This document shows, piece by piece, positions 1 to 64,000 of a stretch of DNA of 64,000 bases. Positions within the stretch are counted from its first letter, which is position 1, and each line of letters starts with the position of its first letter. The notes below the pieces were generated by a model that did not search any database, was not told the DNA's origin, and worked only from the letters and a program-made list of their open reading frames with translations. A program made the position numbers and the translations under genes. This DNA is from Mobula hypostoma (lineage: Eukaryota). Where the stretch lies: positions 12,276,001 through 12,340,000 of the forward strand of contig NC_086097.1 of the NCBI RefSeq assembly GCF_963921235.1. The letters are read 5' to 3'.

Positions 1-269
1 TTGGGAATAAACCCCAAAGGAAATATCCAGAGCTGAAATCCCTAAACTATGTTGAGTTCAACACTGACTGGCAACTCCTGCAACACTGCTGGTGCCAAAC
101 TGTATCGGTCTCTGCTGTTTCTTTGCTTCTACCAGATGCTTGGAGAGGGGGAGATTGCTACATTGGCAGCAATTTGCCCTCCATATTGTATATCCCTGGC
201 TTGCATATCTAGACAGCAAAGATGCAACATCCATGATCGACCCTCACCGAGGAGACCTTCAAAGATGTT

Positions 270-420
270 ATCCTCACAAGGGCAGGTTATTGTGAGGCAT
301 GACATTGGTTGTTATAGCAGCATGTTGTGCATAAACTTCCTACAATAAAACAGACTATATTTCAAAATTGCTTCATGGTTGGTAAAGGTTTTTTTTATAA
401 AAAGATTAAAAAAAACATGA
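270..420 (+). mobile_element. Ancient DeuSINE/SacSINE1-like fragment (3' part)
   Basis: Degenerate resemblance (ttcctacaataaaacagactatatttcaaaattgcttcatggttggtaaag) to the reverse complement of the relic at 19590-19740. Confidence 0.35.
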
Positions 421-1497
421 GGAGTGATGTATAAACAAGAATCTATCCTTCAGTTTCCCGCTCCAGGAATCTCACCTAAGGTATTTGTAAGACATCTTGC
501 AACTTTTAATCAGGGGTCAAATGTCCGCTTTAGAATACCTACTGTATGTCTCCTTTGAGGTACTGAGATCTCTTGCACAATGTACGGTAACATGAAAGAT
601 GTCAAATGTGAAATTAGAAAGGTATCAGAAGTCTTTCAGCAGTCAAAGATCCTCTTGCTGTTCAGTCCCTGAGGTTTCGTTCTGTCTATCTGTCAGATAA
701 GAAGTAAGTCATAGATATAGTCTGTTCAACCATCTTTTTTTTTTGAAATTTGACTACAGCGCTTAGACCAGCTCCCTTTGAGGAAATAACAGTTCTGTAA
801 CATTCCCCAGTTGGCCAACAAGAGGTCAGTTACCCAGATTCCTTAAAGGACTTCCATTTCACTTTGTTCTATGAGCACCACTTTATATCTACCATGGGTT
901 GTATGCTTAATGCCTTCCACATGTTGGGAGTTTCAATGTTGCAGGTGTTTGGTGATAAACCTTACCAGCTTATCCCACCCCCACTCCTGTGCCCCTTAAA
1001 TCCCCTGATGTTTGAGAGGAATCTTGTTATAAACGTAGAGAAGAAAAAATATTTGTCAGATTTTAGAGTATCATCAATAATGGGCGACATTCAAAGCCTA
1101 GCCTGCAGCAAGCAGAAAAAAAAGAGGAATTTCTCCGTCTGTTTATAGCCCACCTCAAAATAGTTAGAAAATACCAAACAACCCTTCTTCTTTGTACTTT
1201 ATATTTCAAAGGTTTGTAAACCATTATGTCTGTGCAGCTGGCTTAATCTATTCTGTAATCCTCAACATTTAAAGTAAAGATCTTTTATCGATGGGAATAT
1301 AAAAGAAAATCACATGCCGAGTTTACAGTTTCTGAATGGTTTCAGGATGTATAAATCTGCTCAGCAACTGAGCACTTTGGTCAGTTCTGCTGAGATTTTG
1401 AAAGGAATTTAGAGAAGTTGGTGTCATTCATTTACCTGAAACCAAGCAACCTGTTTTTAGGTTTTATTATTCTTTCAAGCTCCCACAGCTGCCTCTT

Positions 1498-1680
1498 AGG
1501 AGTTTGTATGTTCTCCCCGTGACAGTATGGATTTCCTCCAGGTGCTCTGATTTCCTCCCACAGTCCAAAGACGTACCAGTCAGTAGGTTAATCAGTCATT
1601 GTAACTTGTCACGCAATTAGACTAGGGTTAAATAGGGAGTTGCGGGTCGGCATGCTGTATCTCAATTTAATTTTTATAAA
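1498..1680 (+). mobile_element. V-domain SINE fragment
   Basis: V-core ggagtttgtatgttctccccgtgac...tttcctcccacagtccaaagacgtac, repeated many times in the window. Confidence 0.7.
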
Positions 1681-1714
1681 TTAAAAAATATATTAACAGC
1701 TCTATAATAAGGAG

Positions 1715-2125
1715 TGCTGTATATGCAGGACCCTTAGCATTGTCAATGATCCCTCCCATCCGTCCTAAAATCTCTTTTTTCCCCTGGCATCAGGCAGGAG
1801 ATATTGTAGCATTAGGACAAGAACTGTTAAGATGAGAAACAGCTTCCTCCCTCTGGCTGTGAGACTACTAAACCCACTGCCACCATCCAGATGTCATCAC
1901 ACACGAAGCATCAGTAGAGTTATACTATTTACTTCTTAACTTGTGATATAAATGCATGTTATTATTTGTTATTTTAACGAGTATCAGTGGAGTTAAATTT
2001 ATGTGTGATAATATCACTTCATGTGTTCTGTGTGTACTGTGTTGTGCACCTTAGTCCAGAGAAACATTGTTTTGTTTGGTGATACCCATGTATATGGTTG
2101 AATGACAATAAACTGAATTTAAACT
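1715..2125 (+). mobile_element. Rex/Babar-like LINE 3' fragment
   Basis: Degenerate DPSHP...SGRR...NSF ORF2 C-terminus followed by a 3'UTR ending gacaataaac; similar to 24760-25325. Confidence 0.6.
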
Positions 2126-2561
2126 TTCAGTGAAGACACTAACTTTTATTGTGAAATTCATTTGCAAATTCACCAGAAGTCATTTTTACCCTCCGAAGAC
2201 ATTCAATTTTTGTATATCCTCTCCAGTATAAATCCATTCTCCTGCCTTTCTCTCCAACCTGCAACATGGATGTTGTGTTTTAAAAGGTAGTTATTAATTT
2301 GTGGGATTGGCACACAACACCCACTGGGTAATTGTGCTGCAGGGATGATTGCTTACACAATTGTGCAAGTGTAGGCTTCCCTCATTCCGAAGCCACTTCA
2401 GTTTAATGTCACCTCAGGCAAAAAGCTTGGTTTGCACCGAAATATATGTGCATAATGGGTTAAAGATACTTCGTTATTAGAAAATCCCATCCTTTATATT
2501 TTGGCTTCTTTAACCAATAAATGTACCACCATTATTTTCCATAGCTACTCCAGCAGCACCT

Positions 2562-3250
2562 CAAAGTTCAAAGTGAATTTATTATTTAAGTACGTATATG
2601 TCACCACATACACCCCTGAGATTCATTTTCTTGCAGGCATTCACAGTAGAAAAAAGATATACAATAGAATTAATGGCAAACTACACACAAAACAAGATGA
2701 ACAAATAACCAATGTGCAAAAGAAAACAAACTGTGCAAATACAAATAATAATAGTAATAATAAAATAATACTGAGAACATGAGTGGTAGAGACCTTGAAA
2801 GTGAGTCCATAGTTTGCGGAATCACTTCATTGTTGAGATGAGTGACATTATCCATGCTGGTTCAGGAGCCTGATGCTTGAAGGATAATAACTGTTCCTGA
2901 AGCTAGTAATGTAGGACCTCAGGGTCCTGTACCTCCTTCATGATGGCAGCAGCGAGAAGAGAGCATAATCTGGATAGTGGGGTCCTTAATGATAGGTGCT
3001 GCTATTTTTGTATCAACGCTCCTTGGACACGTGCTCAATGGCTTTTCCTGTGATGGATTTGACTGTGTTCATTACTTTTTGTTGGCTTTTCATTCTTGGG
3101 AATTGGAGTTTCCATACCAGGCCATGATACAACCAGTTAGGATACTCTCCACTGTGCAGCTATAGAAGTTTCTTCTAAGTTTTAGATGACATGCCAAACC
3201 TGTGCAAACTTCTAAACAAGTTGAGGCCCTGCCATGCCTCCTTTGTAGGT
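2562..3250 (-). mobile_element. Rex/Babar-like LINE 3' fragment
   Basis: Minus strand encodes a degenerate ASIIKDPHYP..ALFSLLPS.RRYR; tail aataaattcactttgaactttga. Confidence 0.7.
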
Positions 3251-3289
3251 CTTCCTATACACAACTGCTATCAGTGAAAATAATAAGGA

Positions 3290-3630
3290 AGCACATTTAT
3301 AGGACTGTTTTCTTGCAGACATACACAGTAAACCCAAGCAACACAATACAATCAATGAAAGACTACACCCAACAAGATGGACAAACAACCAATATGCAAA
3401 AGACAACAAACTGTGCAAATACAAAAGGAAAAAAAAATAAGTATTGAAAACATGAGATAAAGAGTCCTTGAAAGTAAGTTTATAGGATATGGGAACGTTT
3501 CAGCGTTGGGTTGAGTGAAGTTATCTCCTCTGGTGGAGGGGTAATAACAGTTCCTGAACCTGTGGTGTGGGTTCTGAGGCTCCTGTACCTTCTTTCTCAT
3601 GGCAGCAGTGAGAAAAGAGCATGGCATCAT
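3290..3630 (-). mobile_element. Rex/Babar-like LINE 3' fragment
   Basis: Same family as 2562-3250; RFRNCYYPST in ORF 3352-3630. Confidence 0.65.
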
Positions 3631-3725
3631 TCAATAATGGCCACATTCAATGAAGTACAACAAAAATTAGAGGTGAGCTTCTTGAGACATACATAGAAGA
3701 GAACCATACAAGAAATGGTCCTTCT

Positions 3726-4424
3726 AATGTTGATAGTTATTGTGATAGATGTAAAACTGAGACAGCTACACTGACACGCATGTTTTGGTCTTGTTCTATA
3801 TTGGAACAGTTCTGGAAGTCAGTTTTTTCTACAATTTCTAAAGCACTTAAAATTAATTTACAACCTAACAAATTAACTGTGCTTTTTGGAATAATTCCTC
3901 AAAATATCCGCGGTATCTCTTTGTCTGACCAACATGTTATTGCATTTGTTACATTGATAGCTAGGAGGGCCATTTTGTTGAAGTGGAAACATACATCGGC
4001 TCTCATTTTGTCACAATGGTTCTCTCAGTCTTAGTTTGGAGAAAATTAGAAGTCGAACCTTTGAACCCATGTTTGATTTTGAGAAAAGATGGGGTTCATT
4101 TGCTCGTTACTGTCATTAGAGTTAATTGAAAGATTTTCTCCACAATCTAATTGTAAATTTTTGGTACATTTTTTTTTCTTGCTGGCGGTTTGATGTTTAT
4201 CTTTAGAAGCTTTTTGTATGACGCATGGCTCCGGGGTTGAACACCTAATGGTTTTTTTCTCACTTTTCCTTGCTTAGCAGGCTTTTTTTTTTCTCTTTCT
4301 TTTTGTCACCAAATTTTTTTCAATCTTTAAAACAATGTTTTTTTCGTGAGACATTGTAAGTGTTGCCTACTTCGTTGTACTCTTGTTAATTTTGAATAAT
4401 AATAATAAAAAGATTTGAAATGAA
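3726..4424 (+). mobile_element. 5'-truncated L1-clade LINE (ORF2 C-terminus and 3'UTR)
   Basis: CDRCKTETATLTRMFWSC zinc-finger-like motif, A-rich end, and 16-bp TSD aagaaatgg(t/c)ccttct at 3710-3725 and 4425-4440. Confidence 0.75.
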
Positions 4425-4692
4425 AAGAAATGGCCCTTCTGTCCATAAAGTTGTGAACTACAAATTAAACTGGTAATTAAATGCCTAACTAAACTAATTC
4501 CTTCTGCCTACATGAGGTCCATATCCCACAAATCTCTGCACACCTTCTAAACACCTCAGTTGCATTTGCCTCCACCACCACCACAGGCAGCTCATTACAG
4601 GCACTCACCAATCTCTGTGTAAAAACCTTTCTCTGTACATCTTCTCTGAACTTACCCTCTCTCACCTTACATTCATGCCTTTCTTGTATTAG

Positions 4693-5085
4693 ATGGGTGG
4701 TGGGGTGGAGACAGGTCTCTACTAAAGGAGGTGTAAGGTACTTCTTCCCTCCATTAGCCCGCAGGTCACCCTTGGGCAAGGTGTAGCACCTGCTTATCCC
4801 GTGATCAGGGTCTTGTGAAGCCATGAGAGCAGGTGGTGGATGGTTGTATGAGCAGCTGGTGCGTATCACAAGTCCTGGTTATGCGACCACTGATACCAGG
4901 CAGACAATCTCTGAAGGGTATTGATAATGGCCGGAGTCACCCATTTGTAAACACACTGCCCCAGAAGAAGACAATGGCAAACCACTTCTGTAGAAAAATT
5001 TGCCGAGACAGTCATGGTCATGGATAGACCATGATCACCAACGTCTGTCATATGCTACAGCACATAATGATGAAGATGATGATGA
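4693..5085 (+). mobile_element. RTE-related SINE with (GAT)n tail
   Basis: Homologous to 35657-36020 and the partial copy at 5420-5530; contains gaagaagacaatggcaaaccacttc (BovA/RTE-like motif). Confidence 0.6.
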
Positions 5086-5219
5086 TATATTTCTTATTGT
5101 AATTTATTTTTTTTATTATTATGTATTGCATTGTACTGCTGCAGTAAAACAACAAATTTCGTAACATCTATCAATGTTATTAAACTTGATTCTGAATCTG
5201 AACCCCTTCTGAATTCTAC

Positions 5220-5420
5220 CACCCAGCTACACAAGGGGCAATTTGCAGTGGCTAATTGACCTACCATGTGTCTTTGGGACGTGGGAGGAAGTCAGAGCAT
5301 CCAGGGGAAATGGTGATCGTCACAGGAAGAAAGTGAGAACACCACACAGACAGCACTGGAGGACAGGAATGAACATGGCTCACTGGAATTGCGAGGCAGA
5401 AAATCTGTTACTCACACCAC
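5220..5420 (-). mobile_element. V-domain SINE fragment
   Basis: Reverse-complement V-core (gtgggaggaagtcagagcatccagggg). Confidence 0.55.
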
Positions 5421-6715
5421 TGCCCAGAAGAAGGCAATAGTAAATCACTTCTATTGAAAAAATTGCTAAGAACAATCATGGTCATGGAAAGACCATGATC
5501 GCCCATGTAATACGACACAGCGCATAACAAATGACCAAGTGTTAGACATTTTGAACCTGCGAAAGAAAAAGTACTGGCTATCTAGTCTATCTATTCCTCC
5601 CATAGTCTTATCTAGTCTCTGTCAAATGTCCCCTCAGCCTTCACCGCTACACAGAATACCCAAGTGTGTCCAGCCTCTCCTTATATCATAATCTCTCCAA
5701 TTCAGATATCATCCTGGCAAACCTCTTCTGTACCCTCTCCAAAGTCTTGCATACAACAGAGGTGAGGAATCTTGTGTCACATACGTCCTTGTTCTTCAAT
5801 TACTAAGCTATCCTTATGAATCTTCATTGCAATCCTTAAGAGAATCTGATTCCTTTAGTGACCTAACTATTAGGTTTTTCAGATGCTCATTGTGTAAATG
5901 AGGTATACTTTTGAAACACATAGTCTAAATCCGTTCTGTGGAAAATTCTCCAGCCATCCTGAAACATGTACCATCTTTTATTTTACAAGTTCAGCGCTCC
6001 AAGTATTTATTATCAGTGACCAAGTCATCAGGTATACTTACAGCAGAGGTTGATAGGTTCTTGATTGGGAAGGGTATCAAAGGTTATGGGGAGAAGGTAG
6101 GATAATAGGATTGAGAGGAGCAATATATCAGCTGTGATTAATGATAGAACAGACATTATTGACCAAGTAGCCTAATTATGCTCCTATGTTTTATGAACTA
6201 AGTACATATATGTTACCATATATTACCTTAAATTTCATTTTCTTGCAGGTATTTACAGGAAGAAAGAAATACAATGGAAATTTGTGGAAAACTGTACATA
6301 AATAAAGCCTGTCCTACAACCAATGTGCAAAAGAAGACAAACTGTGCAAATAAAAATGAATACTGAGAACGTGAGTTGTAGATCATAAAATCAGTTCATA
6401 GTAGCGGTGATTGAAGTTATCCACACTGGTTCAGGAGACTGATAGTTCTAGGGTAATAACTGTTTCTGAACCTAGCAGTGTCAGTCCTAATCCTTCTATA
6501 TGGTAGTAGCGAGAAGCGAGCCTGAGCCATCATTTCTGTAAACATTTCCATTCTTGTGCATTGGTGTTTCCATACCAGTCAGGATACTCTCCACTGTGCA
6601 TTGATGGAAGTTTGTCAAAGTGTTTGGTAACATTCTGTATCAAATCAAACTCAAATTGTTTGGTAGAAATACAGCAGGAAAAGAAGATTTACAGATGGAT
6701 TCCTGAAACGTTTGA

Positions 6716-7310
6716 AAAGTCGAGGGATAGAGTTTAAGAATCGCGATGTAATGATGCAGCTCTATAAAACTCTGGTTAGGCCACACTTGGAGTACTGTGT
6801 CTTGTTCTGGTCGCCTCACTATAGGAAGGATGTGGAAGCATTGGAAAGGGTACAGAGGAGATTTACCAGGATGCTGCCTGGTTTAGAGAGTATGTATTAT
6901 GATCAGAAATTAAGGGAGCTAGGGCTTTACTCTTTGGAGAGAAGGAGGATGAGAGGAGACATGATAGAGGTGTACAAGATAATAAGAGGAATAGATAAGA
7001 GTGGATAGCCAGCGCCTCTTCCCCAGGGCACCACTGCTCAATACAAGAGGACATGGCTTTAAGGTAAGGGGGGGAAGTTCAAGGGGGATATTAGAGGAAG
7101 GTTTTTTTACTCGGAGAGTGGTTGGTGTGTGGAATGCACTGCCTGAGTCAATGGTGGAGGCAGATACACTCGTGAAGTTTAAGAGACTACTAGACAGACA
7201 TATGGAGGAATTTAAGGTGGGGGCTTATATGGGAGGCAGGGTTTGAGGCTCGGCACAACATTGTGGGCCGAAGGGCCTGTACTGTGCTGTACTATTCTAT
7301 GTTCTATGAA
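6716..7310 (+). mobile_element. CR1 LINE 3' fragment
   Basis: LYKTLVRPHLEYC..WSPHYRKDVEALERVQRRFTRM...RGDMIEVYK; (ttctatg)n tail. Confidence 0.9.
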
Positions 7311-7369
7311 TACTGAATGCAGAAATGGTGTGTTATCTAAGCCAGTAGAAACTTCACATTTTATTGCCT

Positions 7370-7940
7370 GGTCGCATCACAACCTGGTTTGGAAACAGGA
7401 AAGCCCTGAACGGAAAATCCTACAAAAGTAGTGGATATGACCCAGTCCATCATGGGCAAAGCCCTCCCCACCATTGAGCACTTCTACATGGAGCACTGTC
7501 GGATGAAAGCGGCATCCATTATTAGGAACACCACCACCCAGGACATGCTTCTTTCTCGCTGCTGCCATCAGGAAGAGGGAACAAGAGCCTCAAATCCCAC
7601 ACCACCAAGTTCAGGAACAGTTTTACCCCTTAACCATCAAACTCTTGAACCAGAGGGGATAACTTCACTGACCTATCACTGAACTGTTCATACAAAATCA
7701 ATGGACTCCTGTTCAAGAACTCTTCATCTCACTTTCCGATATTTATTTCTTTTTATTTCTTTTGCATTTGCACAGTCTGTTATCTTTCGCAAGTTGGTTG
7801 TTTATCCATCCTGCTGGATGCAGTCTTTTATTAATTCTGTTGTATTTCTTGGATTTACTGCATATGCCCACATGTAAATGAATCTCAGGGTTGTATATGA
7901 TGACGTATATGTACTTTGATAGTGAATATACTTTGAACTG
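7370..7940 (+). mobile_element. Rex/Babar-like LINE 3' fragment
   Basis: LPTIEHFYMEHCRMKAASII motif; tail ctttgaact. Confidence 0.7.
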
Positions 7941-8479
7941 TGAAGACTTTGTGGATTTCCTATTCCTTCTAAGCCTGATATATACCTTTAAATGATCTGG
8001 GTCTGGCAAATGATGAACATCAAAACGCAGTGGGCAAATTACCCCAAAGACCAACAACATTGTTTCTGCGCCCTATGTGCTTTACAGCAACTTGATTTTT
8101 GTGATGAATAGATGTAATTAATGAATTGGGCAAGATCCATTCTGACTTGCCCCCAGACCCAGATAAATACGACTGGTGCTATATCTGCTGAGATCTGAAA
8201 TAACATAATAAACCATTCTGCTCAGGTGGGAAGTGGATGTTGGCCAGGTTCATGCCCCCCTCTATACTCTGAATCAAGAAAAAAAATCAATCTCTTCACA
8301 GGTCTTCATGAGCTCCCACTAAGCCTCCACACCAAGTGGTGAACTGGTTCTGTTATTGAAAATCTGACCATGAATCCATCGCAGTAGTAATGCATTGGGT
8401 AGAAATAGTTAAGTTCACATTATGGTGATGGTTCAAAGAATCCCTTCCCAGGGTCTTGGAACTGAAATATTAGATTCCA

Positions 8480-8755
8480 TTTTATTCGGTCCTTTGCCTT
8501 TTCCACCCATCACCTCCCAGCTTCTTACTTCATCTACCTACCCCCTCCCACCTGGCTTCACTTATCACCTTTTAGTTTGTACTCCTTCCCCTACCCTCCA
8601 CCTTTGAATCCTGGTATCTTCCCCCATCTTCTCCAGTCCTGATGAAGGGTCTCAGCTTCTTCTTCTGTCCCATTGATCCTGCCTGACCTGCTGAGTTCCT
8701 CCAGCAGTTTGTGTGTTGCTTTGGATTTCCAATATCTGCAGAATCCCTTGTTTTT
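8480..8755 (+). mobile_element. Penelope-like element terminal (pLTR) fragment
   Basis: Pyrimidine-rich tract, cagtcctgatgaagggtctc, then ctgctgagttcctccagc...tgtgtgttgc. Confidence 0.65.
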
Positions 8756-9615
8756 ATATTAAATATATTTCATTTTCCATAGATGCAGTTTGACCTGATG
8801 AGTGTTTGCGTACTTTCGTATTTTTTTATTTTAGGTTTCTTACATCGGCGGTTTTTCAATTTTCATTGATGGAGGCTTTTCTCTAGTTTCCATTATGCCA
8901 GATCTAAATCCAAGAAAAGCCTGGTCTGACAGGATTCATTTCTCGAGCACATACAATGCAGAAAGCAGCATTCAGGTAAGATAATGCCTTCTGCAAGTAC
9001 AGAATTGTTTCAGCTGTTTGAATTATACAAATCAATTAACCGTGACATAGAACTTTATAGTGGCACTAATCATCAGGAGACACTAATAAATATTTCTATG
9101 CTTTACAGTAAAAATGAGGACCTGACTGCGAATTTATAACTCAAATCATCCTAAGAAAATCATCTCAGCTCCCACAAATACTCAACAATTTTAGAATAAG
9201 TTTATTTACAATAATAATTTAAGGATTTAATTAGTACTTTCACCGCCCGCAGGACATGTGAAGTAATAGTTAGTGCTCAGCAACAGTGCAGCATTTTATA
9301 ATTTATTTAAAGAAGTGATTAACATCCTCCCAGAGGCTCCATGCCCAAAGGAAAATCAATATACCTTACAGTACAGCAGACACACTTTATTTCAAGTTGT
9401 CATGTAGGAATCTCCAAACTTACAATGCCAGAGAGCTGGCAGAGCCACTGCCTCACTGATCCAGTAACAGGTTCCATTCTAACCTCTGATTCTGCTTATT
9501 TGGAGTTTACAGGTTCTCCATTTAAGCAAATGGGTTTCTCCTTTGGTATTCCAATTTCATCTCTCAGTCCAAAGGATTGACTGATTAATTGACTGTTATC
9601 AATCATCCTTGCTGT

Positions 9616-9822
9616 CAACATTCCCTCTAATTCTTTTTTACAGGTGCGTGGACCAACCATTGGTCTGAGCAGGAAATTTTTACCTGGCCTGAAAACTATG
9701 CGGCATTTGAATAAAACATTATACAAAAAACAATTCCAGCTGTGTGGCAACAAAGGTCATGTGCATGGGGGCATTTCAGTTACAGCATGGCCACGCACCC
9801 GTGCAGCTTAGAGGGAACAGTG
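9616..9822. mobile_element. hAT-like MITE (207 bp)
   Basis: Imperfect TIRs caacattccctctaa / ttagagggaacagtg; 8-bp flanks cttgctgt and cctggtgt (6/8 match). Confidence 0.55.
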
Positions 9823-9869
9823 CCTGGTGTACAGGTGAATGGCAGAATATTGGGGAGCTGATGGGAACA

Positions 9870-10480
9870 ATGTTGGGATGTGATGTTGAGGTCCTATAAG
9901 GCACTCATGAGACCACTCTTGGAGTATTGTGTGCAGTTTTGGGCTCCTTATTTTAGAAAGGATATACTGACTTTGGAGAGGATTCAGAGAAGGTTCAAGA
10001 GAATGATTCCAGGAATGAAAGGCTTACTGTATGAGGAACATCTGGCAGCTCTCGGACTGTATTCCCTGAAGTTCAGGAGAATGAGGGGGGGATCTCATAG
10101 AAACATTCCGACTGTTAAACGGCCTGAACAGATTAGATATGGCAAAGTGATTTCCCATGATAGGGGAGTCTAGGACAAGAGGGCATGACTTCAATATTGA
10201 AGGACATCCATTTAAAACAGAGATGCGAAGAAATTACTTTAGTCAGAGGGTGGTAAATCTGTGTGGTTTGTTGCCACGAGTGGCTGTGGAGGCCAAGTCA
10301 TTGGGTGTATTTAAGGCAGAGATAGATAGGTTCTTGATTAGCCAGCGCATCAAAGGTTATGAGGAGAAAGCAGGGGAGTGGGGGTGACTGGAAAAAGTGG
10401 ATCAGCCCATGATTGAATGACACAGCAGACTCGATGGGCTGAATGGCCTACGTCTGCTCCTATATCTTATGGGCTTATGG
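9870..10480 (+). mobile_element. CR1 LINE 3' fragment
   Basis: RPLLEYCVQFWAPY...SRTRGH...FSQRVVNL; tail tcttatgg. Confidence 0.9.
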
Positions 10481-12334
10481 AATAAGAAAGAAATGAGAGT
10501 GGCATCGGTGGGTAGTTAATGGGAGATCGAAGAGCCTCTTTCCATAGTGTATCACTCCAAATGTGATTGATATAGAGAGTGAGAAAATGGATTATAAAGA
10601 TAGAGGTTCTGCAGATGCTAGAAATCTTGAGCAACACATAAAATTCTGGAGGAACTCAACAGGTCACACAGCATCTAAACAGCCAACATTTTGGGCTGAG
10701 ACCCTTCATCCGGTCTGGAAAGGAAGGGGGCAGAAGCAAGAATAAGAAGGTAGGGGAAAAGGGAAGGAGTGATAGTTGAGGGAAAATGTGTGTGGGTGGG
10801 AACAGGCAATAAAACGTTTGCATTGATGACAAATACCCAGACCCCAAGAAATGAACATAAAAAAGGATCAAATCACTTTGGACGCCATTAACATTTTTGG
10901 AATTATTTCCCATGATGCACATGGGATGCTTGGAAATCTGCTGCCAATCCCTTCGACCAACAACAAAAACTTTCTCATTTAGCTGCATCACACAGACATC
11001 AAACTACTATTGAAATGATGGTTACGCAGTTTGAGACTCCCTAAAACATGAATTCCAAAGATTATACTGCATACATCCAAGCTATGATTTTTTTTGCACA
11101 CCAGACGGAAAAGCTGATGGCCCTTTAAGACAGAACTCTCTCCAGATGAATGCCTAACAAGTTCTCTCTGCCAGTGGCACATAATTGACCAATGTACAAT
11201 GACAGGTTTTTATTCGTAATTATGGTACTGGAGGAAGCAAGCTGGATGGATTCTTTAACATTGTGGGAGCTGCAGCATGCCATCAGCACAGGCAAATTAA
11301 GCAAATAAAGAAACAATGGCTTGTGGCTGTGTGACTGGGGGTGGATATTCGTGTGCTCGTTATCTTGTAAGGATTTCAATTGACCCACAATTCTGGGAGG
11401 ACGGTGCATACTGATTTGTGAAGATTTTTTTTAACAAAGAAGAATTTAGAGCAGTGAAATGCTAATAAGAAGGAGTTTATTTTTAGTTCTTCCTTTTAGT
11501 TGCAGTGCTGTTGCAAGATTACAGTGTTAAAACTACAACTTAGTTCAGGAAGTTGCTGTTGATGAATTGTGGATCAACACGCAGGATATTTGGGTATCTA
11601 TTCCAGCACAAGTCCCAATCCCTTAAAATTAAATTTGGGATTTAGCAAACTAATTTTCCTCTGAGTACAGCAATGGCTTCATAAGAAAATTGGATTATAA
11701 TGATGATATACCTTTATAAGATATGTAAACAATTTTACAACATAGACGTTTGCATATTTTTGTAAAACAATATGAGTGCATACAATCAGAAAATATGTTT
11801 GTGAATATGCTTTGTTAAAAACCATACATAGAGAAAACCATAAAATTATACACATAAACACCAAAGGTTCCGCAAATGCTGGAAACCTACAGCAACGCAC
11901 ACACAAAATGCTGGAGGAACTCAGCAGATCAGGCAGCATCAATGGAAGTGAATAACAGTCGACATTTTGGGCTAAAACCCTTCTTCCAGACTCACTTATG
12001 TGTGTGTGTATATATATGAATAGAACTTTCCTAAAATATAGGAATGAAATGAAGCATAGCAGTAAGCGAAACTCTATTATGCTTGGAGCATCGGAGTTCA
12101 ATTCGGGCGTCCATTGTAAGGGATCTGGACAGCTGGGTTTTCTCCATGTGCTCTGGTTTTCTCACACATTCCCAAGATGTACTGGTTAGTAGGTGAATTG
12201 ATCATTGTAAATTTTCCTTCAATTGGACTGGGGTTAAATAGGTGGATTGCCGCTCAGTGTGGCTCATTAGGCTGGAGGGGCCTGTTCTGTGCTGTATCTT
12301 TAAGTAAGTTAAAATAAATTACACTTTCACAATA

Positions 12335-12696
12335 AAGTTCAAAGTAAATTTATTATCAAAGTACACATATGACCATGAGATTCAATTCTTGTGGGCATAC
12401 ATAATAAGTCCATAATAGGATAATAACCACGATGGAATCAATGGAAGACTGCACCCACTGTGTGTTTACCCATTGTGTAAAAGACAACAAATGTGCAAAT
12501 ACATAAATAAATAAAGCGATAGATATTGAGAACCTGAGATGAAGAGTCCTTGAATGTAAGTCCATTGGTTGTGGGAACAGCTCATTGTTGGGCTGAGTGA
12601 AGTTATCCCCTTTGGTTCAAGAGCCTGATGGTTCAGGGGTAGTAACTGTTCCTGAACACGGAGGTGTGAGTTCTGATGGCAACAGACAGAAGAGAG
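12335..12696 (-). mobile_element. Rex/Babar-like LINE 3' fragment, interrupted by a Penelope copy
   Basis: FRNSYYP motif and aaagttcaaagtaaatttattatcaaa tail; appears to resume near 13503. Confidence 0.65.
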
Positions 12697-12732
12697 CACG
12701 ACACACAACACGCTGCATCCATGGAAACGATG

Positions 12733-12768
12733 AGTCGACGTTTCGGGCCAGAACTCTTCGTCAGGACT
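12733..12768 (-). ncRNA. Minimal hammerhead ribozyme-like motif in a Penelope pLTR
   Basis: Minus strand agtc-CTGACGA-a-gagttctggccc-GAAA-cgtc-gact; core intact, one mismatch in stem II. Confidence 0.55.
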
Positions 12769-13089
12769 GAAGAGGGAAGGGGCAGAGGCCCTATAAAGAA
12801 GGTGGGGGGAGGGTGGGAAGGAGAAGGCTGGTAGGTTTCAGGTGAAAAGCCAGTAAAGAGAAAGATAAAGGGGTGGGGGAAGGGAGGCAGGGAGGTGATA
12901 GGCAGGAAAGGTGAAGAAAGGATAGGGGAAAACACAATGGGTAGCAGAAGGAGGTGGAACCATGAGGGAGGTGATAGGCAGCTGGGGGAGGGGGCAGAGT
13001 GAAATAGGGATAGAGGAAGGGAGGGGGAGGGAATTACCGGAAGTTGGAGAATTCTATGTTCATACCAAGGGGTTGGACACTACCTAGAC

Positions 13090-13154
13090 CAATTTCCCTC
13101 GGGATCAATAAAGTATGACTATGACTATGACTATGACTATGACTATGACTATGA
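13090..13154 (+). mobile_element. Extremely 5'-truncated LINE tail insertion (Rex-like) with (ATGACT)7
   Basis: gggatcaataaagt followed by a hexamer tail; TSD ctagac at 13084-13089 and 13155-13160. Confidence 0.7.
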
Positions 13155-13584
13155 CTAGACGGTATATGAGGTGTTGCTCCTCCAACCTGAGTTTAGCCTC
13201 ATCATGGCAGTAGAGGAGGCCATGTATGGACATATCCAAATGGGAATGGGAAGCAGAGTTGAAGTGGGTGGCTACCGGAAGATCCCGTCTGTCGCGGCGG
13301 ACAGAACGGAGGTGCTCGACGAAGCGGTCCCCCAATCTGCGTCAGGTTTCATCGATGTAGAGGAGGCCGCACCGGGAGCACCGGATGCAATAGATGACCC
13401 CAACAGACTCACAAGTGAAGTGTTGCCTCACCTGGAAGGACTGTTTGGGGCCCTGAATGGTGGCAAGAGAGGAGGTGTAGGGACAGATGTAGCACTTACA
13501 AGATGTCCTGTGTGGTGAGAGTCCCCGATGATAAAGATTATATTTTAATTAAATATATATGATCATGAGTATTGCATAATAGAT

Positions 13585-13970
13585 AGTAATACACACAAAA
13601 TGCTGGAGGAACTCAGCAGGCCAGGCAGCAACTTTGCTCCCCCTCTGTGATTTCTGTTAATCTCTGACCCTTTGACCATGTGCTCTCCCAAACTTACTAC
13701 CACAGCACCTATCAACTTCCCAGCTCTTCTTTTTTCACCCTTCCCCTTCTCTCAGTTTCACTTATCACCTACTACCTTGTACTTCTTTCTCCCCACCGCC
13801 CCACCTTCTTACTCTGACTACAAGTCTCTTTTTTTCCCGTCCTGATGAGGGTCTTGGCCCAAAATATCGACTGTTTGTTCTTCTCCATAGATGCTGCCCG
13901 GCCTGCTGAGTTCCTCCAGCATTTTGTGTGTATTACTTTGACTTTTCATCATCTGTAGATTTTCTCTGAT
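13585..13970 (+). mobile_element. Penelope pLTR fragment with an inverted copy of its end
   Basis: 13585-13630 is the reverse complement of 13892-13937 (45/46 match). Confidence 0.7.
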
Positions 13971-15129
13971 CTGCATAATAGACAATTTGCATGAATTCAT
14001 CAACTACATGGAAATCCATAAAAATCCGGTCTAAGAAAATAAACAAGCATGATTTAATTGCAAACAATGGATTAACATCCAAAGATCCAAATTTATGTTC
14101 TGCCCACAATAATTTTGAAGTTACCTATATTAATTCATTAATTAGTTATTTTAGTAATGCCATTGTCAACATGGCTAGGAAGAAACAACTTGGCTTTGGG
14201 TTGTATAACTATTCCATTGTTGAAAAGGCAACATAGGTTTGGTGCATCCACTAGCATTGTCACTGCCACATCTTTGGGCTATGAACAATAAGCCCTTCTT
14301 CAGCACTGAAGGATCTCGGCCCGAAACGTCAACTGTTTATTCCCATCCATAGATGCTGCCTGACCTGCTCAGCTCCTCCAGCACGCTGTGCATATTGCTC
14401 CGCCATTAAGGACCCCCATCACCCAGAACACATCCTCTACACATTGCTACCATCAAAGTGGAAGTACAAGAGCCTAAAGATACACACTCAACATTTCACA
14501 AACAGCTTCCACCCCTGATTTCTAAATGGACAATGAACCCATGTACACTACCTCACTATTTATTTGCTCTCTTTTTGCACTAATTTAATATATATAAAAT
14601 ATATGTACAGTATATTACAGGATTATATACACATATATTATTGTAATTCATAGACTTTTTATTACTCTATCTTGTGATGTTCTGCTGCCGCAAAATAACA
14701 AAGTTCATGACACATATGAGTGATATTAAACCTGAATCTGATTCTGAAATTTAAAAAAAAGACAAAGTAGTACAAAACTCTCTCAGACAGAGTTGTTTTA
14801 TTTTCCTTTTAATGTCATAGTCTAGACAAAAAGCTAAGCAGCAATCAATACTGGAAGAAAATGAAGGTACTATGTATTTGAAAGGGGTAAGTGAGAAAGA
14901 TGTAATTGCTCCAGCTTAGACTGTTTTCTCCTTATATCTATACCGGCTTTACAAATGAACTCGAAACATGTGCTGTATCTTCATACTGACTCAACAGAGA
15001 CAGACACTGAGGAAGGAACATACCAGCATTTCAGCACATTGGCACACCCTTTAGCCCCAGACCCAGGCCCAGCTCAGTGCTATTGAGCAGCAGTGATCCC
15101 TGTCCTTCTATATGTTTCTGAGACATGGA

Positions 15130-15715
15130 CTCATCCTACACAACCAGAAAAGCTGACCAGCAGCTCTACTTTCTGAGAATGCTGGATTGTGCACATCTTT
15201 CTACAGGTGTGTAGTAGAGAGCATTCTAATTGTGACGGACAGGAAGGCTCTACAACACGTAGTCCAAACTGCACCAGCCTACCCCACCATCAAGGACATA
15301 AAGTACGTATAGAAAGATGCTGGAAAAATCCAGCAGTATCATAAAGGATCCCACCCACCCTGATTCTTGCTCGTGAACAGTCTGTCCAACACCCATCAGG
15401 GAGGAGGCTCATAGCGTCCATGCCAGGACCACTAAGCTCAAAACCAGTTACTTTCCCCAAGCAGTAAGGCTGATAGTCATCTTCACTCACTAACCCACCA
15501 TTCGACAGCCTCCCCTCCATCACCACTACTTTATCATTTCCTGTCAGAGTCACCTTATGTACAGACATTCCTGTACCTAACATCACTTTATGGACATTAA
15601 ATCAATCTATGTATATAAGCTACCTTATGTATGTATATTCCGGAGTAACAATGATCGTGTTCTCTTTTAAGCTTGTGTATTGGAAATGACATTAAACAAT
15701 CATAAATCTTGACTT
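15130..15715 (+). mobile_element. Rex/Babar-like LINE 3' fragment
   Basis: Degenerate SIIKDPTHP...PSGRR...KLKTSYFPQAVRL; tail ttaaacaatc..aatcttga. Confidence 0.6.
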
Positions 15716-15927
15716 CTTACAAAAGGAGTGTTACCACCAACACTGTCACTGCTAATCCACCGGCAGGATTAAAAAGCTGATATGATTTTGCTCTCCCAGG
15801 CCAAAAAGTTCAGGAACAAATTTCACTCAATAATTTCTGTTGGGCATACTATGTCACTCGCATGCTTACAACTGTTCAAAATGGCGCAGGAATGTTTGGG
15901 GAGGCATCTAATTCTTCAAGTTTTTCG

Positions 15928-16160
15928 TGGCACCACAGTAGCGCAGCAATTAGTGCGGCACTATTACAGCTCGGGGCGTCGGGAGTTCAGAGTTCAATTC
16001 CAAAGCCATCTGTGAGATGTGCGTCCATCCTGCGAGTACCAGTGTCCCCTGGGTGCTCCAGTTTCCTCACACGTTCCAACAACATGCAGGTTTGTAGCTT
16101 AATCTTACATTGTAAGTTGTCCTGTGATTAGGCTAGGGTTAAATAGGTGGGATGCAGGGC
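15928..16160 (+). mobile_element. tRNA-headed V-domain SINE
   Basis: Head gagttcagagttcaattcc followed by V-core gggtgctccagtttcctc. Confidence 0.65.
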
Positions 16161-16166
16161 CAGAAG

Positions 16167-17006
16167 ACCATAAGACCATAAGATATAGGAGCAGAATTAG
16201 GCCATTTGGCCCATCATGCCTGCTCCCCCTTTCAATCATGGACTGATCCAATTCTTCCAGTCACCACCAGCCACTGTATTCCTTGATCACACTTCCTTTA
16301 GGATATCCTGCACAAGGACTACCAAGTCCCTTTGCATCTCTGCCTTTTGAATTCTCTCCCCATTTAAATAATAGTCTGTCCATTTATTTCTTGCATCAGA
16401 GTGCATGACCACAAACTTTCCAACAATATATTTCATTTGCCACTTCTTTGCCCATTCCCCTAAACTATCTAAGTCTCTCTGCAGGCTCTCTATTTCCTCA
16501 ACACTGCCCGCTCCTCCACCTATCTTTATATCATTGGCAAATTTAGCCACAAATCCCTTAATCCCATAGTCCATCATCTAAATCATTGACGTACATCATA
16601 AAAAGCAATGGGACCAACACCAACCCCCGTGGAACAGCACTGGTAACCAGCAGCCAGCCGGAATAGGATCACTTTATTCCCTCTCTCTGTTTTCTGCTGA
16701 TCAGCCAATGTTCCACCCATGCTAGTAACTCTCCTGTAATTCCATGGGCTCTTATCTTGCTAAGCAGCCTCACGTGTGGCACCTTGTCAAAGGCCTTCTG
16801 AAAATCAAAGTACACCACATCTACTGCATCTCCTTTGTCTGCCCTGCCTGCGATTTCCTCTAGAAATTGCAGTTGGTTAGTCAGGCAGGATGTTCCTTTC
16901 GAGAAACCATGCTGGCTTTGGCCTATCTTGTCACGTGCCTCTAGGTACTCCGTGATCTCATCCCTAACGATTGATTTGAACAACTTCCCAAACACTGATG
17001 TCAGGG
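16167..17006 (-). mobile_element. CR1 LINE RT fragments (internally deleted)
   Basis: SQHGFSKGTSCLTN, DVVYFDFQKAFDKVPH and KFANDIKIGG; tail (agaccata)n. Confidence 0.9.
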
Positions 17007-17109
17007 CCTGTTCTGGACTGTATATTTAAATTAATAGGTACAGTTGCTTTGCAGAGGCACTCAGAAGCCCAGTGCAGTAGGTGGAAGGCGCACACCAATA
17101 TCCACTTTA

Positions 17110-17700
17110 CTCCTTGATCACGCTTTGTTGAGCACCTTGGTTGTTCTCCACAACAGGCAGGATTTCCCGGTGACCACCCTTCTTAATTCTACTTCCTATT
17201 CCCATTTCCAACATGTCAGTCCTTGGCCTGCTCTACTGCCATGACGAGGCCTCTCTCATGTTCCATCTGGGTACCTCCAACCTGATGGAATAAATATTGA
17301 TTTCTTCATCTTCTGGTAATTTCTCCCCCTTTCTTTTCCATTCTCCATTCTGGCTCTCCTCTTACTCCTTCTCTTCTCCCTACTTATCCATCACCTCTCT
17401 CTGGCGCCCCTCCCATGGATCACTCTCTTCTCCTATCAGATTCCTTCTTCTATAACCCTTTACCTCTTCAACATATCACCTCCCAGTTTCTTACTTCATC
17501 CCTTCCCCCACCCAATCACCTTTCTCCCCTCACTCAGCTTCACCTATCACCTCTCTGCTTCTACTCTTTCTCATTCTCCAACTTTTTCTCCCCTTCCTTT
17601 TCAGTGCTGATGAAGGATCTCAACCCCAAGGCATTAACTGTCGATTCTCCTCCATAGATGCTGCCTGACCTGCTCAGTTCCTCCAAAATTTTGTGTGCTA
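17110..17700 (+). mobile_element. Degenerate Penelope-like element 3' portion
   Basis: Similar to 61440-62065, with a decayed hammerhead box. Confidence 0.7.
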
Positions 17701-18117
17701 CACCTCTCATCTGCCTTTTTTGCTTTTATTTTTTGACTGTTATTGCTCCCCCTAGCTGGGTAAATGTAACCAATGCCTTTGTGTCTGTTCTTTAGTACTT
17801 GATTTTTAAAAATTTAGTATGGCATCTGTGGTAGTGGACTATTAATTTTACACTATTTTCCCACAAGCCCATTGCTTGTACATCAACAACTTATTTTAAG
17901 AGCCCTGGGCCGAAACTCGACTGTTTCCTATTTTCCACAGATGCTCTCTGACCTGCTGAGTTCCTCCAGAATTTTGTGTGTGTTGCTTTAGATTTCCAGC
18001 ATGTTTAGATTTTCTCATGTTTGTAACTGGTTTTAAATAATCAGTTCCTGACATTTCATGATTGCGACATAATAAAACTTCCACAGATTTTTAAATACAA
18101 AACACATAATCTTATGT

Positions 18118-18375
18118 CTTTATTTATTTCGAGATGTAACATGGAACAGGCCCTTTGGGTCTCACCAAGCTGTGGTGCCCAGCAGCTCACCAATTTAACC
18201 CTAGCCTAATCACAGGGTAATTTACAATGAACCTACTAACTGATACATCTTTTGAAATCTGCGAGGAAACCGGAGCACCCAGAGGAAACACGTGCACACA
18301 GGAAGAACGTACAAACTTTTTAAAAAAGGATGCCAGAATTGAACTCTGAACTCCAATGCCCCTAGCTGTGATAAC
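18118..18375 (-). mobile_element. V-domain SINE
   Basis: gaggaaaccggagcacccagaggaaac (reverse V-core) and gaattgaactctgaactcc head. Confidence 0.7.
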
Positions 18376-19179
18376 CTTTCTTCACTCCATTGGACTGTCT
18401 TGCTGCTTCTTGAGGCTTGAAGGCTGTGGTAATCAGTTCTATGCTCTGATTTAGCAATTCTTGACATTAAATGGACTTCTCCATCACCTTCTCAGAGTCA
18501 GTTAATTTTTCTAGCAAAGATCTGAGTCTTTCATTAATAACCAGTACTGCTGTACACTCAACCATCTTCAATTTACCTGCTATCCTTGTCCAGGCATGAA
18601 GGAACGATGTTTTGCTCCTGAAAACCAAGGCCTTGCTGAAAAGGCTCATCTGTCTTTATCTGATCAACTCACAGCCTACTTCCAGCATTTTATTTTGAGT
18701 TCTCATCCTCCCTGATCACATTTTCTTTATCCTAATTGAATGCTTGTAAGCTAACGTTCTGCATTCAGCAGTATTACATGTCTAAGGTTTGGAAAGTTCT
18801 GTAGGAGATCATTTTTATTCTGAGATCTGGCAGCATCCTCCTATTCTTGATTCTATCTCTGCTTTGACACCAAAAGGATTTCACAATGACAGCTTGTTCT
18901 AAGGACTTTCTAACTCCTCTTCTCATCGCTGACTTTTAGTGTCCTCATTTTTGGCACTAGTTACTGGCACAGGAACTGTATGATCACTCTGGTTTGCTGA
19001 GCAGTGTGCGAATCTTTGCTCCTCAGCCGATGTGTTTCAAGACATTGATTTGCTGACACTCCAGCCTTTTCATCCCTCACACACACACACAGAGTTGTAA
19101 TGAAGTGGTACAGGAGATGAGGCCTGAAGCAGTTCAGCCACAATTCTTGTTGTATGAAGGAGCAGCAAATTGCAACACT

Positions 19180-19340
19180 AGAGATTCTGCAGATGCTGGA
19201 AATCCGGAGCCACACACACAAAATACTGGAGGAACTCAGCAGGTCAAGCAGCATCTGTAGAGAGGGAAAAACAGTCAATATTTCGGGCCAAGACCTTTCA
19301 TCAGTCCTGATGAGTTCCTCCAGCATCTTGTGTGTGTTAA
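19180..19340. mobile_element. Head-to-head Penelope pLTR fragments
   Basis: cacacacaaaatactggaggaactca ... tgagttcctccagcatcttgtgtgtg form an inverted pair. Confidence 0.6.
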
Positions 19341-19751
19341 GATGTCGCATTCTGAGGAGCCAAGAGGCCCGGTCCTGCTCCGATGATGGTGTGACAGGTG
19401 ATATTACTTTGAACTTTGAGCTTAGAATACTAATAGATGGGATGTGGATGTGAAAACAAAATGGACATAGCGACATTTTAACTCAACTCTTACTACTGTG
19501 TGTAGGTAATGATATGAATACATGCAAGAGTTCATCAGCTGAAGTGCCTTTTGCTTGATAGAAAGGCAGAATTCTAACACTTCTCCTGTCTCTTCCAAGT
19601 GTCCTAAAACACTCAGCAGCCGGTGAAGTATTTCTGAAGCGTAATCACTCTAGTAACAAAGAAAACATTGCAGCTAATCTGCACGCAGCAAGCCCCCATG
19701 AACCAGGATATGATAATGGCCGGATAGTTTGTTTCACTATTTAATATGAGT

Positions 19752-20175
19752 ATTTACTTACTGCCCGTTATGCCGCTGGCATTTAGAGCAGCATTGAAGT
19801 CCCCCATCTCTGGCAGTGTTCAGAGTTTCCTTCACCATGTCAGTAACTACCTTTTGTTTTTCACCACCGTCAGTCACGCAAGTCCAGGGTGAAGACTCAA
19901 GGTCACATTCAGATGCAGAAGGATTCTTCATTGCTGTTCCTGTTACAGTTTTCTTTTACCAGTCAGGGTTGTTAGCCCTGAGCTAAACCACCGAACCTGG
20001 AGGACCAACGGACCATTCTTAGTCTTGCGTCTACCCTTTGACCTGTTTGGCATGGGTGACCCTACAAGGAGCCAAAGCATGAAGCCCTTGCTCCAGGCAA
20101 CATACAGTCACCCTCTGGGTCACTGAAGCACGCAATTCTCCAAACCACAACAAGCTTGTGTTCCTCTTAGAAGGT
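19752..20175 (-). mobile_element. RTE-derived short element with (TAAG)n tail
   Basis: Homologous to 38050-38373 and 26060-26362. Confidence 0.65.
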
Positions 20176-20217
20176 AATGATGAGTGAGGGATGGAAATTG
20201 GCCAGGACATGAGAGAG

Positions 20218-20500
20218 TGCCATGGTAGTGTAGCAGTTAGTGCAATCCTATTACAGCTTAGGGCATTGGAGTTCAGAGTTCAATTCCAGCACATTCTACA
20301 AGAAGTTTGTACGAGCTTTCTGGGACAGCGTGGGTTTCCTCCGGGTGCTCCAGTTTCCTCTCGCATTCCAAAGACGTACCAATTCATAGGTAAGTTGTTC
20401 ATTGTAAGTTGTCCTGTGACTAGCCTAGGATTAAATAGGTGGGTTGCAGGACAGTGTGGCCTACTGTGGTATCTCTAAAGAAAATAACAAAAATAAATAA
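20218..20500 (+). mobile_element. tRNA-headed V-domain SINE
   Basis: gcgtgggtttcctccgggtgctccagtttcctc; A-rich tail. Confidence 0.75.
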
Positions 20501-20880
20501 TTCCCTTGCTCTCAAAGGGTGAGGTGGAGTCATTTATATCCTTCTAAATGGGAACTCAGTTTAATATTTGATCGAGAATATAGCATCTCTAACAGTGCAG
20601 AACCCTCTTCTGGAGTTCTGTGTTCATACCTCTGGGATGAAGGTTGAACTCCAGCGGGTTCTGGGATTAGAGTTCCATGCAGGCTGGAGGTGTGAGGGTC
20701 GGTGACCTCCTGGGTAAATGGGTCGGTGAGACCAGAATACAAGGCCAAGGGTTTGGGGTCCCGTTGTTGGTGAGTCTGGTCTGGAGTTCAGGGTAATCAT
20801 CTGTGATCAATGGCGAGTCCTTGGGTTGAGGCTGAAGATCAGAGCCCAAAGGTTGATCAGGTCTGAAAGTCAAGGCTTAG

Positions 20881-21976
20881 TGGCCATAGCTCTGGGTCTG
20901 GGATGGTCATAGCTCTGGGTCTGGGATGGCCATAGCTCTGGGTCTGGGATGGCCGTAGTTCTGGGTCTGTGATGGTCGTAGCTCTGGGTCTGGGATGGTC
21001 ACTGCGCTGGGTTTGAGATGGTCATAGCTCTGGGTCTGGGCTGGTTAAAGCTCTGGGTCTGGGCTGGCCGTAGTTCTGGGTCTGTGATGGCCGTAGCTCT
21101 GGGTCTGGTATGTCCATAGCTCTGGGTCTGGGATGGCTGTACCTCTGGGTTTGAGATGGTCATAGCTCTGGGTCTGGGATGGCCGTAGCTCTGGGTCTGG
21201 GATGGCCATAGCTCTGGGTCTGGGATGGCCGTAGTTCTGGGTCTGTGATGGCCGTAGCTCTGGGTCTGGGATGGCCATAGCTCTGGGTCTGGGATGGCCG
21301 TAGCTCTGGGTCTGGGATGGCCGTAGCTCTGGGTCTGGGATGGCCGTAGTTCTGGGTCTGGGATGGCCGTAACTCTGGGTCTGGGATGGCTGTAGGTCTG
21401 GGTCTGGATGGTCATAGCTCTGGGTCTGGGATGGCCATAGCTCTGGGTCTGGTATGGCCATAGCTCTGGGTCTGGGATGGCCGTAGTTCTGGGTCTGGGA
21501 TGGCCGTAGTTCTGGGTTTGGGATGGTCATAGCTCTGGGTCTGGGATGATCATAGCTCTGGGTCTGGGATGGCCGTAGCTCTGGGTCTGGGATGGTCGTA
21601 GCTCTGGGTCTGGGATGGCTGCAGCTCTGGGTCTGGGATGGCTGTAGCTCTGGGTCTGGGATGGCCGTAGCTCTGGGTCTGGGATGATCATAGCTCTGGG
21701 TCCGGGATGGCCATAGTTCTGGGTCTGGTATGGCCATAGCTCTGGGTCTGGGATGGTCATAGCTCTGGGTCTGGAATGGCCATAGTTCTGGGTCTGGGAT
21801 GGCTGTAGCTCTGGGTCTGGGATGGCTGTAGCTCTGGGTCTGGGATGGTCATAGCTCTGGGTCCGGGATGGCCATAGTTCTGGGTCTGGTATGGCCATAG
21901 CTCTGGGTCTGGGATGGCCATAGTTCTGGGTCTGGGATGGCCATAGTTCTGGGTCTGGGATGGCCGTAGCTCTGGG
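20881..21976. repeat. 23-bp minisatellite, about 47 copies (tggcc[a/g]tagctctgggtctggga)
   Basis: Direct reading; the 23-aa periodicity of the overlapping ORFs agrees. Confidence 0.95.
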
Positions 21977-22279
21977 ACTGTGAGTGTGAGAGCTCACTGG
22001 GGAAGTCACAGGTCCAATTTATTTGAGTCCACTGGAGGCTGGAGGCCTGTCCTGGACTATTTGTGTGTTTGATGGTGTGTGGGAGGGTGTGTTTGAGGTT
22101 TTGTTTGAGGGTGTGTGGGAGGATAGGAGGGAGGTAAGGAGTTTGTTTTTGTTGTTGCTGTCATTCTGTTGTTTACTAGTGTTGTTCTGCAAACATGTTC
22201 AGCATGTGGAACGTGTGGGCTGCCCCCAACAGACTCTTTGGTGGTGTTGGTTGTTAACGCGAATTCCGCATTTCACTCT

Positions 22280-23220
22280 TCTGGAAAGGAAGGGGAAAGA
22301 CAACAAAATAAAAAGGTGGGGGTGTGGAAGGAGGATAGCTGGAAGGTGATAAGTGTAGCCCGGTGGGTGGGAAAGGTAAAGGGCTGCAGAGGAAGGAATC
22401 TGATTGGGAAGGAGAGTGGATCATAGAAGCAAGAGTAGTAGGAGAGGACTCAGGGGGAGGAGATAGGCAGTTGTGAAAAAGGGGCCAGAATGGACAATAG
22501 AAGAAGAGGGGAAGGGGTGGGATTTTTTTTTATCAGAAGGAGAAATCAATATTCATACCATCAGGTTGGAGACTACCCAGATGGAATATAAAGTGTTGTT
22601 CCTCCACCCTAAGAGTGGCCTTATTGTGGCACAAGAGGGGGCCATGGACTGACATCTCAGAATGGGAATGGGAATTGATTTACATGGATGGAGTGGAGGT
22701 GCTCGAAGAAGTGGTCCTCAAATTTACATCAGGTCCCACCAATGTAGTGGAGATTGCATCGGGCACAGTCGACAACCCCAGCAGTTTTGCAGGTGAAGTG
22801 TTGCCTCATCATGAAGGACTGTTTGGGGCCCTGAATGGAGATGAGGGGCAAGGGACATGGGCAGGTGTAGCACTTTAGCCATTTGCAGGAATGAAAGGAC
22901 AAAGGAATTACGGAGCGAGTGATCCCTGTGGAAAGCGGAGACAGTGAGGGAGGTAAAGATATATTTGGTGGTAGGTGTCCTTTGGAGATGGCAGAACTTG
23001 CAGAGGATGTGCTGTTGGATGCAGAGGCTCATTGGGAAATAGGCAAGGACAAGAGGATCTCTATCCCTGTTAAGATGGTGGGAAGATAGGGTGAGCACGG
23101 ATGTCCAGGAAATAGAGGAGATGTGGGTGAGGGCAGCATCAATAGTGGAGGAAGGGAAACCCTATTCTTTGAAGAGGAGGACACCTCTGATGTCTTGGAA
23201 ATGAAAGCCACATCCTGGGA
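22280..23220 (-). mobile_element. Degenerate Penelope-like element
   Basis: Minus strand RDRDPLVLAY..MSL.IQ..IL..F.HLQR.PTTK.IF and gggccccaaacagtccttc, as in 61072-62065. Confidence 0.8.
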
Positions 23221-23619
23221 AAATCAAATATTTTGATGAAGTCCTGTTTCAAGGTTTCAACCCAAAACATCAACAATTCCTATCGCCACAGAATTGCTGT
23301 TCAACTTGACAAGATTCCCCAGAAGATTGTAGCAAAATTGTTTTTCAAATGATGAAAGATTATTCTTTGGTTTTCTTTACTCAAATCAGGCTGTGCAAGC
23401 AAATTGGAAGGCAAACAGCATGTAGCCTTTACTGAAGAGAATTTGAGCACAAGAATAAAATCGGGTTATTGGAATTATATAGAGTAGGAGTGATGAGTAC
23501 CTGGAGTATTGTGTATTGGTCTGGTTTCCCTATCTAAGACAATAAGACATAGGAGCAGAGTTAGGCCATTTGGCCCATTGAGTTTGTTCTGTCATTCCAT
23601 CATGGCTGATTTAAAAGTT

Positions 23620-23955
23620 TGACTTAAAGATTAAAGATTAGCTTTATTGGTCACATGTGCATCGAAACATTCAGTGAAATGCGTTGTTTTGCATCAACGA
23701 CCAACAGACCCAAAGCCTGAGATTTGTGTTGGGGCAGACCACAAGCTTCACCACGATTCTGATGCCAACATAATATTTCCACAGTTCATTAACCTTACCC
23801 CTAATAGTACGACTTTGGAATGTGGGTGGAAACTGGAGCACCCAGAGTAAACTCACGCAGTCACGGGGAGAACGTAGAAACTCCCTACAGACAGCAGTAA
23901 GAATCGAACCATGATTTGTAATCATGGACTCTGTAAACAGGTTGCACTCACTGCC
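23620..23955 (-). mobile_element. V-domain SINE
   Basis: ggaaactggagcacccagagtaaactcacgcagtcacggggagaacg. Confidence 0.7.
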
Positions 23956-24759
23956 AATGGAGGTTTCACCGGAGGGGTTCCTGGGATAGAGGATTGGTAT
24001 GAGGAGAAACTGAGCAGACCAGGCCTATAATTTATGGAACTGAGGAAAAGGATGTTCAGTGATTTACGTCAATTAAGAAATATCTGGCTGAACACTTGAG
24101 TTGTCAAGGAATAGAAGTGACAGGTCAAGTACTAGTCAATTGGATTAGTATAGTGGTTATCTCATGTAAAAAGATCTTTACAACCCATGTTCTCAGTATT
24201 ATTTTTACAGTATATGCAGTTTTTAAATTTTGCACACTGGTTGGTTGTCAGTCTTTATGTATAGTTTTCATAAAATTGTACTGTATTTCCTTTCTCCCCC
24301 TCTAAATGCCTGCAAGAAATTGAATCTCAAGGTAGAATATATGTATGTTGATAATAAATTTACTTTAACCTTTAAGGTTTGGCATGGACTTTTTTTCTAT
24401 ATCATATGAGTCTTTGACTGTATTAGTTAGTCTGGGTGATCTAAATCAAATATGTAAAGTTTTGAGTTTTAACAGGATAGATACAGGGATAATGTTCTCT
24501 GCGTGTCATCGTTACAGTCTCAAACTCATGGGGTGGCCATTTAAGACAGATATAAAAAGAGATTTCTTCATGCAGTAGGTAGTGGATCTTCAGAATTCTT
24601 TGTCCAAGAGGGTGGTGGATATTCAGTTATTGCATGTATCAATAGATTCTTGGATATTGAGGAAATGAAAGAATAAAGGTAAGTGCAGGAAAGTAGCCCT
24701 GTGGTAAAAGAACAGATGCAATCTGACCCCCTCCCCTACTTCTATCTTAACTACATTTT

Positions 24760-25325
24760 ACAGCAGCATTATTAACAGCATCCTGACAAATTGCTTCTCC
24801 ATCTGGTTATGGGAGGAGAAGAGCATTGGACCAGAAGTCCCTACAAAGGACTGTGAGAACAGCAAAGAAAGATCATAGGGGTCTCCCTACCATCCATTGG
24901 GGACACGTATCAGGAGCACTGAGTATGCAGGGCCCTGGGTATTATCAAGAATCCCACCCATCCATCCAGCATCCTCTTTAACTTTTTACTATCAGACAGG
25001 AAACTCCAATGCATAAAAACAAGAACAGTCAGGATGGGAAATGGTTTCTTTCCTCAGGCCATTAGGCTTTTGAACTCGCCGCCACATCACACTCAAAGTG
25101 TCACCAGTTAATCTGCTCCATACCTTACAATATTTAATTTATACACTTTACTTTGTTTATTTATGCATAGTTCATCTGTAGATTTTATCCTCACTTTCCT
25201 AAGTTATTGTGTGTTATGTGTGTTATGTGTACTATTGTGCTTTACACCCTGGTGCAGAGAAACGTTGTCTCATTTAACGGTATACTTGTATATAGTTAAA
25301 TGACAATAAACTTGACTTGACTTGT
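24760..25325 (+). mobile_element. Rex/Babar-like LINE 3' fragment
   Basis: SILTNCFSIW...LQRTVRTA...IIKNPTHP; (acttg)n tail. Confidence 0.7.
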
Positions 25326-25794
25326 ATAGCAGAGCAGATGGAAAGGGTTGAATGGCCTATACCTGCTTATATTTCTTATATTATATTTACATAGCAGCAT
25401 AGACTAGTTGGTTTGAGTAGATTAAATCTCCACTATTAAATGACGGCAATAAGTAGTACAACTCTGAAAATATTTGGAACATAAATCTCCTCATTAAAAA
25501 GATTTACACTGTTGAGTAGCGGCCCTAACTTTCTGCAGGGAGTTTAATTGGCAATTAATGTGCAAATGCAGCAATTTTGTAAAACTCTCGGGGAGACTGA
25601 GGGTGAGTTGCCCTTTTCCCGAGGCTAAAAGTGGAGCCGCAAAAATCATGCAGCAATTTGTGGTGATTCGCTCTCACAGGATAGCTCTTCCTCGCCACAC
25701 GTTACTGCATGATTTGCGCATTAATAATGGCAGGCATCATTAACTTGCCAATACTTTGGCAGCGAATTCTGGTTTCTTCTGAATCATAAGTTTA

Positions 25795-27035
25795 TGCACA
25801 GAGATGCATGGATGCCCACGTGCGCAAACTCACACACAGATACAGGCTCACACAAATACACCTGCAGACACAAGACCACACCCACATATACACATCTGCA
25901 GAGGGAAACATGCATTGACCCACACAGAGAGACCCATACAGTTTGTGGAAACATGCACAGACACACATGTACACATACTGACATTCACATGCCTGTAGAT
26001 ACCCATACTCAGCTCTACACTGAACCATTCCCACAAACTATGGACTCTTCATCTCTTACATACTACTCATTATGCTTGCTGGCATTTAGGGTAGCAATGA
26101 AGGTCCTCGATCTGTCTATCCTTGGTCACTCAGATAAAGATCTTCATTGCTGTTTCCTCAATAATTTTGTTTTACCAGTCAGGGGTGTTAGCCCTGAACT
26201 GAACCCCCAAACCTGGAGGACTGATCCACCCTTACCCTTTGACCTGTTTGACATGGGTGACCCTATCAAGAACCAATGGACTAGGCCCTGACTCCAACCA
26301 GCATAGCTCTTGGATCATTGAGGCAAGCAAGCCTCTAAACCATGACAAGGTTGTGGTCCTCTTATGTTGCCAATATTTACCGCGGATTTATTTATTTATT
26401 AAAATTATTGTTTGCTTTTTTCATTTTGTATTTGCACAGTTTGTTCTCTTTTGCACATTGGTCTCTTGTCTGTCTTATTGTGTGCAACTTTTCATTGATT
26501 CTACTGTGTTTCTTTGTACTTACTGAGAATGCCCATAAGAAAATGAACGACAAGGTGGAGGAAACATGCGAGACCAAAGACAACCTGGTGCCATGCTGTA
26601 GAGGCAGAAATGAAGACCTTGAACCATACCTGGGGCACAGTAGAGAAGATGGCCAAGGACAAGCAGAGATGGAGAACCTTAAACGCTGCCCTTAATGCCA
26701 GGGGCATTACAGGCAGTAAGTAAGTAACTAAGGACACACAGAGACAGACACACACACTGACAGATGTATGCATGTACGCACACATTCATGCAGTATGAAC
26801 ATACCAGGACAAGTAGGCACTGCCACTCAAATTGTCACATATATGTAGTTGCACAGACACACAAAGGGAGGCAGACATTTTCCCAGACTCACACCCATGC
26901 ACACACATGCACACACATGCACACTCGTGTATATACAAGCAGATACACTGAAACATGCACATGCAAAATAAGCACAAAGATACCAACAGAAATACACACG
27001 TAAACGTTCACAGATAGACTGATAAACACACAGAG
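25795..27035. repeat. Degenerate (CA)n-rich tract interrupted by nested retroelement fragments (26020-26732)
   Basis: CA-rich at 25795-26015 and 26733-27035; RTE-type and Rex-type pieces in between. Confidence 0.65.
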
Positions 27036-28344
27036 ACTTTAAAGCTCCCAGATGGGCAGCAGCATTGTAGTAGTGAGCCATTTTATGCTTCATTGAAGAG
27101 ATGGGCTGGGGAGGTGGTGAAATTCTGTCTCTCTCAGTGTCTCAAGGCACTTGCCCTCTTCCTCAAAAGAAAGAACCGCGAAGCTTGGCAGCAGAATACC
27201 TTAAAGTGTAAGATAATTACTGTCAGTCCCCCTCCTGCTGTGATCGTTCGATGAGCCCAACAACATACATTTAAATCCTCAATTTCTCTTGAAAGAGACA
27301 TGCAGCTGTGAAGAATTTGATTAAAATTACAGTTCTTTAGCTTCGACTTCACCTATTAAGAAAATATCTGGCATTGGACTTTTTGAAAATAAGTAGGCCA
27401 GTGGTAATTACAGCCAGTCTTCCCGCTGCGCAGGATGAATAGAGTCTCCTGGGTGGTATTTGCTGCTACCTGTCGATGTGGGCTGTTGACATGGAAGTGA
27501 GTGATAACCTTGCCAGCTTTTATTTTCGTGCACTTACAAAGATACATTAGCCGCAAGTGTAGCGATTTGCATTTTCACATCGCTTGATTATAAAAGAGTC
27601 TTTTGTGTTTACCTGAGATGGCCCTTTCTTCTGTGCCCGCTAAGTGCCTGCTTCTGTACAATTCAGGCTTTGAAAGGAGCGTTTTATCCAAATTGCAGGG
27701 TTCTTTGTAAATGTAGCAGTTGCACACTTTAATTCTTTTTTTTAAATATATAAGAGCTCTAACAATAGTAAGAAAGACTGTGGTAATTAAAACTATCAGA
27801 ATTTACTTTGGAGGCATCTTTGTGAGTCATCCCCTGCGCATTACATTCCCCGGTATATTTTATCTGGGGGTTTTGAACGAGCTAATCATGGTTTGACGAT
27901 TCTTCGATGCTTCGGGATCGCCAATGACCCGAACAAACTCCCCCAAGCCCACTGAAGACTGCATCAGGGCATGGCTCAGGGTTATTCTTCTTTCCGATAA
28001 TGTACCTTAATATCAATACGTTTTCAAATTTATTGAATGCAGTGTTGTTTAATCCTTTTTTTTCCTCAAAGCTTCTCAGCATGTGATTATCAAATTGCAG
28101 ACAATTTTGCCAAATTTCAGGCTAGCATTGTGTTGTGAACTTAAGACTGTCAGGAAATGGGCTGAGATTGTCAAACATTAATTTCTCTCAGCGTCCTGCT
28201 TGCATTTGTATGAGAGATTATGTGTGTGAGAGAGAGAGAGAAAGAAAGAGAGAGAGAGAGGACACTTTTATTATCGGGAAGAAAGTGTGCTTTTTAAACT
28301 CTCGGTTATTATTGCGACTGATCTCTCTGTCGGATGGATCAGCC

Positions 28345-28830
28345 ATGTTAGAAGACCGTGAGTCCATCATCAAGGACTTCCACCATCCAGACCATGCTCT
28401 CTTCTCACTACTGCCATCAGGAAGGAGGTACAGGAGTCTCAAATCCCACACCACCAGGTTCAGGAACAGTTATTACCCCTCACCTATCAGGCTCCTAAAC
28501 CAGAGTGGATAACTTCACTCACCTCAACACTGAACTTATTCCAGCCAATGGATTCACTTTCAAGTACTCTACAACCAGTGCTCTGGATAGTTATTGCTTA
28601 TTTATTTATTTGTTTGTCTGCTTATTAATTTATCTATTTATTATTATCTTTTTTTGTATTTGCGTAGCTTGTTGCCTTTTGCACATTTGTTGTTTGTCCG
28701 TATTTGCGTTTTTTCTTTTTTTTGTATTTTATTGTACTTACTGTGAATGCCCACAAGAAAATGAATCTCAGGGTTTGTATACAATGACCTATATGTACTT
28801 AGATAATAAATTTGTTTTAAACTTTGAACT
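28345..28830 (+). mobile_element. Rex/Babar-like LINE 3' fragment
   Basis: SIIKDFHHPDHALFSLLPSGRRYRSLKSHTTRFRNSYYPSPIRLLN. Confidence 0.8.
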
Positions 28831-29039
28831 TCTGCTTCAGAATGTCGTAAGCTGAACCTGACTCTTTGCCTGGAGGTCTGAAGGAGAGCTCTTTTCTACC
28901 TTTCAGTTGAAATGCTCAACGGAGGTCCAAGTGGAAAGATTAAAAAAAGATGTTTAACTCTTCATAGCAATGTCAAAAACACAACCCACCATTTGGATTA
29001 AACCCCAAAATGAAATGGGAAAGAAAAAATCTCAGTGAA

Positions 29040-29355
29040 AGAGATGTACAAAATTATCAGGGGTATAGATAAGGTAAATGCAAGCAGGCTTTTTCCACTA
29101 AGGTTGGGTGGGACTACAACCAGAGGTCATAGGTAAGGGGAAAGGTGAACATGAGGATGGTGAGGGTGTGGAACGCGTTTCCAGTGGGAGTGGTGGATGC
29201 GGGTTTGATTTCAATATTTAAGATAAATTTGGATAGGTACATGGATGAGAAGGGTAAGGAGGGCTATGGTCCAGAAGCAGGTCAATGGGACTAGGCAGAT
29301 TAATAGTTTGGCACAGATTAGATGGGCTGAAGGGTTGCTTCTGTGACTCTATAAT
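29040..29355 (+). mobile_element. CR1 LINE 3' fragment
   Basis: MYKIIRGID...RVWNAFP...LDRYMD. Confidence 0.7.
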
Positions 29356-30129
29356 GACATTGAGTCAAGCGATATGAAATAAAAAAAATCCATGCTACAC
29401 TTGCTCTTCCATCTATTGTTCAGTATTTTTTTTATTACAGAAGCATCCTGTGTCTTGCGACTGTCAATTTTGACTGTGGATATTCCCCTGGCAAAACGTT
29501 TAGCTTTAGAATGGAGATTGAAGGCTGAAGTAAGATTGTCAGCGGAGAGGCATGATCATTTTTCCGGAAACTTCATAAAGCTGGAGGATAGGAGGATAGG
29601 CGCCTGCGTTAAACAGCAGTGGCTCTTCTTTGCTGTATTTACACAGATAATTCAGTCCCTGAACTGTAATGGACAATTTTGTCTGAACTTTGTAGTGTGT
29701 TTGATAGAAGCCTTAGAAGTCCTGGAGTGAGACAGCAGTTTACTACTATCAATAATGGTCAAGGCAAACCAGTTAGCTAAACTGACTCACTGAAGAAATT
29801 GCTTTGCTCTTTCAAGATAGGTGTGCTTCACAGTTCTACATGCACGTTTTATAACACTTTTGCATTTTTTGTTGTTTTTTTGTAGGGAACGGTGACATTA
29901 ATTGCAGAATAGTGTATAAAAAAGAATAACTAAAAGGTTATTTTTAAAATTGAATTTCATTCAACTCTTAACTCTGCTTATGAGTTTACATTAAACTTCA
30001 TCGAGAGTGGGGAATGAAAGAAGAGGGAAGCGGGAGGGGGAAAATTATCAAAAGTTAGAGAAATTGATGTTCATGCCATCAGGCCGGAAGCAACCCAGAT
30101 GGAATAAAATAATAATAATGATAATTATA

Positions 30130-31335
30130 ACTTCCTACAGGATTTACTTCAAGGCTTAAGAAAATCTGCCAAACAGAGCTCAATAATAAAAAATATTACA
30201 AACGCAATAAACAGTTTTACTATACCTATATTAACATATTCTTTTGGCATAATTCCTTGGTCCAAATCAAACTGGAAAACTTACAAAGAAAAATAAGAAG
30301 AATGACAAATTTTAGAAAACACTACGTACACTCAAACACACTGAGATTAACACTACCTAGTTCAGAAGGAGGAAGAGGAATAAAAGACATAAAAAATTTA
30401 CAAAACAGTCATATAAAACTTCTAAGAATATATTTTCATCAACAAAAACAGGATTCAACAGTCCATGTAAGAATATGCAACTCTGATAAGAATTACACAT
30501 TATTAAATTTATGTGAATGCACAATCCAAAAAAATGAAGGAATTACCACAAAAGAAGAAAGTTAACCAATGGAAGAGCATGACCCTCTGCGAAAGACATC
30601 CCCATGATCTGAACAGATTAGATGTCGACAAGGAAGTTTTGAATGCCTGGCTCAGAGTTGGAGATCTCTTCCCAGAAACAGAGGGGTTCCTTGTGGCAGT
30701 ACATGCCCAGGTGGTTAACACACAAAAAAAAAATCAAAAATATATAATAAAAGACCAACAAGTTCAAGATGATAATTGCAGAATATCCCTTGAGAAATCA
30801 GAAACAATCCAACATATTACAGGATCCTGCTGCAGTTTAACACAATCACAGAATCAATCAAGTGACAAATATCATTCACCAAAATCTTGCTTTAAAGTAC
30901 AAGCTCATAAAAGACAACATACCTTGCTATAAATATGAGCCTGATCCTGTTTTAGAGTCAGAGTCCTACAAATTATATTTTGATCGATCCATCATTACAG
31001 ATAGGATAATCCATAATAAAGGTCTGAATACTGTATAGTAGTTCAGGATGAACAAGCAAGAACAACCTACTTAATAGGTATAGCCAGTCCAAATACACAT
31101 AGCATACAGAAATCAATAAATGAAAACCAATAGAAATATGCTGAATTTAAAGTGGAAATTTAAAGACTATGGAACTTCAACAGGGTATACATCGTGCCAA
31201 TAGTATGTGCAATATTTATGTAAATGTTCAGAAAGCCACGATACTAAACTCCACTAGAATAGTCCAAAAGTTCCTGGCAATTAAGAAATAATTATGCCTG
31301 TACCTCTGGTTTTACCAGCTTGAGTTTAGAAAAAA
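30130..31335 (+). pseudogene. R4/Dong-clade non-LTR retrotransposon relic (RT C-terminus, CCHC, REL endonuclease)
   Basis: GGRGIKD; WLRVGDLFPETEGFLVAVHAQVVNT; C R...ETIQHITGSC; downstream KLYFDRSIITDRIIHN and KYAE...RLWN; frameshifted; flanked by (TAA)n. Confidence 0.75.
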
Positions 31336-31600
31336 ATAATAATAATAACTTATTTATAGAGCACTTTCCATACAGACTGTAGTTCAAAGTGCTTTACAAT
31401 GGGACAAAATGAAAACATGTAAATAAAAGACAAAATTCCATTAGTTAAAATCAAGGTTAAATAAATAGACTTTGAGCTGGTGTATAAAAATGTCAACCGA
31501 GTCTGTATCCTTTATAGTTTTAGGTTTTGAATTCCATAGTTTAGGAGCATAGTTCAAAAAAGCTGACCTGCCAGTGATTTTTTGAGGAAGATTGTTTAAA
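31336..31600 (-). mobile_element. L2 LINE 3' end with (TTA)n tail
   Basis: GRSAFLNYAPKLWNS...F..QLKVYLF; 3' end tgtaaagcactttgaact...aaagtgctctataaataa. Confidence 0.75.
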
Positions 31601-32743
31601 TTTAATAGATTTGATAAATCGGCCATGATTGAAGGGAAGAGCAGACTTGATGGACTGAATGGCCTAACCTGCCCCTATGTCTTGTGCTCTTGTTGTTACA
31701 ATCTTATGATCTCTAGCACCAAAACACACAAGGGCTTTAGGTGCAAGGAAATGGAATATTTTGACCAATGTGTCAGGATCTCAGTTTTGCCAGGAAGAAT
31801 AACATTAAATCCCACCTGTTACTTGGGAGCCAAGGAAACCCATTCAGTTCCAGAATGGCAAACCATTCTTTGGAAGTTTCATTTGCTCTGGCCACTGACA
31901 GAATGAGAATCAGGTTTATCATCATTGATGTATATCATGAATGTGGTAGTTGTACAATTCAGGACATAAATAATTACTAGAAGTCACAATAAGAAATTAA
32001 ATAAACATTGGAAAGGGAGAATAGTGAGTTAGTGTTCATAGGTTCATGACCGTTCAGAAATCAGATAGTAGATAGGAAAAAACTGTTCCTAAATTGTTAC
32101 CATCTGTCACCACACTCCTGTACCTCCTTATTGATGGTAGTAATGACAAGAAGACATGTTTTTGAGGGCCTTTCATGATGGATGCTGCCTTCTTGAGGTA
32201 TTGCCAAGATGTCTTCAATGGTGGAGGCGTAGTTCCCATGATGCCACTGGTTGAGTCTACAAACAGCTTCACTGTTTCAACAAGTGTTAATTCATGTACA
32301 ATGGAGTCATACAGTCATACAGCACAGAAGCAGGCCACACAGCCCACAATGTCTGCACCAGCTTTCAAGTACCCATTTGATGCTAATGTTTATGGGAATT
32401 ATGTGAATTAATAAATCCATCCAATAACATTACAGTGCCATAAACTGTGGGTAAGGGAGAGCTCTAGCAAGCAACATAAATGATTCTGCTGCTATGAAGA
32501 TATTCTGCTGCCGTCAGGAAGGAATTTGTACGTTTATCCCATGACCACATGTGTTTCCTCCGGGTGTTCCGATTTCCTCCCACAGTCCAAAGATGTTGAT
32601 AGGTTAATTGGTCATTGTCAATTGTTATGTGATTAGGCTAGGTTTAAATCGAGCGTTACGGTCTGGCGTGGATCCAAGGGCCGGTAGGGGTTATTCCATG
32701 CTATATCTCAAAAAATAAACAAATCTGAAAGTGCTTAGCAGTG

Positions 32744-33232
32744 TGTTGCAGTCAAACTTATCGCTCATCAAAAGCCATTACCTCCCCCCAAGGGAAGCAG
32801 GGATTGGACTGTAAGGGGTACAGTGCAGCCACATAACTGATGATGTCATGGCACTGGGAGAGTATAAATCTAGTGTATGGTACACACGTAGTCTTTCTTT
32901 TGCTCTCTGGGTCACTGTGGACCAATCGTGGATGGTGTCATGGAAACAGTGGAAGCGTGCTGCACTGACAGAAGGCCCGAGTGCCCACATTAGTTTAAAT
33001 ATTTGCCTCCGTGTGTAACTTGAATGGATTGCTGATTGTTTGGTGTCTGTCTTGTTCTGCCACTTTGAGTGCTCAATTTAGATAAGTATTTGTAACTGAG
33101 TGGAACTTGAAGAGTTTATTGAATGCTTAGTGTCTGTCTTGTCCTGTAAATAAAGAGCTACGGTAGATTACTTACCTACTGAGTGTCAGCTGTCGCCTCT
33201 CGCCGAATCCGTGAATTTGACTTCACACAACA
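32744..33232 (+). mobile_element. Candidate solo LTR (about 490 bp)
   Basis: TGTTG...CAACA termini and internal aataaa; flanks cagtg/cgatg match weakly. Confidence 0.4.
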
Positions 33233-33245
33233 CGATGTGGGATTC

Positions 33246-34738
33246 ATAAGACCATAAGACCTTAAGATATAGGAGGAGAATTAGGCTATTTGGCCTGTCG
33301 AGACTGCTCCACCGTTCAAACGTGACTCATCCTTTTTTCTCCCCCTCAGCCTTACTTCCCTGCCTTCTCCCCTTAACCTTTGATGCCATGTCCAATCAAG
33401 AACCTATCAAGCTCTGCCTTAAATATACCCAATGACCTGGTCTCCACAGCAGTCAGTGGTAACAAGTTCCACAAATTCACTAACCTCTGGCAAAAGTAAT
33501 TTCTCCACATCTCTGTTTTTAGTGGATGCCCCTTAATCTTGAGGCTGTGCCCTCTTGTCCTAGACTTCTGCACCATGGGAAACATCCTTTCCACATTTAC
33601 TCTCTCTAGGCATTTCAACATTTGAAAGGTTTCAATGAGATCCCCACACATACTTCTAAATTCTAGTGAGTACAGACCCAGAGCTATTAAACGTTCCTCG
33701 TATGATAACACTTTCATTCCCAGAATCATCCTTGTGAACCTCCTCTGAACCTCTCCAATACCAGCACATCTTTTCTGGGATGAGGAGTCCAAAACTGTTC
33801 ACAATACTCAAGGTGAGGTCTCACCAGTGCCTTATAAAGCCTCAGCCTCACAGCCCTGCTCTTATATTCTAGACTAGACCTCTTGAAATGAATGCTAAAA
33901 TTGCATTTGCCTTCCTTACTACTGACTCTACCTACAAGTTAACCTTTAGGGCGTTCTACACAAGGACTCCCAAGTCCCTTTGCATTTCAGGCTTTTGGAT
34001 TTTCTCCCCATTTAGAAAAAAAATCTGCACATTTATTTCTACTAACAAAGTGCATGATCATGCATTTTCCAACGTAGTATTTCATTTGCCACTCTCTTGC
34101 CCATTTTCCTAATCTGTCTAAGTCTTCCTGCAGCCTACCTGTTTCCTCAACACTATCTACCCCTCCACCAATCTTCATATCTTCTGCAAAATTGGCAACA
34201 AATGCATTTATTCCATTACCTAAATCATTGATATACAGCATGAAAAGAAGTGGTCCCAACTCTGACCACTGCGGAATATCAGAAGTCACTAGTCCCTTAG
34301 GGAAACCATGCTGACTTTGTCCTATTTTGTCCCCTGTCTCCAATTACACCATAACTTCATCCTTAACAATTGGCTTCAACATCTTCCCAACCACTGAAGT
34401 CAGGCTAACTAATCTATAATTTCCTTTTTGCTGCCTTCGTCCTTACTTAAAGAGTGGAGAGACATTTGCAATTTTCCAGTCCTCTGGCACCATACCAGAT
34501 TCCAATGATTTTTGAACTAATGCATCCCCAATCTCTACTGCTACCTCTTTCAGAACCTTAGGGTGCAGTTCATCTGGTTCCGATGACTCTTGTCCCTTTA
34601 GTCTCTCAGCTTTTTAAGCACCTTCTCCCTTGTAATAGTAATTGCACTCAGATCTCTTCCTTCAGACCCTTCAATATCTGGCACATTGCTAGTGTCTTCC
34701 ACAGTGAAGACTGATGCAAGTACCCATATAGTTCATCA
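33246..34738 (-). mobile_element. CR1 LINE, degenerate ORF2 3' half with an internal deletion
   Basis: SQHGFPKG, GPLLFMLYINDL, VQRRFTRMI and SRTRGHSLK; tail (agaccata)n. Confidence 0.9.
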
Positions 34739-34793
34739 TTTAGAATCATAGTGACTTGTGAGCTGTGGGTGAGGAACAGTCATTGCTGATAGC

Positions 34794-35204
34794 TGTTAGA
34801 GAGTATGCTGTAGTTAGGGTATATAGAAAACTACTGAATTAACTTCAGCAACCAATCTTTAGACCTGAACATGGACGGTAATGCTCTTAAATTTAAAATG
34901 CAATTCTGGATGATAGGTTCCTAGGGTTATGAACTTCAGTTAATTGAAAATCAAGAAAATGTAGATTAACATTCATTTTGGGTCTTGAGTATAGCTGTGA
35001 AGAAGGTGGTATGAAATTTGTATGTAATTCAAAAGAAACATTGTAGATACATTGTGAATACAGAAATGTCCTTTGATCTTTAGTATATAAAATGCTGGGT
35101 CAAGCAGACCTCTTCCTTTGGAGAGTGTCTCATTTTTGCTGAATAAATGACAACTTCATATCTACCAGCTATGTCTCCCTGGTGACTTCGTTCACATTAC
35201 AACA
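34794..35204 (+). mobile_element. Candidate solo LTR (411 bp)
   Basis: TGTT...AACA termini, tataaaa then aataaa internally, 5-bp flanks atagc/acagc. Confidence 0.55.
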
Positions 35205-35656
35205 ACAGCTGCACCCACGAGTAGTTGAGGATCAGGTGCCGGAGGTGCCCCAAGGAAAATGAAGAAAGAGAGATGGAAGACAAGGATGAAATAAAAAAGA
35301 ACGGGAAAGGTAAGCAGCTCCTTCTGGCTGAGCCATTTATAACTATCCAAATGTACTGGCATTAGCATAACCCCAACACTCTATTCACCAAATGTCCCCT
35401 GTTATCTTCCCATCACCATCTCATCAAATTAGTACCCAGGAGTCACAGGGTTCTCCACCTATGGCCAAGCACCATTTTAGCACTGTATTGGAACCCTCTT
35501 GGTTTTAAGTTCAAAGTTCAAAGTAAATTTATCATTACAGTATGTATATGTCATGATAATAATAAATTTACTTCGAACTTTGAACTTCAAACCAAGAAGG
35601 TTCTAATAAAATAATATATTAGCTTGGTCGTAGCCGAGTACGTATATGTCACCATC

Positions 35657-36020
35657 TGGGTGGCAGGGTGGAGATACGTCTTTAACAAAGGAGGGTTAAG
35701 GCACTTCTTCCCTCCACTAGCCTGCAGATCATCCTTGGGCAAGGTGTAGCACCTGCTTAGCCCCCTGATCAAGGTCATGTGAAGCCATGGGTGTAGGTGG
35801 TGGATGGTCATATGAGCAGCTGGTTCAGATCACCAGACCTGATGCCAGGCAGACTATCTATGATGAGAATTGATAATATCTGGAGTCACCTGTCTTTTAA
35901 AGACACTGCCTAGAAGAAGGCAATAGCAAACCACTAATGTAAAATAAAATTGCCAAGAACAACCATGGTCTTGGGCCACGATTGCCCATGTCATACAACA
36001 CGGCAGATAATGATGATGAT
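35657..36020 (+). mobile_element. RTE-related SINE with (GAT)n tail
   Basis: Homologous to 4693-5085; TSD tcaccat at 35649-35655 and 36022-36028. Confidence 0.65.
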
Positions 36021-37729
36021 ATCACCATGTACTACCTTGAGATTCATCTTCTTGCCATTTTTTACAGGAAAATAAAGAAATAAAGTAGAATTTATGAAAA
36101 ACCATACTTAAAGACTGACAAACAACCAAGGAATAATAGTCCTTCCCCTCCGCCATCAGATTTCTGAATGGACAAGGAACGCATACACAATATCTCACTA
36201 ATTTTTGTCCTCTCTTTGCAATACTTACTTAATTGAATATTTTATATATAATTCTTATTGTAACTTAGTTTTATTATTATATATTGCATTGTACTGCTAC
36301 TGCAAAACAACAAATTTCACAGCCAGTCGTATAAAACCTTATTCTGATTCTGGTCAATATTAACCATAAGATCATAAGACATAGGAGAGATTTTAGGCAA
36401 TTCGGCCTATTGATTCTGCTCTACTATTCTATTATGGCTGATTTACTTTCCGTCTCAACCTCATTCTCCTGCCTTCTCCCCATAACCTAATCATGAACTC
36501 ATGAAGTTCCACGTCAAATATACCCAATGACTTGGCCTCCATAGCTGTCTGTGGCAATGAATTCCCCAGATTCACCACCCTCTGGATGAAGAAATTCTTC
36601 CTTATCTCTGTTCAAAAGGGGGACTTTTAGAAGTACTATTGGGTTGGATAATGGAATTTTACCAATTTCTACCATTTGGAAATGTCAGCTCTTTTTTTTT
36701 CTCAAGCACTGAGGAGGTAGGGAAGAAAAAAAATCTCCTAGAAAAAAATCTATAAATATTACAGTGCTGTGAGAAACTCACATTATTGTTTATTAATTCC
36801 CAGGGCTGTGCATTAAATATCATTGACGTTCTCACTTAGACTCCAAATGACAGCCAGCAAATTGCCACCTATTAAGAATAAGTGTTCAACTAGTACACTG
36901 AGAAAAAAAAAATCTGTCGATTTAATATTTTGTGTTTCCCTGGGGGATGGGGAGAAAGATGGTGAAGAATCCGTAGTTATGTGTTAATGCAGTGAACATT
37001 GTGAGAAGGTAAAGGTCGATGAAAGAAGCTTAGGCAAACAAGGAGGGATAATAACAGGGAATAGGAGCAGGAGATGCCACATAGTCCCTTGAGCCTGGTC
37101 CGACAGTCAGTAAAATCAGAACTGGCATGATCTTTAGTTTCAACTCCATCTTCCTCTTTAGTTTCCATAACCCTTGTTCCTCAGATCCAAAAAAAAATCT
37201 ATGTTTCAGCCCTGAATATATTTAATGACTGAGGTACCACTGTTCTCCGAGGCAGAAAAGTCCAAAGATTCACTCTGAAAGGTGAATTGTTTAAGGGGAA
37301 TATGAGGGCGAGTTCTTCATTCAGATTGTGGTGAGAGTGTGGAACGAGCTGCCAGCAGAAGTGGTGGATATGGGGGCAATTTCAAAATTTAAGAGAAACT
37401 TGGATAGGTACATGGATGGGAGGATATAGAGGGCTTTAGTCCAGGTGCAGGTGAATGGGACTCGGCAGATTGATAGTTCAGCATGGACTAATTGGGCCGA
37501 AGGGCCTATTTCTGTTCCAAGACTCTAAACGTTAGTCTGTCTCATTCTAAACAGGCAACTCCTTACCCTGAAACTAATCTCCCCTAGTTCTAGTTACCCC
37601 AGTGAGAAGATTCATCCTCAATGTATCAAGCCTATCAGACATACAATCCTCATTTCGATGTTGAGAATATAGTCCCATTCACAGGTTTACACAATGCATG
37701 CTCAATCAATTTCCTCATCTTGTCTGCAT

Positions 37730-38720
37730 CATGTCCCTGGAAATGGAGTCACAGGTAGACAGGGTGGTGAAGAAGGCTTTCGGTACCCTGGCCTTCATCA
37801 GTCAGGTACTGAGTGTAGGTGCTAAGATATCATATTGTTTGGTAAGGCTGAACCTGGAGTATTCTGTACAGTTTTGGTTCCCTGGTTATAAGAAATATGC
37901 TATTAAGCTGGAAAGAATGCCGTGTAGATTTATGAGAATACTGCCAGGATTCAAAGGGTTCAGTTATAGGGAGAGTTCTGGCAGGCTAGGACTCTATTCC
38001 TTGGAGTGTGGAAAAGTAAGGGCTGATCTTATGGAGGTGCATAAAATTAAACCTCCAGGAGGACTACAACCTTGTTGTAGGGTTGTGAGTTTGTGTGCCT
38101 CAGTGACCCAGAGAGCTATGTTGGCCGAAGTCAGGACTTTATGCTTTGGTTCTTGGTAGTTTCACAGACACCAAACAGGTCAAAGGGTAGAGGCCCAACT
38201 AAGATGGTCCACCGGTCCTCCAGGTTCTGGAATTCAGCTCAGGGCCAACAACCCCAACTGGCTAAAAAACAATTGTTACAGAAACAGCCATGAAGAATCT
38301 TTCTATATAGACAGAGAGGAAACACCTTCATGCCCTACACTCCAGTGGTGTAACAGGCAGTAAGTAACTAAGTATAAAATTATAAAGGGCATAATTAGCA
38401 TGAATGCACACAGCCTCTTTTCCCTGAAAAAGAGGAACAAAAAATTAGTCGTCATAGGCATAAGTTGAGAGGGGAAGGATTTAAAAGGCCCCTGAGAACC
38501 AATTTCTTCAACTGGTGTATTTAAGGAACAAACTACCAGAGGAAGTGGTTAAACTGGTACAATAACAGTATTTAAAATACATTTAGACAGGTAAATGGAA
38601 AGGAAGGTTTGGAGGGATATGGGGCCAACACTGGAAAATGGGACCAGTTTAGAATGGGAATAGTTCACATGGACCGAATATCATAAGGGGAAAGGTCAGT
38701 TTCTAAGCTGTATAAATCAA
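37730..38720 (+). mobile_element. CR1 LINE fragment interrupted at 38050-38373
   Basis: QVDRVVKKAFGTLAFI, RLNLEYSVQFW and DLMEVHKI; continues after the insertion. Confidence 0.8.
38050..38373 (+). mobile_element. RTE-derived short element with (TAAG)n tail
   Basis: 9-bp TSD ataaaatta at 38041-38049 and 38374-38382; homologous copies at 19752 and 26060. Confidence 0.7.
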
Positions 38721-39554
38721 TCATTTCCTTTCTTTAATGCTGCATCCACCGGCAGTGAAAGTCAGCATTCACACTGTCTTTCTAATTATTATTAGAATAC
38801 AGAACATGGAGCAGTACAGCAGAGGGCTAAGTCCTTCAACCCATGATACCCACAATGTGCTGTGCTGAGTGTGATGTCCAATTAAACGAACTTCACGTGG
38901 ACCATATCCCTCCATTTCCTACATGTTTATGTGCTAATCTAAATGCATCTTATCTTCCACTACTACCCCTGGTAATGTGCTCCAGGCATTTCAACTTTTC
39001 ATTTAAGAAATAGCTCCTTTAAACTCGCCCCCACTCTCACCCTAAAGCTATGTTTTCTTCAATTCAAAATTTCTATGCTGGGGATTTTTGTTCTGGCTCT
39101 CTACCTGGCTAAGTCTCTCAAAAGTTTAGGGAAAGCAATCTGAACTTCCTTTGGAACTCAGACCCTCTAATTGAGACAGAATCCTGGTAAACCTCTTCTG
39201 CACCCTCTCCAAAGCCTCCACATCCTTCCTATAAAGGAGTGAACAGAACTGCAGTCAATATACCTAGTGCGGTCTAACCAATGTTCTCTGTGCAACTTAA
39301 AAAAGTGATTTTATGACCTTTATATTTTATGGCAACAGTGATGAAGACAAGTGAAGAGGAAAGTGATAGTGGTGTCCTTGTCCTACCACTGAACTTGTAG
39401 GATCTTGTTGAGACAATGTGGGTGGTATCTCCCCTGTGCTTTAAGATCTCTGCTGCAGATAGTTCATGTAGTGTAAAGGAAGGCAAGAATCACAATACTC
39501 CCTGAAAGCAATATGCAGGTAAGAGGCTAGAGGCCTTCATCAAATTAGAAAGGG

Positions 39555-39875
39555 GCAGCCAGAGATATTTTCCCCAGGGCAGAAATGGATAATAGGAGGG
39601 GTCATAGTTTTAAGGTGATTGGAGGAAAGTATAGGGGAGATGTCAGAGGTATATTCTTTACACAGGGAGTGGTGGGTGCATGGAACACGCTGCCAGGGGC
39701 CGTGGTCAATGCAGGTACATTAGGGACATTTAAGAAACTCTTAGATAACACATGGATGAAGGAAAAATGAAGGATGATGGGGGAGAGAAGTGTTAGATTG
39801 ATCTTAGAGTACATTAAAAGACTGGCACAACATCATGGGCCGAATGCTCCGTACTGTGCTGTACTGTTCTATGTT
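39555..39875 (+). mobile_element. CR1 LINE 3' fragment
   Basis: RGHSFKVIGGKYRGDVRGIFFTQGVVGAWNTLP. Confidence 0.8.
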
Positions 39876-39889
39876 CATTGCACTTCTAG

Positions 39890-40365
39890 ATGGAGCACTG
39901 TAGCAGGAAAGCAGCATCCATCATCACCCAAGCCACTCTTTATTCTTGCTGCTTCCATAAGGAAGAAGGAACAGGAGCTTCAGGATCCACACCACCAGGC
40001 TCAAATAACTGATTAGCCCTCAACCATCAGGCTATTGGAACAGAGGGATAACTTCAGTCAAATTCACTTGCCCCATCACTGAACTGTTCCCACAACCTAT
40101 GGATTCACTTTCAAGGACTCTTCGTCTCATGTTTTTAATATTTATTTCTTATTTCTTCTTCTTATTATTATTATTAATTTTGTATTTGCACAGTTTGTTG
40201 TCTTTTTTCACAGTGGTTGTTGTCCATCTTGTTGGTTGCAGTCTTTCATTGATTCCATTGTTTCCTTGTATGTACCATGCATGCCCGCTATAAAATGAAT
40301 CTCAGGCTTGTATGTGGAGACATATATGTAACTTTGAAAATAAAGTTGCTTTGAACTTTGAACGC
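39890..40365 (+). mobile_element. Rex/Babar-like LINE 3' fragment
   Basis: RKAASII... and (ctttgaa)n tail. Confidence 0.7.
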
Positions 40366-41379
40366 ATCCGTCTTTCCTTCAGAATGCCAAAGGACGTGTT
40401 GCTGTGCTGAAGGTAATTAGCCAGTGAGTCCTCCTAGTCCACTCTGTGGGTGAAAAGTTCTTTTTGACATCCTTTCTGTCAAACAAAAAAGAGCAGTTTA
40501 TTCACACAGAGAATGGCTAATCCAAGATATATTATAATGAGACATCTTGTAGTCTTCCTGGACAATGATTGCTCCACAATGTCAGCTCCAGAATTTCCAC
40601 CTTACAGTGCATAATCTCTGCTGCTTCTCTATCATTTGAATTATTTTATTTCTCTACTGGCGTATTTGACATTCAAATGAATGTTATCACAGACCATTTC
40701 CCGTTCTCACTACACTTCACACAGAACTATTCCAGGGATTGTTGAACTCCTGCCCTACACCTTATCCTCACGCACTGACTACAAGGACTGTGGCTGGTAT
40801 GGACATGCGTAGCATGAGTCAGGAATGCTTCGTGGTGTGAATTAAAAACAGAAAATACTGGAAACACTCAGCAGGTCAGGCAGCATCTGTGGAGGGAGAA
40901 ACAAAGTTCAGGTCAAATAGCCTTCCTCTGATCTCTGGGCTCCTTAAAATTTCTCCAGTCTTATTCAGAGGCTCTATGGCACAGAAACATGAGCACGTTT
41001 TGACCTTCATATCACCTGTCAATCTGACGCAAGGTCTAATTGGCTACAAGTCTTTTCCACGTCAGGGCGAGGTGATATTTTATACACAAAGTATTAGATC
41101 CTAAAAATCAGTTTAATAAAATCATTACCACAATTTCCTGGGGCCACAACTAAATTTTGTCCTGAAACAAATCTATATTAAAAAATAAATTCTCCTCTTT
41201 ATTAATTTATGAATAATTATCTGAAACCTACCCCTGCAAGTAGTCCATCACTTCCCTCAAGGGGGTGGGGGTTATTGTTAAACTAGATTTATCACAATGG
41301 GAGTCTGGACTTCTTACTTGGGTATCGTTATCCCAAGACCTCAAATAATAATTATTGTTTATCACAACTCTAAGTTAAG

Positions 41380-43415
41380 ACAAGTTAGGAAAGCATTTAA
41401 TTGGACTAAGGGGAAATATGAGGCTATCAGGCAGGAACTTGGAGGCATAAATTGGAAGCAGATGTTCTTGGTAATATAGAGAAGAAATGTGGTAAATGTT
41501 CAGGGGATATTTGCATGGAGTTCTGCATAGGTACGTTCCAATGAGACAGGGAAAGGATGGTAGTGTACAGGAACCCTGGGGTACAAAGGTTGTTGTAAAT
41601 CTAGTCAAGAATAAAAGAAGAGCTTATGAAAAGTTCAAAAAACTAGGTATGATAGAGGTCCAGAAGATTATAAGGACGGCAGGAAGGAACTTAAGAAAGA
41701 AATTAGAAGAGCCAGAAGGGTCCGTGAGAAGGCTTTGGCAGACAGGATTAAGGAAAACCCCAAGGCAATTGTAGGGATGACTTACAGTGGACTGAAAAGC
41801 TTGAGCATGTAGATATTAAGAAAGTGGATGTGCTGGAGCTTTTGGAAAGCATCAAGTTAGGTAAGTCACTGGGACCGGACGAGATGTACCCCAGACTACT
41901 GTGAGAGGTGAGGGAGGAGATTGCTGAGCCTCTGGCGATGATCTTTGCATCATCAATGGGGACTGGAGAGGTTCCAGAGGATTGGAGGATTGCGGATGTT
42001 GTTCCATTTTTCAAGAAAGGGAGTAGAGATAGCCCAGGAAATTATAGACCAGTGAGTCTTACTTCAGTGGTTGGTAAGTTGATAGAGAAGATCCTGACAG
42101 GCAGGATTTATGAACATTTGGAGGGGCATAATATGATTAGGAATAGTCAGCATGGCTTTGTCAAAGGCGGTCATGCCTTACGAGCCTGATTGAATTTTTT
42201 GAGGATGTGACTAAACACATTGATGATGGTAGAGCAGCAGATGCAGTGTATATGGATTTCAGCAAGGCATTTAACAAGGTACCCCATGCAAGGCTTATTG
42301 AGAAAGTAAGGAGGCCTGGGATCCAAGGGGAAATTGCTGTGTGGATCCAGAACTGATTTGCCCACAGAAGGCAAAGAGTGGTTGTAGACAGGTCATATTC
42401 TGCTTGGAGGTCTGTCACCAGTGATGTGCCTCAGGGATCTGATCTGAGACCCTACTCTTCGTGATGTCTATAAATGACCTGGATGAAGTGGAGGGAGGGG
42501 TTAGTAAGTTTGCTGATGACACAAAGGTTGGAGGTGTTGTGGATAGTGTGGAGGGCTGTCAGAGGTTACAGCGGGACATTGATAGGATGCAAAAATGGGA
42601 TGGGAAGTCGGAGGTGGAGTTCAACCCAGATAAGTGTGAGGTGGGTCATTTTGGTAGGTCAAATATGATGACAGAATATAGTATTAATGGTAAGAGTCTT
42701 GGCAGTGTGGAGGATCAGAGGGATCTTGGGGTTGGAGTCCAGAGGACACTCAAGGCTTCTGCGCAGGTTGACTCTGTGGTTAAGAAAGACTACGGTGCAT
42801 TGGCCTTCATCAATCGTAGGACTGAGTTTAGGAGCTGAGAGGTAATGTTGCGGCTATATAGGACCCTGGTCAGACCCCACTTGGAGTACTGTTCTCAGTT
42901 CTGGTCGCCTCACTATAGGAAGGATGTGGAAACCATAGAAAGGGTGCAGAGGAGATTTTCAAGAATATTGCTTGGATTGGAGAGCATGCCTTATGAGAAT
43001 ACATTGAGTGAACTTGGACTTTTCTCGTTGGAGTGATGGAGGATGAGAGGTAACCTGATAGAGGTGCACAAGATAATGAGGGGCATTGATCATGTGGATA
43101 GTCAGAGGCTTTTTCCCAGGGCTGAAATGTCTAGCACAAGAGGGCATAGCTTGAAGGTGCTTGGAAGCAGGTACAGAGGAGATATCAGGGTTTTTTTCAC
43201 ACAGAGAGTGGTGAGTGCGTGGAATGGGCTGCCGGCAACGGTGGTGGAGGCAGATACAATAGCGTCTTTAAAGAGACTCCTGGACAGGTATATGGAGCTT
43301 AGAAAAATAGAGGGCTATGTGTAAGCCTAGGTAATTTCTTAATTAAGGACATGTTTGGCACAGCTTTGTGGGCCGAAGGACCTGTATTATGCTGTAGGTT
43401 TTCTATGTTTCTATG
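41380..43415 (+). pseudogene. Long CR1 ORF2 relic (RT domain)
   Basis: VPEDWRIADVVPFFKKG..PGNYRPVSLTSVVGK, SQHGFVKG, SKFADDTKVGG and RPHLEYC; multiple stops and frameshifts; (tttctatg)n tail. Confidence 0.92.
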
Positions 43416-43419
43416 TTTC

Positions 43420-43740
43420 TATTCCACTACAGTATAGGTGGGATTACAACTAGAGGTGATGGGTTAAGGGTGAAAGGTGAAAAGTTTAAGGGGAACATAA
43501 GGGGAAGCTTCTTTAAACAGAGGGTTGTGAGAGTGTGGAACGAACTGCCAACACAAGTGATCCATTGGAGCTCTATTTCAACATTTCAGAAAAGTTTGGA
43601 TAGGTACGTGGATGGTAGGAGTATGGAGGGCTATGGTCCCTATACAAGTCAATGGGAGTAGACAATTTAAATGGTTCAGAATGGACTAGATGGACTGAAG
43701 GACCTGTTTTTATACTGTACTTTTCTATGACGCTATGACT
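43420..43740 (+). mobile_element. Second CR1 3' fragment, directly adjacent
   Basis: GSFFKQRVVRVWNELP; ctatga tail. Confidence 0.75.
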
Positions 43741-44124
43741 GCCATAAATCCCTAAGGTGTTTTGTGGCTAGGGTAACAACACACGATCTGGGATCATGAT
43801 CAGTTCTTAGGCTGAGACAAGAAACTCCACCTTAGGCTGAGTTTAGAATATCAAACCAAACAACACCTTCAACAGTCATCTTAAACCTGCTCTTGCTAGT
43901 CCATCTACTGGTGAAGCTTTTAAGAATTTTTGTGTCTTCCACCTATTGGGTTCTCAAGACACTTCTGTGCCCGATAAATACAGGATATCGCTCACTGCTA
44001 ATGTTTATCCCACCTCATCAGCATATTTTGCCATTACAAATTCCTACAGGCAGAGCCAATATAAAATTCTGTGTTAAATATTAGGTTGCTCAATGACTTG
44101 GGGCCAATGGATGTGAAGACAAAT

Positions 44125-45280
44125 TCAACATTTGAAGTAAATTTATTATCAAAGTACAAACGAGATTCATTTTCTAATAGCACAATAGAACCAATGAAAA
44201 ACTGCACACAAAATAAAACAGCCAATATGCAAAAGGGATCAAATTGTGCAGATACAAAACAAAATAAAATAAATAAGAAGTACTATTGAAAACGTGAGTT
44301 ATAAAGTCCTTGAAAGTGAGTCTATAGGTTGTGGAATCAGTTCAGTGTTGGAGTGAGTGAAGTCATCTACTCTAGTTCAGGAGCCTGATGGTTGAGAGGT
44401 AATAACTGATCCTGAACCTGGTGATGTAGGACCGAAGGCTCCTTCCTGATAGCCGCAGTGAGATGAGAGCACGGCCTGGTTGGTGGGGAACCTTGATGAT
44501 GGATGCTGCTTTCATGTGACAGTGCTCCTTGTGGACGCGCTCAATGGCGGGGAGGGGCTTTCCTGTGACGGACCGGGCTGTATTGTAGGATTTTCCATTC
44601 AAGGTGTTTCCATACTGGGCTATCATGCAACTAGTCTATATATATTCTCCATTACGCATCTATGGAAGTTTGTCAAAGATTTAGATGACATGCTGAATCT
44701 TTGGAAACTTATGAGAAAATAGAGGCACTGGTGTGCCTTCTTTGTAAGGCCACTTACTTGCTGGAATCAGGATAGATCCTTTATAATGATAACACTGAGG
44801 AATTAAAGCTACTGACCCTCCCTAGCTCTGATCTTGTGATGAGGACCTCCTCATGGACCTGCTGGAGATCCTGCTCATGGACCTGCAGTCTCCTCCTCCT
44901 GTAGTCAATAATCCACTCTTTAGTTTTGCTGACATTGAGTGAGAGGTTCTTTTGCGGCACCATTCAGCCAAATTTTCAGTCTCCCTCCTATATGCTGATT
45001 CATCACCACCTTTGATTCAGCCAACAACAGTGGTGTCATCAGCGAACTTAAAAATGGCATTGGAGATGTGCTTAGCTGCACAGTCAAAAATATAAAGCGA
45101 GTAGAGCAGGGGAGCTAAACACAGCCTTGTGGTGCACCTGTATTGATGGTGATTGTGGAGGAGATATTGTTGTCAATCCGAACCAACTGGGGTCTGCACG
45201 TGAGGAAAACAAAAATCAAATTGCAGCGGGAGGTATTGAGGGCAAAATCTTGGAGCTTATCAATCAGTTTTGAGGTGGTC
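44125..45280 (-). mobile_element. Rex/Babar-like LINE RT fragment
   Basis: Minus strand TGAPQGC.., FKFADDTTVVG, NLSLNVSKTKE..IDYRR and KAASIIK.PH.PG. Confidence 0.85.
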
Positions 45281-46539
45281 ATAGAAGTATCTGTTATGGA
45301 TCAATTACTAGCAAATTTCTCATTGATTCATCATTTTTGAAGTTAATTCTAGAAAGGGAAAGCTACAATGTTATCTTATGTTCGTTATTTGTAATGCTTT
45401 TTATCTTTTATTATTATTTATTCCTTTCTGTATTTGCACAGCTTGTTGTCACTGATTGAACAAAATCGGTGTGGTCTTTCATTGATTCTTTTATGGTATT
45501 ATTCTATGATGGATTAATTGAGTATGCCTGCAAGAAAATTCATCTTAGGGTTGTATAAGATCATATACTGGATATGTACTTTGATCATAACTTTACTTTG
45601 AACTTTGGTCTGTTTGTTAAAACAATGCGTTATCTCTTTAGGAGATGGACATTAGTAGTAATTCTGGTACTCCTGTAGTGTAGAGAATGAGGGAGAAGAT
45701 TTGCACGCAGCATTGTTCAGTAATACCAGCATGATAATGACCACATAATTTCTTCAGGATGGGGAAGTCGGGAGTAAACACACACCATTCTCTGCACTGC
45801 AGCAAGAATCACACTTTAAAAAGTACTCTGTTGCTGTAAACACTCTGGACAACCTGAGGCTGTCAAAAATGCTGTGTAAATTCAGATCTTTCTTTCTTTA
45901 ACTTACAAATCCCACAGCTTAAGCACAGGATGGGAAAACTTGTGCTATTGTGTACTCATTCCGATATATTTAAGGTAATTAGTTTTCTTTTCCCCTTTTG
46001 TAGGTTTCTTAATAATTATAATTATAAGGCTCCCCTGTGAGCTCTATATTTGTCCATTTTGAAGGTGTTTCCTTGCTGCTATTTTGCTTTGTATAACTGG
46101 TGATGAAAGGAACTCTTGTTTACAGTCTGTTTACAGCATTTCTTACTTGTGTTTTTTTTAAACCAGTATCTGCCAGTTTCTTTGCAAGCTCTACAAACAC
46201 CTGGAGCTTCCTAAAAAAAAGCACGAGCAAAATGGCTTGTTGCTCTTTGCACTTCCATTTTATCTAGTCACCTCCTAGAAGGGGTTGATTTCATCCATGT
46301 CTTTAGATATTGTGTGTGAAGACAGATAGAATCAGAATCAGCTTTAATATTACTGGCATACGTCATGAAATTTGTTGTTATGTGGCAGCAGTACATAATA
46401 AAATAAAAATTGTAAATTATGGTAAGTAAATATATTAAAAAAATTAAACTAAATAAGAAGTGCAAAAAGAGAGATAAAATTAGTAAGGTAGTGTTCATGG
46501 GTTCAATGTCCATTCTGAGATCTGATGGCAGAGAAGAAG

Positions 46540-47420
46540 AACACGAGAAAATCTGCAGGTACTGGAAATCCAGGGTAGTTCACATAAGATGCTGGAGGAA
46601 CTCAGCAGGCCAGGCAGCATTTATGGAAAACAGGAAACGGTCAATGTTTCGGGTTGAGACCCTTCATCAGGATGGGTCTTTGGTCTTACTGACGTTGAGT
46701 GCAATGTAGCAACTTCAGGAGGTCACTGAAGTGGAGGTAGTGCCTCATCACCAATCTGTCATTCTATCCCAGCCAGCTATGATTTGGTGGATAATATCTT
46801 TATGGGTTCAATTCATATTCTGGAGAACAGACAAATGTAGACTTAGATCCAGAGTAACACACACTCCAAATGCTGGAGGAACTCAGAAATGAATGAGCAG
46901 TCCATAGTTTGGGCCGAGACCCTTCTTCGTGATAGGAAAGGAAGAGGAAAGGTGCCAGAATAACAAAGTGGAGGGAGAAGAAGAAGTACACATAAGAAGA
47001 TAACTGGTGAAGCCAGGTGGGTGGGTGAGGGGTGATTAAATTGTGAAGCTGAGAGGTGGTAAGTGGAAAAAGTAAAGGGCTGGACAAGACCATAAGACCA
47101 TTAGATATAGGAGCAGAATTAGGCCATTTGGCCCATCGAGTTTATTCCACCATTCAATCACGGCTGATCCTGTTTTTCTCCTCCTCAACCCCATTTCCTA
47201 GCCTTCTCCTTGTAACCATTAATGCCATGTCCAATCAAGAATCTATCAATCTCTGCCTTAAATACACTCAATGACCTCCACAGCTGCAGTGGCAAGAAGG
47301 ACTCTAACAGAGAAGAGAGTGGACATTGGAAGAAAGGGGGGGGGGCACCAGGAAGAGCTGATAGGCCGGTGAAGGGAAGCGAAGAGGTTAGAAGGGAGCC
47401 ATGGTGGGGGATTTAAAAAG
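46540..47420 (-). mobile_element. Penelope pLTR fragments with a nested CR1 tail (about 47085-47290)
   Basis: tgctggaggaactcag and gagacccttcatcagg motifs; agaccataagacc tail nested inside. Confidence 0.65.
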
Positions 47421-49440
47421 AAGGAAAAATGTGGCATCAACTTCTATATTAATAACCTTTCCCGGCTATGAGTTCTAAACCCAACCAGTCGAAGATATCC
47501 CTCCACTTGCCTCTGATGTTTCAACCAATTGTATTGAATCCATGTTCCTTAGCTATTGTCCTCTCTGACAAAAAAAAATATTCATCCTTTATGAGTCCTG
47601 ATGAAGGGTTTCAGCCTGAAAAGTCAACTGTTTATTGCACTCCATAGATTCTGCCTGTACTGCTGAGTTCCTCCAGCAATTTGTATGTGTTACTCATCCT
47701 TCCATTTGTTTTTAATGGTTATCATTCATTCCAAAGAAAACAATTTCAACCTAAACACTCACCTCATAGCTATAATCAGCTAGACTTTGCAGCATCTTCA
47801 TAAATCTCTGCACCCTATAATGTGGAGATCAGAACTTGGCAAGATACCCGAGCTGTGGCCTTGGCATGTATTTGATTGAAGAGTCTGCAGTGTGTTGCCA
47901 GTCAATCTCAAGCCCTTGGAGTATCCTAATGGTAATGAAAGTGAAAAGAGCTGCACAGAACAGTGAGGTATTTACAGGAGTAAGAACTCTTAAGCCACCA
48001 TTCTCACGTCAATGTTTATTCAAAGGCAACTCAAAAACATTTCCTCAAGGCCTCTTTTAGAGCATCTGAAATTCCACAGTCTAAGGCATCAAGAAAGAAA
48101 GGGCTGCAAAGTACCTTTCCTCACTTGGAACTTAATTGCTGCTCCTTCATCTTCTTGCAAAATGTCGTGAATGTCTGGCATTCTCTGCCCCAGAGAATGG
48201 TGGAGGCTCACTCCTTAAAACATTTAAGGGAGGTAGATGCATTTTTGAAAGATTGGGGTAATGAAGATAAGTGGAACAGGTAAAGGACTGTAGAAGAAGG
48301 AATCTAATAGGAGAGGTCCTTGGAAGAAAGGCAAGGAGGAGGGGACTCAGAGGGAGCTGATAGTCAGGTGAGTAGAAGCATTGAGAGGCCATAGCGGGGA
48401 ATTGCCAGGCAAAGAGGAGGAGGATTAGATTAGCCGTGATCATATTGATTGGTGGGGCAGGTTTAAGCCTATCTCCTATTTCTAATTTTTCTTTGTGTTG
48501 CTGTGCGTTCTTGTTATTATCACTGATCAAATTCCAGAATTCATTGTTTAAAAGCACTTTGAGAGTCGCCAAGAGGCTGCTGTGGAGTACAGTTTACCAA
48601 GAGCTCTTCAATTTCAATTTGAGATGGACAATAAGACCTGCCCTTACCTGTGTCACCTGTATTCCACAAATAAACAAGTAATCATCAGTAGTACAAGACC
48701 GTCCAATCTCTCCTTAATTGTTGAAGAGCATATCAATATATCAGACACTTGTTAAATTATGAGGGAATTATTCAGTGAATCTGCAAGATTCTTCTTGCAT
48801 ATGTTATTAATATCTCAATATATAATTTGGCAGGGCAAATGTTAATAACTTTATATAAATGTTTTGACTTTCAAGCTCCATTTAATGTTGGATAAGGGAA
48901 GTAGTCTTGTATTATTTCGCTTAGTAGAATAATATAGATGAACATTAGCATATGCACTCATTTGGTAAATCTATGAGATTGTTTTGATAATGCTACTGCC
49001 TTAGTAGAAATATATTAGATATTGAATAGCATTGACTTAGATTTTGAGAAAGGGTTTGACATAGTTGCACATTAAAAGATAATGACTCCATTAAATATCG
49101 ACCATTATCAGATTAATTAACATATATCTGAACTAAACTTCTTCCAGAATCCATTGATAGAGTATGGTGACTGACATGCTCAAGTCCATGATATTCCCAA
49201 GTGAAAGTTTTTACTCAACAGAGCATCAGCTGTACGAAACCTCGACCGTTCCTATAGTCTCCTCACCGAGTCCAAAATGTAGTCCAAATAGTCATAGTTT
49301 TTCTAGCTTTTATGCTGGAGATTCTGTCTGCTGCACCCATTCTATGTTAACCAGACTAATGAGAAAAATTGGCTGCTGGGAAAAAGGTAACAGGGTTTTT
49401 TAGCTAGCCTACTTTTTTGTGGTTATTAAGTATGGATATA

Positions 49441-49507
49441 CAATACTGTGCAAAAGTCTTAGGCACATATATTTAGCTGGAGTGCCTAAGAATTTTGCAC
49501 AGTTCTG
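49441..49507. mobile_element. Tiny Tc1/mariner-like hairpin MITE
   Basis: TA, then caatactgtgcaaaagtcttaggcac ... gtgcctaagaattttgcacagttctg (26-bp imperfect TIRs). Confidence 0.7.
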
Positions 49508-49845
49508 TGTTATCAATATGGAGTGGAGAGCGAGTTGTACATCTGGCAGGTGCAAAGGATGTTGGGAATGGCGAGGCTGGAACACTGTGAGAGGGTTGTG
49601 GGTCAGGTGGCAGAGAAGGAGTGAGGGAGGGGTGGGGGATGGCATGGGTGCAGACACACCCAGCACTGAGACACCAGGCAAGGTTGTTGTTCATTACAGG
49701 ATGTCCCTCTGGTGCTTCCTACTCTCTTCCCACTCCATTTCCCTTTTCCCAACCATTATTCCATTGTCCTTGTTCCCTTCCCACTCTTAGTCCACAATAC
49801 AGACCCATATCAGAATCGGGTTTATCATCACTTGCATATGTCATG

Positions 49846-50723
49846 TGTTACGTACCCCGTAACTGGGTTGCCAAACCAGCAGAAATGGATCACTCAGTTG
49901 GAGTCTGGAGTACTAGAACTAAGAAAGTTTTATTAAAGAAACAAGCAACACAGTAATCGAAAGGATAATAAATGCAACCGTTCAGTGATGATAAACACAC
50001 ATGTGCACAGAATTAAGATAACAGCATCAATCAAGCTCTATCGTTGTCTAGGGGTAAATGACCAATTTCAAAATGACTCAAAGTTCAGTCCAGTTTAGTA
50101 GTTCAGTTCGCAGTAATCGTTGCCATGGCGATGGACAAGGTGGGGAAGAGAGACATAGAATAGGAACAACTCATCATTCAGCACAGCTTCACTCACAGAC
50201 CAGCGGGATGGCTCACAGACCAGCGAGATGGCTCACAAACAGCTTTTGGGCAGGTCCTTGGTGATGTCACCTGAGGCCACCGACTGTGACCCCTCCTCCA
50301 GATGCGGTCGATCCTCTGCAGTGAACCCGGCACCCAGGCAAGGGCGGACACACACCGGGTTCCCGCTGATCGTACCTTTCCACCCTGGGCGTTGTCCGGT
50401 ACTTCTCACCACTCGTGAGAGGCGCACCGCTTCCAGGGTCTCGTTACCTCGGGTGGCGTGTGTGTCTGTCTTAGCGAACCTGTCCCTTTTTATCCCCCTG
50501 CTGGGGTATCGCCTGTCCATCACTTCAAACAGTTCAGGGCTCAAAGGGGGGAGCCGCTCCAGACAGCTCTTCCTCCCACATCCCTTCATTACACATCTCC
50601 AGACGCTGCTCCATTGTTCCTTATCTCTCCTTCCCCTGAGGGCAGGTGGCAGACCAACTGCTGATGCCACTGATGCTAGCCCAGGCCAGCAAACATCTTA
50701 ATTTTATGTGTATTCTCGTAACA
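49846..50723 (-). repeat. 3' LTR
   Basis: Direct repeat of 53934-54811 (offset 4088); one mismatch seen (50451 G vs 54539 A, a CpG site). Confidence 0.97.
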
Positions 50724-50735
50724 CTTCCCCCCTTT
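50724..50735 (-). other. Polypurine tract (AAAGGGGGGAAG)
   Basis: Purine run immediately 5' of the 3' LTR on the minus strand. Confidence 0.9.
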
Positions 50736-50895
50736 AAGGATTTTTACCGGGAGGTAAAAATTACAAACATGACTACATTATCTGATACATACACAATATA
50801 CATCTTTAACAGTTATTTAGCTAATACAGAGAATTTGAAATTGTCAACACCTTGACAGACAGTCATCACATTTTCTGTTCCTTTTACACGTGTTA

Positions 50896-53835
50896 TTAAT
50901 AATCCCTTAGACCAGGCTCCAACTCAGCAAACTTCATAGTGGCCAAAAACACTGATGAATTGCGACCAATGTAACCTCTCATTTGGTTTTGTCCCGGACC
51001 ACAACAACAAGGGTCGTCCCATTCCGACTCAATTTTCCCTCGCAAGGGCTTAGTAGGAGGGGGACGGGTATTGACCGCAGAGTTATTGCAAAACTTCCTG
51101 CAGTACCCCACCATCTCCAAAAGCCTTCTGAGGGCCCTCTTGTCTGTCGGGGTTGGGAGGTCAGCGATAGCCTGCACTGTAGCTTGCATCACTGCCAGCT
51201 GCCCCTGTGTCACCACAATTCCCAGGTAAGTGACATTCGCGTGGCCGAATTCATTTTTTCCAAGGTTCACTATCAAGCTGGCTTCAGACAGCCGTGTTAA
51301 ATTGCCAATACACACCTCTGTGTTCATCAGCCCTTTAGTCACTGAATTACTCAAAAAATATGGGTGTTGTTTACTTGGCCGCCCTATTGTAACCGACATA
51401 ACCCAACGTCCCAGTTCTTTGCATTTCCTCGGGACAATCAAACACATGGGTGCGAGTCGTTTAATTACTCCTTCGGGGATTAAGGGAGAGACCTTATCAG
51501 TAGACCTGGCCAAAACAATAGCCTTCTCCCATCTGACCGATCCCATCCTAATCTTTTCAAAGTGGTTTTTTCCTCTTATCAAGGGGCCCCTAGCTTCATT
51601 GATTTCCACGCTAACACCGACTAGGTTTGTTAGCATATCAAAAGCCGGTGACCGTCTCAGTTCGCGTCGGTCATGATCAATAACATTCTTCCCCCTGGGC
51701 AGCCGGTAAATCTCTTTCATGATTCCACCAACTGTTTCCCCCAGCACCGCAAAATGTCCACCGGGGGGTACCTCGTGGGCCATGTTAAAAACCTCATCCC
51801 CGTAACTCTTTTGCACCACCCCCCACTCCTCATCTGCGGATGCTGTACTTGATTTCCCTTTCTTCCTTAGCACTTCCTCATCCGCACAATAGCCTACTAG
51901 TTCCCTTGTCAAGGCTGTGTCAGAGAGAGCTGTCTCGGCCAAAACCATCAGCCCCTCGTCTCGCTCTTGCGTCTGCACAAATTCTTTCCTGGCTACTGCT
52001 ACGTCCGTCCCAGCTCCCTCACTACCTCTTATCTCACTACACCCTGTCTCATACAAGGTTGGCAGAAATGTTTCAGCCAAATTCACCATCGCGGGCGGGG
52101 CCTCCATGCTGGCAGGCTGACCCGTCAATCTCACGACTGGGAACACGATTCCTCTGGCGATGTCATTACCGAGCAAGACTTCCACGTCTTTCATCGGTAA
52201 TTCGGACCTCACCCCGATCGTGACTAGTCCAGAGACCAGGTTGCTCTGTAAATGTATCTGGTGCAAAGGGACTGACTCTGTCCCTTCCCCAACACCTTTG
52301 ACCTCTACCTCCCCAATCTGGGTCTCTGAGCTAAACTCTAATACACTCTTCAGTATTAGTGACTGACACGCTCCCGTGTCTCTCCAGATCCGCACTGGAA
52401 CTGGTTTTAACCTCTCCTTCACTGACACCAGTCCGGCCGAGATAAACCTCTCGCGCCCTTCCTGGACTTTTTCAGACCTGTCCTTCCCTAGCGGTTCGCT
52501 TAACAGCTCAATACAGCCATTCAAAATTTCCGCTTTTCCTTTCCCCGTCTCCTTCCTTGGGGCAAAGCACCTGGACGCAAAGTGTCCGACTTTCCCACAA
52601 TTATAACAGACGACCCCAGGAGACTTCCTACCAGACTGCTCCCGGTCTACCTTATCCTTTTCACTAGTCCCCGGCTTACTTTCTGACTTTTCCGGCGGAC
52701 TCTCCCCGCCGTCCTGACTACCCTTCTGGTAGCCTTTACTCGGGGCAACCTTCATTTTATGCGTCAACGCATACTCATCCGCTAACTTAGCAGTTGCGGC
52801 TAACGTGGCTGCCTCTTTCTCATCGAGGTAGGGTCTCATACCCTCAGGGACACAACCTTTAAACTGCTCAATCAGAACCAGTTGCAGCAGTCTGTCATAA
52901 TCCCCCTCTACCCCTTTCGAGGCGCACCAACGCTCACAATATGTTTGCATCTCGCGAGCAAACTCCAAATACGTGCGGTCCCACCGCTTCCTCGCATTCC
53001 GGAACCTCTGCCGGTATGCCTCCGGGACCAACTCATAAGTCCTGAGGATGGCCTCCTTCACCACCTCATACTTCTGGGCATCTTCCGGGGATAAAGCGGA
53101 GTAAGCTTGTTGGGCTTTCCCTTTCAGTACACTCTGAAGTAAAACAACCCACTTATCCCTCGGCCAGTCCTGACTTATAGCTACTTTTTCGAAGTGGAGA
53201 AAGTACCGATCCACATCGGTATCGTCAAATGGGGGAACCAGCCTAACCTCCTGGGTCGCCCGGAACCCTCCACCTTGGTTCGGCACGAGCCCCTGCTCGG
53301 CCCTTATCTTTAACTTCTCCAGCTCAAATTCCCTTTCCCTCTGTTTCTCCTCTCTCTCCAACTGTCTGTCCCTCTCTCTCTCTTCTCTCTCCAACTGTCT
53401 TTCTCTCTCTTGCCTTTCTACCTCTTTCTCTCTCTCCCGCCTTTCTAACTCTCTCTCTTTCTCCTGCCTTTCTAACTCTCTCTCTTTCTCCTGCCTTTCT
53501 AACTCTCTCTCTTTCTCCTGCCTTTCTAACTCTCTCTCTTTCTCCTGCCTTTCTAACTGCCGTACCCGGAACTCGTGCTCGAGTCTCAGTTTTTCAAGCT
53601 GTACCTGTACCGCGTCTCCAGCAGGTTTTTCAATAGACACCTCCCCCAGCTCACCTTGGGGAAACACACCTTTAGATACATAGTGCTCTACAATAGCTCT
53701 GTGTATCTCCTCTCTCCTCATTGTCGACTTCACCTTAGCAAGATTCACCCGTTTTGCCACAGCTATCAATTCCGATTTCCTGGCATCCTCTAATGCCTCC
53801 AAGGTCGGCGCCTTTATAAATTCCTCAACCTCCAT
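50896..53835 (-). CDS. Gag-protease polyprotein with fused degenerate integrase and RT remnants (979 aa)
   Basis: Coiled coil (LERQEKERE)n; capsid/SCAN-like region (LVPEAYRQRFR...LVLIEQF); CYNCGKVGHFASRC knuckle at 52567-52608; RDTGA protease at 52369-52380; IN remnant AHEVPPGGH; RT remnants CIGNL, VTYLG and MVGYCRKF. Confidence 0.9.
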   Translation of the reverse strand: MEVEEFIKAPTLEALEDARKSELIAVAKRVNLAKVKSTMRREEIHRAIVEHYVSKGVFPQGELGEVSIEKPAGDAVQVQLEKLRLEHEFRVRQLERQEKERELERQEKERELERQEKERELERQEKERELERREREKEVERQERERQLEREERERDRQLEREEKQREREFELEKLKIRAEQGLVPNQGGGFRATQEVRLVPPFDDTDVDRYFLHFEKVAISQDWPRDKWVVLLQSVLKGKAQQAYSALSPEDAQKYEVVKEAILRTYELVPEAYRQRFRNARKRWDRTYLEFAREMQTYCERWCASKGVEGDYDRLLQLVLIEQFKGCVPEGMRPYLDEKEAATLAATAKLADEYALTHKMKVAPSKGYQKGSQDGGESPPEKSESKPGTSEKDKVDREQSGRKSPGVVCYNCGKVGHFASRCFAPRKETGKGKAEILNGCIELLSEPLGKDRSEKVQEGRERFISAGLVSVKERLKPVPVRIWRDTGACQSLILKSVLEFSSETQIGEVEVKGVGEGTESVPLHQIHLQSNLVSGLVTIGVRSELPMKDVEVLLGNDIARGIVFPVVRLTGQPASMEAPPAMVNLAETFLPTLYETGCSEIRGSEGAGTDVAVARKEFVQTQERDEGLMVLAETALSDTALTRELVGYCADEEVLRKKGKSSTASADEEWGVVQKSYGDEVFNMAHEVPPGGHFAVLGETVGGIMKEIYRLPRGKNVIDHDRRELRRSPAFDMLTNLVGVSVEINEARGPLIRGKNHFEKIRMGSVRWEKAIVLARSTDKVSPLIPEGVIKRLAPMCLIVPRKCKELGRWVMSVTIGRPSKQHPYFLSNSVTKGLMNTEVCIGNLTRLSEASLIVNLGKNEFGHANVTYLGIVVTQGQLAVMQATVQAIADLPTPTDKRALRRLLEMVGYCRKFCNNSAVNTRPPPTKPLRGKIESEWDDPCCCGPGQNQMRGYIGRNSSVFLATMKFAELEPGLRDY
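53441..53548. repeat. 27-bp coding tandem repeat x4 (LERQEKERE) in gag
   Basis: Four exact copies of ctttctaactctctctctttctcctgc, with degenerate copies down to about 53330. Confidence 0.9.
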
Positions 53836-53911
53836 TTCTGCTGTTTGTCTTTTCTTTCTTTCGGGAATTTTAACCCAATCAATTTACTCCGTCCCAAATT
53901 TAGCGTTCAAA

Positions 53912-53929
53912 ATCCCGGACGAGCCCCCA
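53912..53929 (-). promoter_or_regulatory. Primer binding site, tRNA-Pro
   Basis: TGGGGGCTCGTCCGGGAT, the canonical 18-nt Pro PBS, 4 nt downstream of the 5' LTR. Confidence 0.93.
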
Positions 53930-53933
53930 CTTA

Positions 53934-54811
53934 TGTTACGTACCCCGTAACTGGGTTGCCAAACCAGCAGAAATGGATCACTCAGTTGGAGTCTGGAGTA
54001 CTAGAACTAAGAAAGTTTTATTAAAGAAACAAGCAACACAGTAATCGAAAGGATAATAAATGCAACCGTTCAGTGATGATAAACACACATGTGCACAGAA
54101 TTAAGATAACAGCATCAATCAAGCTCTATCGTTGTCTAGGGGTAAATGACCAATTTCAAAATGACTCAAAGTTCAGTCCAGTTTAGTAGTTCAGTTCGCA
54201 GTAATCGTTGCCATGGCGATGGACAAGGTGGGGAAGAGAGACATAGAATAGGAACAACTCATCATTCAGCACAGCTTCACTCACAGACCAGCGGGATGGC
54301 TCACAGACCAGCGAGATGGCTCACAAACAGCTTTTGGGCAGGTCCTTGGTGATGTCACCTGAGGCCACCGACTGTGACCCCTCCTCCAGATGCGGTCGAT
54401 CCTCTGCAGTGAACCCGGCACCCAGGCAAGGGCGGACACACACCGGGTTCCCGCTGATCGTACCTTTCCACCCTGGGCGTTGTCCGGTACTTCTCACCAC
54501 TCGTGAGAGGCGCACCGCTTCCAGGGTCTCGTTACCTCAGGTGGCGTGTGTGTCTGTCTTAGCGAACCTGTCCCTTTTTATCCCCCTGCTGGGGTATCGC
54601 CTGTCCATCACTTCAAACAGTTCAGGGCTCAAAGGGGGGAGCCGCTCCAGACAGCTCTTCCTCCCACATCCCTTCATTACACATCTCCAGACGCTGCTCC
54701 ATTGTTCCTTATCTCTCCTTCCCCTGAGGGCAGGTGGCAGACCAACTGCTGATGCCACTGATGCTAGCCCAGGCCAGCAAACATCTTAATTTTATGTGTA
54801 TTCTCGTAACA
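53934..54811 (-). repeat. 5' LTR
   Basis: See 3' LTR; minus strand has a GATAAAAAG TATA-like box and a downstream AATAAA. Confidence 0.97.
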
Positions 54812-54866
54812 CATGAAATTTAGGTTTTTTTGCAGCAGCTGTACAGTGCAATATATAAAATTACGA

Positions 54867-54919
54867 CAGTACTATGTAAAAGTCCTAGGCATCCTAGCTG
54901 AGACTTCTGCACAGTACTG
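54867..54919. mobile_element. Second tiny Tc1-like hairpin MITE (partly deleted)
   Basis: cagtactatgtaaaagtcctaggca...agacttctgcacagtactg followed by TA. Confidence 0.65.
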
Positions 54920-55350
54920 TATTTTTTTGACATTTTAACTTATAGCTTTTTAATTTTTTAACTTTATTTTGAACAGATCTTGAGAGATTTTGAATGTCAA
55001 ATGCACTCACAAAGTCATAAAGCACTACAACACAGAAGCAGACCGTTTGATCTATGCCCATCTTGTTTCTCCCAGTCCCTTCTACCCACACCTAGAATAT
55101 TGCCCTCCAACCCCCTCTCATCAATGTACCCACTGAAACTTCTCTTAAATGTTGTAATTAAACCAGAATCTGCCAGCTTCTCATGAATGTTCATTTTAAT
55201 AACAGCTTTGCCGTAAGTGGTGTGCATGGGGGTGAAGCCTCGCTGGCAGTCAAAATCATCCTGGCGGTGCAGTCGGACACTTACATTGAGCGGGTGCTCG
55301 ATATGCCCAGTGCCACGCCTAGGCACAGGGTATCAGCCTCCAAGTGAAGA

Positions 55351-55560
55351 TACAAGACACTCTGAAGACGCTGGAAATCCAGAGTAACATATACAAAAGG
55401 CTGGAGCAAGTCAGCAAGTCAGGCAGCATCTATGGAAAGCAGTCAACGTTTCGAGCTGAGACACAGGATAAAGGATCTTGGCATGCAAAAACGGCTGTTA
55501 ATCCATTTCCATAGACGCTGCCTGATCTGCTGAGTTCCTTCAGTATTTTGTGTATGCTAA
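55351..55560. mobile_element. Fold-back Penelope-derived mini-element
   Basis: Two inverted pLTR ends; 12-bp TSD tccaagtgaaga at 55339-55350 and 55561-55572. Confidence 0.7.
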
Positions 55561-55761
55561 TCCAAGTGAAGACTGTGTCTCAAGCCATGTTGTAAGAAAC
55601 AACATGTCAACGATCCAGTATGCAGAAGATTTAGAACATGGTAGCACAAAAAAGAAACGGATAAACAAACGCCAAGGATAAAGGTTTTTAGGAACACAGC
55701 TGACAGATTATCCTTTAGGCTCTGTCACAAAGGGGTAAATATGTACAACTTATCACTATAT

Positions 55762-56363
55762 ATTAGATTATGAGAACACTCAGTCTTTTATTGTCATTTA
55801 GAAATGCATACATGCATTAAGAAATGATACAATGTTTCTCCAGAGTGATATCACAGAAAACAGGACAAACCAAAGACTAGCACTGACCGAACCACATAAT
55901 TATAACATATAGTTACAGCAGTGCAAAGCAATACCATAATTTGATGAAGAACAAACCATGGGCACGGTAAAAAAAGTCTCAAATTCCCAATCGATCGACT
56001 CCCGAGTCCCCGATAGCAGCGGCAAAAGGGAGAAACTCCCTGCCATAAACCTCCAGACACCGTCAACTTGCCGATGCCTTGGAAGCAGCCGACACTGAGT
56101 CCGTCTGTCCGAAAACTTAGAGCCTCCAACCAGCCCTTCTGATACAGCCTCCCGAGCACCATCCTCTGCCAAGCGCCTTCAACGTCGCCCCGGTCGCTGA
56201 AACAAGCAAAGCAGAGGATTTGGGGCCTTCTGCTCCGGAGATTCTAGTTACCACACAGTAGCAGTGGCAGCGAAGCGGGCATTTCAGAAGTTTTCCAGAT
56301 GTTCCTCCGTACTCTCACATCCATCTCCATCAAATCAGAATTGTGCACGGTCCCCCACTTGAC
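55762..56363 (-). mobile_element. Unclassified retroposon-like repeat
   Basis: CpG-rich body; minus strand ends with atgacaataaaa and a (taatc)n-like tail. Confidence 0.35.
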
Positions 56364-56879
56364 ATATGCAATCCTGAGGGCATGAACCCCAGATTCAAAG
56401 ACAGCAACTATCCTACTGTTATTTAAACCCTTGAAGGGACCTCTTGTATGTTAAAACATAAAACATAGGAGCAGAATCAGGCCACTCGGCCCATCATGTC
56501 TGTTCTGCCATTTCACCATGGCTGATTTATTATCCCTCTCAACCCCATTCTCCTGCCTTCTCTCCGTACCCTTTGACACCCTTATGAATAAGGCTGTAAG
56601 TCATAGCAGCAGAATTAAGCCATTTGGTCAATCTAGAGTCTGAGAGTAGCAGACTGTTGGGACAGTGACCCACTTCCAGTCCCCTACAGACACTTCTAAC
56701 CTTCTCCAACATCAATATAACCTTTTCCTCTCCACAGTCCACAGTCCTCCATTTTGCTTTCATCCACGTGTTTACCTGAGTCTCTTAAAAGTCCCTAAAG
56801 TCTCTTCAACCAAACTGTGGCCCCAAGGTCGGTCGGGACACCACCCTTACTGTAGAAACCTTGGGGCAGATCCATGATG

Positions 56880-57270
56880 GAGAGAGCAGCTTTAAATTCT
56901 GGGGTGGTAACGTCTCAGATATCTTGTCCTGGGCTCAGCACATGGATCCAATCACAAGGCTGGCTGGCTTTCTGATGTTAAGGATGCTCAGCATGTCACT
57001 AAACACACTCACAAGCTTCTACAGATGCATCGTTGAAAGTGTTCTGATCTGCTACATCCCGGTCTGGTACAGCAAATTGAATGCACGGGGCAGTAAGCCG
57101 CAGAAAGCCCAACATATCAGGGCACATCCCTCCCCCACCATTGGTCGTATCTTCAGGAGGCAACGTCCATCATCAACAATCCCCACCATCTCCTCACTAC
57201 TACCATGAGGCAGGAGGTACAGAAGTCTCATGTCTCACCACCACCACCACATTCAGGAACTTCCCTTCAA
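56880..57270 (+). mobile_element. Rex/Babar-like LINE fragment
   Basis: LTSFYRCIVESVL...VWY motif. Confidence 0.7.
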
Positions 57271-58189
57271 CCAAAGGGCATAACCTTAATCAGTTTAGCA
57301 CCACTATGATCACCCCGATAGTCTGCACTAACAGGGACCTTCTCCCACACATGAATTCATCAACTCTTGATATCACAAGCTCCTTCATAATAACCCTTGC
57401 ACTTTATTTTGGAGCCTGTGTACTCCACCGGGTGCAGCATCCGGGCAGGAGTCGGTGCCGCCCACCCCAGTGTTTGCTTAGAAAAGACAAGCCACATTGT
57501 GGTCGACTGCAGATTTCTGCGGCATTCATGGACTCAGTGTCTGGACTATTTTTTTGTTTGCTGTATTTGATATCTTGTTTGTGCTACGTGTGACTGTTGG
57601 TGCTGTGTTTGGCATCTTGGGCCCAGAGTAACGCTTCCTTGTTTGGCTGTATTCATGAGTATTCATGTATGGTTGAATGACCATTGAATTGAATTAAATT
57701 TGTAAACATCTCCTGTACTTTCTCCTTAAATGTAGCACACAATTCTGCATTACATTTCCTTTCTTCTACCTCACTGGAATTATGTACGGCATGATCTGCC
57801 CGAATGGCGCACAAAGCAAAAAGTTTATCACTGTATCTCAGTGTAAGTAACAAAAATAAACCAATAACAATCTGTCAGTGGTCAAAAATATCCAGGTTTG
57901 ATAAATAATACTGTATTACAAAAAGACAGGTGGCAATTGATAATAATTAGTTAGGTTTAATGTCCTGATAGCTTCACTCAATTTCATTTGCTCCATCATT
58001 CTCGCTTCATCCTTCACTTGTTCCCACAACCAATGAACTCACTCTCAAGGACTCTTCATTTCATATTCTCAATATTTATTTATTATTATTATTTCTCTCT
58101 TTTCGTATTTACAGTTTGTTGTCTTCTGCGCTCTGGTTGACTGCCCTAGTCGGGTGGTTTTTCATTTATTCTGTTATGGTTATTATTTA

Positions 58190-58470
58190 CTTTTTATTTA
58201 TTTATTGAAATGCAGTGTGGTTCAGGCCCTTCTGGCCGTTTGACCCAAGCCCCCCAGCATTCTCCTAGCCTAATCACAAGACAATTTACAATGACCAATT
58301 AACCTACCAACCGGTATGACTTTGGACTGTGGGAGGAAAGCAGAGCTCCCGGAGGAAACCCACACGGTTATGGGGAGAAGTGCACACTTCTTACAGGCAG
58401 TGACAGGACCTGAGCCCGGGTCACCTGCACTGTAAAACATTGTGCTAACCACTCTGCTACTGTGCCACTC
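58190..58470 (-). mobile_element. V-domain SINE nested in a Rex-like 3'UTR
   Basis: tgtgggaggaaagcagagctcccggaggaaacccacacgg. Confidence 0.7.
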
Positions 58471-59669
58471 CATTCTATTGATTTATTGCGTATGCCCACA
58501 AGAAAATGAATCTCTTGTTTATGTCAGGTGACATATTACAACATGCATTTTGATAATAAAATTTACTTTGACTTTGGAAAGAGTGCAGAGGAGATTTATG
58601 GGGCTGTTATCAGGTCTTAATGGACTGAGTTATAGAGCTGAGTAGGTCGAGACTTACTTCATTGGAGCTTGGGAGAATGAGAAGATTTTATAGAGGTGTA
58701 TAGGCTTAAGTAAGGTAAACAGAGAGAAATTTAATAGGAATTTGATGGGCAATTTTTTTCTCCCCAAGACAACATACCATTTCCATTCTCCTTCCTCCCT
58801 CATCTGTATATCATCCCACTCACTTGTTTCCACCTATCACCTACCAGGCTTTTCTTCACCCTTCTCTCTACCTTGTTATACCAGCTATCTCCTATCTATC
58901 TTTCAGCCTAAAAGAAAGGTTTCAACCTGAAATTCGACTGTTCATTTCCCCCCATAGATGCTACCTGACCTGCTGAGATCTCCAACACTTTGTGTGAAGC
59001 CACTCAAGTATTTCAGTGGGCTCAGCAGCATCTGTAGAGGCAAGAGGATATTTAATGCTTTAGTTTAAGATCTTTTCCTCCCTGTCGCACACAATTCATC
59101 CAGTAACCTTTTTTTTTAGCTCCAGATCCCAGGATCATCAGTCTCTTATGTCTCTGTAGAAGTGATGTAATTGTGTTGGAAAGAATGCAGATGAGATTCA
59201 CCAGGATTAGAGCATTTCTGTAATAAGTAATGATGGATGGGCTAGTTGTTTTCTATTGGGTGGGTGAGGCTCTGAGGTAACATGCGAGAAGTGTGTCAAA
59301 TACTGCGGGGAATAGATAGCGTGCATAGTAAAAATCATTTTTTCCCTTAATAGGAAAGATGGCAACAGTGTAAGATAAGAGGTGGAGGGGATATGAGGAG
59401 GAATTTTTTCACGCAAAGGGTAATTGAGTGATTGGAATCTGAAACACACTGCTTGAGCAGGAGCTGGTGGAGGCAAGCACCCTCACAACATTTAAGAAGC
59501 AAAGGAAGTGCTTAAATCATCAAAGCTTAGAATGCTGTGGACCAAATGTAGGTAAATGGGATGAGTAGAGTGTAGAGTTGTAAAGACATTGAGCACAGGG
59601 GCTCATTTCAGTGCTGTGTAACTCCATGACTATGATTCTATGACAAAGTTTCAGTAGTTCAAAGATGAA

Positions 59670-60030
59670 TATTGAGGGGCCTAGACAAAGTGGAGGTGGA
59701 GAAAATGTTTCCAATAGTGGGAGAGTCTAGGACCAGAGGGCACAGCCTCAGAATACAAGGTTGTCCCTTTAAAACAGAGATGAAGAGGAATTTCTTAAGT
59801 CAGAGGACAGTGAATCTGTGGAATTCATTATCACGGACAGCTGTGGAGCTGAAGTCATTGGATATATTTAAAGTGAAGGTTGATAGGCTCTTGATTAGAA
59901 AGGGAATCAAAGGTAATGGGAAGAAAGCAGGAAAATGAGGTTGACCGGGATAATGAATCAGCCATGGTCGAATAGTTGAGCAGACTCAATGGGCTGAATG
60001 GCCTAATTCTTCTCCTATGTCTCATGCCTA
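59670..60030 (+). mobile_element. CR1 LINE 3' fragment
   Basis: GESRTRGHSLRI...NFLSQRTVNLWNSL. Confidence 0.85.
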
Positions 60031-61071
60031 ATGTCTAATAACTCTCTCCCTGGTACAGGAATGGATGGTCAATAAACGTTACATCTGTTCAGACAACTCT
60101 GCAAAAACAAAGTATTGAAAATAGTTACTCCATCTGCCACCTACTTGTTGCTCAGGGGTTAATATCACAGTTCAAATGAAAGATCATAATGATGGAGAGG
60201 AATGAGTAAAGGGTGACGACATTAAATGTAATTCTATACCCTGGCATTTTCTTTTGTTAAGGAGAGAAGAATGATAGAAATCCTTGATTCAATGAAGAGG
60301 TCTTTAATAAGTTGGAAGCAGATTTGCTTTGCAGCTCTATATACAATGCCAAAACCAAGGACACAGGTTTCAGATAAAGGAAATTAAATTAAATAGGCAT
60401 TTTAGAAAAAAAATCTACCAACAAAAACCTCATCAACAGATAGAACAAACCACTAATGCAGCTGGTTGAATATGAAAATTCAATAAGTTTCACACAAAGG
60501 CAACAGGTAAATTGTGATCAGACAATTATTGATGGGAAACCTTTTGCTCCCCTCTGTCTTCTGTTAAGATGCACCTGAAATCATCCCATTTAAACCCTAT
60601 GTTTAGTTGTCCATCCTCATGTTGTCCTTTTTTTGCTAATTGTCTGTTTTTAACTCCTTTGAATAGTCTTGAAACATTTTACATCAAAGGGGCCACGTAA
60701 AGGTGCCAAGTTGTCATTGTTAAAAGACAATGGGCTGATTTAAATATCTGAGTTAAATTGGGTAATGGTCTCTGCTGCGTATTTAATATTTCAGTAATAT
60801 TTGAAAAGTATTGTAAATATATTGTTTGATTAAATGCTGGTCCAGGTAAACTGGGAAGCTGGAGTGTTGGGACAGGAGCGAGGGTGAGACTGATTTTGCT
60901 CCCTCTCCCATGATACTCATTCCTCTCTCTGTGGCACTGAGGCTGTGAACTGCTCGTCTCTGTGAGTTTCATGGCATTTTTGCCCCATTAGTATGATGAA
61001 CTGAGATTGAAGCTCGAGCCTACTCTGGCTGCTCCAGGGAGCGGATCTAAGGACTCAGTCTGGTTTGGAAT

Positions 61072-62065
61072 CAGCCTCCGGGTCCAACATACGACTCTTC
61101 ATAACTTCCTCCACCTCCAGCGGGATCCCACCACTAAGCACATCGTTGCCTCACCGCTCCCCCCCCCACGCTTTCCGCAGGGATTGCTCCCTACGCGACT
61201 CCCTTGTTCATTCGTTTCCCCCCCCCCCCAATCCCTTCCCACCGATCTCTCTCCTGCCACTTATCCTTGTAAGCGGAACAAGTGCTACACATGCCCTTAC
61301 ACTTCCTCCCTTACCACCATTCAGGGCCCCAGACAGTCCTTCCAGGTGAGGCGACAATTCACCTGTGAGACGGCTGGGGTGATATACTGCATCCAGTGCT
61401 CCTGATGCGGCCTCCTATATACTGGCGAGACCCGACGCAGACTGGGAGACCGCTTTGCTGATCACCTACGCTCTGTCCGCCAGAGAAAGCAGGATCTCCC
61501 AGTGGCCACACATTTTAATTCCACGTCCCATTCCCATTCTGATAATGTCTATCCACGGCCTCCTCTACTGTCAAGATGAAGCCACACTCAGGTTGGAGGA
61601 ACAACACCTTATACTCCATCTGGGTAGCCTCCAACCTGGTGGCATGAACATTGACTTCTCTAACTTCCGTTAATGCCCCACCTCCCCTTCGTACCCCATC
61701 CATTATTTATTTATTATTATTATTATTATATTTATGTATTTTTTTCTGTCTCTTTTTCTCCCTCTGTCCCTCTCACTATACTCCTTGCCCATCCTCTGGG
61801 ATTCCCCCCTCCCCTTTTCTTTCTCCCTCAGCCTCCCATCTCATGATCCTCTCAATCAACTTTCCAGCTCTTGGCTTCATCCCTCCCCCTCCTGTCTTCT
61901 CCTATCGTTTCGGATCTCCCCCTCCCCCTCCCGCTTTCAAATCTCTTACTATCTCTTCTTTCAGTTAGTCCTGACGAGGGGTCTTGGCCCGAAACGTCGA
62001 CTGTATCTCTTCCTATCGATGCTGCTCGGCCTGCTGCGTTCACCAACAATTTTTATGTGTGTTGC
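61072..62065 (+). mobile_element. Young 5'-truncated Penelope-like element (GIY-YIG domain plus pLTR)
   Basis: CKRNKCYTCPY...FTCETAGVIYCIQCS*CGLLYTGETRRRLGDRFADH; 7-bp TSD ttggaat at 61065-61071 and 62066-62072. Confidence 0.9.
61966..62003 (+). ncRNA. Minimal type I hammerhead ribozyme motif
   Basis: tagtc-CTGACGA-ggggtcttggccc-GAAA-cGTC^gactg; stem I agtc/gact, stem II ggg/ccc, predicted cleavage after C61998. Confidence 0.65.
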
Positions 62066-62744
62066 TTGGAATGCTGTCGTTTGCTTCTATTGTTTGTATG
62101 ATGTGTGTTTTTTTCTCCCTCTCTTTCTCTGTGCAATGATTATGGTCTTTTTTTTAAATGGGTTCTTCGAGTTTCTTGCTTATGGCTGCCTGTAGGCAAA
62201 CAAATCTCAAGGTATATAATTTATACATTCTTTGACAATAAATGTTCTTTGAAATCTGTAAAATCTTTGCGATCTTTGATTAAGCATTCTTTGTTGTTTA
62301 CGTAGTTTTCTACCATCTGCGAGATTTGTTCTTTTTTTTCCTCGTTGGGTGTTTGATGTATTTTAGAACGTTGGTGGTTATTTGTTTCATGGCAGTCTGT
62401 GGGAAGATGAATCTCAGGGTTGTTTATTCATTGATAGTAAATGTACTTTGAACCTATGAGTCATTGCAGGTTATTACTCCATGACTTCATATGTGTGCCC
62501 CTTACTAAAAGTAAAAGCGAAATGTTCACGTTGTCCCTGGCTCTGTGTTTTTTAAAATTAGTTTTATGTTTTACAGTTACAAAACATATCAGTCTCCTAA
62601 AATAACCTTAACCTCTCGTGGATTATTTCATCATGTTTATACTGTCCATTATAGAACATCATCACCACCCCCCCAACTCAAATTCCTTTACCCATCTCCC
62701 TCATTCATTTCATTTTTCCCAATGAAGCAGAATTGAATCATAAA

Positions 62745-63505
62745 CACAAGAGATTCTGCAAATATTGGAAATCCAGAGCCACACACACAACTTGCTGGAG
62801 GAACTCAGCAGGTCAGGAATAAATGAATAGTCGACGTTTTGGGCCGAGACCCTTCATCAGGACTGGGAAGGATGTCAGAATAAGAAGATGGGGGGCTGGG
62901 AAGGAGAACAAGCTAGAAGATGATAGGTGAAGCCAGGTGGGTGGGGAATGAAGTAAGAAGGTAGGTGGTGATAGGTGGAAAAGGCAAAGGGCTGGGGAAG
63001 AAGGAATCTGATAGGAGAAGAGAGTGAACCATCAGAGAAAGGGAAAGAAGAGGAGCCACCAGGGAGAGATGATAGGCAGGTGAGGGGAAGGGATAAGAGA
63101 CCAGAATGGGGAAATAAAGAAGGGGAAAGGAGGAGGGAAATAGATGTTCATGCCATCAGGTTGGTGGCTACCTGGATGGAATATGAGGTGTTGCTCCTCC
63201 AACCTGAGAGTGGCCTTACTATGGCAGATGAGGAGGCAATGTACTGACATGTCGGAATGGGCAAAGGAATTAAAATATTTGGCCACTGGGAAATCTCATT
63301 TTTTGCAGATGGAACAGGGTTATTCAACAAAGTGGTCCTCCCGTCACACTGGGTCTCACCAATATTGAGGAGGATGCATCCGGAGCATGAGATACAATAG
63401 AAGCCCCCAACAAATTTGCAGGTGAAGTGTTAGCTCACTTGGAAAGACTGTTTGGGGCCCTGAATGGAGGTAAGGGAGGAGGTGAATGGGCCGATGTAGT
63501 ACTTG
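62745..63505 (-). mobile_element. Penelope-like element 3' portion
   Basis: ATLRLEEQHLIFH.GS.QPDGMNI; pLTR with hammerhead box where GAAA reads AAAA (about 62828-62865). Confidence 0.8.
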
Positions 63506-63506
63506 T

Positions 63507-64000
63507 AGAATAGAAACATAGAAACATAGAAAATAGGTGCAGGAGTAGGCCATTCGGCCCTTCGAGCCTGCACCGCCATTTATTATGATCATGGCTGATC
63601 ATCCAACTCAGAACCCAGCCTTCCCTCCATACCCCCTGACCCCTGTAGCCACAAGGGCCATATCTAACTTCCTTTTAAACATAGCTAATGAACTGGCCTC
63701 AACAGTTTGCTGTGGCAGAGAATTCCACAGATTCACCACTCTCTGTGTGAAGAAGTTTTTCCTAACCTCGGTCCTAAAAGGCTTCCCCTCTATCCTCAAA
63801 CTGTGACCCCTCGTTCTAGACCTCCCCAACATCGGGAACAATCTTCCTGCATCTAGCCTGTCCAATCCCTTTAGGATCTTATACGTTTCAATCAGATCCC
63901 CCCTCAATCTTCTAAATTCCAACGAGTACAAGCCCAGTTCATCCAGTCTTTCTTCATATGAAAGACCTGCCATCCCAGGAATCAATCTGGTGAACCTTCT
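63507..64000 (-). mobile_element. Young CR1 LINE 3' end (runs off the window)
   Basis: Uninterrupted ORF2 C-terminus GLYSLEFRRLRGDLIETYKIL...FFTQRVVNLWNSLP; (tttctatg)n tail. Confidence 0.93.

Follow-up and report, generated by a model that had tools for sequence, protein, structure and literature searches.

A young LTR element inside a host repeat

The window, the whole 64,000-nucleotide stretch of Mobula hypostoma DNA analyzed here, carries a minus-strand LTR element of 4,966 bp at 49846-54811. Its 5′ LTR (53934..54811) and 3′ LTR (49846..50723), each 878 bp long and on the minus strand, have the ends TGTTAC...GTAACA and differ by one mismatch (50451 G / 54539 A), and the target-site duplication CATG is found at 49842..49845 on the left and at 54812..54815 on the right. 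The primer-binding site (53912..53929, minus strand) is of the tRNA-Pro type and begins 4 nt inward of the 5′ LTR junction, while a polypurine tract of 12 nt (50724..50735, minus strand) adjoins the 3′ LTR. Paired LTRs with TG...CA ends, target duplication, primer-binding site and polypurine tract together identify an LTR retrotransposon, and sequence inspection bore out the first-pass annotation, which had described one LTR difference and perfect duplication, primer-binding site and polypurine tract. The 20 bases at the primer-binding site are those of the MLV PBS-Pro probe given in the excerpted text of PMC4587795. A tRNA gene search found none within the window. The sole AATAAA in the LTR (49929..49934, minus strand; offset 790 of 878) is a candidate poly(A) signal, and its position implies a predicted 3′ UTR of about 1 kb.

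The LTR divergence is 0.11% (95% range 0.003-0.63%), and the unique flank differs by 1.7% (8/461) from a contig of a related species, which places the insertion at about 1/15, and at most about 1/3, of the age of the species split. The earlier description of the insertion as very recent agrees with the low LTR divergence, but only as a relative age scaled against the flank. In a DNA run, the LTR depth was about four times the internal depth, which suggests many solo LTRs or other families sharing the LTR.

The element sits within a high-copy host repeat of 515 bp with 25-bp inverted ends (left, 49438..49462; right, 54898..54922), which we take to be Tc1-like. In 263 contigs, uninterrupted copies of the host repeat run on with AAATTT-like sequence at 49845, and the flank contigs in two runs end inside the host repeat at about 49460. 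The host site (49438-49845 plus 54816-54922) has terminal inverted repeats, TA flanks and an internal hairpin, and an end related to this repeat also occurs at 36277-36317. Rfam searches of the flank gave hairpin matches at chance level only, and a 79-aa flank ORF had no match in the ESM Atlas. Elsewhere in the window, a tandem array (20999-22018) is open over long repetitive stretches in every phase of its minus strand.

Gag and protease in the single ORF

The element has a single ORF of 979 aa (P0001; 50896..53835, minus strand), consisting of Gag and protease followed by a deleted pol remnant; the remaining two minus-strand frames contain 80 and 67 stops. Near the N terminus lies an E/R/K/Q-rich helical repeat of 27-bp units (53308..53565, minus strand), whose length differs among the sister copies; its copy number varies widely among these loci, and the frame is kept. 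The capsid (aa 191-362; 52750..53265, minus strand) contains a Pfam SCAN match at aa 271-360 (52756-53025) with an E value of 1e-12, and it is followed by a CCHC zinc knuckle (aa 409-423; 52567..52611, minus strand) matching Pfam zf-CCHC. The aspartic protease (aa 461-575; 52111..52455, minus strand) carries its DTG at aa 486-488, with an RVP match (E 0.13) below the cut-off.

Built on an alignment of 61 sequences, the AlphaFold model predicts the N-terminal helices, the capsid and the protease with confidence. A Foldseek search with the whole model gave no match at E<=0.001, and its best rows were retropepsin-type proteases with E values of about 1e-3 to 1e-2. The SCAN-type capsid, the zinc knuckle and the retropepsin-fold protease look intact.

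A shortened pol remnant in the same frame

The tail of about 400 aa is a mosaic in the order PR-IN-RT-RNase H. Its first block comprises the PR-IN linker and an integrase zinc-finger remnant (aa 585-724; 51664..52083, minus strand), in which both His are kept and both Cys are lost; it shares 39-56% identity with the region before and in the integrase zinc finger of integrase-bearing relatives. The second block (aa 725-829; 51349..51663, minus strand), with the C-terminal end of the integrase, the IN-RT linker and the RT start (KQHPY), is recognizable mainly via the Mobula birostris protein P0150. Because aa 725-745 and 780-828, aligned directly with full-length references, did not score above shuffles, the origin of these two stretches rests on P0150. 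The RT palm/thumb remnant (aa 830-943; 51007..51348, minus strand) is 53% identical to a full-length sawfish RT and reads CIGN at the YxDD position. The last block (aa 944-979; 50899..51006, minus strand) is a short RNase H remnant followed by a terminal frameshift. Within it, aa 946-968 scored above all 300 shuffles for one of three references, and 2/300 and 13/300 were obtained for the other two. The frameshift near aa 968 closes the ORF about 12 codons on and puts the last ~30 ancestral residues out of frame, and all other retained blocks lie in the ORF frame.

We used as the deletion reference the full-length sawfish protein P0146, which contains SCAN, Integrase_H2C2, rve, RVT_1 and RNase H in this order. 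Three spans of P0146 are missing from the element: ~770-1059, with the zinc-finger cysteines and the integrase core; 1176-1304, with the RT fingers and the first catalytic motif; and 1436-1525, with the connection and most of the RNase H. The deletion junctions coincide with short shared motifs (RR and RM in the protein). These spans account for the earlier statement that the ORF lacks the integrase core and most of RT and RNase H, and the in-frame PR-IN-RT order reported with it was confirmed, as PR-IN-RT-RH, both on P0146 and on a profile of 33 full-length relatives. For RNase H, this description is refined by the short remnant at aa 946-968. Likewise, the "short recognizable pieces" of the pol genes are real remnants, but the identities given above for aa 585-724 and 830-943 make the tail more recognizable than this wording implied.

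On P0001, Pfam found only SCAN and zf-CCHC, with no match to the tail even at E<=1, so neither a complete integrase nor a complete RT was detected. AlphaFold gave moderate confidence for aa 612-685 and 866-916 and pLDDT <50 for aa 686-843 and 917-979, and in the ESM Atlas the tail fell to RT/RNase H clusters at 0.79-0.81, below the reliability line of that resource. Because the integrase core, half of the RT and most of the RNase H are deleted, the element, as read from its sequence, cannot be autonomous.

Many sister copies share the deletions

The sister set comprised 18 M. hypostoma and 5 M. birostris proteins, all of them predicted proteins, which favors open frames. The closest named proteins are from M. 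hypostoma, most with 91-98% identity, the collection searched has no exact match to P0001, and all six matches of a search with the tail (7,998 candidates scored) are M. hypostoma loci with 70-98% identity. A search of longer proteins (2,986 candidates) gave one match, an oyster protein at 39%, and a metagenome scan returned 51 pattern matches but no relative. One DNA run placed 49,557 contigs on 4.3 kb, and its summed depth was >160,000 inside the element versus 7 on the unique flank; neither figure is a copy number. In run X7, RNA by our guess, element contigs with 0-2 differences had a depth >2,000, and none fell on the unique flank; we give this no weight as a sign of expression.

The integrase junction is spanned in 13 of the 18 M. 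hypostoma loci and the RT junction in 11 of them; eight reach the same stop, three of which begin inside Gag or PR. P0150 shares both the integrase and the RT junction; over 406 columns its identity is 52%, it is open for 408 aa, and it still scores Integrase_H2C2 and a partial RVT_1, while P0151, also from M. birostris, still extends into the integrase core. The deleted structure is therefore not unique to this locus, being common to many M. hypostoma loci and to P0150. P0150 also represents an older, more divergent state with the same junctions, in agreement with the first-pass proposal that the damage predates the insertion. The tree forms a ladder from P0151/P0152 through P0150, P0022, P0005 and P0004 to 13 young copies, with long inner branches (22 rows, two of them under half filled; two end branches are inflated by frameshifted residues). 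We are thus confident that this is a propagating non-autonomous lineage.

Among the 18 M. hypostoma sister proteins, nine breaks lie in the tail and one in Gag. Seven of the nine tail breaks are at differing places, as expected for decay after insertion. One frameshift, which lies near aa 875 and some 100 codons ahead of the usual stop, is common to P0004 and P0005; the two come from different contigs, and both lack the thumb. For random stops in sister tails, named beforehand as a finding that would speak against the first-pass interpretation, the outcome is mixed: half of the proteins break in the tail, mostly at scattered places, but two share one frameshift. Indel markers among P0001, P0002, P0003, P0004 and P0010 occur in all four combinations, which suggests frequent recombination among the copies.

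Three sister ORFs carry RefSeq gene names: the models MACC1 (P0002), PPM1Lb (P0019) and UBE2G2 isoform X1 (P0014) are the ORF of the ray element. They would be either LTR-driven chimeric transcripts or annotation artifacts.

The tail evolved fast, with its frame kept open

We counted changes on the lineage of P0001 versus that of P0151 at sites conserved with an outgroup. With P0146 as the outgroup, the ratios were 3:4 for the capsid end, 7:9 for the protease and 29:4 for the integrase remnant (p 1e-5); with the nearer outgroup P0023, they were 3:4, 17:9 and 41:6, respectively. The tail evolved far faster than the capsid or protease on the lineage of the element. Measured against P0152 with outgroup P0023, the protease gave 15:2, and it may be somewhat relaxed on this lineage.

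Among the 30 ORF variants found in the 40 of 512 rows listed, the tail had 15 nonsynonymous and 7 synonymous changes and no stop, versus a neutral expectation of 68/29/3%, so that its variant spectrum appears close to neutral. Gag-PR had 3 nonsynonymous and 5 synonymous changes among the variants listed, and the synonymous contrast between the tail (7:15) and Gag-PR (5:3) among these variants was not significant (p 0.21).

The tail of P0001 has no stop before its final 12 codons. In simulations with uniform rates and no CpG effect, random change to 25-30% amino-acid divergence left a stop-free tail in 18-87 of 3,000 runs, and change to 42% divergence did so in 1-5 of 3,000. By a by-eye alignment count, the path to P0001 includes 14 net in-frame indels, 10 of which are unambiguous, and the chance of 10 in-frame indels at one in three is (1/3)^10 = 1.7e-5. 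Both ORF indels or joints listed preserve the frame (12 nt; 54 nt net), versus one of nine LTR indels; the listing covers 12 of the 68 rows for indels and 15 of the 405 for joints. Altogether about 600 codons are gone by deletion, and the sole fixed frameshift lies within the last 12 codons.

The first-pass annotation had taken some 400 stop-free residues as a sign of selection. The in-frame indels and the simulations support this view, but the nine broken tails among the 18 sister proteins and the one shared frameshift weaken it, and the locus had been picked for its open frame. On balance, selection on the open frame is probable.

A parallel in stingrays

Nine ray proteins (P0024, P0026, P0027, P0028, P0030, P0031, P0033, P0037 and P0155) consist of Gag-PR followed by a decayed Gag/PR duplicate and have no pol. 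In this stingray-type set, known as proteins only, eight members belong to Hypanus and Hemitrygon and the ninth comes from an unnamed contig; one member starts within PR. For eight of the nine, the duplicate has 26-42% identity to the Gag or PR copy of the same element. Similarity among the tails is 47-90%, and four of them finish at one shared point, about 370 aa along. In a quick tree that included eight of these proteins, they clustered with a stingray protein that bears an integrase and were separate from the Mobula clade.

As a tentative generalization, which we hold to be possible but not probable, enzyme-less Gmr1-type elements of rays might be under selection to retain, in frame behind Gag-protease, any filler that can be translated. 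The proposed filler would be decayed pol in Mobula and a decayed Gag duplicate in stingrays. If this is true, the selected trait would be translation to near the 3′ end of the RNA, not the protein, and it would explain the in-frame capture of host mRNAs by such elements.

How the lineage may propagate

We lean toward an account, rated slightly more likely than not, in which a young Gmr1-derived Gag-PR lineage borrows its enzymes and keeps its frame open against nonsense-mediated decay. The LTR would drive one genome-length RNA, to be translated as Gag-PR-junk with the protease trimming the junk. The element Gag would co-assemble with a helper Gag-Pol and package the RNA. Helper RT would then copy it from tRNA-Pro and the polypurine tract, and helper IN would insert it with a 4-bp duplication; the element carries the signals for both steps, and a helper source of the enzymes is presumed. 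In-frame deletions and substitutions of the tail spread freely and early stops are not fixed, a pattern for which loss of early-stop RNAs would be the cause. RT and IN are likely supplied in trans by a co-expressed autonomous relative, as logic requires. No RT/IN helper occurred among the 120 of 1,594 and the 150 of 2,133 protein matches listed, an absence that is weakened by repeat masking in genome annotation.

Given selection on the open frame, we favor the stop position, not the length or sequence of the tail, as its target. Our reasons are that about 600 codons have been deleted, whereas just one frameshift became fixed, at the extreme end of the ORF, and that a new stop increases the distance to the poly(A), which a deletion does not alter. 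Nonsense-mediated decay would be a reasonable cause of such selection, one we are slightly inclined to accept: long 3′ UTRs after gag are described as targets of this decay in retroviruses in the excerpted text of PMC5580461. Two points weaken the decay account. Even with the usual stop, the predicted 3′ UTR would measure about 1 kb, and termination after the protease would extend it to about 2.2 kb only; moreover, a stop about 100 codons early, that of P0004 and P0005, did propagate.

A different advantage of the long frame, in the same lineage, is conceivable but rather unlikely: the long fusion protein might work in cis, like that of the mouse IAP 1-delta-1, either because ongoing translation tethers nascent Gag to its RNA or because the fusion protein itself favors packaging of that RNA. 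The predicted 3′ UTR is long anyway, and Gmr1-type relatives such as P0146 produce one Gag-Pol polyprotein; the IAP 1-delta-1 fusion protein is itself reported to be cis-acting (excerpts of PMC6466679 and PMC7411935). However, a tether should tolerate a stop as well as a deletion of equal length, and stops arise more often, yet the lineage shrank by deletion.

It is somewhat less likely still that the tail of this lineage is open by accident, through neutral drift and recombination between copies together with the choice of locus. The near-neutral variant spectrum fits such an accident, as do the broken tails of half of the M. hypostoma sister proteins with their shared frameshift, and substitutions alone give p values of only 0.006-0.03 at 25-30% divergence. 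An accident would nevertheless have to yield at least 10 net in-frame indels along one path, and it would have to recur in the older relative P0150, likewise open over 408 aa, and in the unrelated open tail of the separate stingray lineage.

We consider it improbable that the remnant domains still function as protein, e.g., by binding helper integrase or RT or by spacing the particle. The RT thumb region does retain 53% identity to a full-length RT, and AlphaFold is moderately confident for aa 612-685 and 866-916, but these folded parts borrow confidence from intact aligned relatives, and aa 686-843 and 917-979 stay below a pLDDT of 50. Both zinc-finger Cys are lost, conserved sites changed at 29:4, and the thumb is missing from P0004 and P0005.

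That the element is a domesticated host gene, or a lone autonomous copy that decayed where it had inserted, is extremely improbable despite the host gene names of some sister ORFs, as the LTRs are near-identical, the duplication is perfect and the junctions are common to many loci in two species. The junctions common to unlinked loci refute both forms of this reading, and a domesticated gag, i.e., a single orthologous locus without LTRs, does not fit an element with LTRs at many loci.

Comparison with known systems

Gmr1-like LTR retrotransposons, relatives of Ty3/mdg4, have a SCAN-type capsid followed by PR, IN and RT-RH, as described in the excerpted text of bioRxiv 10.1101/2025.03.03.638093. 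The closest full-length relatives of the ray element (e.g., sawfish P0146) share this layout in one ORF, whereas the ray element lacks the integrase core, half of the RT and most of the RNase H. The SCAN match (E 1e-12) and the PR-IN-RT-RH order both agree with the Gmr1-like ancestry first proposed for it, and on these sequence features we assign the ray element to the Gmr1 type.

Non-autonomous LTR elements often outnumber their helpers, e.g., cattle ERVK (excerpt of PMC10924933). The ray family offers a graded natural series from an integrase-bearing relative to young deleted copies, which lets selection on the act of translation be told from selection on the protein through shared and private breaks. 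If our account is true, a general rule would emerge as to which defective elements spread, and gene capture in frame would have a reason. The family also serves as a warning that long open frames in such elements, annotated as RefSeq genes, need not encode working domains. Among the papers listed in our literature searches, none describes this ray family or a pol remnant that is long eroded and yet kept in frame. Gag-protease-only families of wheat (excerpt of PMC9744471) and in-frame deleted fusions of mouse were already known.

Among the latter, mouse IAP 1-delta-1 resembles the ray element in that an internal deletion created one fused gag-pol ORF in a non-autonomous element, a successful one that reportedly relies, in cis, on being translated itself (excerpts of PMC6466679 and PMC7411935). 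IAP 1-delta-1, however, belongs to the endogenous retroviruses, has a single deletion of 1.9 kb that takes out part of gag, and needs Gag in trans, according to the same excerpts, whereas Gag and PR of the ray element look whole and its tail is eroded by many deletions and ~40-50% amino-acid change.

Template switching at short shared sequences replaces internal ORFs in LTR-mediated retrocopies, whose products can be non-autonomous (excerpt of PMC5131818). The junctions of the ray element likewise lie at short shared motifs (RR and RM), but, unlike those retrocopies, it captures no host sequence.

The semi-autonomous Gypsy families RLG_Sabrina_SA and RLG_WHAM of wheat are high in copy number, encode Gag or Gag-protease without RT/IN and are thought to rely on an autonomous partner (excerpt of PMC9744471). 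Plant TR-GAG elements are likewise described as high-copy LTR families without RT and IN. The ray element shares with the Sabrina_SA type an intact Gag-protease frame without RT/IN in many copies. The wheat families are plant lineages, and the excerpted text of PMC9744471 describes no in-frame pol remnant in Sabrina_SA or WHAM and reports many frameshifts and stops in the non-autonomous Angela elements of wheat.
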